A DNA stretch of 61,069 nt, counting the filler, from Asterionella formosa (lineage: Eukaryota), in NCBI GenBank assembly GCA_002256025.1. It is 18 parts of 18 records of this genome, joined end to end, with 100 filler letters (N's around TTAATTAATTAA, not from the genome) between each part and the next. Parts side by side here need not be neighbours in the genome. Positions count along the whole stretch, not along the records: positions 23,827 to 27,129 come from NKIB01014268.1; 17 more parts are not named here. The stretch is one strand, 5' to 3'. Positions 1 to 61,069 of this stretch are shown one piece after another. Both the position numbers and the translations under genes were made by a program. How positions within the stretch are numbered: the stretch's first letter is position 1; each line of letters opens with the position of its first letter. The notes under the pieces are model-generated. The model was not told the origin of the DNA. It ran no database searches and saw nothing but the letters and a program-made list of their open reading frames with translations.

Positions 1-126
1 CACCCGGTATTATATTGTATGTAGACGAAGTATTCATATTCTTCACATCAAACCAATTTTCCTTTCCACAATCATAAAAGAAATTTTGATTTCTCATCGT
101 TGACGAACATATCTTCGTTTCACAAG

Positions 127-2010
127 ATGGGAATCCTCGATCGCATGAACGCCTCGGTGCAGAACTCGTTCGTTGGACGCTTCTTTCTGATGGAAGAAAG
201 AGGCACCACGATGACAACGGAGTTCAGGGGGGCCGTGGCAACTTTTATGACGATGGCTTGTATGTAGAACTTCTGTGCTTGCGTGATCAAGGTCAAGTCC
301 TGTACTCACCTTATGCCTCGACCTCAGACATTCTCGCTGTCAACCCTCGTATTCTCGCCGATTCCGGTGGTCCATGTGTCCCTGATCCTCCCGAGGACGG
401 AGGCATTTTTGGTCCCAACTACACTGCATGCCTCAACACAATAAAGAAGGAGTTCGTTACATCTACTGCTCTTGGTTCAATGGTTGGTTGCCTGCTTATG
501 GGCTTGCTTGCAAATCTTCCTGTTGCTGTTGCGCCTGGTATGGGTATGAATGCTTATTTTACTTACTCTGTGGTAGGATGGAGAGGAACTGGAAACATTA
601 GCTACGAATCGGCTGTTACTGCCGTCATGATTGAAGGTGCCATATTTCTTGTGCTTGCCGTGTCTGGAGCTCGCTACGCCATTATCAAGCTTATCCCAGA
701 ACCTGTCAAGATCGCAACTCCTGCAGGAATTGGCGCGTTTTTGGCTCATCTTGGGTTGCAAACTGCAGAGGGATTAGGAGTTGTTGTTTCTGATATTGCT
801 ACAGCTGTCACTCTTGGTGCTTGTGTGAGTGCCTGACTGCTGCAGCACGGTAGGAGAATCCGTTGCTTTCTTCTCATCAATCATATTTTCTTTATTTTCA
901 GCCTTACGAACATCGAACACCCATTGTGGCCTTCACTGCGGCCTGCATGGCAGATACGACCATGTGCGTAACCTCGGATGCATATACCTGCGACAACTTG
1001 GGTGGTATTATGACGTCGGCTACCACCTGGATAGGGATATTGGGCTTAATGATAATGGCAGTAATGATGGGCTACAAACAAAATTGGGCGTTGATTGCTG
1101 GTATTGGTTTCGTTACCGCTGTCTCTTGGTTCCGTGGCACAGCAGTTACTTATTTTCCTGATACTTCCGAAGGCGATGCTAGATTTGATTACTTCAGGAA
1201 AGTGGTCAGCATCGAACCCCTCAACACAGTACTGACTCCTTTCACAAATGACCTTCAGAACGTCGGGGTCGCCTTGTTCACTTTCCTCTACGTGGATTTT
1301 TTGGATACTTCGGTAAGAATTCGTTTTTGGAAACCAGTTGAGTGCATTCATCGTACGTACCTAATTTTTTCATCCACTCCAAATAGGGAACGCTGCTCGC
1401 TATTGCATCATCAATGGGAATTACTGATGAACAGGGAAACTTCCCAGGGAGCCGTGCTGCATTTTCTGTTGATGCAATCTCAACCATGATCGGTTCCCTC
1501 TTTGGTCTTTCCCCTGTCACCGCCTTCATCGAAAGTGGCGCAGGGGTCCAAGTCGGATCACGCACTGGACTCACTGCTGTGTTTTGTGCGTTCTTTTTCT
1601 TCCTCTCTATTTTCTTTGCTCCAATCATATCAAGCATTCCTCCATGGGCTACAGGAGGTGCCTTGATCATTGTTGGGGCCCTCATGTGCCGGGTGCTTCA
1701 AACGATTAAATGGTATGATCCCACGCATGCAATCACAGCATTTCTGACAGTGATTGTAATGCCCCTCACCTATAGCATTGCGTATGGACTTCTCGCCGGC
1801 ATTGGCTCCTATGTCATTATGCATGGCACGTTCTACATTCTTTCCTTCGTCGGAATTCCATATCCTGTATTTGAAAAAACTGATGATGTGTACATTTCTG
1901 GAGTCAAAGGTGACGAAAAAATAGTCGAGGACAGCCAGGAGACTAGTCATGAGGTCAGTGACCCAGTTGAAAAACCAATCGACATGGATAAGTCCAAAAC
2001 TGATGTCTAA
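127..2010 (+). CDS. AzgA/AZG-like adenine-guanine-hypoxanthine permease (NCS2 family), 4 exons: 127-259, 328-824, 902-1312, 1387-2010
   Basis: Splicing at GT..AG sites gives one frame: [20 protein letters not shown]...[94 protein letters not shown]. These are the signature motifs of AzgA-type permeases. Confidence 0.93.
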
Positions 2011-3198
2011 ATGTCCTCTTGGATCGGATTGGATCGCACATTTTCTCCAGTTTTTTTGTGTTCAAGAGGAATCTATGTGCGCTTGCTGCATTTTTCCATT
2101 TTTTTCTTCCTCTCATCTCGTGAAGAGACTTTCTACATAATACATATTAAGTGTATGTTGCTGACAACATAATGGTGGAAATTATGAGTTATATGCACCC
2201 AAGGAATTGGTGTGACTGAAATCGCTATTTTGAGTGACAGTTTAGGACCTAACTGTGCTGCTTGTGGGATTTTTGTTCTAGTTTGGAGGTAACCTTGAAA
2301 ATTGTGGCATCACTTTGTTTCTACTGGCATATACTAGCAAGCATTTGGCAAGTACTCCTTCCTAACTGGTACCATGTACCAGGTAGTATGTCAAAGTGAG
2401 CTCCTCCCAATTGTTATGACTCACAGTCAACTGAGTGGACTTTGGGTGTACCAAGCTCCCATCAATCCAATGATATGATTCTTGTATGATGAGCCAGATG
2501 ATATTGATTATTTGGAAGACCAATAGTGTGAATCTAATGATCAATGGTTATTAACCCATGATCAATGATTGTGAGGTATACATGGGTATATCTATAAATG
2601 TATAATCTGACAAATGCAATAGTTCACTTGATTATTCAAACTTGTCCTACTAACTAGCTTAGTAACTGACAACAAGACAAGAATTTAGCAATAAACGAGA
2701 AATAAACTTCTCTGCCAATGGCCTTCTTTGTCTGGCAATAGATCTATCTAGAAGAAGTAATCCTTTAACAGAAGTACTTGCTTGTCAATTGCTGGTAAAA
2801 TAACAATCTGAATGTGTAATCAACATCTTGGTACCTGGTACCAAGTACCTCTGTGACGAAGCAAGCACAATGCGATGATATGAATCCCATAAGAACTCGA
2901 ATAATCCAACAACCAGCCATATCCATTTGATGAAGAGTCGAGGTTTGAGACATCAATGAACAGAGTTATTATAGCTTGGAGCGTGCTGGAAGATACCAGG
3001 GATGTAAATAGTGGAATTGCTGTCGACACTTCACAGAAAACCATCATTTCGTGCATTCACGTAGCTCATCCTACTCCCTTCGAATTTCGGCAGCCCATTT
3101 TCCTTAAGTAAACGGCAGTCCATAGGGGGGCAATAGATGTCATTAATCCAGTCCATTTCGCCAGGCAAATCTAGGGGCTATTGAAAATATCGATGGTA

Positions 3199-3300
3199 GT
3201 TTGGCAGTCCAAAAACGGAGCAAATGAAATTGACAAAATATGTTTTATTTGATGGGCAATTGCAGGATTTAGTAATCCAAAAACTGTACGTATGAAATAT
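3199..3300. repeat. Dispersed repeat copy, inverted relative to the copy at 35777-35878
   Basis: The reverse complement (ATATTTCATACGTACAGTTTTTGGATTACTAAATCCTGCAATTGCCC...GCTCCGTTTTTGGACTGCCAAAC) aligns to 35777-35878 on a different contig. Confidence 0.8.
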
Positions 3301-3306
3301 TTGTTT

Positions 3307-3406
3307 NNNNNNNNNNNNNNNNNNNNNNNNNNNNNNNNNNNNNNNNNNNNTTAATTAATTAANNNNNNNNNNNNNNNNNNNNNNNNNNNNNNNNNNNNNN
3401 NNNNNN
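3307..3406. other. Artificial contig linker (44 N + TTAATTAATTAA + 44 N). The same linker recurs starting at 6712, 10117, 13521, 16924, 20326, 23727, 27130, 30529, 33927, 37323, 40718, 44113, 47507, 50899, 54291 and 57681
   Basis: An identical 100-nt spacer with stops in all six frames occurs about every 3.4 kb. Intervening contigs shrink almost monotonically from 3306 to 3289 nt. Confidence 0.99.
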
Positions 3407-5638
3407 ATGCATAGTGCAACAACTGTGATTGAAACCTGGATTTCAGGAATATTGACCTGGATTTCAGGGATAAAGCGTTGAGCAGAATCAGCAATTCTTT
3501 GATCAGGATTTAAATAAAGCAAATAGATCTTTTCAAATGCTGCACCTCAATTAGCATCAACACACATTGCTCTAAAATTTTCCAAGACATCATGGTGATC
3601 AGAAGTATGTACCTGAACACCACACACCTTTTTGCCACATTTCCAGATCAGATCAATTGCAGGAAAGTTGCAGTTTCGGGGTACATACATTCCATCTTTT
3701 ACAATGACTTCAGGCAATGTGTTGCAGCAAAAGGTTTCAATGAGATTGCATTCCTTCAAAAGAAATCCCTCCCAAGTAACATCTGCATTGAGTGAGCAGC
3801 AACTGATCACAAGGAGTTCAAAAATCTGACCACAAGCACTATTTGTCACGCCATTGTTGCCACCAATCTCCTAAAGTAATTCCTCATGTGTTTTGACAAA
3901 AGCCAGTAGCATATTCCAAAAGTAATGTCGATAGGCTAATATCACCACAGGATACAAAGACTTATACTCATAAGCCTCAGTCCCCTTACCAGGAATTGAA
4001 TATTTCCTGTCATATTCTATTTCATCTCCTGTAGTTGACAAAACACAAGCAACAGCAGATGTTGTGTTACGATTCAATTTCGTTTTCGATTTTGTATCTT
4101 TCAAATTTTCATGAGAGCCTCTTCATAATCATTGATAGAAAAGTTTGATGAAATCTATTTCTTCACATGCCAGGGACCCCACCAGTCACCTTTAATATTT
4201 CTTGCCGTCACTTCGTTTTGCCACTTCCTCAAAGGCGAGCTTTATTTCTGACAAATTCATTGTGCAAGGGTGATTGTACTCCACATACCCTCGATACCTT
4301 TCCCTGAAGGCAAACTCGTTGTTTGCGGAAGCTGAAATGATGGAGACAATGCGGTTTCCCTTCATTATGCCGTTGATGATACTAAAAGGAAAGGGAAGCG
4401 TACCCAGATCACCAGATTTTTTTAGCTCTGGTCGAGCAAATAATCTGCTGATCTGATCGAAAACTAGGACCCATTTCTTGTTCATACGTTGAAGAATCAA
4501 GTCAATGGCATTGACGAAAGTATTGAGATCACTAATTTTTTCGTCCTTGTCTGAGCCCACCTTCCATGAGAGAGCCGAAAAGGAAGTACCAAATGATCTA
4601 CAGATTGCAGTGTACAAATCGTTAACATCCTTCCATTGTTGACAGTCTGGAATGAAAGTTACGAGGTACTTGCAGCTGCTGTTATATTGCAGGTTACGAA
4701 CCAAGTTGACAAGTGAGTGTGACTTGCCAATTCCATCTGGTCCTTTGATCATGATTCTAGTCCGACGCATTGTCTCGAAGGCATCTTCAATCACTTTCAT
4801 CATTTCCTTCACAATTTTAGGGCGATATAAGATTCCCCTACTTTCGCAGTCGTCGAACCGCACCTGTTGGACATTATCAATCCAGTAACTATCAGTTGGG
4901 GAAAAAGCTGATAAAGTAGGAACAGAAGGAGGTAAAGTAGGAATAGAAGGAACCTCTTTCGGATCTATCATGTAGATATGCATTGTCCTTGGAATGCTTC
5001 GCACTTGCTGATCCGCCTGCAAGCGCTTAAAATGAACGTTGAGCTTCTCCTCTATAAGCAATATTAAGGACGAGGCTTCCTCCTGGTCATAATCTTGATT
5101 CCGCTCCTTGTTCAAGTCATCAAATTGAAGTTTGAGCCTCTCGTCTATAACCTTTATTAAGGAGGCAACGTCCTGCTCATAATTTGGTTTCTGGCGTTTC
5201 GTCGTTCCTTGGTCTTTTCAACAGTAGCGAGTATTTGTATGGGATAAATGATACGAAATGATACGTGAGTATTAGGAGCTGTGAACTACAATACAATAGA
5301 AGGGATTCCATGAGATCAAAACACGTACCAATATCAGGTTGGATGACCACGATCAGGATCACGATCACGAACGCATTCTTGCTGCTAGTTCCCCAATTCA
5401 GATGAACAACCAGACGACCTCCAGGATCCAAGGTTGGATCATCAGCTCCCTCAGGAACCGGCACTTGAGTTCCAGGTGGGCACACACGGAGCTGCGCTGA
5501 TGAAACACCTTGAAGATCGTCACCACATTTAATCTTTACAGCTTTCATCAAGTCAGCAATGACATCATTCTTCTTCAACGTGACATAAACTGGCAATAGT
5601 CCTGCGTTTCCACGGAACAACTGGAACCAAACCTTCAT
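3407..5638 (-). pseudogene. Crinkler/RHS (CR)-type effector-like gene: ubiquitin-like header, P-loop NTPase and PD-(D/E)xK REase-like domain, disrupted in the 3' third
   Basis: The N-terminus MKVWFQL...VTLKKNDVIADLMKAVKIKCGDDLQGVSSAQLRV resembles CRN ubiquitin-like headers. Intron 5328-5214 joins it in frame to Walker A GPDGIGKS and Walker B VLVFDQ. A frameshifted LKVTGGVP follows near 4170, then PRNCNFPAIDLIW...GVQVHTSDH (REase-like). Stops and frameshifts occur near 4192, 3871 and 3547. Confidence 0.72.
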
Positions 5639-6409
5639 TGTTTTCTAACTGATGGTGGTGGGTACCTGGTTGGGAGTACAAGACAATGGAAGTGAGAGGA
5701 AAGGAGAGGAGAGGAGGATATATAAAAAAGGGTCAGCAATGTTGTGAATGTACCTTCATTGAAACAGGTTCCAGTACCAAGTACCAGGTACTCTACTATA
5801 GCGGCACTTGCTTCCTTTTGCTGTCATGGTACTTTTGTCAACCTTGTTTTCTAGATAAAGGATCTTGTATACATATATATTTATAGTCATTTGGAATACA
5901 ACTTCGTCTTGCGATCCAGCATCCTACTGCGTGGCGTGTATGATTGTACACCCTGGGAGTTCCGGGAAAGTCCGAATTTTGCGAATATTTGTCCGCATGT
6001 GTATGTACAAACATATATTAATTATTCAACAATGTATGTGAACTCTTCACAAAAATATGCACAGGTCCGAGTACCGGTATGTCATACTCGTACCGGTAGG
6101 AGTATACCGGTCGTATTATACCGGTCGTAGTATACCGGACGAAGTTAATTTTCAATGTTCTCTCATACATAGATTGCGGACAGCATAGTACACCTTGTCC
6201 TGTAACGGTACCAGGTAGTAACTGTATTCATAAGCAGTTCATAATGGTCTCTAGACTCTAGATTAGGTCCTTAGCACTACATGTACATGACCCCTAAAGA
6301 CAAACTCCCCTCACCCCAAATACTGCAAAAACTACCTTCTTCACAACCTTTTTTAGGCCATTGTTGCAGAGACTTGGCTGAGACAGGGTATACTGCTTTT
6401 GCATGATAT

Positions 6410-6711
6410 ACTAGTGTAACAACTGTGATTTGTTGTCCCTGTGTTTTAGGAATACTAAGGCATTGAGCGGAGTTTGTTCAGGACTTAATTATAGCAAATA
6501 AATCTTTTTGAATTTTTCAAGCCATCTCGCCTTTTTACACATTTCTGCAAACTTTTTCAGTACATTGTGGTGTTTGGAAATATTTACCTGAACACCACAC
6601 AACACACTATGGTCACCACACTTCCAGATCAGATCAATTAGTACAGAAAAATTGGAGTTTTGGGGAACATTAATTCCATTTTTTTCATGATTTCTGGCAA
6701 CACATTGGAGG
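6410..6711 (-). pseudogene. Degenerate 3' end (REase-like domain) of a second, tandem CR-type paralog
   Basis: Colinear similarity to about 3410-3730, with shared blocks AACAACTGTGATT, ACCTGAACACCACAC, TTCCAGATCAGATCAATT and ATTCCAT...GGCAA. Confidence 0.7.
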
Positions 6712-9700
6712 NNNNNNNNNNNNNNNNNNNNNNNNNNNNNNNNNNNNNNNNNNNNTTAATTAATTAANNNNNNNNNNNNNNNNNNNNNNNNNNNNNNNNN
6801 NNNNNNNNNNNTTCGTTTCTTTCACTACTTGCTAGGGACACATGTATACTATCGAAGTAACCGATAAAAGTGTTAAGCAGTTGTTGTACAAAATCGAAAT
6901 TAATACAGGTAATCATTTTATCATGGTTTCTTATCATGGTAATAATGGAAAATTTCTCATGTTTGATCCATGAGCGATTGAAAAAATATGATGTGTAGGC
7001 AGAGAGCATACCAGGTACCTGGTACCATGTACATTATGTATATATATATATACCTGCATGTGAATATACCGCTACATATAGTATGTATTCCCATACGTGT
7101 GCACTCACTCATTGGCGGGGGTTGGCAATCATGTTCTTTGATCCCTCTCCTGTGCTCGCATCTGACCTCGACGGAATCTACTCTATTTTTTTGATTGGGG
7201 GAATGAGTTTGACCCTAAAATAGTTCCTGCCCAATCGAATTCTAGCATCATATTGTGCCACCCCCAATACTACCATTTTTTGTCGTAGTGGACAACCGGT
7301 AGTAAAAATAGTCTGTGAGGAGTGGGCGGTGCTGGTCAGAATAGAGGTGACTACTCCTTCCAGGAACCAAGGTGTTGAGCAGAATTTTATTTGCCCTGCG
7401 GTTTTCAGGATTTAACAAGTAGGTTCTGGGTAATTATGAGCTTAATGATGAGTGTATCTATATTACTAGCTCCTTGTCCAAGGGGACTCACAAGGGTCTT
7501 GATGAGAAGGGCATGTAATAGGTGTCAAGAGTCCATGCTAGGTGTCATGTTTTAGCCTAGCATTGGTACGTCTATTCTAGAGATACATCTGTACCAATAG
7601 TTATCATGTAACGTATAGCTGCGGGTACATAATGCAATATGTACTACGAGCTCCATACTAGTAACCGTGTGTGTAACATCACGTACTTATCATGATCACT
7701 ATCTTGTACATGTTTATGTACTACGTATGGGTTTCATGGTAGTCGTGTGCGTAATGTAAAAGGGTACACCTTTCACTTATGGTTGACGTGGTACCAGGTA
7801 TACATACACATTGTGTATTGTGTAAATCTCTACCGGTACAGTGAGAGAAAACAAGTATATGGTCTGTATAGAGGAGCCTATAAGGTTAACGTTATATAGG
7901 ACTTATACCATCTAATGATATAGTATATCTAGCGTGGTACATACTGTACCATAGGTCATTATTGAGGCAATAAATCGATGGAGAAAAGAAGAGAGAACAA
8001 GAAGAAAGAAGAGAAAAGGGGGGGGGGGTTTAGTGGGTATGATTCTAGGATTTAACGGACGTCAATGATCCATTTGCTCCTTGAGTTGGTGAAGGAGGTT
8101 ATGGTGGGGCGTTTAAATTGGATAGCTGGTCTGAGGTTTAACATTTGGTTTGGAAAAACATGAACTCGAAATTTTATTTTGCAAGTCAAATGGTCGGAAC
8201 ATTCACCCCCTTTTCCTACTGTTTCCATAAGCTACCTTGAAGAATGTGAGTGAAATACAAGAAGCAGGTGACACGTTTTGTTCAACCTATGTTGGGTCTG
8301 TGATTCCTTACGCTTCCTGATATTCCTTAAGTTTCCTGAAATTTATAGTCATTTCCTGAAATTCATAGGAATTTCCTGAGGAAAGTCATAGTCATATGCT
8401 TTTGTATCCTCGTTTTTGCAATTAGAAGAATTCCGCTAATTATTTCGCTGAATCGTGCTATGTATGAACTGAAGATGTCCTTTCGTACTGTTTATGATAA
8501 CATATGACGCTGTCCGGTAACACGTTGTCCGTATCAGGAAAATGACCGCAGCTTGCATGTACTGCAACCAGATGCGGTCATTTTGCTTAAATAAACAATT
8601 TGATATGGGATAAAGAGAATGCAAAGTTACCGCAACTTCCTTTTTTTTGTACATTGATTCTAAAATACCAAGTACCTGGTTCCAGTTACCATGGCGGTAC
8701 TACCAGCTACGAGCACATCATAAATACTTTGTACATGTGATCCACTCCTCATCACACTACGACGTATGTACTATACAGATAGTGCTGTCTGTTGCTCAAG
8801 AAGAATCAACCGGAGCATTGATTGTTGCAAACTGGAGTACCAGTAAATGTAATTAACAAAAAAACCCAATTTTATTTAGTGCTTCTACGGCGATAGTACC
8901 GACTGTAATTCGTGTACTATTTTATCTCTTGTCATTAAACTTTGTTAGTCTTCATACACTGGGGAGTGAAACGCCCTCCCCTTTCTTTGCCTGTCCTTTC
9001 GGACAAAACAAGTCCTCTCTTGACAATAAAATCAAAAAGGCGCAGATGACTAGATATATTCTAGGAAAAAATCGCCACAGCGAAATCATCTCAAACAAGA
9101 AGGAGATGCCTCGCAAAACGTCTTGTTGTTTTCTTGTGACACTTGTTGAGCACAACAATCCCTCAATGTGAATTCATAATAGGTATCATGTAGTATATTT
9201 ATATATATCTATACATAGAGATTGAACAATTGGAGACAACAATGAATGTCCACCTACCCTGAGCTGCTTCCTTTCGGAGATATGGCCAATCAATATCATG
9301 GTGGAAGCTAGCTGTCATGGCAGACGAACCCATGCAAACAATTAACAGAAACAAGTGTTCTTGCGACAACATTCTTTCAACAAATAGCGCTTGGGTATTA
9401 ATATTATGTGGAAGTGGGTGGGTATTGGAGCAAAGATGATTGAACAAAACTACTCACGTCATTGTTATAGGAAAAGGAATGAATAAGTGGCTGGTCCTGT
9501 CGCCATGCACGGCATGAGTGCTAGCTATGTATTTTGTTTTTAGAATGGCTGATCGAGTAATCTTTGACTCATTTATTTGGAATCAATGTATTATAAAATG
9601 ATGTAGTAGTGAAGAACAATGCGACGGCTTCATCTCGTCATCAATGGATGGGGTGGGTACTTTGTTGTACCATTAATTCTCACGCTATCAAAATCTCATG

Positions 9701-10308
9701 TACCATATCATGGATTGTCCTTGATGCAAATCATAACAAGCCCGTGTGTGTGTTTGGTCAAAATCTTGTTCCAGGCCGTACTTGCAAGGTGAGAATATCT
9801 CCTAGACACCACTCCTTTTTTACCTTCCATCCTGCTCTGAATTACCGTCCATTGTGGGCGTTATACAATCGTTTGTATATTCAATAACATTTGGGGGTCA
9901 AGATACTAACTACTACTTTGTTATTCTTGCAATCAGAATTGTCTCGGATTCTATGGAAAAATTCAATAAGAAGAATGTATCCTCGTCCGTGTCAATGATC
10001 ACCATGCTGGATAGATTCATCACAACAACAAGCCGATACCAATCTTCATGATCTGTGCAATTGTGGCACAAAGCAGGGCCACCAAGGGGGCCAGCACGTC
10101 ACTCCCCGGACCAAGTNNNNNNNNNNNNNNNNNNNNNNNNNNNNNNNNNNNNNNNNNNNNTTAATTAATTAANNNNNNNNNNNNNNNNNNNNNNNNNNNN
10201 NNNNNNNNNNNNNNNNTCTTAGATAAAACACAGTTTTTGTACATGACTTGTTTCACTTAATTGCCATCCTCGTTCGCTCTGGCCATTGTTCTATTCAATA
10301 CTGTACAA

Positions 10309-11533
10309 TGACAAGTAGCTCTAAGTCTTCCTGCAAAGCACCATCTACTGTGGCTCCTGTGCCCTCTCATAGCAGAAACAACAGTTCCAATTCTGTATTG
10401 TCTGACGAATCCTTTGTGGATTTGTATGCTGTGATCGAAGGTCGGGCTCGAGTCAAGCCGCCACCGCGAGACTACACCAAGGAGAAACAACATAATGGTG
10501 GAAAGATAGCAAATGAAGCTGGGAAGACCACCAAGCCACGACGCACGCGTGGTAATAGTTTTGAACATTACGGGTCTCGCGATCGTAATGACAAAGAACG
10601 ACGATCGAAAATTCCTCATCCTCCTTCTCAAGACCGAAAACCAGCACGATCTTCCGGGATGGAACTCCGGTCATCAGAATTGGTTGACAAGACACGAGAC
10701 GAGACGAAGAACGAAGAACAAGTCATCCTAATCACTCTCACGAACGCAAACCATCTCGTGCTTCTGGGACGGAAACGCAGTCATCAGAGACGACGGCAGA
10801 TAAGTTACAAAGCTCATGGCGTAATTTACGTGATGACATTGAGCATTGGGAAATGGACCCATTGTATGGAGCTCCACCGCCGTTCATGTATCGAAATACC
10901 AGTTCGGGATCGGCTACTAGGACAGATACATGGATAAGTGTCACCAACCAAGTCAAGGACGCACCAGTTATGCAGCGAAATATTAGTTTGTGTAGTCCTA
11001 TGAGTGCCGAAGAAGTCATCAATGCTAAAAGAGATCTTATCGTGAGTCGCAGGCCAGATCGTATGAACCGACGCCGAAGCGTAGGTGATAACCCTAATTT
11101 GGAAAGAATAAAAGACAACGAGTCTCTTCTTCAAGAGTCGCTGCTTTTCGAACGAAATAGACGGCCGCAATCTCAAATTTTGGAACAAGACAGGATGTTA
11201 CAATATCAGCCTCATAAAGAGCGACTGCGCCCGCCTAGTCGTATGCAACGACGTCGAAGTATGGGGGATGTGACTGAATCGGATCGTCGCCTAGTAAATC
11301 AGCTGGTTCGTACGGGTCCTTCATTACCAGATCCACCACAACGCCCAACGGGAGGTAGGATGGAACGATATGTCTATGATGGAGAACGTAGCTTGACAAT
11401 TCACCGTCCCAGTGATGACATTGGGCGAAATCGTCAACCACGTCGTAATAGCATGAACTCTGTTTCCACCACCAGTTGCACTTCAAAACCAAATCAAAAG
11501 TATTTGAACACGTTGTTTCCTTCCACTCGTTGA
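10309..11533 (+). CDS. Disordered Arg/Ser-rich hypothetical protein, interrupted by one frameshift near 10700
   Basis: The ORFs 10248-10937 and 10853-11533 join if one copy of the duplicated CGAGA (10695-10704) is removed. The joined protein shows an internal repeat (HPPSQDRKPARSSG / HPNHSHERKPSRASG) and RRRS motifs. Confidence 0.55.
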
Positions 11534-13620
11534 ATCGCTAGCGCTAATCGATCTTAAAACAGTAATTACATGATACTTTTTATTAAAACATATTTTAGAA
11601 AAATCTGGTCCATCCTGTAGAACCAATAAAATTTAGGTAGGTTCATTATAAGGGAAATCTCTTCATTTTCCAAACCTAAATCAGTCAAATTCAGTCACGG
11701 CATTGTAGATTGGGGGGGGGGAAGACACTGAATTATATGGTAGTAGCTAATAAACAGATTTTGCCACATTCATGATATTCCTGATGTGCTATATATATAG
11801 CAGCATTATAGATTGCCAAGGCTGATGAAACTGTCAACATGGATTACCAGCTTATCATAAATCCAGGCATGCATAAAGCTTTATTATTCGATTTGTGACA
11901 AACGAATGATTTGTCTTTGTCAAGAAACTCATGCTCATGCATTAGTGACTTATCAGCTTTTTCTCATTGGTAGCTAATACTAATAGGCAGTAGATTCTTT
12001 TACATACACCAATATATGCTCAATACAGGTCAGTATGCTGGCCAATGAAATCAACAGTCCTAAAGCTTTTGCAGCAGGGTTTGCAAGATGCGTTGAACAA
12101 GCCTGTCGAGTCATTGGCTGAACATGTTGCAGCTTCAGTTGAACAGTGCTGCGACTACCGGTATTGTACTACCTCCATACTACTATTTAAGGGTGATTGC
12201 TCATTGGCACTAAAGAAACATTTCTAAATAAAATATATTTATATTGAATTAATGCAATGGGAGGATATCATGTCGGAATGCGTCTGTTAAGCTGTTGATG
12301 TCAACAGGTGTCCAAAGACTAAATGTCTTCTGAGGAGAAAGTGTCTGTATGGAAATAGACAGTGTTATTACTAAAGCAGAATAATATGGACAAGCAGCAC
12401 AAGCAAGATCTTGACTGATGTTCATTACAGGACAGTACTGGAGCGCTAGGAAGAAGTACCATTTCAACAGGGATATGTACCAACCTGTGCGGCTTCATGA
12501 TACAAAATACTACATCACCTGGTGGTATGACCGGTGCATGGTGGTTACAAATGCGGCTGTGTCTGCAACTTTTCATGCATCCCAAATACCATGAAGTAGG
12601 CACTATTTCTAAACCGCCGCCTTCGCTGTTGACCTTTCAGCACACTCTCTGCTGGCAATGATAGCTCATCCCAAGGAAGTGAGATGGCTTCGCTGAATGG
12701 GGATGGCCTATGGATAGGTGCAATTTCTGGGGCCAGGAGGTAGATCCCGTAGTCCTAGTATTGGCAAAAACCCTGACCCTAGTGTATATGATATTTTGTT
12801 CCTAAAATCTTTTTTAACACATTGTCTTACTCGAAAAAATGCGTTTGCTATTGGTTACATAGACGTGAACATAAATTCTGTTTTTGTAATTGAATATTTA
12901 GCATTTTAAATAAGTTAATCGAAACCAATTCAAAATATATTTATTCATTGAATAGCTATGCATATCGCCAAATGCCGTTTTACACTGCCTGGCCGGCCAC
13001 TCAAATGTCGTTTGGTATGATTTCTTCTACATTAGTTGCACTTGCATTGACCATACTACCAGGGTACCACCGGATATTTAATGGTGATTTCCTCAAAACG
13101 AGCATACCGTCATTTTCTTCCTTCCCACCATTGCTGTTTTTGGGGTGCGTTGCGCATTCCATAATTGAACACAAGTTGCCGTTGTTCTACTGTTATATTC
13201 TACTTTGTATGTATGTTTAGAATAGATGGTTCGAAGAAAAATGGGTCCTCATTCATCTGCATTTTGCTCGAGATAGCCATTAGTGAAAATCGAAAAAGCT
13301 CAAAAACGTGTTTTTGATACCACGTAGTTGCCAATTCAAAATTTACTAGAGTACATATGTATTCCTACACTGGAATTTGCACTGTCACATTGAAAGAAGA
13401 CCAATTCAGATCAAATCTTCTCTACCTTCCCGCCATTATTGTTCTCACAAGTGTTTGGCTTGGTATTGGTTTCGAACTCTTGTCGACTGTGTTGAGAATC
13501 AACCCGTTGTTCTTCCTCCTNNNNNNNNNNNNNNNNNNNNNNNNNNNNNNNNNNNNNNNNNNNNTTAATTAATTAANNNNNNNNNNNNNNNNNNNNNNNN
13601 NNNNNNNNNNNNNNNNNNNN

Positions 13621-14986
13621 ATGTGCTTTATGCACCGGAGTTCAAGCAGAACATCATCAGTGTCTCTAGAATGATCGACAAGGGTAATCAAGTGATCTTC
13701 GAGGACGATAGGATGACGATACGAAACAAGAGCGGTTTTCTAACCTGCAAAAGAGATAAAACTCGAAAGCTCGGAGCAATGTATCATGTCGAAGGTAATC
13801 CGATCATCAAGCAAACGGTGATGGAAGTCGATCAACTACAAGAGAACGCGACACAACAATCGATCGACGACTACAACGAAAACGATTGGACGAAAGTTGA
13901 AGCAAAGAAAACGAACAAAGGAAAGAACAAATGGAATAATCAAAATGGTGAGTTTAAAAATAATTATGTGATTGTCGATATCAATGAAGCGCATGCGATG
14001 CTTGGTCATGTGGGCGAGAAATGTTTGCACGATACGGCGAAATTATTTGAATGGAAGTTGAGCGGCATCATGACAGTGTGCGCAGGCTGTGCGGCAGCGA
14101 AAGCGAAAGCACGAGCCGTCCCAAAAACAACGCAAGAAAAATCGACGGTACCTGGAGAGAGACTGTTTGTGGACATCAGCGGACCCTACGCGAAATCCGC
14201 TGTTGGCAATCAAAGGGCCAGTCATCCGTTACGCTATCAAGCACAGAAGCAGAATACGTTGCAATGTCACAATGTGCTCAAGAGATCAAATTTATTGCAA
14301 TGTTACTGAACGAAGTTACAGGTGGTAAAAATATCCTACCAAGCATTTTACGTGAGGATAATACAGGTGCAATATTCACAGCGAAGAATCAACAACTTGG
14401 AACAAGAACAAAACACATTGATATTAAGTTTCATCATGTCAAGAACATGATAGATGAGGGTGAGTTGCATATTGTTTTTCTAAGATCAGAAAACAATCCA
14501 GCAGACATTTTGACGAAGAATGTCAAAGAGCAGATTTTTACAAGGTTATCTGGACCTGTGCTGAGTGGTACAATTTTAGAACTTCTTGAACATGGTATCG
14601 AGGAGGATGTCAGGAATATAGCGTCAATGGCTATAATGAGTCACAAGGACTGTGGACTCGACTAAAGTCCAATGAGTCAAATGGTGCGTTCCCATGTCAA
14701 GAAGCTTGCTAACGAGATTGATGTCTTAGATCAATCAGAAGAAGGTTTACATCAACGAAAAGGGAACACGAAGAACAGGTTCTCGAAGTGTAATGAATGG
14801 GATTGAAACTTAGTTTTAGTTTAATCTTATAATTAAGAAACAGTGAGAATTGACAGAGTAAGGTCAATAGCGAAAACTAGCACGAAGGCTAGCAGCAGAA
14901 AGAAGATAACAATACTAGTGGTATAACAGGTAAGTTCTACGTAAGAGGAACCCGTCAGACGGGAAGGAGTACGAGACCTTTCAACA
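13621..14986 (+). mobile_element. Internally deleted Ty1/copia LTR retrotransposon (protease tail, integrase Zn finger, RNase H, PPT, 3' LTR)
   Basis: VLYAPEFKQNIISVS (protease end), HAMLGH..CAGC (HHCC) and PGERLFVDISGP are followed directly by WQSKGQSSVTLSSTEAEYVA, EDNTGAI, RTKHIDIKFH and SENNPADILTK (RNase H). The PPT GAGGAGGA lies at 14600-14607. Confidence 0.92.
14608..14986 (+). repeat. Putative 3' LTR of the copia element
   Basis: It begins TGTCAGG immediately after the polypurine tract. The most plausible end is TTTCAACA at 14986 (TG...CA rule). No second LTR is present to confirm the end. Confidence 0.6.
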
Positions 14987-15217
14987 AGTGAGTACATAGT
15001 ACAGTATTGAATTTGATTGCTCGTCCGCCCCGCCGTTTCGAATGAATTCATTCGTTGCTGGCATCATGCATCATGATGCAGCCTTTATCATTGAATACAC
15101 GGTAAACGGTACACATGGTGCCAGGTACATGATACCGGTACCAGTACCGTTGTCTAAAACTAGCAACTCTTTATTTGTTCGTTTCAATTCAATTTACCGG
15201 TAATTGGTAGCACCAGC

Positions 15218-16395
15218 ATGAGCTTTCAAGACGTCGGTAAACCGGGCAGTCGTCCGAATCGGTCGCATCTAACGACACAGCCCACCATTCCAGAAGCCTC
15301 GACGTCGATCTCCAAGACCGGACCATCACTGGCTCAAGTCAGTGATGGAATTCTTCAATATCAGGTAACGAATCGCGTGTGGAAATTTTGATCTGATATG
15401 GATCTTGATGCGTTACTTTGCTGGTTCGATTGTCCTCTACCTTTGGCTTGCTTCATCTTATCTCACACTCTGTACGTTTAATGAATGACGATACAGCGCA
15501 ATGTGGGAATCTTGGAACGGATTAGTCGCATGGTTGGAACGAAAGCCGATGGACCAGAGTTGGAATTGCAGTAAGTTATAAAGCAGTTTTCTCGTCATTT
15601 ATTTTCCGTCTTTGTTAACAGCCGCACACACACCATCACTGACCCAGAAATTATCCTATAAATACATAATAACAGATACAATACTCAAGTTGACGTGCTA
15701 ACGCAACTCGGGGACAAGCTGGAATCACAACTAGCTCTCCAAGAGAAGCAGCTAGAGGCACTGCCTCGGACCGAAGCCGCAAAACAAAGGGCCACGCATA
15801 TTAAGTTGGTGAAAGACTTTCGTCGTGTTGAATCCACATTTAAAAATATCACATTGGAAACGAGACGAAACAGAGCAAGGCATAGTGAGCAAGTCAAAAA
15901 TACTTCTACGGACGAACCTGTCATGACGGAGGTCGAAGGAGATCGGATGCATTTGGAACTTCAGTTGCAACAAGAGGTTAGTTGCTATTTCATTCAATTC
16001 CACAGATTTTTCAGGTCGGGTCAATAGACTCCTGTAGAATTATTCTAACGTGCCTTTTCAATTGACTCTTGACAGAAACTTAATCAGGAAATTATGAGAG
16101 AACGAGAGGAAGAAATTCGCAATATCAATCGCGGAATGCACCAGGTCAATGAAATTTACAAGGTAAGCACACGTTGTCATTTTGGTTTGCATTTCTAATC
16201 TCAATGGAGTAGAAGCTGACCCACGGAAATCGTATGGATTCACAGGATCTAGCTCACATTGTTGGGTCACAGCAAGAGCAAGTCGATCAAATTGAAAATC
16301 AAATGGAACAATCCAAAGCAAACGCAGAGCAAGGTTTAAGCCACATTCAAAAGGCAAATCTAAAGGCATCGCAATCTCAGTGTTTAATATCTTAG
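15218..16395 (+). CDS. Syntaxin-7/12 / SYP2 / Pep12-like Qa-SNARE ending in a CaaX motif; exons 15218-15364, 15497-15570, 15676-15976, 16076-16162, 16246-16395
   Basis: It starts MSFQDV (SYP2-like). It has Habc-like KLVKDFRRVESTF and the SNARE motif REREEEIRNINRGMHQVNEIYKDLAHIVGSQQEQVDQIENQMEQSKANAEQGLSHIQKA. All introns are GT-AG and in frame. It ends SQSQCLIS-stop. Confidence 0.88.
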
Positions 16396-16577
16396 AAGAC
16401 ATTCCATTAGAAATGAAGACGGGGATTTTGCGAAACCAGAAACCGAGGGCTCCTTGAGGTCTATTTTCTAGAACCAATTAACAAAAATCTTTAAACTGCT
16501 TAAAACCAGCAATTAGTCTTAGCTCCAGGTTATTTCTCACTGAAACACGATTTGTCAGGAATGATTCAAATCCATGT

Positions 16578-16923
16578 CTAGCCGGGTCGCACTATTGACT
16601 GCTGCTCGTTATCGTCGGGACCTTCCGTGACATCGCCTCCTGTCTCGCCTGCAAACCCTTCCAACTCGTTGTCAGACTCCGTCAATACGATGCCATTGTC
16701 ATTACGAACATCAGAATTTTCGTTTCCTTCTTTATCGAGTGGGTCAATGACAAAGTCTCTCCGACAACACGGGCATAGAGACCCTGCAAGTTGTTTCATG
16801 AGCCACTTTTCCATGCAGGCCGTATGAAAACAATGTTCGCAAAGTGGATTAGACGACCAAACAACGTCATCACCAATTTTGTAGGATGAAATACAAATTG
16901 CACATTCGCCGGCTACATCTCGT
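16578..16923 (-). CDS. RING-H2 zinc finger protein, C-terminal part (5' end cut by contig edge)
   Basis: CAICISSYKIGDDVVWSSNPLCEHCFHTACMEKWL...CPCCRRDF is a RING-H2-like ligand pattern. Confidence 0.85.
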
Positions 16924-17040
16924 NNNNNNNNNNNNNNNNNNNNNNNNNNNNNNNNNNNNNNNNNNNNTTAATTAATTAANNNNNNNNNNNNNNNNNNNNN
17001 NNNNNNNNNNNNNNNNNNNNNNNTGTGTAACTATCTCTCA

Positions 17041-17304
17041 TTATACCTTTCCCACCGCCGTCATGACACCATCAAAAAAACCCTTGGCAAATACTCCCAC
17101 GTATGTAAAGAAGGAAGATAGAAAGATCCATCCGAATATGTGAAACCACAAACGTTCATCTCGGTCCAACATGTACAAGCCAGTCCAAATGTTGTAACGA
17201 TATATGAACTTTTGAAAAAATCCTCCATTGTAGCATAGAACATCCGTGTTGGTGTTGGAGATTTTGACACTTGATGATGCGGTGGCGGTGTTAGTTGTTG
17301 TCAT
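17041..17304 (-). CDS. Serine palmitoyltransferase small subunit-like protein
   Basis: 87 aa. YRYNIWTGLYMLDRDERLWFHIF followed by one TM helix matches the ssSPT pattern (Y..xTxLYMLxxxER..F). Confidence 0.75.
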   Translation of the reverse strand: MTTTNTATASSSVKISNTNTDVLCYNGGFFQKFIYRYNIWTGLYMLDRDERLWFHIFGWIFLSSFFTYVGVFAKGFFDGVMTAVGKV

Positions 17305-17726
17305 GATGGTAGTTGATATTATTTCGACGTGAGGGAAAGGATTTGTTCAGGATCAATCAATTGAAATGGCTGCTGTTGCTCATCGAACTGAGTGGCTGAA
17401 GGAATACAATGATGAAAGGCAATGCTGCGATGCGCTATCATGTATGACATTGCTTACATGCCGGTACACCATCTATGCTTACTCTCATATATTCATATAC
17501 AGCACCTGCTACCTCTATCCTGTATCTGTGATAGAATACCCAGTACCGGTATGCTGGATTGAAAATGAAGATCATGCTTGAGTGTAAGTGGTGTTTTGGT
17601 ATCATAGCTACGTAAGCATACCGGTAATTCCTGTAGTCTGGTGCAGGTACATGCATTTATTTTTATCTCGTATCATGTATCTGCTCATGTAGAATGGCTG
17701 TTGTTTCTCCTTATGTAACGGTACCA

Positions 17727-17782
17727 GGTACCAGTACCAACCTGGTACCAGGTACCAGGTACCAGGTACCAGGTACCAGGTA
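17727..17782. repeat. Tandem (GGTACCA)n heptamer array
   Basis: GGTACCAGGTACCAGTACCAACCTGGTACCAGGTACCAGGTACCAGGTACCAGGTACCAGGTA is directly visible. Confidence 0.9.
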
Positions 17783-18220
17783 AGTAGTCTCTATTACCGG
17801 GTAACCGGGTATAAAAATAGTAATGATAGTAGGTAGACTACCAGGTACCGGTATATCTTAGGTATTTTATACTCGGGAGCTCGGGTGATAATAGATAACG
17901 GTATGTACCAGGTATGCAATTTCAACCCAGTGCTATCCTAGAATGAGCGACCCAAAACATTTCACAAACAAAATAAACCTCATTGGTCGACATGCATTCC
18001 ATGATTGCATGGCATTGACTGGCATTACAACAGAAAGAAAAAAAGTTGACCTCTTGACTCTGCACTATACGTACGTAGGCTGTTATTTATTTGCTGGGGT
18101 GTTTCGATACGCCTCAAGCACGGCAAAGAAGGATGAGCCCAAAAGCAGCTCATCATCACACATGTATCAACATAGCAACAGCGATTGAGCTCCCTTTGCT
18201 TTGAAGAAAAAGTCAAGTCC

Positions 18221-19585
18221 ATGACAATTATAAGAATGAGATATTCGTCGAAAGAGAAGCGAAATTCAAGAGTCGAAGTATGGTTATTACTTTCAACTAT
18301 CGCATTTGCTATAATTTCCTTCGTCCATCATCACTCCCAGATTATTATTCTCAACGATCAGACACCCCTCATCGACTCAAGCTTCCATAATGGAATCAGT
18401 ATCACCAGCAGCAGAATACCATCTCTTGAAATTATGCAACGCCAGCTTGAACAGCTTTCCATTCGATACTACGTCCACTCAGATCCACGGATTTCTCAAC
18501 CAAACATTACTGAAAATTTGATTCTGAATCGAGGTCGTGGTCGTCTCAAGGAACGATTCCGTCCCGAAGCACTTTTAGAGCATGCCGTATTGGAGGCACT
18601 TGAGAAGCATCCTCTTCGGACACGCATCGCACAAGAGGCTCAATTATTTATCATCCCGCTTCGTGTCGGGGCCAGCGTCATACATCGTGGCTTGCATATG
18701 CCAAAAGTAATTGCCGCACTTTCCGAGCACGAACATTGGAATTATGGACACGGACATGTGATTGTAGCCTTGAATACAGCTACATTTACCTATGAGCATC
18801 GGTCTGATGTAGCTAGACATGGATTCAACAAGGAAATTTATGATTTTTTTGCCAATGTAACGGTCGTCAAGTCTTGGGATGACTTTCGCTGTGCCCAACT
18901 TACTCACAACGCAGCCATTCGACATGACTACAAGGGACTATTTGCGGAATCCAAATACACCATGTCTAGATACGGATTTTCATTGGGACTTTTGGCGGAA
19001 CCATCGTTACCCTACCTTGAAGCGTCCTATACAGATAAATTCGAACATGCATCCAATTGGATCTTTTATCGCACCCGTGTCCATACTTCGTTTTACAACT
19101 CGACACCCTATCGACATGCTCCACTGTCGGTCAGTAAAACATCGATTCCTTTTAACCAATCATGTATTGGATTTGATTTGAACAAGACAGAATGGTTGCA
19201 GCAATTTGTGAATTCCAAATACTGTTTGGCGATTCGAGGAGATACACCTCATACACATGCATTAATCCGTGCCGTCAAGGTGGGATGTATCCCTTTGATT
19301 GTGAGTGATTATTATCCACTGTATGCACCAACATTCTCATCAACAATCGATATGAGCCGATATAGTATTTTCATTGGTGAAGGAGCCTTTATGAAAGACC
19401 CAGCAGGGGCCTTGATGGGTGCCTTGGCACAAAGTCAAGTGGAAACCGAGGCCAGATTAAGAGAGCTGCGGTTTGCTCAGCGAGTACTTCTCTACGATCA
19501 TCCCAAAAGCTTGTTCGTTCAGGCATTCATGAAGGAAGCTCTGTTGGCATCAGAACTACCGCCAAGTAAGTATAGCTTTGTATAG
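18221..19585 (+). CDS. Exostosin family glycosyltransferase (GT47), type II membrane protein
   Basis: N-terminal TM segment (VWLLLSTIAFAIISFV), HPLRTRIAQEAQLFIIP and SKYCLAIRGDTPHTHALIRAVKVGCIPLIVSD (exostosin signature). The start codon is uncertain (18221 or 18236). Confidence 0.88.
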   Translation: MTIIRMRYSSKEKRNSRVEVWLLLSTIAFAIISFVHHHSQIIILNDQTPLIDSSFHNGISITSSRIPSLEIMQRQLEQLSIRYYVHSDPRISQPNITENLILNRGRGRLKERFRPEALLEHAVLEALEKHPLRTRIAQEAQLFIIPLRVGASVIHRGLHMPKVIAALSEHEHWNYGHGHVIVALNTATFTYEHRSDVARHGFNKEIYDFFANVTVVKSWDDFRCAQLTHNAAIRHDYKGLFAESKYTMSRYGFSLGLLAEPSLPYLEASYTDKFEHASNWIFYRTRVHTSFYNSTPYRHAPLSVSKTSIPFNQSCIGFDLNKTEWLQQFVNSKYCLAIRGDTPHTHALIRAVKVGCIPLIVSDYYPLYAPTFSSTIDMSRYSIFIGEGAFMKDPAGALMGALAQSQVETEARLRELRFAQRVLLYDHPKSLFVQAFMKEALLASELPPSKYSFV

Positions 19586-19844
19586 AAAATCAAAGTAACA
19601 CTATTGACATGGCCGGAGAATTCTACTGAAGCCACATGTGGAGCCGTACGTCGTTGTTTACTTGTTTATATATTTTATAAAAAGTGAATTACGTAAATGT
19701 CAGACTGCGCTTTGTTGGTGATGAAGTCAAAACGACATATGAGGGATGTTTATCTGGACTGATACCTATTATACGATCATATTTTGGTTCCCTGTCTGAT
19801 GTCCTCATGTGATGAACATTATGCATGTCATGTATCTTTTTCAT

Positions 19845-20268
19845 CTATTCAAAGTCTGGAATGTCATCAATATCTTTAACATTCAATCCACCCAAAAACC
19901 AGCCGACTCTTCTCTTATCGGTGATATCTACAATAGATGCAAGAATGAAAGAAGCAAAAAGTCAGCCCAATAGCATGGAAAAGTGATTTCATTGGTTCGG
20001 AGTACATACCAATCTTCTTGTCCTTCTCTGGGGCCTTGACATTCTTCAACGAAACAGTCTTGACCTTCTTTTCATCCGATCCGCGACGGCTAGTACTGGT
20101 AGAACCCACTTCGCTGATCTTGTCAGCGGCTTCAAACATCATTTCGCCAAGCCACGGGTTGATGTATGGGTCTTCGAGAAAGAAATTGTTGAACATGCGA
20201 GATACTCTCATTTCGATCGCGTGAACAGCGAGAAAGGAGGCAAAGAGACAGATGATGATTGAGCGCAT
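19845..20268 (-). CDS. Small secreted hypothetical protein, 2 exons (intron 20009-19928)
   Basis: Signal peptide MRSIIICLFASFLAVHA. A GTATGT..TGTAG intron gives the C-terminus DITDKRRVGWFLGGLNVKDIDDIPDFE-stop. Confidence 0.6.
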
Positions 20269-20425
20269 AATGGCAAAGATTGCGTCTGTGATGATTCCAA
20301 TACGAAGTCCGGCAAACTATTTGTTNNNNNNNNNNNNNNNNNNNNNNNNNNNNNNNNNNNNNNNNNNNNTTAATTAATTAANNNNNNNNNNNNNNNNNNN
20401 NNNNNNNNNNNNNNNNNNNNNNNNN

Positions 20426-23400
20426 GAGGAGGGGAGTCCGATAACTAACCTGACAAGCTCAAAAGGAGATTGGAAGGTGTGTTTGTTAAAAGAGTGATTA
20501 GATTAAGTTAATATAGAAGAACGATGATTTATGCATAGGTACTGTCAGACAAACAGACACAGACATATACTGACACGTCATGTAAAGAGGTGATTCACAA
20601 CATCCCCCCCATCTCATAACAAAATGAGATAAAAGGAGTAGAATCAATGATTGTCAAAGAACTGATTTGTCAGGCCGTGCAAGCGTGGCGACCGCACGAT
20701 GACCAGCATCGATAAATTGATATCCCATCATAGTCATGCAATGAGCACGTAGAGTAGAATACGGGAGTGCCTTGGTAAAATGGTTGGCTAAATTATGAGC
20801 AGACGAGACCCGGGTAAAATGGGCTCTGCCATGACAGAAATTTTCTTGCAAAGCCTGCGTTTTTGTAGCAATATGACGGACATTGCGTGTTAATTCACCC
20901 GCATGCGCAATGATTTGTGCAGCAGAATTGTCTTCTCCAATGGAGATAGCATCATGATAAGGAATTGACATATCCTCCATGTAAATGCGTAGCCACAAAA
21001 CATGTTTAGATAAGGTGGTGGCTGCATCAAGTTCTGCTTCAGTAGTATTGTATGCTGTTGTACTTTGTTTGCGGCACAATGTAATTACTGCAGTATCATT
21101 AATCATAATGACACCACCAGAATATGCTAACCAGTCAAATATGGCACCTCCAAAGTTAGCATCCGCATAGCCTTTGGTGGTAGGTGCTATTCCAAAAAGA
21201 GGTTTGCTGATATTAGAAAAATGTTTCTGTTCTTGAAGCGTGGATGATAATGAGGTAGATACTGATGAAGTGGAGATCAGACTAGTCATAATACGGGGCA
21301 TATGCCAGAAAGTTTGATCTTTGTCAAATTGGTGAGCTTCAACGCTGATGACAGTAGGTTCACCCAGCCACGGAGCAGCTTGACTGATATGTGAAACCGA
21401 AACCGTGGAACCCCTAGATACTTTTCTGTTGAATGCAAGTGGAATATCCAGATATTGACGGAGGTGTTTTGCAATTTGTAGTAACGCATCAAAATGTAAT
21501 GATCCAGGAGCATTTTGATATTGAGCCAGCCTTTGTACTGCTGTTTGTATATCAAGCCTGGTCCATTGGCATAGGTGTTGAAATTGCCCCAACAACGTCC
21601 TATATTCAAAGCCATAAAGATGAATCGCTTTATGAAGTTCACTTGGAGAATATGGTATACAACTAGCAAGTGCTTCTTCATGTTGTACGCCACCTGAGCA
21701 TAGGAATCATGTTGGTTCTTGTTTATCCCAGGACAAACCATAAACATATTGAAGAACGTCATGAACCATATGAATTTGGTCAATTGTCATACAATTGGAA
21801 CTAAACAGGAATCTGAGACCAAAAAAATGAGAGACTTGCCCCATATTGTGTATCTTCCAGTGAGATTCAAGAGTAGTAACAATATGGTTGTATGTATCCA
21901 GTGATGAAGTTCCTATCAAAATATCATCAGTGGCTCTGGCTAAGATGACATGACATTGATTAATTGTACCTTGGTAGATGCATTGATCTGCGCGATTTTT
22001 GATTAGGCCCAGTTGTCCACAGAGCACTTTATCATCATGTTCTCCCCATTCTCGAGAAGCGGGTCCATATAAGAGACATTGAGCCATGAGTCCAATAAGT
22101 TTAATGGAGACCTCAGCTTTTCCGTTTTGCGAGGATGAGTACGCGCCAGTGGGCTCCACCGAGATGTGCAGCAGAGACAACTCGGTCTTGAGCGTGTGGT
22201 TAGCAAATAATTCCCCATCCATACGGATACGGCACACACGGTTGCCAGTCCGGATCTGCAAGTGTTGGATGATCCAAAGGATGAGTTTTGCTGGTGTAGT
22301 GTGTGATTGACGACAGAATGTCCAACGATGATTAGAGATTGCCTCTGTGACTACTAAAAAGCATTTGAATCCACGGCAGGATTGTTTACCATAGAATCCA
22401 AAATCCATATGGATAAGACTTCCAAGAACCTTGAAAGGAGATTCAACAGTAGGACCTCTGGATAAGGAGGGCAGTTTTTCTTTGAAACAGATTGGACAGG
22501 AGAATGTGTCTGGTATAGGGACATTCAAAGGGAGACCCATAACGCTTGTTCCATTGAGCAATAATTCCATAGCACGCCGGCCTGGGCAGCCCATTCGAAG
22601 ATGAATGAGATGATAAAGTCCTGATGGTTTCATGGTTTTGATAAGGTCAATAGCAGAGGTGGTAATCCCTAAAGACGGTTTATGTAAATGGACAATGATG
22701 TAGTCTGCATCATCAAAGGTCAATAACTTGAAAGAATATTCTTTCCCGTTGGGAAGTTTTAACCATAACAGGTTACCTGTGGGACGAAGTTGATGATCAG
22801 CCTCATAGCCTAGGCATTTGAGAGCACGAATACTGAGGGAGCGCCGCCGATAGTGTGGCATTTCCACTGTGTTGGGAAGTGATACCTCCAGTTCAACAGT
22901 TCTATCTGATGAAATGAAACATGGATAAAGTGTGCCAATGTATCCAACTTTATCGGCGTCACCAAGTTTAGCAGTCTGGCATAAAACAGTGGAGCTCACA
23001 ACATTCTGTAATTCGTTGCTCATGCAAGTGACATTCCCATTTGCTCCAGTGTCCACATGCATCAAAGTTTCACCTTTGTGGAGGTTTGCAGCAAATTCCA
23101 GACCAGTGGTGGATGAGGAAGTGGAGGAGTGCGGTAGAGAGGAAGAGATATGTGTAAGAACTTCAGTGGGATCAGAGTTTATCAGAGCTAAGTCATCAAC
23201 AACCTTGTGTGAATCACAAATATGAGCAACAAAAGCGACCATGCCTGTGTGATAAACTGGGGAAGATGTGATAACCTGATCATTGTCAATATCATGAAGT
23301 CCAGGGGATCTAGGAGTGGGGACATTCCAGCTGTATTGATGAGAAAATGGTGCAATGTTATACATGTTCTCTCTCAATGTGATATGTATATCATCTATGA

Positions 23401-23726
23401 CAGACTGAAGGTGTGTAGGCTCCGCATTCTTGTCCTCAGGCATGGTGGAAATAGCCTGAACTGTAAAGAGTTGAGTATTTGCTGGAGTGGTGTCTCGTGG
23501 ACCAGAGCAACCAAGAGAACCACAAGGAGGTCGAGCAGGGGTTGCATCAAACGGAGAGAGCCGAGCAATTTTAGCAGAATGTGCTTTGACAAGTAGTTCT
23601 TTTCGGTTGTCTGAGAGTCGATTGAGATGCCAACAATCGGGCGTTTTATGGTTACTACCAAAACAAATACAACAACAGAGAGGGTCATGTTTGACACCAC
23701 ACCAAGGAAAGAGACACATTTGGTGA
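20426..23726 (-). mobile_element. Degenerate Ty1/copia (CoDi-like) LTR retrotransposon: Gag knuckle, protease, integrase, partial RT, RNase H, PPT and partial 3' LTR (20602-20426)
   Basis: CICFGSNHKTPDC knuckle, HVDTGAN protease, HLRMGC..CPIC, IHMDFG, RMDGE and SSQNGKAE integrase motifs, DQCIY..RATDDIL RT, and GYADANFG, NTTEAE, GEDNSAA, NLANHFTKAL RNase H. The PPT GAGATGGGGGGGA (20615-20603) precedes TGTTG. There is a frameshift near 21710. Confidence 0.93.
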
Positions 23727-23826
23727 NNNNNNNNNNNNNNNNNNNNNNNNNNNNNNNNNNNNNNNNNNNNTTAATTAATTAANNNNNNNNNNNNNNNNNN
23801 NNNNNNNNNNNNNNNNNNNNNNNNNN

Positions 23827-25715
23827 GTGGTTCCGATCACCATGTTCTCCACCATTCTCGCCCCACTTTGAATATCCATCACATCTTTGCGTTTCTGGGA
23901 AGTCCTGGCTGGTAATTTACACAAGAATTTAAGATTCTTTTCCATTGGGCCTCCATTAAAAACCTGTGGACTTCCGAAACGATGAATGTTTCTTACAGTA
24001 TGCATCTGTTGATGAAACTTCGCAAGCTTCCATCCCTGAGAGGTTGTTGTTCTCGGGCATTCTTTTACCAGCTTAGTAAAATAGTAGTTGACAACGCTTT
24101 GGTGTTCCTGTGGTAAATTTCCCACATCAAAACTCTCTTTACTAAACCAGGTATTGTAGCAGAGCATCCCTTCGAATAGACCTTGAAAGTTTCGAATTTC
24201 TTGATTGGTCATACCACTTTCTTCTCGGCAGATTTTGATTCCAGCATCACATGCCATGACAACACAGGCAATAAGCATCACTCCGATTCTTTCGTTAGCA
24301 GTTATTTTCGTTTTGCAACCATGAAAGCCGAAATTGAAGGAACATCAAGGAAGGTCTCGGTCACTCTGGTGAAGGAAGAGTTTAGATATTTTGTTGAAAA
24401 ACTGGTCAAACAGTTTTCGATTGGAATTACCCTTCACTGTTTTGGGGCGCCCAATCATATAAGAATATAGCTCCATGAGGTGATACATTATTCCTTCTTG
24501 AATGGAATGGAGTTTTTCAGGAGGAATGTGCCCATTAACACCAAGAGGATTGCCACCAAAACACAACTGATACCAAAAGGGATAGATGAATCTTTGGCTC
24601 ACATTATCCAATAAATCTTCTATGCCCCGGATTAATAGTTCCTCGTAATCAATCTGACCTACAGGACTGCATTCATGAGATGGATTCTCCGTTTGATCAA
24701 ACGGACAATCACATTCATGACACATTCTGGCAGTCTTTAGATATGTTTTCTTTCGTCCGCATTGTCCATCTAAACCTTCAGCATCACCGAGAATTAGACC
24801 AACCGGAACTTTCACATTAAGTGTAAATTGATTGCCTCCGAAATTGAAAATGTGTTTGAATCCACCAGCTTGTTGGACATTCTTGACCCCCTCAAGAATC
24901 ACACCAAGGATAGCGTGATAATCGGATTCCTTTTGATCAGGGGTTAGGGACTGGATTTCAGATAGACTTGATGAGGTCAGCTTTGGGATCAATCCGATTG
25001 GCCGCCATGCATTGACCTTATTTCTCACATTGGTAGTAAATATACCAAGTGACATTAGGAGAGGCTCCATTGTGTACTTTCCTTTTTCAACCGTCTGTGT
25101 CTTGTCAATAAAGAACATGAGTGGAACAAGGAAGTCATTTGGCTGAGAACATAAATATTCATGGGCATCTATCCACCAGGTACCAGTGTGAAATTCGGAT
25201 CTGACACTGGTGGGATGTGGTGCTTTACACGGATTGACGAAATCAAATGACACATTTTGTGGTGCCATTAGTATGTCATTTGTCAAGAGATTCTTAACCT
25301 GAGCCATAAAATCAAAACATACAACATCAATCAGTTTTCCATCATGCAATATGGCCTGTTTCACCTGGGGAGTTCAATCATTATGTTAAATCGGTTTTGA
25401 AATTCTTTCAGAACAGTGGTCCTCCTGGGAGGACAAGATTCAAAAATGAATCCAGCTTCCTGAGCTGTGCTGCAGAAACTCATGATTTGATCATACATAA
25501 AAAGAAGAGAACGGGTGATGAGCAAAAGACTAATCAGTTGAGACTTCATTACATTGCCAACTGAGAATGGTATACCAGGATCGGCGGAGGAAAACCTTAT
25601 CCCTGTGGTGCTCAGGACTGGAATAGTATTGGTTTCATCCTGTACCACTATTTCGCTTGTATTTTCTTCATCTTCTTTTTGATCAATGTCATATATATTG
25701 GTATGATCGCCAAAA
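23827..25715 (-). mobile_element. Plavaka/EnSpm (CACTA-related) transposase pseudogene
   Basis: FDFMAQVKNLL, EFHTGTWW, LVPLMFFIDKT, WRPIGLIP, GDAEGLDGQCG..CHECDC, EKLHSIQEG and KFHQQMH..IHRFGSPQVFNGGPMEKNLK..KLPARTSQKR. Frameshifts lie near 25362 and 24345. Confidence 0.8.
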
Positions 25716-26234
25716 TGTAGTGTTTGAACATAGTAGGGTCGGAGATGGGGAAGGGGTATGGGAACCAACCGGGAGGGGAACAACCCGATGAACAGAACAA
25801 TGTGTGTTCCTCCACATGCCATTCCATCCGAACAACCCTCCATCATCTCACATTCAACGAATTTTCAGAGACATTATATTTTCCCCGGGAAAAGAACCAA
25901 TTCTTACCACACTACGGAACTTCTCCGGAAATCAATGTACTATCCAAAGGTTGATAATCGCTTATAATCGCCCTAAAAATAATGGTAATTATACATCACC
26001 ACGGAAACTGAGATCGGACACCACTTCAGTCAGTACTCACCTACTTACTATACAACTTGATACTGAACGGGACACATCAACCTCTACGAGGTCCATGCTA
26101 CCTTCCCCTCCCACTATCAATACTGCTTCCGCTCCTGGTGAAATTTCGCAGCCATCCACGCCTGCGGGGGGGCGGCGGGGNNNNNNNNNNNNNNNNNNCC
26201 CCCCCCCACACGCACCATGACTTAAATAAAACAA

Positions 26235-26318
26235 GACTACAGATTCAAGCCAACTGATGAAGCCCCTTCAGGCGAAAAGTAACATTAGTCTCATTACTTT
26301 TTGGCAACTTAAGTAGTC
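26235..26318 (+). ncRNA. Type I hammerhead ribozyme
   Basis: Stem I GCCAA (26249-53) / TTGGC (26301-05), extended by GACTAC/GTAGTC. Core CTGATGA (26254-60) plus an extra A. Stem II GCC-CCTTCA-GGC, then GAAA (26274-77). Stem III AAGTAA/TTACTT. The NUH cleavage triplet UUU ends at 26300. Confidence 0.85.
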
Positions 26319-26358
26319 ACCTCATCGTCGCTTGGATAATAGTCGTTGTAGCCCACAC

Positions 26359-26383
26359 CCCTACCCTAACCCTAACCCTAACC
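26359..26383 (+). repeat. Interstitial telomeric repeat CCCTA(CCCTAA)3CC
   Basis: Three perfect CCCTAA units at 26364-26381 plus partial units on either side. Confidence 0.8.
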
Positions 26384-26738
26384 TGAGACCATTGAACTTC
26401 CCACCATAGTTTTTTTACCTGCAAAACTGTGGGATCGCTTTCCTGAAATATCACAAGTTGGTCTCACATTATTTTCCAATTTAATGATGTGGGATCCCAG
26501 TGAACGATGGACTGCTCAACAGGCAAGCAAGTCGATTTAATTTGATGAATTGCCCATGCCAACACCAGACAGTGCCAAGCCAAGATTCCATGACAGAAAA
26601 TAGACAAATGATTTACTAATATTTAAAATGAAATTAAATGAATCAAATCAACACCAGCAGATACTTGGTATTTCACTACTGGCAGCTTTAAGAAAGAAAA
26701 TTAGTATGCATGTTCACAAATCATCAGAGCAAAAATGA

Positions 26739-27129
26739 TTAATCACAATCTTGCTTAATTGCGGAACAGTAGCTACCACAGTTGCAAATCAGTGGTGGGC
26801 AAAAATATATTGTTGCAATATTACATGCTTCTGTTGGAACTGGCCCTGTAAAATTGTTCTTTCCAAAATTTAATGTGGCTGTCAAGAGAGTGAAATTTTA
26901 GAACAAATGGTCAAGTAATGTAAGTTTCAGATAAACAAAACTTACTCAATGAAGACATGAGACCAATTTCTGTGGGAATTGGACCAGTAAACATATTGGA
27001 TGGAATCTGAAAATCATTGAGAATTGTCAAGAATCCAATCTCTGTAGGAAGTAAACCAGTCAACTGATTATCATGTAGATACAATTTCGTTAGATTTGTC
27101 AAGTATCCAATCTCTGTTGGAAGTGTCCC
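26739..27129 (-). CDS. Leucine-rich repeat protein, C-terminal part (intron about 26945-26879)
   Basis: LxxLxLxxNxLTGxLPTEIG repeats. The last exon ends in a Cys-rich cap (CNIATIYFCPPLICNCGSYCSAIKQDCD-stop). Confidence 0.82.
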
Positions 27130-27245
27130 NNNNNNNNNNNNNNNNNNNNNNNNNNNNNNNNNNNNNNNNNNNNTTAATTAATTAANNNNNNNNNNNNNNN
27201 NNNNNNNNNNNNNNNNNNNNNNNNNNNNNAACGGAATATCATAAA

Positions 27246-28745
27246 ATGGATGTTTCAAGTCCCCACATTTCGTGGCCTGAAGTGCATTCTACCATGATGG
27301 CGTCAATTCGCAGTGTTGGCACAGCTTGCACCTTGGCCGCAGTAGGAGTCTATCTGCACAGGCGCGGATTTGTTGTTGGAGAAGGGAAACGAATACTTGC
27401 TCTCATTTCCCAGCAAGTAACCATTCCACTCTTTCTTTTCACAAGACTGGTATATTGTAATCAAGATTGGAGTGACGAGCCCTGTCCTAGAATAACTGAT
27501 TCATTGGAAAAAGGATGGTTCTTGCTCTTGTGGCCTGCCTACGTGGTAGCTTGGGGTCTCGTCGTTGGATATTTGGCTTCCATCGTGTCTCGCACACCGA
27601 AGAGTCAGCTAAAGGCAGTCTTGGCAGCATGTGCGTTTGGGAATTCCACGGGTCTCCCCATTACTCTTCTGACTGTTGTACATACAAACTTTCCTAATAC
27701 GACCGAACTGGGATCCGTCGATCCAACCTTGTTCCTATCCATCTATTTGCTGTCTTATCCCATTCTACAATGGGGAGTTGGTGGGTGGTTGCTTGCTCCC
27801 GACGATCAAGACACATCCATAGAGCCGGTGACCATAGCGACACCAATTCAAAAAGCGATCAACCAAGCCAATATTGCGATGCATCGCAATGTCTTGAATA
27901 ATCTCCAAACAGAACTCTGGTACTCTGATACGCGACGTGGTATTGGTGAAGCAGATGCCAGTATGTATATAAGCACACCAGACTTGGTAGGCCTGAAATC
28001 TGATTCTTCGCAGATTATCGAAGCCTTGCCAATGACATTTAAAATTCCACCTCCTCCAGTAGACATATACTGGCATTCGGGCAAAGACGCAGATCCAGAA
28101 ACAAACACACTACTGGGTGAGCAAGAAATAAAACTCGCTGCTGCCGACCAATACAGCACTACTGTAGTATGGGATATACTGAAAAAGATTCTGTCCCGAT
28201 GCCTCCAGCCACCTGTCGTGGGTGCCATATTGGGGTTGATTGTTGCCGCCACTCCTATACGGGGCCTTTTTGTCGATTTGGTGAAGCGCCAAAATGGTGC
28301 ACCACTTGGGTGGTTTTTTGGTGCCCTCTATGCTGTTGGTCAAGCGGCAATTCCATTGAACATGATGATTCTAGGTTGTAACTTATCGAAAAGCATGATG
28401 GGAAGTAGAAGTGGTATGCTCAAGCCTACTGTGTTCTCAAAAAAGACCGTGATGGCCATTGTCGTTGGTAAACTTCTCATCATGCCAATTATTGGTGTCG
28501 CTTCTGTAACTGTACTCCAGCCTATTCAAAAAATCCCTGAATCCATTAATGCCTCTATGTATCTCGTGGCTATGATTGTATTCATTACGCCCACAGCAAA
28601 CAATGTGATGATTATGGTGGAATTGAGTGGGAGTGGGATGAATGAGAGCATAGCCAATTGTATTGCCTGGCAGTATGCTGTCGTCCCTTTGATTTTAAGT
28701 TTTTCGATGGCGTTGGTTGTGGGCGTGGCTAGTCAATGGAGCTAG
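27246..28745 (+). CDS. PILS/auxin efflux carrier-like membrane transporter (AEC/Mem_trans family)
   Basis: 499 aa with two hydrophobic halves and a central loop. Motifs: TIPLFLF, AACAFGNSTGLPITLL, QPPVVGAILG, GQAAIPLNMMILGCNL, TPTANNVMIM. Confidence 0.88.
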   Translation: MDVSSPHISWPEVHSTMMASIRSVGTACTLAAVGVYLHRRGFVVGEGKRILALISQQVTIPLFLFTRLVYCNQDWSDEPCPRITDSLEKGWFLLLWPAYVVAWGLVVGYLASIVSRTPKSQLKAVLAACAFGNSTGLPITLLTVVHTNFPNTTELGSVDPTLFLSIYLLSYPILQWGVGGWLLAPDDQDTSIEPVTIATPIQKAINQANIAMHRNVLNNLQTELWYSDTRRGIGEADASMYISTPDLVGLKSDSSQIIEALPMTFKIPPPPVDIYWHSGKDADPETNTLLGEQEIKLAAADQYSTTVVWDILKKILSRCLQPPVVGAILGLIVAATPIRGLFVDLVKRQNGAPLGWFFGALYAVGQAAIPLNMMILGCNLSKSMMGSRSGMLKPTVFSKKTVMAIVVGKLLIMPIIGVASVTVLQPIQKIPESINASMYLVAMIVFITPTANNVMIMVELSGSGMNESIANCIAWQYAVVPLILSFSMALVVGVASQWS

Positions 28746-28999
28746 CATCTAGTCCTACAACTGGAGAGCTGGTTCGAGCGAGTGCTAACGAACTGAAGTA
28801 CAACTTCGCTTTAGTTGCAAATAAGCACTTGCGTCAATCCCGAGCTCTTAAGAACATCAATGAAAAAAATTCTTGTGTACCGCTCATTATGCGTGTTCAT
28901 TGAGTTGCAAATAATAATGATGCATAGTCCTTATGTTCTGCTTTGCGGAAGCTGAAGTTTCGGAAACGGTTAGTGATCTATAGTGATTGGACAAGTTAA

Positions 29000-30371
29000 A
29001 GAATTTCAAGCAAGGGACTGATATTAAACATTGCATTCCTGTTAGAAGTTGCTCATCGCCTTCAGCTATCCAAATTGCAGTTATCAAATCTTTCTTTCAA
29101 TAGCACGGCTTTCATTTCTTCTTTGACATATATCCCAGGTGCTTCAACCAAGTAGGTGCTTAAATATCTTATTGGCAGGAGTACAAATAGCCAACACGGA
29201 TCCTGTAGGGAAAATTCTTCGACATTATGGCTGTAAATTTCAATTCCTTTCCGCAATAGATTGTCGTGTTCGAGGGTCCGCTTGAAACGCCTACGATTTA
29301 CATATGTTTCTTCAATGTCGGCAATGTGCAGGCTTTTTGCGAGTTCGAATGGGTCGGGAGGATTTCGTTTCAACGCTAGTTTGACAGCTAGGAGGTTCTT
29401 CTGGAATGGCCGTCCCTTGATGCATGGCATTGTAGTTTCGTCGTGGTCGCTTGTTACCAACAACAACTGATGAGGTGACGTTGGGTATATCCTTTGTACG
29501 AAGTCGAGTTTGCACTGTTTTATCCGACAACGATATAATTCTGGTCGATGCAGGAGCTTTCGGTTCTTTAGAGGTCTTGGTCTTGTTTGCAGGAGACAGC
29601 TTTTCCTGGAGTTCATTTTTATCTTTTGAAAAGCGCTTGTAACGCCATTTAATGGCAATCGCCGAGCGCCTTGGAAGGTACTTATCACATATACCTTGGT
29701 AGTTACGGCCAAGCTTCGCGATGCCCTTCAAGAGTAAGTCATCATCTTGCGCTGTCCATGATTTTCGTGACAAGTGGTCCTCTTTCTCTGTTTCAGGTAC
29801 TAGCGATGAATGAAATTCGTTTGAGACCTTTGAGATTGTATTGGCTCGTCGTTTGAGGGTTGAGTGAGGTCGATTGGGGTCACAAGAAATATTCGCTTGT
29901 AACCTGGGCTTGACACAATTCTCTGTGGCAGACACACAGTCAACATCCTGCGTTCGATCCCCTGATATTGACTCGTTACGAACACTTGATGATGGAGATA
30001 ATGATCTGTACCCCTGAAAAGTTCGGGGCGACGAAAACGAAGATACGGCAGGTGTAGATTTAATGGCAAAGCGGACTCCGTAGACAACGAGGTTAAATAT
30101 TTCTTCCTCGTCATCGTCTCCGACGAACGCAACTGGTCGCAAGCGAGCACCCGATGGTTCGTCCTTAACGTTTTTTAGGCCAATAGGACGGCCTTCCGAC
30201 CACTCGTCTTCGTTTGTTTCGTCGTTCTCCTGAAAATAAATATTGAGAGTTGGGTGAGAGATGTGTGAGGAGAACGGTGCAACAAGAACTCCTGTCACGA
30301 AAATAGGCATTGCTTACCTCCCCCGAAGCATCGTCACTAGGATCATAAGAAAATCGCGCAGAGGAATTCAT
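29000..30371 (-). pseudogene. Myb/SANT-repeat protein gene with one intact repeat; downstream repeats frameshifted or degenerate (intron 30317-30230)
   Basis: RKSWTAQDDDLLLKGIAKLGRNYQGICDKYLPRRSAIAIKWRY is a Myb repeat. Further repeats RFKRTLEHDNLLRKGIEIYSHN and IWIAEGDEQLLTG lie in other frames after about 29320. Confidence 0.65.
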
Positions 30372-30628
30372 CCTGAGGAAGCTAAAGGAACGATTGCCTC
30401 GGTCGCAGATTTGTTGCTTTCAGCATAAACTAATAAAATAATTGTTCTCGACACCAAGAACTGCTTGTTGGTTCACGCTCCATTAATCCAAGCGAGAATC
30501 GTAACGTGAGCCAACTGTATTGAAACTTNNNNNNNNNNNNNNNNNNNNNNNNNNNNNNNNNNNNNNNNNNNNTTAATTAATTAANNNNNNNNNNNNNNNN
30601 NNNNNNNNNNNNNNNNNNNNNNNNNNNN

Positions 30629-31678
30629 CGCTGGAGTCGGTACAGTAACAGGAACTGGCGCTGGTGCCGACGTTGGCATAACAACAGGGGTCGGTGCAGG
30701 AGTTTTAGGTTTGAAACGATCACAGACGTAATTTCCGTTTTTGCAGACACAGGTCTTTGTACCGTTTTTCCCGTTTCTAGTTAGATCGTACAAGCATGTG
30801 CGGTTACCGGCACAGGGGATTACCTCGTTCCGTTTCGGGGGATTCGGAGGACAAGTGAAAGGATTGTTGCAGACAAATGATGAGTCTTTGCAGACACAGG
30901 TTATTGTCGCGTTTATTCCGCGTCTGGTTATAGGGTATAAACACGTGAGGTCACCGTCACATGAGATTGTTTGGGTCTTTTTCGGACGGTTGGGAGGGCA
31001 AAGGTTTGTGATAGGACTTGAAGTTGGTCCGGAAGGAGCAGATGGAATAGGTGGTGCGACGGTAATGGGTGCCACGGTTGGAGCAACAACAGGAACTGGT
31101 GCAGGGGTGGGAACAACAACCGGAACTGGTGCTGGAGTTGGAACAATAACAGGAACTGGTGCCGGAGTAGAAGAATACACTGGGCTCATAGCTGGACTGT
31201 CGACAGGACTTGGTGGCGGAGTCGAAATTCCTGGTGGTGAGGCAAGAAGCGGTGCTGGTGTTGGATCTACAACAGTAACTGGTGCTGGTGTTGGAACTAC
31301 AACAGGAACTGGCGCTGGTGTTGGAACAATAACAGGAGTTGGTGCAAGAGTCCAAGTATCAGTGGGGCTCATAGCTGGACTGTCCACAGGATTTGGTGGA
31401 GGAGTGGATGGTGAGACTACGAGTGGTGCCGGCGTGGACACAACAACAGGGATCGGTACTGGGGTTGGAACTTCATCAGGAACTGGCGCTGGGGTTGGAA
31501 CCATATCGGGAGTTGGTGCAGGCGTGGGAACAACAGCCGGAGTGGGTGCCGGGGTCACAGGCACAAGGGGAGCAGACGTTGTCACAACAACGGGAATCGG
31601 CCAAGGACTAGCCTGTGCCAGAGCACCGCTGGTGAGAAGGCAGAGCCCCACGGCGATTTCGGTGATGCAAAACTTCAT
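30629..31678 (-). CDS. Secreted Pro/Thr/Val-rich (PTPAP-repeat) mucin or cell-wall-like protein with two 6-Cys modules; 3' end cut by contig edge
   Basis: Signal peptide MKFCITEIAVGLCLLTSGALAQA, many VVPTPAP repeats, and two CPPNxP...C....xTCLY......TCVCK..xxVC modules. Confidence 0.85.
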
Positions 31679-34600
31679 CTTTCATGCAAGTTTCGTCGAC
31701 TCTAGAAATTTTGTCCTGTTTTATGGAGTTATCAGAAGTTTCTTGCTTTCCGCAAATCAATTCACGCTGGGTGTATGATCTGTTTTTACGAGCAAAAAAT
31801 CTGGAAGGATACAACAAATACCTGTCGCTTACCCCTTTTTAACACTACAATCGACCTTATTGTCAGAAAACAAACCCAGATCACGCCCAAGGAGCTTTCA
31901 TTTAAATCCGATCAAAAAGGGTGGCAACCTCGATTCACTGTACCGGTATTAATATATCTACACATTTAATCAACCTAATTTTCCCGCTGAATACCACAGA
32001 GTCCATCTACCAGCCTGTATTTGGTATAGCTTTTACCTTCCTTTGAAATATATATCGGCTACCAAAACAGCAAGTGAAAAGATTGTGATAGACGTGTCAA
32101 AACGGGTTCATAGATCAGAATCTGCCATATTAAATAGCATATATGATAATAGCCCATAGATAAACTGAACAAAAAAGTGATGCGAGCAATAGTTAAGGTC
32201 ACATTAAAGCCCTATCCTGGGGGCGCCTACCGGTACCGGTACATACATTTAATATGAACTCCTGCATGTGCCATCCAAAGCTGACGATAACAGGCGTTCA
32301 TAGTAAATTTGTTGACGTTTCATTTGAGCCCTTTCCCAGAACCAAAATTTTAGCCCTTATCGTCATTACTTTTCTCGCGATTACCGGTATTCCTTTTCAG
32401 TTTATATACCCGGTAGGATCATAATTGTAGAATCATTGATTCAAACGAATGCAGAACTATTGGCCAAAATAAAATTAGAGCCTTTTTCCTCAATCATAAA
32501 TGATTGATATCATTCTTTGGAATAAATACATGAGGATCACACTAACTACTATTTGAACCAGCGCCAGCATCGCTAACCCGTTACTACAGTACCGGTACAG
32601 ACGTCCTTTCCGGATGTGTGAATGAACTACCTGGTTACTTCTGATCTTCCCAATCCATGTACCGGTACCCGGTACCGGAATCTATTAAAAATATTGTCAC
32701 ACGATTTGTATTGAAATATTGTTGGGTGTCGTAAATTATGAAAATTCAGAACCTTATGTAACGATAGTAAATCCTGTTATTCGGTTTTGGCGTGTCCCAT
32801 AAGTAACATGTCATATGATATAATGGTACTGGTAATAAACAACCGGTAATGTGTGTACGCTGACTAACACAAGGAACAATGCCAGTACCGGCAGACAAAA
32901 TCTTCCGTTCCTACGGGGTTATTTATTTAAGAAGGCAAAAATTTGATTTACCACACTTACCCATACCACATGGAAGACCTGTTGTTACAGGTAGGATTCG
33001 GATGCCAGGGCAATACAAAATGGAATTTGCCGCCACAAGATTATTGAATGTACATATACATAAACCCATATTACATTTTTCGTCATGATCCTCGTCTGAA
33101 AAGGGAATCAGCATACCGGCAAATGTGGTCCGACTAATTATACATATGTAGCATCGTTAAGGTTGCGGTACTTGCTTAACCCTAGTTTGGAGAACATGTC
33201 GCTAGGGTTGTTAAAACGGCGGGGAAAAGGGTCCTCCTACTAAAAATTCCCTTGATTCGATTGTCGATTTGAATATTTGAATTAACCAGGAATCGGCGAC
33301 AGATTGACAGAGTCCCATTTTTAAAAAGCAAAATGATATTTAAACGTTTATACTTACTATATTTAGGTTGCTGAATGTAGACATGATTTTGCTCGACGCC
33401 AAAACATTTACAGCTACCTCTATATAAAAAGGAGTACCAGGTACCGGTATGCCAACAATTCCTAGGCTCATGGTTCGTTTCGTGTTTAAACGTTCGATTG
33501 AATCTACGTAGGTTTGATATTACTCCACTCACAAAGGTGTATATAAAAATATGTACCGGAGTACCAGAGTACCACTTCGCCGGTAGTTCATAATCTTGGT
33601 TCATGTGGATGAATCTACCAGGTATCACGTACCAGGTAGAATTGATTTTACCAAACGGTGTACAATACATCTAATACGTGTAGTTCAAGATTGGCTGGCT
33701 TGATTTTACAAGACCGGAATACTTAAGCCAATATTGAGCAGGTGAGTAAAATCAATTCAACCAATCAGAATATGTGTAATGACGCGGCAACTTACCCTCG
33801 AGTCTTTTCGGATTGAGAATTACTGGTATGCAGCAGCAAAACATGCCTACGCTGTCTACAAGAACGTTTTCGCACGTTCAAATTCCGTTTCCAATTTTTT
33901 GGCGACAGTTGAAAAAGCCGATCGGGNNNNNNNNNNNNNNNNNNNNNNNNNNNNNNNNNNNNNNNNNNNNTTAATTAATTAANNNNNNNNNNNNNNNNNN
34001 NNNNNNNNNNNNNNNNNNNNNNNNNNTTTGAGAAAGACCGGAGGGCTGAAAGTCGTTGGGATCGAAATCAGTGTCTGAGTCGCTTTCCGTCATGTTCCGA
34101 CGAAAACAAGTGGGCACTATCTGCCGTTGGTTCAATGGTGGTGATGCGCAGATAAGGGATACTAAATAACAAATGCGGTGGAAGCTCTGGAATCATTTGG
34201 AATGCGAACTCTAAGAAAGCGGGATGATTGCTGAAATAAGACGAGATTATGTATATTAGAGTTTCGTTCACGAATATAATTATTAAACAGACTCTCAACA
34301 GTTCTGCCTTCGTGTCATTATAATGATACATTACGGAATGCTGAGTACATAATATGATCATGAATACCACATTGACACATACATTCATGCAGGTACATGT
34401 ACATACATATTATTGTATGGAAAATATTCATGAGCGAAACCAAATTACGGCTGGTGACCAACTCGAGTGCCTACCGTCAAGGGTAGAATCGGTACGTGCA
34501 TTCTTGTGTGCAGAATTATGTGCTCAGAGTACAATGGGCGCCCACCTTCAGTTTTTCCCCCTTGAATTCTTCTTCTTTGTCATGATGTCAATACTTCAGT

Positions 34601-35776
34601 GAACAACTCTCACAGAATTGGATTTTTCGTGTTATCTGGCAGAGGACCCCTAATCATTATTGCTTTGCTTCCACATGAATTGTTCTTGCCTTCTTCATTG
34701 TTATGACAGACTTTTTTCCAACAACAACTCAAAACAGAATGCTGGTTCTTTTTTCATTCAAGTTGATACAGATCGAAATTTTTTGAGTTGAACTGTCAGC
34801 AGACTCAAACCGAATTTTGTTTTCCATATGAAATATTAGTCTTCTTAGTGATAATAGAGCAAATCAAAACAGTTTTTTTGTACTATAGAACTAGTTGATC
34901 CAAAATCAATTTCTTTTATCAAAGTAAACTTTAACAGGCTCAAACCAAATTTTGATTACCATCTGAATTGATATTTGTTGTCAAGATGAGAGATTGTGAT
35001 TCATGTTTAGCAACTGGATTTGCAAATCATCCTTGGTCAATAAGAGTAAAAGCCTTTCCTAAATTATTTAGGGAATATTCGAAATTGAAAGCTGATCTAT
35101 CTTACCCAGCAGGTATGGCAGGACTCATTGGGAAGGAGTCAGAATTGAAAAGGTGACATAAAATATACATTACCTGAACTTCCACATTTCAAAGAAGTGT
35201 AGACATCTAGGCTATTGTCACATGTTGCATTGAGTGCAATGGATATGGGATGGTGTACGATCTCATACACCGATACTGTGATTCCCAATTCCGACAACAA
35301 GTAAGTCATTCAACGAATTCTGGATTCCGTCTTCTGGAAGACTCGCTCGCTCTTTTGTATAAGTCATTGTATTTACATATAATGATTGTAGATGACCTGC
35401 TTACTATATGTCAAGGTGTCTGGTAAAACTGATATGCATGGCATGATGATTTAAACTTATCACAGCCACCTTGAAGTTGAAATACCGGTAGCGGGAGGCA
35501 ATCTTATTATCATGCATGTATACATAGACGAATGTCTAGCGACGATAATAGAACAAATCCTCGCTAAATTTAAAATTATTCATACCGTAATAAATGCACA
35601 AAATCTATGGAGCAAGCCTCCTGAAGGTAAGACTCGACCGAGGGTGACTGGAGACTGCCTGCGGGTATTCTTTTGTTCGAGGCTTGGGAGGCGCGAGTAG
35701 GTTGACCGAATGAGTGCGATAGTTTGTATGTTGGATGCAAACTAGCCAATTGCCCTTCATATAATAGATATATTGC

Positions 35777-35878
35777 ATATTTCATATGTACAGTTTTTGG
35801 ATTATTCAATCCTGCAATTGCCTGTCATATAAAACATATTACGTATATTTCAAATGCTCCGTTTTGGGACTGCTAAAC
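35777..35878. repeat. Dispersed repeat copy (matches 3199-3300 inverted)
   Basis: About 100 nt of colinear similarity between contigs 1 and 11. Confidence 0.8.
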
Positions 35879-37156
35879 AAAATCAGATCTCAGCAGCAAG
35901 ATTTAGTGCTCCTGTGTTAGCTTTCTTCCACTGCTCTACAATAGTATTGTTTCATTGTTTTCTAATCACAATATTACTTTTGTTACTTCAATATAATCAC
36001 CTACAATGACAACGAAAAGCTGTCAATCTCAATGAGCTATCTCGAACTCAGCAAAGCAGCCAGAACATGATGGTACCGTTGTTCTGCATGAACTCGCATT
36101 CAACAAGGAAAAGAGGACAGGTATGTGCTTGTTGATTGTTGCTGTCATGTTTGAGTTCCCGCCATGGTGGAGCATACTAATTATAATACATATTCTTTCT
36201 CTTCAGAATGTTGATGAAGGCACCTGTCACCATGTTACTCCTCCACTTCCTGACAATGCCACCAAGTCACCATCCACTAGTCAAACCCTTGTCCAATGAG
36301 GTAAAGTATATTGCCAGTTGCTTGTTATTGTTTTTCACAAGGTATAATAGAAATGCATTGACATTATTCATTTCTTTTTCTTGTTTCCCAATGCTAGCAA
36401 AGCCACTTAATTCGAAACTTGCATGAAGATTGTAAAGTCTTCAGAATGCCAACAATGTTGGCAACACATCTCGCCAGCACCAACAAAGAATCACTCAATT
36501 GACCTTGCTCCCTGTCATCCTTCTCAAACTTGTCCTCCTAAAGTTACAAGCCACAAGCGCCCACATCAGCCAGTACATTTTTCGATGCATCCTGCTCCTC
36601 CTCCTGCCAGATACTACCAGCAGCCTGCACCCCCAGCACCAAAACTCCACTATCAACAAGCTGTTGCTCCTCCACCACCACAACTCGAAATCAATTAATC
36701 CAGAAACCACTCCCTCCAAATCTATGCATGCATCGGTTTCTGCTGCTCCAGGCCCGATCTGACCATTTCTGAAATTTCATTGCGACAGCAAAAAAGTGTG
36801 AGTTGACATTACGTTGCTCGATGGTCCCCTGCTCAAACCTAAAATTGGACTGTCGAAAAATCCAATTTGCCCCTAAAAAATTACTTAAGAAATACCAAAA
36901 ATTACTTAGACACCCCCACAGTTCTCATCGAAAAGCAAGACGATAGCTGGAGCGGGAATTGCTCCCGGAAAAACTACCGGTATTTGGTACAAGAGAAGGC
37001 CCTGACATCTTAATTTCGTGCATACATCTATTCTTATATTCATATAAATGTATTTATATGTATTTTTATTTCGCACAGGATATTATGCAACATGTAGGAT
37101 AAATTGATCATCAGGATCTTGATTCCTCCATCATTCCAACCAATTCTGACACCACC

Positions 37157-37322
37157 ATGGCAACCAAATCCACCACTATGGACACACTCGTCACCGCCGA
37201 GACGTTAGGTATGCTGGACGTGACTCATGTTGATGAATCCCATTGGCTAATTCGCATTCCGGCAACGTTGTCGGATGTTTACAGCAAGGCGCCGGAGGGG
37301 ACGGTCCTGGGCGAGCTTGTGT
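37157..37322 (+). CDS. Probable TFIIF beta subunit (RAP30/GTF2F2) N-terminus, cut by contig edge
   Basis: LDVTHVDESHWLIRIPATLSDVYSKAPEGTVLGELV resembles the RAP30 N-terminal pattern (LD....xxWLVKVP..L...W......LG.L). Confidence 0.6.
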
Positions 37323-38706
37323 NNNNNNNNNNNNNNNNNNNNNNNNNNNNNNNNNNNNNNNNNNNNTTAATTAATTAANNNNNNNNNNNNNNNNNNNNNN
37401 NNNNNNNNNNNNNNNNNNNNNNGAAACTTGTCTGACTACATGCTGCAAATCCCATTTCCTTTTGATCCGATTCTGTTTTATCCATTTTGATTTCCTAATT
37501 ATAATAACAATGAGAAGGAATTACTTGCTCGTTTGCCATGTTTTGTTTATGTCTCAACAATGCAGTTCCATTCTATTTTCACTTACCATGAATAGACATG
37601 ATATATTCTGTCACACAGGTTTTCCCATCACAATGTGTCCAACAATCCATTTTAATTGTTCACTGTATTAACTAATGGGAAGGAATTTTGTGTTAGGCTT
37701 GTCTTGTCTAGCTTTCAATACAACAGGCAGTTCCAATCATGATGATATGGTCACTTACCGCAACGATGATGCGAATTCTTGTTCAGTTTCCATATTCCTC
37801 AATAATTCGTGGAGACATTGATTTTCAGAAATTCCATAAACTCTTTGCATACAATTACCCTGATAGATATAAAAGGATGTGTTACTTATGTTCTAACAGC
37901 TGATTCTTCTGAGCATTGATCCAACGACAGCACTTACCACGACCGTCATTTCTTCACATTGATTTTTCCCCCACAAGTATGCATATATAGGTAAGCAAGT
38001 AAACACTTGAAGATAAAGCACGCATTGAATTACTGTCAACCCAATAATTGAATATTCTGACATGATATTCCATTCTTGACCTACTGTGGCTTTCGGCCTT
38101 CTGTTCATTACCATTCCTTATTGTGTTTCCAATGAAGTCGTAAGGTATCGGTAAATGGATCTGTAGCTGTGCGTAATAAACTGTTTATCTCTATGTTGCT
38201 TATACATTTCATGTAGTGTGCACGCGAATGAAGATGTACACACGAGTCCCAATAAAACTGAGCCAACCGTATATGTATATATGTATTTGTATGTTTGAAT
38301 ATTTCAAACACCCGTGTACCGGTACTGTCGTACACATAGATCTGAATATCATCAATATTACCGATAATAATTTTGATTTTATTCAATGTTGAATGATTTC
38401 ATTTGTTTTGAATTTAGTCTGTAAAAATTTCGGTAAGTGACATTAGATTATATACAATGCTGTATGAGTTCATTATTTACCACGACCAAAAATAGAGTAT
38501 AAATATAGGTTGTACAACAATTCAGTACGGAGTGATAGTTAATGAAATAATTAAGCCCCGTCATGGATGTGATATATAAATAACAAAGGGTTAGGGTTAG
38601 AATGCGAAGTATAAATATGTACTGTGGTTGTACAAGATTTGATGTAAAATGATCTTAGTACGATAACTTGTTTATGATCTTAATTCTAGTGTTTGTATGA
38701 TCGTGG

Positions 38707-40600
38707 TACACAGTAATTAATTTTAAAACATGAAATGTTGTAAGTAGGGCCCTATTTCATCTACATCTATCATGTTCACAAGTAAGGACTGCTAGGAGTA
38801 CGTAGTAACAAGGTGCCAGTAGTTATGAACAACTGTGTACATATTGTGCCAGTATTGACAATTAATTCTACCCCCAATACTAACATTTTTTGTCGTAGTG
38901 AAAGCTAGTGCAGTAGTTAAGTGTCATGATGCACGTACAAAGCATGCACTGTGTGTGAGTGGGCGGTGCCACCGTTGCTGGTGTTGAGAACCCCAACAGT
39001 GTCCTACAGGTTTCCCGACTTATTGACCCAGCATGACATCACTCCAATGACCACTCAGCCCGAAGCAACAACTGTCTCTAAACCACTCATAAATTATCAG
39101 TTCATCGAATACCATTACAGCTAGTAGCTTAGTGAGTTCTTCAATAGAACTGATAATTTAGGCTGACTTGTTGTCACCATGACAAGTGAAGGAGCCTTCC
39201 AGGCGAACTTCCCAGCGCCCTTGCTGACCCCCCTTGGCACGCTCACCGAGCAACCAACTTACCTCACGATCGAAACGGCCCAAAAGGAAATCAACGCCAA
39301 TGCGATCTCCGTCCACTCCTATGATGGAGGAGGACTCAATGGTCACCTCGCGTACATACTTTATGATTGCTTGATTTATATTCTGTGATGTATCGATAAC
39401 ACTTGCGTACATATTTTATGGTATTTTATTGTCATTCTTGTACTATTTTTACATACACAGTAATTAATTTTAAAACATGAAATGTTGTAAGTAGGGCCCT
39501 ATTTCATCTACATCTATCATGTTCACAAGTAAGGACTGCTAGGAGTACGTAGTAACAAGGTGCCAGTAGTTATGAACAACTGTGTACATATTGTGCCAGT
39601 ATTGACAATTATTTCTACCCCCAATACTAACATTTTTTGTCGTAGTGAAAGCTAGTGCAGTAGTTAAGTGTCATGATGCATGTACAAAGCATGCACTGTG
39701 TGTGAGTGGGCGGTGCCACCGTTGCTGGTGTTGAGAACCCCAACGGTGTCCTACAGGTTTCCTGACTTATTGACCCAGCATGACATCACTCCAATGACCA
39801 CTCAGCCCGAAGCAACAACTGTCTCTAAACCACTCATAAATTATCAGTTCATCGAATACCATTACAGCTAGTAGCTTAGTGAGTTCTTCAATAGAACTGA
39901 TAATTTAGGCTGACTTGTTGTCACCATGACAAGTGAAGGAGCCTTCCAGGCGAACTTCCCAGCGCCCTTGCTGACCCCCCTTGGCACGCTCACCGAGCAA
40001 CCAACTTACCTCACGATCGAAACGGCCCAAAAGGAAATCATCGCCGGAGTCCCCTACGTGCCCCCTGTTACACCTGCTGCGGAACCAGTGTTCCCCACGG
40101 AGGCGCCTACCGGCCCACATATCACTGAAGCCAACCGCCTGATTCTGGTCCGCCAAAAGACCTTCAAACTATATCATGATGTTGACAAAGCCCTTGTCTG
40201 CCAAATTATCGTCGCGACGCCACTGATCTATCTACATGCCTTGAATGATAGGCAATCTGGTTTTTCACGTGTAACTTGTCTCCAAATGCTCACTCACCTG
40301 CGCACACAATATGGCCGAGTAACCATGGCAATGAAAGATGACAACATTCAGAGCATGTCCACAGCATGGCATCCCCCGATGCCCATTGACTCACTTTTTC
40401 AGCAACTAGAAGACGTAATATACTTCGCCAATGCAGCGCAAGAACCTCTGGTTGACACTGCAGTTGCCGGCATGGGGTACAGCAATATAGCCAAAACAGG
40501 TCTATTCACTGCTGCATGCCGCGAATGGTGCTTATTGGACCCCGAAACCCAATCCTTTGCTGCCTTCCAAGTCCATTTCTACTTGTTCTCGTTGACATTT
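38707..40600 (+). mobile_element. Tandemly duplicated 5' end of a CoDi-type Ty1/copia element with truncated Gag (copies 38707-39293 and 39454-40040)
   Basis: Near-identical 587-nt direct repeat with offset 747. The Gag N-terminus FPAPLLTPLG..QPTYLTIETAQKEINANAISVHSYDGGGLNGHL and the later ..MLTHLRTQYG..WHPPMPIDSLFQQLED are typical of diatom copia Gag. Confidence 0.8.
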
Positions 40601-41248
40601 TCAATTCTCACATGATACTACATCTACTATTTCGATTCAGCATAGAAGGAGATACGAAAATGTGCGTAACAGACTACTGTCCACATAGCTATAGTTATAG
40701 AATGATTCTGATTAGAANNNNNNNNNNNNNNNNNNNNNNNNNNNNNNNNNNNNNNNNNNNNTTAATTAATTAANNNNNNNNNNNNNNNNNNNNNNNNNNN
40801 NNNNNNNNNNNNNNNNNACTGATTCAAATATTTCAAATGGAATCACGTCATTCAAAAATAGCTAATTAAATTCTTAATTCCAGGGAATTTTCGCAACCCT
40901 AAGCAATATTTTAATTTTTGCCTAGGGGTTCAAATGCAGCAACCTTAATACATGTCATACTTTCTTTTTTATACCCGGTACTTACTCAATTTCGAAATCA
41001 AGCATCATTGTACATCCAAGCTGATTCTGGATTCCGTCCTCCATACTCTCGTGTGTAGAAATTGTCGTACCGGTATATTGCTACCTAGTAAATTCTGAAC
41101 ACAGCGACCTCCTCTGTGTCCGGTAAAATGGTTGTGCTGCTCTCATTACCAAAATTGTTCTATTCTGCCTTGGTGTGTGTGTTGATCGCAGCTTTCGAAA
41201 AATTAGAGCATCGCTCAGCGGAAGTGAAGGAATGAGCGATCGAACCGT

Positions 41249-42994
41249 ATGATGCAACGACTCAGCCATGATATAGCAGTCCAGCCACTTTTATTTGGAC
41301 AGCAAAATCTGTATCGAATTAAGGAGCTGAATCAACTTTGTCCACTTAAACTTAAGTGGAGCAATTTACTAATTGTTGCCTTGTGTCTCCTTTCAAAGGT
41401 CCCTTGCATCCATTGCAAACATCATACTTCCGGTAGTTATAGGAGTCAAACGACGCAAGCGCCAATTTGCAATTGGGACAATGAGCTGCGGCCACGATAT
41501 GGCAATTCAAAAGCAACAAGGATTATCAAACTTCCGCCAGATTTTTTTAGAGGACCAACCCAACGACTATGGGATATCTATGACTGGGTGAGTCTTCGAG
41601 GGGGTTCAGACATTGGCCTTTTGGCGATAGATCGCTTGGCGAGGTCTGTCGCTTACTGGCTCGGAGCGATTGTTACATGGCAAAGCCTCGGTACTTTGCT
41701 GATGAGTCGGGATCACCTCTTTGACGAGGTGTGTCATCTTTGCTTTTTATGTAGAGAACTAGTCGACGTTTGATGCCAGCTGCATACTCACTTGGTGTTA
41801 TAATTCCTTGCTAAATCCTTACAGTTAGCCACCAAATTTCTCAGCGCAGAAAGTGCCACTGCAGTCAAGACTGTGCGAACTATTATCTCCCAATTTTCTG
41901 ATCATGGTGTTATTGATGTATTCAAGATGTACCCACCGAAAGATGTTATTGCATCTATCCTCACTCTTGCCAAGTTACATCGAGTTATCGCGTATGTTGA
42001 AGACGATTCCCCAGGCGAGGAATGGGACGACCTGGCTATCTTGGAGCAGCTAGCACGTTATGCTGTATTTGCCAACGCTGCCTATGGTTGGAAAATGGAC
42101 TTAGCCTTTCGAGGTAAGATCAACAGGAGTGACCTACAAACATTACTAACAAGGACCGGGATTGAACCGGAAGATGTGGTGGTTGCGGAATGGGAGTCCA
42201 AGACACACAGACCTGCATATTTCATTGTCAGAGATCACAAGCAGGAGAAGATTGTACTTTGCATTCGAGGGACCTGGTCGGCCAATGATTTGCTGACTGA
42301 TTTGTGCTGTACGGCGGAGCATTTTGAGACTGGAACCACGGGAAGATATAAGGCACATCACGGGATGCTAAAAGCTGCGCTAGGAGTCGCGAATGCAGCA
42401 CTAGACTTTGTCACTCACGAGCTTGACAAATATCCAAATTATTCTTTAGTTCTTGTTGGGCACTCTCTTGGAGCTGGAGTAGCGTCTGTATTGGGTTCAA
42501 TATGGCACAGTCGTTTCCCGTGCCTCCAGGTCTTTGGATTTGGAATGCCGTGTGTTGGCCCTTTGAATGCCTTTCCGACAAGGTGCCCAAACACTTTTGC
42601 TGTAATTGGGGAAGGAGACCCTTTCTCTCGCCTTAGTTTGGGGCACGTCGCAGATCTGTCGATGGCAATTGCTCATTTGTGTGAGCAAGAAGAATTAAGG
42701 ACCCTAATTGCATTGCGAACAGATGGGCCTCTACAGGATATTGTATGTCAAGACCTGGACTGGTGCATGGATACCATGAAGAAGCTTCGAGTACATATGA
42801 AGGGAGAACAACTGTTTCCACCTGGTAGGATTCTATATATGAAACGAACTGTATCAGCTGCCAGTGGCAAACCAAGCATTACCCTTCGGCAAGTCCCGCC
42901 CACTCATTTCCAAGATCTCCGACTTCATCCTCGAATGTTGGATATCAGTCGACATGTCCCTTCCTTGTACGAGAGCTTGCTTCAGATAAAGTGA
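41249..42994 (+). CDS. Class 3 lipase (diacylglycerol lipase-like), 2 exons (intron 41729-41824)
   Basis: RYAVFANAAYG, IVLCIRGTWSANDLLTDL, AHHGMLKAA, the LVGHSLGAG nucleophile motif, GDPFSRLS and FPPGRI. The start codon is uncertain. Confidence 0.9.
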
Positions 42995-44212
42995 CTGTAG
43001 GAAGGAATAGCGGAAACATAACGCAGTTCTTTGTTCTCCGGCACTGCTGGGCTTGGGATCAGAAGTAGAATGCCAACTTCCTTTAGAAACCGGTTCCAAA
43101 ATATTGATCCTTTGCTGGGTGATTCCTGCCAGCATACCAGTAGCCAATGGACTCAATACTTGGTCAGTGTTCTGGTGAATTTTTTCTTTGCTTTATTGAT
43201 CATCAATTTCACACATAAATCTTAGCAGGCCCAAATTTTTCGATCTGAATTGCTTTTTATTGTCATGATGTGAAATCATATCCAATGACAAAATCTAGGA
43301 TGATTTGAGTTAGGGTTAACAGCATTCCATCAATGTACATGATGTCGTCAATATTATACTATACAGAGAAACTGTTTCTGGTGAAGAAATATTTGAACTA
43401 ATGTTAATGAAGATGAACATACAATTAATAAGATGGGATGGAATATTTGGAAAGTTAAATGTTCTATGTAATGAACTATTCACAGGCATGTCGTCGCCAT
43501 TGGAGCTGCCAACAATGTAAGTAAAACAATATTCTATATGTGTTATGAAGTAAAAGAATGATTGAATGATCAGGAACAGATCATTATCATTACTTGGTTA
43601 TCTCTATGAAAGTTTGGACAAAAGATCCAAGATCCAACTGATCTGAAATAAGTGGAGTTGAATTGATTGTAAATCGATTTCTAGTTTAATAAGCTCACAA
43701 TAAAATAAAGAAGCAAAACGTTGCTGTCTACATTTAACTTGTCTAAGAGAAAGACTATAGCATACAGCGTGTACAAACGTGTACTGCTACTGGTGTAAGG
43801 AATTTAACAATCCAACACCACCTCGAAATAGCATGACATTGGTACTGCTAGCTAAGTACCGGTACCAGGTACTCAAAATGCTAGTCACATGGTGCATTGA
43901 GTGTACCTGGTACTCCATACCTTGGTACCTGGAACCCTAGTATTACTTGTAAAAATCAACCCAGGTTGTATTTTTCTGTAGGCCTCAAGTATCGTTCTAC
44001 TGCGGATGGTAAAATACCTTGACGGTATTTTTCCGTACTTGATCACGAGAAAATACAGTATTGTACAACAAAGAAAAAATCAACCCGGTTGCATTGACGG
44101 TTGATTTTGTACNNNNNNNNNNNNNNNNNNNNNNNNNNNNNNNNNNNNNNNNNNNNTTAATTAATTAANNNNNNNNNNNNNNNNNNNNNNNNNNNNNNNN
44201 NNNNNNNNNNNN

Positions 44213-44462
44213 AGACTGTCTCTCCAAACAGCATGACGTTATTGCTGGCATCACATGCCTTGACGCATTGTTCAGTTATCTTGCTTCTGTAGTACCCAGG
44301 GTCGCAAGAAAGAGGCTTGTTAGGAAGAGATTTTTTCGACTTTTTCGACTGTTTCAACGCAGACTTGTTCGACGCAGTCTTTTTGGACCCAAGAATGCGT
44401 GCCTCAACATGCGTTATCACGGCAATGAGGGCAAGGACACGAGCAAGCAGTGGGAGCTTCAT
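44213..44462 (-). CDS. Secreted protein N-terminus (Lys/Ser-rich linker then Cys module), cut by contig edge
   Basis: Signal peptide MKLPLLARVLALIAVITHVEA, then SKKTASNKSALKQSKKSKKS and CDPGYY...CVKAC. Confidence 0.6.
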
Positions 44463-45359
44463 GACGCCAATCAATGGGTTCGGTATGATGATGAGATGTG
44501 CTTCAGGGATTCAATGAGGATGGAGTACGGTAGTTGAAAGATCAAGATCAAGAAAATATTTGTTTGCGCTGAGATCCATCAGCCGCTTTTCCACGAATTG
44601 GAGTTCGATGTCGCATTCAGATCAGAGTCTCGATGAGTTCGCGCCTGATGGCTTCATTGAGTCGTTTCTGAGTCGTAGAGAACTCCAACGATGCCGGGAG
44701 GTGTCGCTTCTGCATTGCTACCGGTATTTTGTTCTTCTCGGTGTCTTCGTCGTCGTGCAAATTGTACATGAGTGCGAAAATTTCATCATTGCCATCCCTG
44801 CACGTATGTATGTCTATACCGGTATTACCAGTATCTACTTTTATCGAAAGCATCATTGTTGTTCCGATGAGTTCCCACCATGCAGCAATGTCTTTCTCTC
44901 GCTCAGAGAACGCCCTTGCCGGAAATACCGGTATATACCCGGTTTTGCTTTCACGATCAGATGACCCTACCGGTAAGCGATCTTGCGCATCAAGACAGAT
45001 GTATGTAGGGTTAGTGTTATAAATCAGAACTCAATAATGATAGAAATCGACTACTGTAACCCTTATTGCATGCTTTGGTGTCGACTTAGAGAATGAGTTA
45101 CACACAAGGAGTAACAAATAAGCTCATATATTCAACAAATACTACTTACTACTTCTACCAGTAGTTACCGGTAGATACTTTAGATCCTACCCGTAGATCC
45201 TCTATGTAGCTAATCTTAGAAGAATCTATTAGGCAGTACGATTGTATTATGTGGTATGTACTACCGGTACTATTTATGGCCGAGCCACTTCGTTTGGATC
45301 AGCATGACGGAACATAGTACGAGACCATACCGGCAGTCGTGCTACGAAACCTAGATTAT

Positions 45360-45449
45360 GGTACCAGTACCAGGTACCTGGTACTACTTGGTGGGAGTAC
45401 CTGGTACACCAGGGTACCTGGTACCCTGGTAACAGGTACCAGGTACCAC
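45360..45449. repeat. Cluster of GGTACC(A/T) units in both orientations upstream of PP2A
   Basis: GGTACCAGTACCAGGTACCTGGTAC...GGGTACCTGGTACCCTGGTAACAGGTACCAGGTACC. Confidence 0.8.
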
Positions 45450-45675
45450 TGGGGTTGGCACGCCGTACCGGTAGCATAAGTCTGCACTACGGTACCAGCT
45501 AGCATACCAGTAACCAGTAGGCTAGAGTTCTATCCTACCATGGTAGTAGGTAGGAGGTAGGAGTACTCCCTACTTGTTCGCACCGTACTACGGTAAAACT
45601 CCATCATCAATAATCGGCATTGAACTACAAATTGAGGCAGCACAAGGACAACGGAAGTGTACTCAATGATACGAA

Positions 45676-47084
45676 ATGTCTTCCGTTCACTCTGATTTAG
45701 ATGCTCAGATTGAGAAGTTACGAAATGGGGATACGCTAGCAGAACATGAAGTGAAGCTGCTCTGTGACAAGGTGCGTTGTGGTGTCATTCTCCTACCGAA
45801 GTTACCGGGAGCTCCTCTCTCGCTCTGACTGGTGTTTGTGGCAGGGACAGATGAGTCGCGTAGGCTCTTGGTACTGATTTCACGTGGGCGCTTTGTGGTG
45901 AACAAGTGCTTCCGCGAAACTAGGATGGATAGTGAGAGTACATACCGTTGGAATTATCTCGACTCGACATGATTCTTCTGATGCATGATTGTTGCTTCTA
46001 TTACGCCACAGGCCAAACAAGTTCTTCAAGAGGAATCAAATGTTCAGCCTGTGCAGGCACCAGTGACAGTGTGTGGCGACATTCATGGACAGTTTTATGA
46101 TTTAGCAGAATTGTTCCGAATTGGAGGCGCATGTCCTGATTCCAATTACCTTTTCATGGGAGACTATGTGGATCGAGGGTACTACTCCTTGGAAACAGTC
46201 ACCTTGCTTGTGGCTCTCAAAGTTAGATACCGCAGCCGTATTACCATTCTTCGTGGCAATCATGAAAGTCGTCAAATTACGCAAGTGTAAGTGGAACTAG
46301 TTTCTTTATTTGCTACACACACGGCATCGCGTCGTAGTGCCTGATCGGAACGCATGTTGCTTTTGCTCACACTGTATTGTAATGCATCTACATATATAAT
46401 TGTATATACCGGTAGTTATGGCTTTTACGACGAGTGTCTCAGGAAGTACGGCAACGCCAATGTCTGGAAGCACTTTACGGATACCTTTGACTACCTCCCC
46501 ATGACAGCGGTTGTGGCCGATCGTATCTTTTGCCTTCACGGTGGACTGTCACCATCGATTGACACCTTGGACCATGCCAGAGACTTGGACCGCGTGCAAG
46601 AAGTCCCACACGAGGGACCCATGTGTGATTTGGTATGGTCCGATCCAGACGATCGATGTGGATGGGGAATCTCGCCACGAGGGGCGGGATATACATTTGG
46701 GCAAGACATTACAGAGCAATTTACGCATATTAATGGACTGCATTTCATTGCCCGAGCGCATCAACTGGTTATGGAGGGATATCAGTGGCAGCACAATAGG
46801 AGTGTTGTGACGGTCTTTTCGGCGCCGAATTATTGTTACCGATGTGGCAATCAAGCTGCCATTATGGAAGTGGATGATGCGGTCGAGCAATGTAACAAAG
46901 ATACCATCTATGATCACTGCAAATTGTACGGACGCATTTTGACATGTTGCACTGTTTAAACATTCGTTCCCTTCTAACACTGTTCTCTCTTTCTGTATTT
47001 GGATACTATAGTTCACAATTTGACCCTGCTCCAAGAGACGAGTACTGGCACAAGAGCCCAAGAACACCTGATTATTTCTTGTAG
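45676..47084 (+). CDS. PP2A: Serine/threonine protein phosphatase 2A catalytic subunit; exons 45676-45771, 46012-46286, 46416-46925, 47012-47084
   Basis: [53 protein letters not shown] and the diagnostic C-terminal TPDYFL. Introns are in-frame GT-AG. Confidence 0.97.
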
Positions 47085-48613
47085 ATTATCCTACATTTCT
47101 TCCCATTGTATGATGTGCATATCATGCATGATGTATGTGTGTGTGTGTGTGTGTGCATCTGCAAAAAAAAGGATTGTTGGTTTCGATTCTTCGAGAATAC
47201 CATAGTCCAACCGACACCCAATATACTGCAAGGTTTTTTTTATACCTTTGCTAATTTTAAGAAAGCTTTCTTTACAGTATATCCTTTGAATTTTCATTTT
47301 GCATACCATAGTATACTTACTACCAGTACTAGGTACCATCACTTTAGGAAGAACGTAGGAGGTGTGTTCAGGACAAAACTATATAGCGTGACAACTTCAA
47401 GCGTGCTTTTCTCATCCAAAAAAAGAAGCTAGTAATGAAAAGTAGAATAATATTGTTTCAAGTCAACAGTGAATCATTTATTGCTTTTTACTTTTTGAAT
47501 AATATTNNNNNNNNNNNNNNNNNNNNNNNNNNNNNNNNNNNNNNNNNNNNTTAATTAATTAANNNNNNNNNNNNNNNNNNNNNNNNNNNNNNNNNNNNNN
47601 NNNNNNTGTGAGGCTAGAATTTGAATTTTAGACGCCATTAGATCAATCGATTGCACCAGTGGTGCTTTCATGTTGCGCTGTGTTGCTGATATTGATTTTC
47701 CATCCACAAAATAAATTATATAGTTGGCGCTGGCATGTGTACAGTTATTTTTTCAGTGGCAACAGACATGATGCACAGTGATCAACAGCTGTATCACTGA
47801 TACAGCATTGGTCAGGGGTCCAAAAACTGTATCAGTGATACACCCATGATACACTGGTGATCAGACCAAAAGAAACTGTTGGAGATACACAAAAAAACCA
47901 AACTGCCATTTTTGTATCATATTTCGGAGATGATACACCAATGATGACCAATGACAGAATGATAAGAACAGCCGTATAAGATAAGTTGTTTTCATCACTT
48001 CGGCCAGAGAAGGAGAACGATTTTGATTTTTGGAGAGAATAAAGCAACGTAGTAAGCAAGACTTGCGTTCCTTTGCTTAGTATTGCTTACTTTGCTTCTG
48101 GCCGCCCCTCTATTGCCCCGGTCATTGTTGTGTTTTCTTGACGTTTCCCTGTTTTGAAGAATAAAATTAGCATAAAACCCAGTACGTCACTAATAAGTTG
48201 TGATCACCATGCATACAGACAATTTTAAAGAGTGAATTGATGACGTTTTCTATGTTAAAAAACGCCTGTCCTGCGTCACATTATCAATTTCAGCAAAATG
48301 ACTGGAACTTGCTGGTACCCGGTATCGGTACAAGGGGTATATGAAGAAATACAGGTGGTATGTGGGGATTGGTACGAGTTGCACATATTTTTATGCCGGT
48401 ATACCTAATAGTGTAGCACATCATAGTCAGCATCTCCCTACCTATGTGTGCTCCAGGGCTACCCAGTATATTGTAATGATGGCACGTCATCAAACTTCAC
48501 CACATCGTTGGGTCCTTCATCATTGAAACATTGAAACACATCAGCACTGGAACGATTCCGATATCATAAAAAAATTGAAGGTGAACGATAGGATCCTGTA
48601 GTTATATCTAATC

Positions 48614-49163
48614 ATGAAGATTACTCGTGCATCCATACTTGCGCTTGCACTTCTTTCAACGGAGGCTGCCGCGTTTTCATCCTTCAATGGCACCCCGCTC
48701 AAGAGCAATGTTTGCAACTCTGTCACGACAAGCATGGAGTACATTCCTTCTGGCATGTCCAAGGAACAATGGAAGAAAGTGAAGGAGGCCGAGAAACAGA
48801 AGCAAGCGAAGAAAAACCTTGGGAAGGTTGGCATCACGAGTTTCAAGTCTCGATCTTTTGCTGATTGGCAAAAAGCCGGAGGTGTCAACCTTTTCCCCGT
48901 TGACCCAAAAACGGTTAAGGATCCTAAGGACATTCCATACATGTAAGAATCATTCCATTTGATATTTGTTTCAAAAGAGAAGGGTCAATAACTAATTCAT
49001 CGAACTTTCCCACCCGAACAGGCAACGAGTTGGAGGAACTTCTGATGGATCAGACCTTAAGAAGTCCGTTGTCAATCCTTTCGCCAATATCTTTGGGAAG
49101 AAAAAGGCACCAGATCCTGCACCTGCGCCCGAGAAGAAGCCCAACTGGTGGAACTTGAGCTAA
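48614..49163 (+). CDS. Small plastid-targeted hypothetical protein, 2 exons (intron 48943-49021)
   Basis: Signal peptide ending AAA-F (ASAFAP-like) plus a Ser/Thr transit peptide. Mature part: YIPSGMSKEQW..FKSRSFADWQ..PYMQRVGG..KKPNWWNLS-stop. Confidence 0.8.
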
Positions 49164-49220
49164 ATAATTGGAATTCAATAACGAAAATGAATCCATCATG
49201 CCTCCATCCTTGTAAAAATG

Positions 49221-50252
49221 TTAACTAATTTTCATTTGAGCTAGTTTCTTGTTGCAACAACTCCACAAATCTGTCTCTTCTGAACATTGAAAGACGCGAT
49301 AATGATGGTTAGTACCAGGGAGGCCATGAAGGTAGTGCCCACTTCCTCCCAATCCACCATTGTCATTGTTAGACACACCAAACACTACCCTACGTATTCT
49401 CGAATGTACTAGTGCCATGGCTTCAAACACCGAAGGCTCCTGCAACAGGAATATATCATAACCCGTGCAAAGATATTGTCCTTGTTGAAAGTCACTGCTA
49501 GACATGCCTTTGTGTAATGCGACATGTCGCTCTCGCCTGGATACACCTTGAATGGCCAAGATATGTCCAGACACAAGTGGATTTGTGGTCATAGGTTGTG
49601 ATCCCTGCAATTTCAGTTCTTCAATTGCTCGTGAAATGATCACTTTCCTCGTTGGATCCATAATTACTGCTGCTCCATCCTGTATTGATTCTCTCATACC
49701 AATTTCCATCAAAGCGATCTCGTCTGCTGTCAATTCCAGCTCAGACAGCTTGTGTTCGGTTGTTTTCTTGTGAAAATATATGGTTGGCCATATCTTGTTG
49801 AATATCTCTTGTTCATCTTTCGAGTCAGCAGGTCGACCAGGGAGTAATGCGCGACGCATTTCTAACTTGTACTTATCGATCAGTGGCTGTACAACTTTTG
49901 CTGTCTCGTCGGTAGCAAGCCCGACAAGGACGAGTAGCTCATCGTCTTGTTTAGTTTTCTTGCTGACAGGTTCCACTACAGCGCTCTTTTGCATCATTCG
50001 TTGATTCTTCCGCTTTACCCTCTTCAAGTGTGACAAAAAATACTCTAGTTTAGGTAGTTGTTTGAGAAATGGACCACAGGATTTCGGGACGACATTGCAA
50101 ATGAATACTTCGATTCGATCTGGTAATGGTGGAGTTGACGATACTGGGTGAATCTCTCGAAATATCCGATGTGATTGTTCGGGATCTGCACAGCGATCAA
50201 AGAAACAGTCAACGCAGCTCATGGTATTTTTTCCGCTTAGTTTCGTGAACAT
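49221..50252 (-). CDS. TAD3: tRNA-specific adenosine deaminase non-catalytic subunit TAD3/ADAT3-like
   Basis: LSHLKRVKR, NKIWPT, YLCTGYDIF..EP..xAMALVHSRIRRVVFG and NHHYRVF. The start is at 50252 or 50222. Confidence 0.88.
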   Translation of the reverse strand: MFTKLSGKNTMSCVDCFFDRCADPEQSHRIFREIHPVSSTPPLPDRIEVFICNVVPKSCGPFLKQLPKLEYFLSHLKRVKRKNQRMMQKSAVVEPVSKKTKQDDELLVLVGLATDETAKVVQPLIDKYKLEMRRALLPGRPADSKDEQEIFNKIWPTIYFHKKTTEHKLSELELTADEIALMEIGMRESIQDGAAVIMDPTRKVIISRAIEELKLQGSQPMTTNPLVSGHILAIQGVSRRERHVALHKGMSSSDFQQGQYLCTGYDIFLLQEPSVFEAMALVHSRIRRVVFGVSNNDNGGLGGSGHYLHGLPGTNHHYRVFQCSEETDLWSCCNKKLAQMKIS

Positions 50253-51639
50253 GATGCTGCTGCTTCTTTGTTGAGGACGGCAATTCCCGCTCCATGCAAT
50301 CAATCACACTACTTACTGGGTACCCTTATTTTACCCTATTTTACGACTCAAATTATTTTAGTCCGATTTCATGGTAAAGTTGAAGCAATTCCCGCTCCAG
50401 CTATCGTCTTGCCATTCGGGTACTTCTTATTCACACCCTGAATTTTAGGTCAAACCGACACCTAAAAAATGGTCGGTACAAAATGTACACACGAGAACGA
50501 CTTCTACCTCGGGCGGACCACACCCATCCATACCTAATACAGAAAGTACTGATAATACGTTGCAGGGTGGAGCAGATGACAAAAAATATTGTAACTATAG
50601 CATACACACAATATGTAAATTACGACTCACTATCACTTCATTTCAACCTCAACCAAATGATAGAATGTAGATGAAATGAATATCTAGCTATGAGTAGTGT
50701 CAGTACTACTTGTTCTGTTGAAAATTGTTGACAACATTCAACAATCGTGGCCTGATTCTTCGGTTGACTGATTGAACCAAATTAATTCCTTTGTTCATTT
50801 CAATAACTACTAGTAGCAATTCATTAGCATCAAAGTTTCAAAATCAGAGTTTCGATGTTAACATTGTATTCTTTAGTAGTAGATTTATCCATACTGCTNN
50901 NNNNNNNNNNNNNNNNNNNNNNNNNNNNNNNNNNNNNNNNNNTTAATTAATTAANNNNNNNNNNNNNNNNNNNNNNNNNNNNNNNNNNNNNNNNNNNNCT
51001 GATGCCTCCTTTGGACAATATACGTTCGTTCTGAGCATATCGACATTCGACAAGAAGCCTTTGATTTCGGGTACATCAAATAATATATTAGATAGAAATC
51101 GGCATCAAATTGGTTGAGAAAGAAATGAATTGGAATTTAGGTTGCTACAGCTTGGTCATCAGTCCACAGCAAGCACCGAAAATTTTAGGCATCCCGATGA
51201 CGAATTTGATCAATACTGACTAAGCATAGACTGCGCCAGCTTTTTCTGAAGTACAATGTACAAAAATTTACTACAAAATGAATGTTGGCGAGGAAGTCCG
51301 TCCGCGCCAGTTTTCTTAACGAAAAGCAGCTGCTGGAATGAAAGGAACAAAATATCACATTCATGGTAAAATGAAATAATTTTCATTGTTATTGTTATTG
51401 TTGTCGTTTTTGTCGTCTTTTCTGCTATCATGGTTGTGTTCTCGTTGTCGTTACCGCTGTCCCTGCTGTTTCTGCTGTAATTTTTCTTGTTCTTATTCTA
51501 TTGTTCTTTCGTTGTGGTTACTGTGGCTGTATAACCTTCTCTTCTTCCTTGGTGTTCCTCGCCCTGCGTTTGAACTTGAACATGCATTGTTTGATATGGA
51601 ATGTAAAAGGTTTTGTTTGTTAAAAACCAGCCATCATCT

Positions 51640-52680
51640 GACTCTGTGAATCGTGTTCTTCGCTTCCAGATAACCAGAAGGACTCTGTTGTGGGCCGGTT
51701 CCTCTGGAAGTGACAGGCAGGCATTTTTTGTTTCTCCTTGCTTGTCATCACAGAAAGGATGCATCTGAAAGTTCGAGTAATTTTGGTAAGCAGTTAATAT
51801 TTTGGGAAATGGAAACAGATCTTTTGTCACATTGCTGTTGTTCTTTTTGTTGTTGCTCTGCACCGTCGCTCGTTTTCTTCGTCTTGTGTTTGGAACTATG
51901 TTTGATTGCTGTTGTAGTTCCTTTACCTCCATTTCGTTCTTCCTCTTACTTGTGCCGTTTGGAATTGGAAAAGTGGTCAGTCATGAACATACTCTGCGAA
52001 CCTTGTTCTTTTTCTACAGACAATCAATCTGTTTTTGGCAGGGCAGGGTTGAACCTTGGGAATAATGAAATGCGTCGTGCTCTGCCTGTGTCAGGATGGC
52101 TATCCTGTGTCAGGCAGGCTATCAATCATTTGTTATTCGCATTGTTGAAAGGATTCCTCTGGTGCATAGGGGACAAATGTATACATGGTAAGCAAGTGCA
52201 ATGTTTTCTTGCCTTCTGCTGATATTGTTTGCTGTTGCTTATTGTGGGCAGATCTCCTCTCCTATTCTCCTTCGTCTTTGTTCGGAATTGTTAGCGCAGG
52301 CATTGCCTATTTGTAATGAATTAGAAGAAGGGCTTGATTTTGTGCTTGTTACTAATTGTTGATCATGAACTTACTCTGCAAACGCTGTTCTTTGTCTACA
52401 GGAAATCAATCGGTTGAGCAGGGGATTTGTTGGGAATCAGGCGGCATGGTAAGCACAACAAGAACGATGCCTTTGTAACAATTGTTCGTCCATGAACTCA
52501 CTCTGCGACCGTTGTTTACTGATTGCAGACAATAAATTTGATGAGGGCTGGGTTGGACATTGGGGAACATGGTGAGGAGCACACAGAACCGAAATCATGG
52601 CTTCGCAACTTTTGCTATCTCTTCAACTCACTCTGCAAATGCTGTTGCCCTCTTGTTTCTACAGCAGACAATCAATCTGA
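51640..52680 (-). pseudogene. Degenerate repeat-containing gene remnant with about 5 copies of a motif encoding roughly RLIVCxKRTxFAExVHD
   Basis: Repeated CATGAAC(T/A)(T/C)ACTCTGC...CAGACAAT(C)AAT blocks near 51982, 52364, 52491 and 52624, plus a diverged copy near 51645. Many stops are present. Confidence 0.45.
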
Positions 52681-53325
52681 GCAATGAGAATGAGCAGCTG
52701 GCTCATTTGCTATGAATTGATCTACTGATAGTAGTAACAGGGACTCCTGCAAGTATGAGTAGCCAGGCAATCTTGTGAGTCGTTACAGCATCCAGCTGCA
52801 AGAATGAACATCCATTGCTTGTCGTATTGGTTTGAGCATCACTGTCTATAGAAAGTATCAATATAAACTATATAGCGAAGCGATTAATTTGATTGATTTT
52901 GCGATTGTAGCTAGAATTCAATTTAAACGTTGATTGCTTAAAAATAATTATTTGTTTGACTAGCATTTATATTTATTTAACCTTGAGGTATTAATGTGAT
53001 CAAAGTAAAGATAAAATGGGAGCGAACAAACAGAATTAACGGTAGTCAGAGTGAAGAATATTTTTGAACGGAAATGTTGCGGATTGTAGAGAAAAGTACC
53101 ATATTATAGAGATTATTACTGAACGAATTTTTCTTCGTGTCACCAGAAGATATTGTCAGTTGGCCCCAAAAATTATGTGGGTTTAAAAAAAAATATGGAA
53201 GTTGTCGAAACTATTTTAGTTCACTCCGTTCATATATATTGTATGATGCATCATATTTTTTATGTAATGTCAAACCCATAAATTATGTACGCAGCAAAAT
53301 TCGTCATATTAAACCACCCAAATAT

Positions 53326-54290
53326 TTAATTTGGGTGATCATATTTGACTAGCGTTTTTGGTGTGGCGGCTGTACCAGTAATCGGCGTTGTAGATGTAGT
53401 GGAGGACAAATCTAGATCAGTGAGACTTGTCAAGAGTCCAATCTCTGTGGGAAGTGTGCCATTGAAAGTAGTGGAGGACAAATCTAGATAAGTGAGATTT
53501 GTCAAGAGTCCAATCTCTGTGGGAAGTGTGCCAGTGAAAAAATTTTCTAACAAACCAATGGACAAATCTAGATAATTGAGACTTGTCAAGAGTCCAATCT
53601 CTGTTGGAATTGTTCCAGTGAAAATATTTCTGGACAAATCTAGATAATTAAGACTTGTCAAGAGTCCAATCTCTGTGGGAAGTGTGCCAGTGAAAATATT
53701 GTCATACAAACCTAAATCAGTGAGACTTGTCAAGAGTCCAATCTTTGTGGGAAGTGTGTCAGTGAAAATATTTCTGGACAAATCTAGATAATTGAGACTT
53801 GTCAAGAGTCCAATCTCTGTTGGAATTGTTCCAGTGAATTCATTGTTGGACAAAATAAGGGAAGAGAGATTTGTCATCAGACCAAACTCAGTGGGTAGTT
53901 TACCATCCAACCGATTAGGACCCAATGATAAGAATGTTAAGCTTGATAAGAGTCCTAGCTCAGTTGGAATTTTTCCAGTCAGATCATTTCCATTTCGAAT
54001 TTGGTGATCTCCATGTCCAAAGTTCAAATGTCCTGTAATCATTAAGTGTATAGAAAATATGAAAAATCAATGATTTGCTGGATTGTTTAGCAACCTTTTC
54101 CCTTCATTTTTTAACTTACTTAGTTTTGTCAACTGAGGCCAATTTGAACTGATATTTCCAGACAATAAAACATTGTCGCCAAAGTCCACAACAACTGTGT
54201 CACAACAAAAGGTTGTTAGTATTTAATCACACTTTTCTATCACAATTGTTATTGCCTGTACTTACAAAGATTGGTCATATTTCCAAAAAT
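53326..54290 (-). CDS. Leucine-rich repeat protein fragment with near-identical 72-nt tandem LRR units; ends abruptly
   Basis: Repeats of LTSLNYLDLSRNIFTGTLPTEIGL. Upstream short exons are bounded by GTAAGT donors. The LRR pattern breaks off at about 53396. Confidence 0.85.
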
Positions 54291-57200
54291 NNNNNNNNNN
54301 NNNNNNNNNNNNNNNNNNNNNNNNNNNNNNNNNNTTAATTAATTAANNNNNNNNNNNNNNNNNNNNNNNNNNNNNNNNNNNNNNNNNNNNGGAGCTTTCT
54401 TTTCTCCTCCGCGGCGCTGCTCTCCATAGCCCCTGAACAACGATTGTTTCCAAACGTCGACTGGTATGCACTTGATGGTGAATGGATGGTTTTCACAGGA
54501 TTCCGAGGGTGAAAGAAAGTTTCATGTACCGGTTGGAATATGATACTGCAGTTTTGGCTTACACCTCATTTCTTTCAAATGGTGCAGTTGTTGTCGTTTG
54601 CAGATAGGAATCAGATGCCGGGGCAGTTACATCACGTTTTACTATAGATTTGGATGCTAATCCCCTAGTATGTGCTGTCCAAATTTTGTGAGATTTTCGA
54701 GTAATTGGGGGGTCTCATTCAGATATACCTTCTTATGAAAATTCTCAAGTTCCCTCCATCAGGTAGCCACAGAATCATGTCTAAAAATGCTTACCAGAAT
54801 TCTATACATACACTTATGACGAAGTTACATTTTCATCAAAACAAACTACTGAATTCGAATACATCATGAATTAAATTTGGGCTGTAATAAGCTGCCATGT
54901 AAAATACTTAAAATGTGATCATCCAATAATTTTCTCCTAAAAAATTTATACAAATATTATGAAAATGCAGAAAAGTCGAACACACCATACATATGGCATC
55001 ATCATGTGTCGTCCTCTGGTGATGTTTGCACTGGTGTGGCACACGGTGCATCCCAGCATTGTTGATCCAATACTCTGTCAAAGGTATGTGTTGAATTGGG
55101 AAAGAGAAGTATTGCATGGTCAGCCAATTTACTTGTGTGATGAAGTCATACTAAGTCCTCAACTTGCCATATGTCAGTTCAAAAAAAGTAAAGCATTGTT
55201 GACGACTAGTACAATCTTTGAGATATAGAAGGAAAAATTATTTTGGAGCTACTAACATTGGTGATGGGCAACTGACCATGCTCAGGGAGTTGGCTAGCAA
55301 TTCTGGCTCCAGCTATCGCCTTGCCATTCAGGTACTTCTAACTAATTTTTAGGCTCTAAGAAAATTCTTAACTACTTTTTATTCTGAGGAGATGTATGTA
55401 TTGTATGCACTAGTGCTTACACAACAGGAAGCATTGACTTTCCATCCCACAATCGATGGAAAAAATAACTCAGCAATGAAATAGAAAACCTGAACCCAAT
55501 TGAAATGCATCTGTATCGTACTATAGAGTAGCTGATCTGGTTCTTGGAACCATAAAAATAGCTGTCGCCTGATAGTACCAGAAGACAGGTAGTAGCAGTC
55601 TCCCCCAAACAACCCTGATCGTTCCATTCTGTGTGTGATCGCCAGGCTGCTCCTCTATCAACTCCCTCAATGTGATTATTCCTGAATATTGAAACATAGC
55701 TTACCATTCAAAGCAACTTGGTGTTGAAAGCTAGCAAACTGAGTTAATAAACAAGAAAAACATTGCTTGGTGGCAATATTGAAATCATGGTCAACGACTA
55801 TACAATCAACAAATAAGTTCAAACAATATCTCTTCAAAGAGTATGTGCTAGTACAAACATTTGTCTATACACAAATAGATACAATCCAACCGAAGCAACA
55901 GTATAGAACGACTAAAAATGACGAAAGCAATCAAATTGGCAAAAAGAAGCAATCAAATAGCAAATTGGACCAAAAGCATCTACATACCACATTCTGTGCT
56001 TCGGTGTTATACTCACCAGTCCGCTCTAACTACTAGCATAACAAGCAGCAGAAGACGGGATCAATCGAAAGTCGAAAGTTCCCTGGTGGTAGCCCAAATC
56101 TCAAACAAGTCTCCAATTGCTTGAATTCTGGTCCACTGACTCAAGTAGCTAGTTCCATTCTGTGAATGACGATGTTCTTTGAATTGCAAATATTGTTGCA
56201 CATGCAAGATGGCGCAGAAGGAAGGTGGGAATCACCAGAGGCCACCAATTAACAAATCCAAGAACAGTTTGTTGATTTCTATCCTAAAGTGAGTCAAAAT
56301 GACGAGACAAATCTGCTATTTTTGCTGTCCCAGAAGTCGCAGTTTCAAATATTGATGCTTGGGTGTGTCATCAACTTTGTGGAAATGACAGCAATGATGA
56401 CATTGTCTCCTCCCACCACACAATTGCTTTGCAACACATGTATCCACCCACAAAGAAGTATTCTTTCCAGATGGAAACTCAGGCATAACTCCTCCATCCA
56501 TTAGTAGGTACACAAACTTACGCCAACCAGTTCCTTTCGCATGATGACCATGCCAATACAAGTCAACCAAACTTTTTTCCGCCAGAACCACTTTATTTAC
56601 CCTTTTTCCAGTCTTTCCATTAATTTTAGAGACCGTTCTTGCTATCATATTCTTGATGAACTTCATGTCATCTTCGAAATTGATTCTCAGGTGCATTTGT
56701 TCATACAAGAGCTCGATCGGTGTCCATTTTTGTTAATAGGAACTTTCTGTGCAGATTATGTCAAAATAGCTCAAAATTAAATGAAAATGACTACCCTTGC
56801 AGATCCATCAACTCATTATATATGACCAGACATTTGTGATGCTCAAACTGGTGTTGGATTCACAAATCTCGCAATAAGGTGCAAATAAAAGTAACGGTCG
56901 GAGATAGCCATTGTGATGGCAAAACTACAAGCATTTTTGCGTGGTATTAATAATTTAAAAGGGTTACCATTACCGGTATCCATTTTGCCATACACGAGCC
57001 TACCCTACGTCGTCAAAATTTGCGCCTAAAAATTCCTATGTAGGGGTGCGGCAGCAGGTCCTTACCATATCTGACGATGGAACACACATGCATACTCAAT
57101 GGCTGTATCGAACGATGTGCAAATCGGTTGTTTTCTTGGTGAAAGCTAGTTTTACCTTTAAACTAGTTTCGGTTCACGTAAATAGAGTGTGGGTTGAGGT

Positions 57201-58074
57201 ACATCAACGAAATAGTTTGGCTAAATTCAGACCTCGAACTCTATAAGCATGGGGGCGCAACCAATAATAAAATTTCCTGCAGCCAGAAGGAAAACATTAG
57301 TTAAAGGAACTAGATATTGTTGATTAAGATGGGAAGTTATAAGTGCATCCTCAAACACATCAACTCTTCCCTAAATATCATAAGTAGAATTTTACTAGAT
57401 ACACTTACAGTACTAGGTATACTGTTAGTCTGTTATTCTGAAGAAACGGGATAGAGGGATGTTTAAGGATCAGGATGTCCAGGAAATCAGGGAACAGTCA
57501 AAAACAAGAAGATGAGGACTATAAATGTAGTGAATAATGAACTCAGTCATCATATTACTAACTACACAATGACGGATTTATCGGCAAAGAAAGGAAGTGC
57601 ATCAGACGCTTCTTCACTTTCTCTGAAGTCTTTGACGAAAGATTTGATCCCATTGGGGCCATCAGCTCGTGCAATAATCTNNNNNNNNNNNNNNNNNNNN
57701 NNNNNNNNNNNNNNNNNNNNNNNNTTAATTAATTAANNNNNNNNNNNNNNNNNNNNNNNNNNNNNNNNNNNNNNNNNNNNTAGATTCAATCTTCTCGTAG
57801 TATGGACACCACAGCTAATAGGAAAAAACTCTGTCGCAATGAGGCTGCTCAGAGGTCGTTGTGATGCTCGTTCTAAAAGTCTTTGAACCTTTCTCATGGC
57901 GCACCAACAAGGGGGACAGAAGAGGTTGTTATAGTGTGGAAATACACTTATTTTGCACTCGTCCAATGTAGTCCGAGTAAACCCGCACTCGTGGCAAATA
58001 CCAGGGATAGGAAACCGAGGGGCACTTGGAGTAAATTGTAGGATTGCGAAAAAGAGAATATATGAAATACTATA

Positions 58075-59110
58075 CAATAGATATTTTAATGATAGAGGAA
58101 ATATCGGACCCATTTGCAAATTTCGATGTGAAGATAGGAAATATCCATTTTAGATTTTATATGATGGGCTATAGCAAGCTAAAATTGACATTAGCTAACC
58201 CTTTTTGAGTACCGGTAGGCAGTAGGTAATCGAATGGCGGGACAATATCATACAAAATCGAAAATTCCCTGTTGTCAGCCCGAATTGAGCAAATGACATG
58301 CAAGATAGAATGAGATTTATAATTGTGAAGACGAAATCAGGCATAGCTACCGGTATGTGAAATCCTTGAAATGTATGTGAAATCCTTGAAATGTATGTGA
58401 ATGGTATGATTTAACATCCTGTTCTCATAAAGATAATACTGAGTCTACAGCATGAATAGTATAAAGTGTTCAAAGTATTTGTTAACATTTGTGGGCAGCA
58501 GATTAGCAAATGTTGCAACAATAGCTAATTTGTGAATTGCTGAAGGCAATAAACGCCCAAGGTGGTCTCCTGTCTGTGAGTACACATGTGTAAGAGAAGG
58601 CATGCAGCCACTGAGATGGATTTTGTTGTAACAATTCAAAAGCTAAATTTCACCATGCCATCAATCATGGTTCATCTGAAGAAATATGGACGATGCGACG
58701 AATCCATGAATCCCATGACAAGACAAGCAATCCAAAAAACTCATTTCGCTTCAGACTGGGCATGAGGAATGATGATTTACATGGTGAAAAGTGAATTTCC
58801 GGAGTCACTTTTCAGGCGACGAACAAAAACGAGGAACATAATAGATATATTGTATACAAATCTGTAGAGTTTATAAAATGGTTTCCTTAAGGAGACCACG
58901 TGCCGAATTCGGAGTGAGGGGCAATTGGCGTAAATTGTATTGCCAAAATGTGAACATAAGAAACATATTTTAATGATGGGCAATATCAGAACTTTGGCGA
59001 GATTTTATGTGAAGATAGGAAATATACAAAATACAATTTAAATGATGGGCTACAGCAAGCTAAAATTGACATTTACTCTGCCTCAATGAGTTGGCAGTAG
59101 GCAAGCGAAA
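58075..59110 (+). repeat. Imperfect direct repeat (about 58075-58235 and 58962-59110) plus a 20-nt tandem repeat at 58353-58401
   Basis: Both copies share TGTGAAGATAGGAAATAT...ATGATGGGCTA(T/C)AGCAAGCTAAAATTGACATT...GGCAGTAGG. GTATGTGAAATCCTTGAAAT occurs twice plus a partial copy. Confidence 0.8.
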
Positions 59111-61069
59111 GGTGCAATGATTTGTGAATTGTCTCAACAATACCACCAGTCTTGGTGGCTACTACATATCTTCTCATATAGCCAGCGCTGTCAGAAGGTC
59201 ACCTTATGATGAGCATCCCAGCCAAGTTCACATGTATAATCGCAGACAGGAGACCAACTTGGGCGTGTATTGCTTTCAGCGATATTGATTGTCTGAAAAT
59301 GTTTGAATCATCTGTTGGTGGTTCTTGAGCCCCAGATTTCCCTACAACGCAATTCAACAATTCTTTACCAGTCGAAGGAAATTGGATCGCTGAGAAAGAT
59401 GTTAACAGTGAAGTACTGCACCGACAGAAGCAAGAGCATGGTTGAGGAATAAAATGCAAGTACAATACACCAACAAAACCTTCACAAATTTGGATCATTA
59501 CATCATTTTGCATGTAAGAACCAAAGCTGGCTGTTTCCTTTCCAATCACTCAACAATTCAATTATCATTCAATTTCATCGAAAGGAGCAATGAGTGAGTG
59601 AGAACGAGATGGTGTTTTTTAAGCTCTCCTGAAGTGAACAGAATCACCATAACAGGTGAGAAATAATGCATTGACAAATATTAAGTAAAAACCAAGAATG
59701 TAAGGAGGACCTACATGCTTTAGCATGAACAAATCTCAATTCCTCGAATATGGAACCTTGTCTAGTATGATTGTGTGCATTCCCTGTTCAGCTGGAGATA
59801 AGTAAAGCAGTAAGAAAATCATTGACACACATCATTGTAATGGATATGAAATAATTTGGAGGTATTTTTTTGATGATTTCAAAAATAATTAGAGTTGGCT
59901 TATTGATGTCCTAGTATGTATACTGTACACTCTCAGCGCAGAATAATTTGAGCAGCACAATATGATGCCAGCTAATAGAAACGCTGTCAAATGTTTTTAA
60001 ATTTTTGAAAACATTACTGGATGATCATTATGTACTCGAAAAATGACGGTTTTGCTTATACAATCAATATGCATTACTATCATTCATTTGTATCATAGAA
60101 TATACCAGAAGCTGGTAGATGCTACGAATCTGTAGCTCTCACGCAGTAAAAGTTGCTAGAAAAATGTTTCAACAAAATTTGTTTGTTTTACTTTGTTTGT
60201 TAATAGTTGTTTTTATAAAAGAGTGAGCTTAATGTAAATGTAAATTTGAATGTATAATTTTGAAACTTCCAAGCTCATGCATGTTTCAAAATAGAGGTGA
60301 TGTTCGGAGGCGAGGTTCATTTGTGTTCCCAAATTGAACTGAGAATAAACTACATCCTCTTCCTAAATACACATTTGTCTTAATCTTGGCCTGTCTCAAC
60401 TTAGGCCAGATGCTGTTTGATCGAAGACTGCTTACAGAATGATCCTGTTAATCATAAATATATCATATCTAGTTTGCTTCTTTAATGTTCCTTGATTTTG
60501 CGGACATATCTGTAATTGTCTGGTCAATCATTTATTGATTTGGCCTCTAGTAGGTCTGATCGTCTTGTTCTAGAGTCCATTTAAAATGTTAGAGAGAACT
60601 TCTCCTGAAAGTTCCTCTCTAAACTGTGGCATTTTACACATGATATTTAACCATGTGTCCTTGAATCAATCATCTAGTGGATTGTGGTACATGTTCCTAA
60701 TCAGGTCACTAGAGACAAATATATATTGACACTCTCATAACCTGATCTGGAATCAGGAATCTCTACCGGTATGTGTTTCAACTCCAGAGTCGACCTTGAA
60801 TTACAAAATTTCATCAGTCACCTATTCAACGAGACCGTAGACAATGTGCGCTGGTACATAGGAACAACAAGGAAGTACAGTATCTGATATAATTTTAACT
60901 TACACTACATGAATTCACAAAAGGCAATGTGAAAGTAACGACTCGACTAATCGCAACATGACGTTTACCAACAAGCCCGTCATCCCCCGGCGTTTGCTGA
61001 GTTTCTTTGGTGTATTGCTTGTAACGATGATGACATCAGCCTACACATGCCACGCGTATCTAATGACGC

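Follow-up and report, generated by a model that had tools for sequence, protein, structure and literature searches.

Endonuclease-less (EN-) Penelope-like elements (PLEs) of the Coprina and Athena types are the described systems closest to the locus studied here. The sections of PMC6431247 and PMC8557442 used here describe, for both types, a hammerhead ribozyme directly followed by telomere repeats in reverse complement, and copies that are 5′-truncated by telomere repeats. Coprina is the type reported outside rotifers, a diatom included, and the relevant section of PMC13159263 names Phaeodactylum as that diatom. The same source describes lost terminal genes with Coprina in their place and telomere repeats between the PLE and the chromosome. 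Athena/Terminon copies are described in part of PMC6431247 as truncated by telomere repeats, arranged in head-to-tail chains and able to capture host genes. Hammerheads have been reported in protist PLEs, with a variant in the Thalassiosira oceanica genome (PMC4209133, in the section consulted).

The window analysed here is a stretch of 61,069 nucleotides from the diatom Asterionella formosa (assembly GCA_002256025.1). From its motifs and host range, we assign one fragment in it to the 3′ end of a 5′-truncated, Coprina-type EN- PLE. The sequence-only reading had proposed a 5′-truncated EN- PLE with a hammerhead followed by C-strand telomere repeats, and this order agrees with the published Athena/Coprina architecture. 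The element is of a known kind, and the copy is a real and fairly ordinary example. It adds a well-documented case from an aquatic protist to the small set of EN- telomere-priming PLEs, the sister group of telomerase, and leaves the current picture of PLE biology unchanged.

With Coprina (fungi, Selaginella, the kuruma shrimp and Phaeodactylum tricornutum) the present case shares a DKN reverse-transcriptase (RT) ORF with a thumb, no GIY-YIG nuclease, a 3′ hammerhead, a short reverse-complement telomere run between the element 3′ end and the chromosome, 5′-truncated copies, and terminal genes that are lost or replaced, as far as these traits are covered in the sections used of PMC13159263, PMC8557442 and PMC4209133. 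It differs from Coprina in two respects. Two ORFs are present in the relatives found here, which is commonly regarded as an Athena trait, although Coprina-1_Alen has it as well. In addition, the distal side of the window copy is a truncated DNA transposon, not a telomere or another PLE. With Athena/Terminon of bdelloid rotifers, the present case shares the lack of an endonuclease, the two ORFs seen in its relatives and a hammerhead with reverse-complement telomere repeats after it, which in Athena follow immediately (PMC6431247, section used), and the nearest Atlas clusters consist of rotifer proteins. However, the Athena repeat unit is (ACACCC)n or (TCACCC)n whereas here it is CCCTAA, and Terminons are giant whereas the unit of the relatives is about 3.6-4.2 kb (loci L010, L030 and L041). 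The hammerhead resembles those of protist PLEs, which the section used of PMC4209133 describes as monomeric and type I, with an extended helix III and without evident loop-loop contacts.

Linkers of the form N44-TTAATTAATTAA-N44 recur between positions 3307 and 57780 at a spacing of ~3.4 kb, and the pieces between them become slowly shorter. The window is thus a chain of about 18 separate, size-sorted contigs. Physical linkage to the PLE fragment is therefore limited to 23827-27129 (3303 bases with one internal 18-N gap), and readings built on neighbours across a linker are unsound. The Plavaka and leucine-rich-repeat (LRR) neighbours named in the sequence-only reading both lie on the contig of the PLE fragment, as identified with Pfam (Table 1). 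Copia-type retrotransposon genes (RVT_2, E 1.7e-6) occupy 20654-23770 on the minus strand of an adjoining, unlinked contig and are not true neighbours.

Table 1. Features on the contig that carries the PLE fragment (window coordinates)
Feature	Position	Strand	Basis or remark
Truncated, frameshifted copy of a Plavaka-type DNA transposon	23827..25731	-	Neighbour, outside the retroelement; Pfam Plavaka E 3.1e-14 (24345-25373)
G-rich filler of 60 bases between truncated Plavaka and truncated PLE	25732..25791	.	
C-terminal tail of the PLE reverse-transcriptase ORF, 5′-truncated copy	25792..26225	+	Homology; tail searches, tblastn, contigs of other copies
G-run, 18 N, C-run	26166..26201	.	Copy-specific or assembly artefact
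Type I hammerhead with outer helix	26235..26318	+	Descriptor; covariance model R1; covariation in relatives; fold z -2.06
GGATAA box in the post-hammerhead segment	26334..26339	+	Exact match; recurs in relatives
C-strand telomere repeats, CCCCTA(CCCTAA)3CC	26358..26383	+	
Flank of 26 bases with AG at its end (26408-09), followed by the final exon of a protein kinase (about 26410-26537; stop codon 26538-40)	26384..26540	+	
Fragment of a leucine-rich-repeat gene, running off the contig end	26911..27129	-	Pfam LRR_1 E 3e-5

The reverse-transcriptase tail and its full-length relatives

The plus-strand frame from 25792 reads TEQCVFLHMPFHP...LIIAYNRPKN and represents the last ~145 codons of an RT ORF. 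The ORF tail FLHMPFHP...LIIAYNRPKN, which had been noticed from the sequence, is present in this frame. We searched 1.84e9 representative proteins with the tail by phmmer and obtained 332 matches at E≤1e-3, 38 of them at E≤1e-10. Many of the matches are proteins of 600-700 aa in which the very C-terminal end is aligned. Among the longer proteins the nearest is P0151 (428 aa), which shows 91% identity across 97% of the query and carries RT motifs A-E followed by the same tail as the window. A comparison of the tail with RT C-termini had been proposed as a check of the sequence-only reading, and this match bears out the assignment of the tail to an RT. P0151 ends in ...HTMT, which places the stop of the window ORF at the TAA of 26223-26225, the frame being restored by homology. 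This predicted stop lies 9 bases ahead of the outer helix of the hammerhead.

When full-length relatives were aligned to the window by tblastn, only their last ~70-80 residues matched, and no second copy of the RT was found within the window. Contigs from other copies continue to the left of 25792 with 19 and 52 extra letters that do not fit the window, so the window copy is 5′-truncated at about 25792. These contigs, and the others compared below, come from three DNA runs and one RNA run and were used as contigs throughout. Among the tail matches were also two bacterial surface proteins with Ig-like repeats, P0005 and P0068 (E 5e-17 and 1e-9, against tail residues 28-65). Their matches run through 7-10 repeated stretches and look like an artefact of repeats or composition.

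The G/C hairpin-like tract reported around the N gap is indeed present, but it does not belong to the element. In three contigs of other copies, 26165 is joined either to 26202 with 4 letters between (runs X10, DNA, and X8, RNA) or to 26213 with 15 letters between (run X2), and P0151 reads through without a G/C tract. Since the tract is missing from these contigs and from P0151, it is either specific to this copy or an assembly artefact.

To place the family, we relied on the full-length relatives. Nineteen long relatives align over their whole length (alignment A1) with an N-terminal LLGLGLxF/KF, DKN(L)GP, the RT motifs and the tail conserved; DKN and LLGLGLxF were seen in these proteins, whereas the truncated window copy keeps the tail alone. 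D133, K134, L136, G137 and P138 are nearly invariant, and the motif is DKN but DKG in 2 rows. The A1 proteins end 25-60 residues past the tail motif. DKG/DKN and GxKF/Y are given as diagnostic PLE motifs in the sections used of PMC8557442 and PMC13159263.

A profile search in which 8000 proteins were scored returned at least 2388 at E≤1e-5. The 120 matches listed all have lengths of 597-699 aa and precomputed PF28514 and/or PF26215, which the Atlas names DUF8422 and HTH_animal. The rotifer proteins of the nearest Atlas clusters carry DUF8422, HTH_animal and RVT_1. GIY-YIG was found neither in the 120 profile matches listed (precomputed Pfam) nor in 27 proteins scanned with the local Pfam. The sequence-only reading had stated that no GIY-YIG follows the tail, and it was right in this: the window ORF stops at 26223-26225 and none of the 120 listed relatives has the domain. 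The local Pfam, which is without DUF8422 and HTH_animal, gave no significant family for the tail or the long RTs, and a weak RVT_1 match in 1 of the 27.

A full-length relative, P0014, was modelled with AlphaFold2 (pLDDT 88.1, pTM 0.83) and compared with the PDB by Foldseek. The six best matches are catalytic subunits of telomerase (TERT chains, E 3e-9 to 2e-7), followed by RTs of group II introns and retrons; TM-scores are modest (0.37-0.44). The A1 profile searched against PDB sequences gave a best E of 0.16 with a group II-like RT; its additional matches to BRCC36 are spurious.

The aquatic family of two-ORF, nuclease-less PLE-like elements (loci L001-L079) is thus very large at the count given above. 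ORF1 of the relatives measures 320-800 aa and overlaps the RT ORF in another frame, and no Pfam family was found in the upstream ORF1s of seven relatives.

The hammerhead and the sequence downstream

A complete hammerhead fold had been claimed from the sequence. We searched the whole 61-kb window on both strands with a strict descriptor that demands at least 4, 3 and 3 pairs in the helices, and found one site, 26249-26305. Helix I is formed by 26249-53/26301-05, the core CUGAUGA lies at 26254-60 and is followed by an extra A at 26261, and helix II pairs 26262-64 with 26271-73 around a 6-nt loop. GAAA lies at 26274-77, helix III pairs 26277-82 with 26294-99, and beyond an internal loop an outer helix pairs 26235-40 with 26313-18. 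The site has the type I features CUGANGA...GAAA, an A-U pair at 15.1-16.1, an H17 other than G and an open helix I. Cleavage is predicted after U17, which is U 26300. The core deviates at one place, the extra A between A9 and G10.1. The single-sequence fold is mildly better than that of shuffled sequences (Table 1).

Relatives show the same structure on the same strand. With a closer 9-row alignment, we gathered 79 metagenome loci that encode relatives. The strict descriptor found 11 sites on their sense strand and 0 on the opposite strand; a relaxed descriptor found 47 and 3, respectively, compared with 0-2 in ten block shuffles. A covariance model, R1, was built from a gap-free alignment of eight 47-nt hammerheads of relatives with the window left out; three MAFFT alignments (A3, A4 and A5) were out of register and were not used for it. 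R1 recovers 26249-26305 in the window with 23.8 bits and E 1.3e-4, the next best match having E 0.52. The claimed fold is thus found both as the sole strict-descriptor site and by a model made from relatives only. In the related loci R1 reached E≤0.01 at 44 places spread over 42 of the 79, with all 44 sense and 0 opposite; 8 of the 44 are training sequences.

The pairing is also conserved. In the eight-sequence alignment, 10 of 12 pairs show changes in both partners. Pairing holds in 93.8% of cells versus 65% in shuffles, a value that 0 of 500 shuffles reached; this pairing figure is inflated by pre-selection with a descriptor demanding 3, 2 and 2 pairs. Beyond that demanded minimum, helix III still holds at positions 3, 4 and 5: of 39 distinct sequences, 35, 34 and 28 respectively are paired there, and each position shows 4 to 6 pair types. 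A U occupies H17 in 34 of the 39.

It is very improbable that the fold is a chance motif or a decayed, inactive relic. Such a view could point to the extra A in the core, to a helix II of just 3 pairs, and to a close copy, P0002, whose core is altered and which reads ANWW where the window DNA has stops. However, the extra A is a conserved trait, present in 29 of 39 distinct family hammerheads, and P0003 encodes the same residues as the window across the motif. Strand-specific conservation with covariation across relatives and the R1 match argue against chance as well. The lack of an Rfam match would also suit a relic: scans of 2.1 kb and of 106 bases gave no Rfam hammerhead at E≤10, and none reached the gathering score in the window. 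But Rfam likewise gave none at E≤1 in 15 related loci, so its silence reflects low sensitivity for this variant and not absence of the ribozyme. A very large family in aquatic metagenomes with a hammerhead variant that escapes Rfam is useful to know for annotation.

Downstream of the hammerhead, an exact GGATAA occurs within 80 nt in 15 of 37 distinct hammerheads of the family, mostly at an offset of 15-31; the background frequency is 0.22 per kb. The GGATAA of the window matches this box, which assigns 26306-26357 to the element. The box could be a promoter/initiator or an RT-binding site. Short-match searches with the post-hammerhead segment and the flank gave nothing informative.

Among the relatives, 50-900 nt separate the RT stop from the hammerhead, and a further 100-170 nt lead from there to the ATG of ORF1. 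With ORF1 starting at this distance past the hammerhead, cleavage would leave the repeats and the coding RNA on separate molecules. On three contigs the hammerhead occurs twice, at a spacing of 3.6-4.2 kb (L010 at 1502 and 5222, L030 at 5 and 4216, L041 at 1566 and 5181), which indicates tandem units or pseudo-LTRs. The hammerheads of L030 stand at both contig ends, as expected of tandem or circular templates. In L048, a post-hammerhead segment of ~105 nt is tandemly duplicated (3428-3631), and each copy ends in a C-rich, telomere-like CCCCCTCCCTAAC.

The C-rich telomere repeats reported in the sequence-only reading are CCCCTA(CCCTAA)3CC. The tract at 26358-26383 is the only one in the window, in the predicted orientation and 52 nt past the only hammerhead. 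Where 0.10 12-mer matches are expected, the tract yields two, which overlap; 1 of 100 shuffles reached this number. A DNA contig of run X3 holds another copy that is 5′-truncated at 26214 and has C-strand telomere repeats directly before it, and DNA and RNA contigs run from the hammerhead into masked repeat. The link between hammerhead and telomere repeats is thus supported in the window's own lineage.

The environmental relatives gave a different result. At least two tandem telomere units were found in 0 of 79, save two chance-like CCCCAACCCCAA matches, and telomere-like 7-mers after their hammerheads were not enriched (0.61 versus 0.43 per kb; 5 of 41 loci), in a test limited by metagenome assemblies and unidentified host telomeres. 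The repeat tail is therefore without support as a family-wide feature.

Junctions, flanks and history of the copy

Both junctions of the copy are real. The right junction is spanned by record 15 of X2, a 132-nt DNA contig that covers 26315-26446 with 3 differences, so that the PLE, the repeats and the flank are contiguous in independent data. The left junction recurs in an independent protein, P0261, from an ENA contig of 1692 bases, which reads the PLE in antisense, the filler and Plavaka in one frame. Compared with the window, P0261 is 96% identical, with 6 substitutions and with indels near its own end. In the contig comparison, the contigs listed leave 25732-25791 uncovered, a coverage hole that carries no evidential weight.

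The Plavaka contigs of three DNA runs all leave the window at 25731 and enter one common sequence, and the Plavaka proteins P0264 and P0265 extend N-terminally where the window diverges. The Plavaka copy is thus truncated too. The filler matches neither Plavaka nor PLE contigs and gave no informative blastn-short match. On its plus strand it contains GGG and GGGG runs.

On the right, 42 codons of the kinase exon match positions 225-259 of 263 in the Pfam Pkinase profile, weakly (E 0.038). An RNA contig of 981 nt fits 26413-26607 with 7 differences and extends leftward by 751 letters that are absent from the window, which points to an intact kinase message in some related organism or paralogue. 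A flank of 26 intron bases followed by the last exon of a kinase fits a healed break, and it is plausible that this junction is the scar of chromosome breakage and healing.

We propose that the locus is a dead, 5′-truncated copy (about 590 bases) of a Coprina-type EN- PLE with a healed-break history, and we put the probability of this joint explanation at roughly 0.8. Full-length relatives have ORF1 and a telomerase-like RT of 600-700 aa that ends without a nuclease, followed by a monomeric type I hammerhead and the GGATAA segment. In this lineage a short C-strand telomere run comes next. By analogy with published Athena/Coprina, the CCCUAA run of the RNA would pair with the TTAGGG 3′ end of a chromosome, and that end would prime reverse transcription. 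With the chromosome end as primer, a nuclease would be unneeded. Since the copy is continuous through the hammerhead into the repeats, its template escaped cutting at this ribozyme. The probable role of the ribozyme is either to trim tandem or read-through transcripts or to serve as a fold beside the priming site. For one EN+ PLE, the section used of PMC11167929 reports that cleavage was not required for insertion in vitro and that reverse transcription started internally.

At this locus, a telomere tract may have been the primer, seated on a break that lay 26 bases before the last kinase exon. The copy is oriented as it should be if priming took place on a chromosome end with the kinase/LRR side proximal. 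The end at 25792 could mark where cDNA synthesis stopped or reflect later loss, and the truncated end would later have been joined to a broken Plavaka copy through the 60-base filler. The simplest history would thus be a break in the last kinase intron, telomere seeding, PLE addition and later joining on the distal side.

The sequence-only reading had instead suggested healing or insertion at an internal break. Spelled out, a telomere-seeded broken end would have primed PLE cDNA, the incomplete cDNA would have been ligated with filler to the other broken end, and the site would never have been a chromosome end. Both neighbours are truncated and joined by 60 bases of filler, which is typical of end joining. 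The 5′ end bears no telomere repeats, though a purely terminal history predicts them, and the junction is real and old enough to be found in two diverged sequences. Still, we regard capture of this kind as unlikely. The contig is 3.3 kb long and its distal side is just a transposon, which is no sign of an internal position; moreover, terminal addition followed by fusion or by transposon-mediated rearrangement would give the same picture. Subterminal chains of EN- PLEs may also become internalised, as is proposed in the section used of the review PMC6431247. The chromosomal position of the copy, if fixed, would show whether such elements also reach internal sites.

The AG at 26408-09 ahead of the exon and the RNA contig, whose sequence upstream of 26413 departs from the window in the manner of a spliced mRNA, raise another reading. 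Here the PLE and Plavaka fragments would sit within a large intron of an intact kinase gene, no break would have occurred, and the telomere tract would be an interstitial repeat that either provided the insertion site or formed there. We consider this quite improbable, because the 2.6 kb of contig to the left hold no upstream kinase exon, and because the RNA contig shows 7 differences over 195 positions, stems from a lake metatranscriptome and may represent another strain or a paralogue. The juxtaposition might also be an assembly chimera of repeats (Plavaka, PLE and telomere), as the short-read scaffold with an internal gap and the departure of the majority Plavaka contigs of three DNA runs at 25731 would allow. 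This is hardly credible, given that an independent contig bridges the right junction and that the left junction and its filler recur in an independent, diverged sequence.

A bolder reading is tentative, and we think it rather doubtful as a whole. In it, the cDNA of an EN- PLE served as a patch for a chromosome break: a break in the kinase intron would have been seeded with telomere repeats, extended by the PLE and joined through filler to a broken Plavaka copy. The former chromosome end would since have been internalised, leaving a scar now common to diverged strains or duplicated copies. Independently of this, and with the same doubt, the aquatic-protist clade, with thousands of two-ORF EN- PLEs, the A-insertion hammerhead missed by Rfam and the GGATAA box, may be undescribed as such.

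The Plavaka copy itself shows two further changes. It has a frameshift at 25375-25382, where other copies have an extra C behind 25382, and, unlike P0264 and P0265, it is without the Cys/His-rich part at the N-terminus.

Follow-up and report, generated by a model that had tools for sequence, protein, structure and literature searches.

The window analysed here comprises 61,069 nt of Asterionella formosa DNA, made up of 18 parts joined with 100-letter N filler, and adjoining parts need not be neighbours in the genome. The part derived from NKIB01014268.1 (window positions 23,827–27,129) carries, on the plus strand and in this order, the tail of a reverse transcriptase (RT) ORF, a complete type I hammerhead motif at 26235–26318, a spacer, a short tract of reverse-complement telomere repeats and a flank that does not belong to the element (Table 1). 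In this assembly the element is interstitial and not located at a chromosome end, with ordinary genes on both sides within the 61-kb window of parts joined end to end. A transposon cluster adjoins the element (20654–25864, minus strand). Plant-type leucine-rich-repeat coding sequence was found on the minus strand at 26911–27177 and at 53329–54066, and a tandem array with a 72-nt period (53403–53955) lies inside this type of sequence. Paired runs of 44 N recur every ~3.4 kb in the window (e.g., 3307–3406 and 6712–6811), with an appearance that is masking-like and not assembly-gap-like.

Table 1. Coordinates of the hammerhead, the element that carries it and the neighbouring features, counted along the whole window.
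Feature	Position	Strand	Remarks
Copia-type RT (RVT_2)	21710–23725	−	
Plavaka-type transposase	24348–25373	−	
RT ORF tail, last ~143 codons	25792–26225	+	fits an endonuclease-less Penelope-like RT; 5′-truncated at about 25789–25792
Assembly artefact: G-run, 18 N (26181–26198), C-run	26166–26201		run contigs have four letters instead
Distal stem I, 5′ strand GACTAC	26235–26240	+	followed by the 8-nt side of the internal loop (26241–26248)
Hammerhead proper	26249–26305	+	descriptor scan and covariance model R1
Proximal stem I GCCAA/TTGGC	26249–26253 / 26301–26305	+	
Core CTGATGA	26254–26260	+	extra (bulged) A at 26261, after A9
Stem II GCC/GGC, 3 bp	26262–26264 / 26271–26273	+	6-nt loop CCTTCA
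GAA	26274–26276	+	
Stem III AAGTAA/TTACTT, 6 bp	26277–26282 / 26294–26299	+	11-nt loop
Position 17 (T26300)	26300	+	triplet UUU; predicted self-cleavage between 26300 and 26301
Distal stem I, 3′ strand GTAGTC	26313–26318	+	preceded by the 7-nt side of the internal loop (26306–26312)
GGATAA box	26334–26339	+	starts 34 nt after the predicted cut; conserved in the family
Reverse-complement telomere tract CCCACACCCCTA(CCCTAA)3CC	26352–26383	+	marks the 3′ end of the element
Non-element flank: intron end and protein-kinase-like last exon	26384–26540	+	ORF 26382–26540; kinase read by eye, no family match

Assembled contigs of four public sequencing runs, labelled as freshwater, lake or algae metagenomes, were compared with the window over 25400–27129. 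Two RNA runs, X8 and X9, each had a contig that joined 26165 to 26202 via CCAA with the ORF in frame, and a matching loose end at the gap was found in X17. Since contigs of two RNA runs bridge these positions, the 18-N gap is an assembly artefact and both of its sides belong to one element. In RNA-run contigs the ORF tail was contiguous with the hammerhead, and contigs of three RNA runs spanned 26300/26301, which indicates that uncut molecules, or DNA in the RNA libraries, exist. The RNA-run contigs covering 26202–26349 all stopped near 26349, probably owing to contig breakage at repeats. No RNA-run contig covered 25400–25747, where the summed depth of the DNA run was very high, and 26792–27129 was highly repeated in all four runs. 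Mismatches to the window amounted to 4/148 and 2/88 in the 3′ UTR plus hammerhead versus 30/357 and 31/374 in the ORF tail; this lower divergence is a hint only, since it may come from one diverged copy present in two runs.

With the gap read through, the ORF ends in a TAA stop codon at 26223–26225, without an endonuclease, and the distal helix of stem I starts 9 nt later. The gap-corrected tail terminates in A-Q-P-P-T-R-T-M-T-stop, compared with AQPPAHTMT at the end of P0002, a 428-aa metagenomic protein with RT palm motifs to whose C-terminus the tail was 91% identical over 97% of its length. An exhaustive search of a representative library returned 332 relatives of the ORF tail at E ≤ 1e-3, and in full-length relatives of 623–699 aa the matched stretch was the extreme C-terminus. 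When P0002 and 14 full-length relatives were aligned, a TDKNLGP motif, the RT (palm) motifs, a thumb-like region and then the tail were recognised, with no further domain; each of the 14 full-length relatives ends within about 10–100 residues of the tail motif that they share, and GIY-YIG was not detected in them by Pfam. At the thresholds used, Pfam assigned no family to the ORF tail (129 residues before the gap), to P0002 and P0003 or to 16 long relatives, and a weak match to RVT_1 (E 0.012) appeared in one of 15 relatives. Two of the 18 proteins scanned with Pfam (P0008 and P0071) were dropped as bacterial Ig-repeat proteins with spurious low-complexity matches. A PDB sequence search with the profile gave noise only. 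A structure model of P0002 (pLDDT 74.5) matched a group II intron RT at E 4.6e-8, and also retron RTs and telomerases, with a top TMq of 0.46 to human TERT. The ESM Atlas placed P0002 beside reverse transcriptase clusters with HTH_animal and RVT_1, mostly from rotifers, which we treat as a lead only. The RT domain itself is absent from the window, where just the poorly conserved C-terminal tail was kept. Taken together, the results for the relatives fit an endonuclease-less Penelope-like RT, a label that rests on motifs read by eye, on the Atlas lead and on the modelled fold.

The original prediction had described a hammerhead with its core, a bipartite stem I, stems II and III and a UUU triplet, and all of these elements are present in the sequence, downstream of this ORF tail. 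The conserved core is complete (C3 U4 G5 A6 N7 G8 A9, G12 A13 A14, A15.1–U16.1 and a position 17 other than G, located at 26254–26260, 26274–26277, 26299 and 26300). The three-helix topology consists of an open stem I of 5 bp (with a further 6 bp in the distal helix) and of stems II (3 bp) and III (6 bp) closed by loops. Stem I is bipartite, with its distal helix lying beyond an internal loop of 8 nt on one side and 7 nt on the other. The invariant A15.1–U16.1 pair, together with stem I, fixes the register of position 17 at 26300. As had been suggested, the motif could fold as a monomer, since a stem III of 6 bp would be long enough for single-unit folding; the contact between loops I and II put forward in the same prediction is putative.

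A custom descriptor scan of both strands found this hammerhead as the single site in the whole window. Sites with stems of at least 5, 3 and 6 bp were absent from all of 300 Markov-shuffled windows, and a shuffled window contained 0.03 sites on average when the descriptor was relaxed to 4/3/3. The bare core pattern CTGATGA-N(4-30)-GAAA occurred at chance level in the window (3 matches versus 1.96 expected). Under the nearest-neighbour model, the hammerhead pairing had a free energy of −14.8 kcal/mol, compared with −16.9 kcal/mol for the alternative minimum free energy fold, which is 2.1 kcal/mol more stable; the folding energy was also unremarkable with regard to shuffled sequences (z-score −1.42, with 17/200 shuffles folding at least as well). 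No second copy was found in the window, either by a repeat search or by BLAST of 26199–26383 against it.

We then examined the hammerheads of related elements in 78 metagenomic loci encoding RT relatives, which were fetched with an alignment query and derive from the best 80 of 542 confirmed stretches. A descriptor with a stem III of at least 3 bp detected 45 hammerheads in these 78 loci (best 80 of 542), all of which lie on the ORF strand, and the opposite strand was empty. From 34 distinct hammerheads of the related loci, with the window left out, a covariance model (R1) was built. It scored the window site at 39.4 bits (E about 3e-10), and the next match in the window reached 16.7 bits. The latter, at 29462–29498 on the plus strand (E 0.008), has stem I and CUGAUGA but neither stem II nor stem III, and is taken as a chance match. 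At E ≤ 0.01, R1 matched 63 sites in the window and the 78 loci (best 80 of 542), namely 62 in related loci and the one in the window, without exception on the ORF strand. At least one match was present in 57/78 loci (best 80 of 542). Of the 40 loci (among the best 80 of 542) whose sequence extends 700 nt or more beyond the RT match, 34 had a downstream hammerhead, at a distance of 86–888 nt from the stop codon (median 284), with one at 2334 nt. Fourteen of the 78 loci (best 80 of 542) had a hammerhead upstream of the ORF, and four had one on either side. The original prediction had assigned the motif to Penelope-like elements (PLEs) as a hammerhead of type I, and this is supported by the R1 score and by the linkage of the motif to the RT ORF in relatives.

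The proposed search for covariation was carried out on these related metagenomic loci, and its outcome was positive. Over 55 distinct copies, 83.9% of the cells were paired, versus 53.4% in shuffled controls (a value as high was reached in 0/500) and 33–41% when the pairing partners were slid; these counts lean towards structure, because the alignment was fitted to R1 and the seeds had been picked by a pairing descriptor. The covariation score was 0.746, versus at most 0.132 in the controls, both-sided changes were observed in 11 of 13 pairs, and stem III was paired in 94.8% of cases, all over the same 55 copies. Cleaner controls than these pairing counts are provided by the absence of matches on the opposite strand and by the constant position of the motif. 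The distal stem I helix across the internal loop, also part of the earlier claim, recurs in the flanks of relatives, with a mean best length of 5.79 bp versus 4.84 ± 0.13 bp with permuted partners (0/200 permutations reached the observed value), and compensatory changes in it were seen between close relatives (e.g., L002 versus L006). In this family, the hammerheads occupy the coding strand downstream of the ORF, in some loci upstream of it as well, and their helices covary.

The core nucleotides G5, G8, A9, A13 and A14 and the A15.1–U16.1 pair were invariant in 55/55 distinct copies, and the extra A after A9 was present in 39/55. Stem III measured 4–6 bp in 42 of the 45 descriptor matches and 3 bp in the other three. 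For minimal hammerheads, U17 and a UUU triplet make poor substrates. The UUU triplet had been put forward as a distinctive trait of the window hammerhead; it turned out to be one case of a family-wide N-U-U site, with U at position 17 in 51/55 distinct copies, C in 4/55 and G or A in none, and U at position 16.2, which gives UUU, in 6/55. We conclude that the hammerhead is real, and that it represents a putative self-cleaving ribozyme.

The Rfam Hammerhead_1 model, proposed as a check of the prediction, gave a negative answer that was also uninformative. At gathering thresholds, Rfam returned no hammerhead match in the whole window, and at E ≤ 10 the three matches within 26150–26420 included none to a hammerhead family. 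At E ≤ 1, the Rfam hammerhead models also missed 18 clear family hammerheads in 17 related loci (L001, L009, L018, L025, L027, L032, L033, L035, L037, L041, L042, L046, L051, L052, L057, L063 and L072), and the negative result for the window therefore says little about the motif and reflects the reach of the models. The hammerhead families of Rfam, Hammerhead_1 (RF00163) among them, have the catalytic core and the three-helix junction in common with the window motif, but neither this motif (E ≤ 10) nor the 18 relatives (E ≤ 1) were recognised by them.

Between the hammerhead and the telomere repeats, the spacer carries the GGATAA box. The pattern GGAT[AT]A was found 23–57 nt after the cut in 35/59 distinct downstream flanks, versus 0/55 upstream flanks and 54/2000 random 80-nt windows. 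Many related loci also showed an ATG followed by a conserved GCGAC about 70–150 nt after the hammerhead cut.

The telomere tract consists of a perfect (CCCTAA)3CC at 26364–26383, preceded by a degenerate CCCACACCCCTA at 26352–26363, so that the predicted cut lies 51–63 nt upstream of the repeats, in good agreement with the earlier estimate of about 60 nt. The sequence CCCTAACCCTAA matched the window twice only, both times within this tract, versus 0.10 matches expected. Downstream of family hammerheads, CCCTAA was modestly enriched (7/54 flanks, versus 2/54 upstream flanks and 107/3000 random windows). A 14-nt telomere-repeat match in the opposite orientation at 38587–38600 (E 0.033) is probably due to chance. 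Element-like sequence ends at the tract, with the junction at 26383/26384. Upstream exons of the kinase-like gene were not found on the plus strand in 19500–20700. RNA-run contigs matched the kinase-like exon from 26413 onwards, with other sequence upstream, as if an intact copy existed elsewhere. The truncated 5′ end of the element has no telomere-repeat cap.

In one related locus (L053, 6915–7100), the 3′ hammerhead and its spacer of 66 nt are followed by a repeat of the spacer that begins no more than 2 nt from the cut site. Reverse transcription of a cleaved RNA would be expected to leave such a copy, but this is a single case. As regards DNA copies that start exactly at the cut site, the one in L053 falls within 2 nt and one in L068 starts 11 nt upstream, which are too few to count.

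Taking these observations together, we consider it very probable that the motif is the 3′-terminal hammerhead of a 5′-truncated, dead copy of an endonuclease-deficient Penelope-like retroelement of the Coprina/Athena type. Several observations weigh against this reading: the lack of an RT domain in the window, relatives left unnamed by Pfam and PDB sequence searches, an interstitial location, an uncapped 5′ end, the negative Rfam result, the more stable alternative fold, the poor quality of U17 and UUU as substrates for minimal hammerheads, contigs that span the cut site, and the modest enrichment of CCCTAA in related loci. On the plus strand, the copy retains four parts only: the last ~143 RT codons, a hammerhead that begins 9 nt past the stop codon, the 51–63-nt spacer with its GGATAA box and the short telomere tract. 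By analogy with the published model for telomere-attaching elements, the element RNA would pair via its C-rich tract with a G-rich telomeric 3′ overhang, which the element RT would use as primer; here, the overhang may have been that of a broken end inside a gene, from which the element RNA was copied. Priming on a telomeric overhang would account for the order of sense element, (CCCTAA)n and older DNA at 26383/26384, and the truncated-exon junction is in keeping with an old break that was healed and then became internal. The ribozyme would cut after U17 in transcripts that are long or tandem, and trim the RNA at the upstream copy. Since the DNA copy has hammerhead, spacer and repeats in one piece, the 3′ hammerhead must have been uncut in the molecule that was reverse-transcribed; a template uncut at its 3′ site implies, in turn, either that cutting is slow or that, in read-through or tandem transcripts, it acts on the upstream copy. 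At the window locus, the ribozyme would be a relic, predicted to be still competent if transcribed. With regard to function, a role in defining RNA ends or circular-RNA units had been envisaged: RNA processing is plausible for a motif just upstream of telomere repeats, but circular RNA is unsupported, because there is one hammerhead only in the window.

A first alternative accepts the same element and motif, but holds that the hammerhead acts mainly as a non-cleaving 3′ fold that presents the C-rich tract to the overhang, its cleavage being marginal or vestigial. The text of Arkhipova & Yushenova 2019 (PMC6431247) describes a ribozyme fold exposing the adjacent repeats, with cleavage as an auxiliary activity, and the uncut template behind the DNA copy, the contigs bridging the cut site and a U in place of the usual C at position 17 in 51/55 copies are in keeping with such a role. 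A mere scaffold, however, would not need nucleotides of the core that are invariant in 55/55 copies, nor a position 17 that is never G or A; the text of PMC4209133 reports in vitro cleavage for a fungal PLE hammerhead of this kind, and in 14 loci the motif lies upstream of the ORF, where telomere pairing is not expected. We therefore regard a mainly structural role as unlikely.

Far less probable still is that the hammerhead belongs to a small non-autonomous retrozyme or satellite yielding circular RNAs and unrelated to the adjoining ORF tail. Non-LTR retrozymes do contain hammerheads of type I, according to the text of a 2020 review (PMC7761336), and circular units had been part of the original prediction; the window nevertheless holds one hammerhead in a unit that is not repeated, the motif follows the RT ORF in 34/40 testable relatives (among the best 80 of 542), and ORF tail and hammerhead are joined in RNA-run contigs. 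A chance resemblance in AT-rich spacer DNA, to which the lack of an Rfam match, a folding z-score of only −1.42 and a bare core pattern at chance level might point, is refuted as far as computation can by the shuffles (0/300), by the R1 score and by a position and strand shared with 62 relatives, and its probability is negligible.

The reading that we favour, a 3′-terminal hammerhead in a dead copy of an endonuclease-deficient PLE, agrees in many respects with known systems. According to Cervera & De la Pena 2014 (PMC4209133), all PLEs carry hammerheads in their terminal repeats, and those of the telomere-associated PLEs of fungi and protists, which are endonuclease-deficient, belong to type I and have a large helix III. 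The text of that study also reports a Serpula lacrymans hammerhead that cleaved as a single unit, and an extra A after A9 in PLE hammerheads. The window hammerhead resembles these fungal and protist examples in being of type I, with a long stem III, the predicted capacity to fold as a single copy and an element devoid of endonuclease. It differs from them in that, according to the text of the same study, no recognisable tertiary contacts between helices I and II were seen, whereas the window hammerhead has a bipartite stem I with a recurring internal loop. The hammerheads of endonuclease-bearing metazoan PLEs are described there as minimal, without a helix III and in need of two copies, which the window hammerhead would not require. 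The original prediction had presented the contrast with such minimal, dimeric hammerheads as unusual; this does not hold, since monomeric ones with a large helix III in telomere-associated PLEs had already been published (PMC4209133).

A further parallel is provided by telomere-attaching PLEs, for which reverse-complement telomeric repeats are reported directly downstream of the 3′-terminal hammerhead (PMC6431247, Arkhipova & Yushenova 2019; PMC8557442, Craig et al. 2021). In the text of both papers, the repeats are proposed to pair with the G-rich overhangs of chromosome ends, cleavage is regarded as an auxiliary pre-processing step, and copies are said to be often 5′-truncated and later internalised. 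As in the Athena/Terminon elements of bdelloid rotifers (PMC6431247), the window shows the order ORF, hammerhead, short reverse-complement telomere repeats and older DNA, and both systems share 5′-truncated copies and the lack of an endonuclease. The rotifer repeats are (ACACCC)n or (TCACCC)n according to that source, compared with CCCTAA in the window, and PMC4209133 describes the helix III of the rotifer hammerheads as small and palindromic, unlike the 6-bp stem III with an 11-nt loop found here. The window element also differs from Athena/Terminons, as these are described in the text, by its 51–63-nt spacer with a GGATAA box between cut and repeats. The combination of a hammerhead with reverse-complement telomere repeats in endonuclease-less PLEs, and monomeric hammerheads with a long helix III, are therefore already published. 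The family-level U17, the GGATAA box and the invisibility to Rfam are modest additions, in a comparison made with the text of the prior papers.

A more far-reaching proposal, which we put forward tentatively and think improbable, is that the family constitutes a widespread hammerhead variant, for which there is no model yet, in endonuclease-less PLEs of aquatic eukaryotes, and that U17 serves as a slow-cutting kinetic switch. The traits on which such a variant would be defined are the near-fixed U17, the bulged A after A9, the bipartite stem I and the GGATAA box before a telomere-complementary tract. A slow U17 might let the 3′ copy stay uncut until telomere priming, while the upstream copy would still be trimmed. 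If true, the choice between RNA processing and telomere attachment would be governed by a kinetic switch built into the element.

With regard to the genome of A. formosa, the window site would mark an old chromosome break or telomere-healing site that now lies in a gene-rich region. At the level of the family, since Rfam misses ribozymes of a kind present in 57/78 loci (best 80 of 542), annotation pipelines will not report them. The in vivo role of PLE hammerheads was called a mystery in the text of a 2020 review (PMC7761336), and a ready alignment backed by covariation, with a near-fixed U17, could help to test that role.
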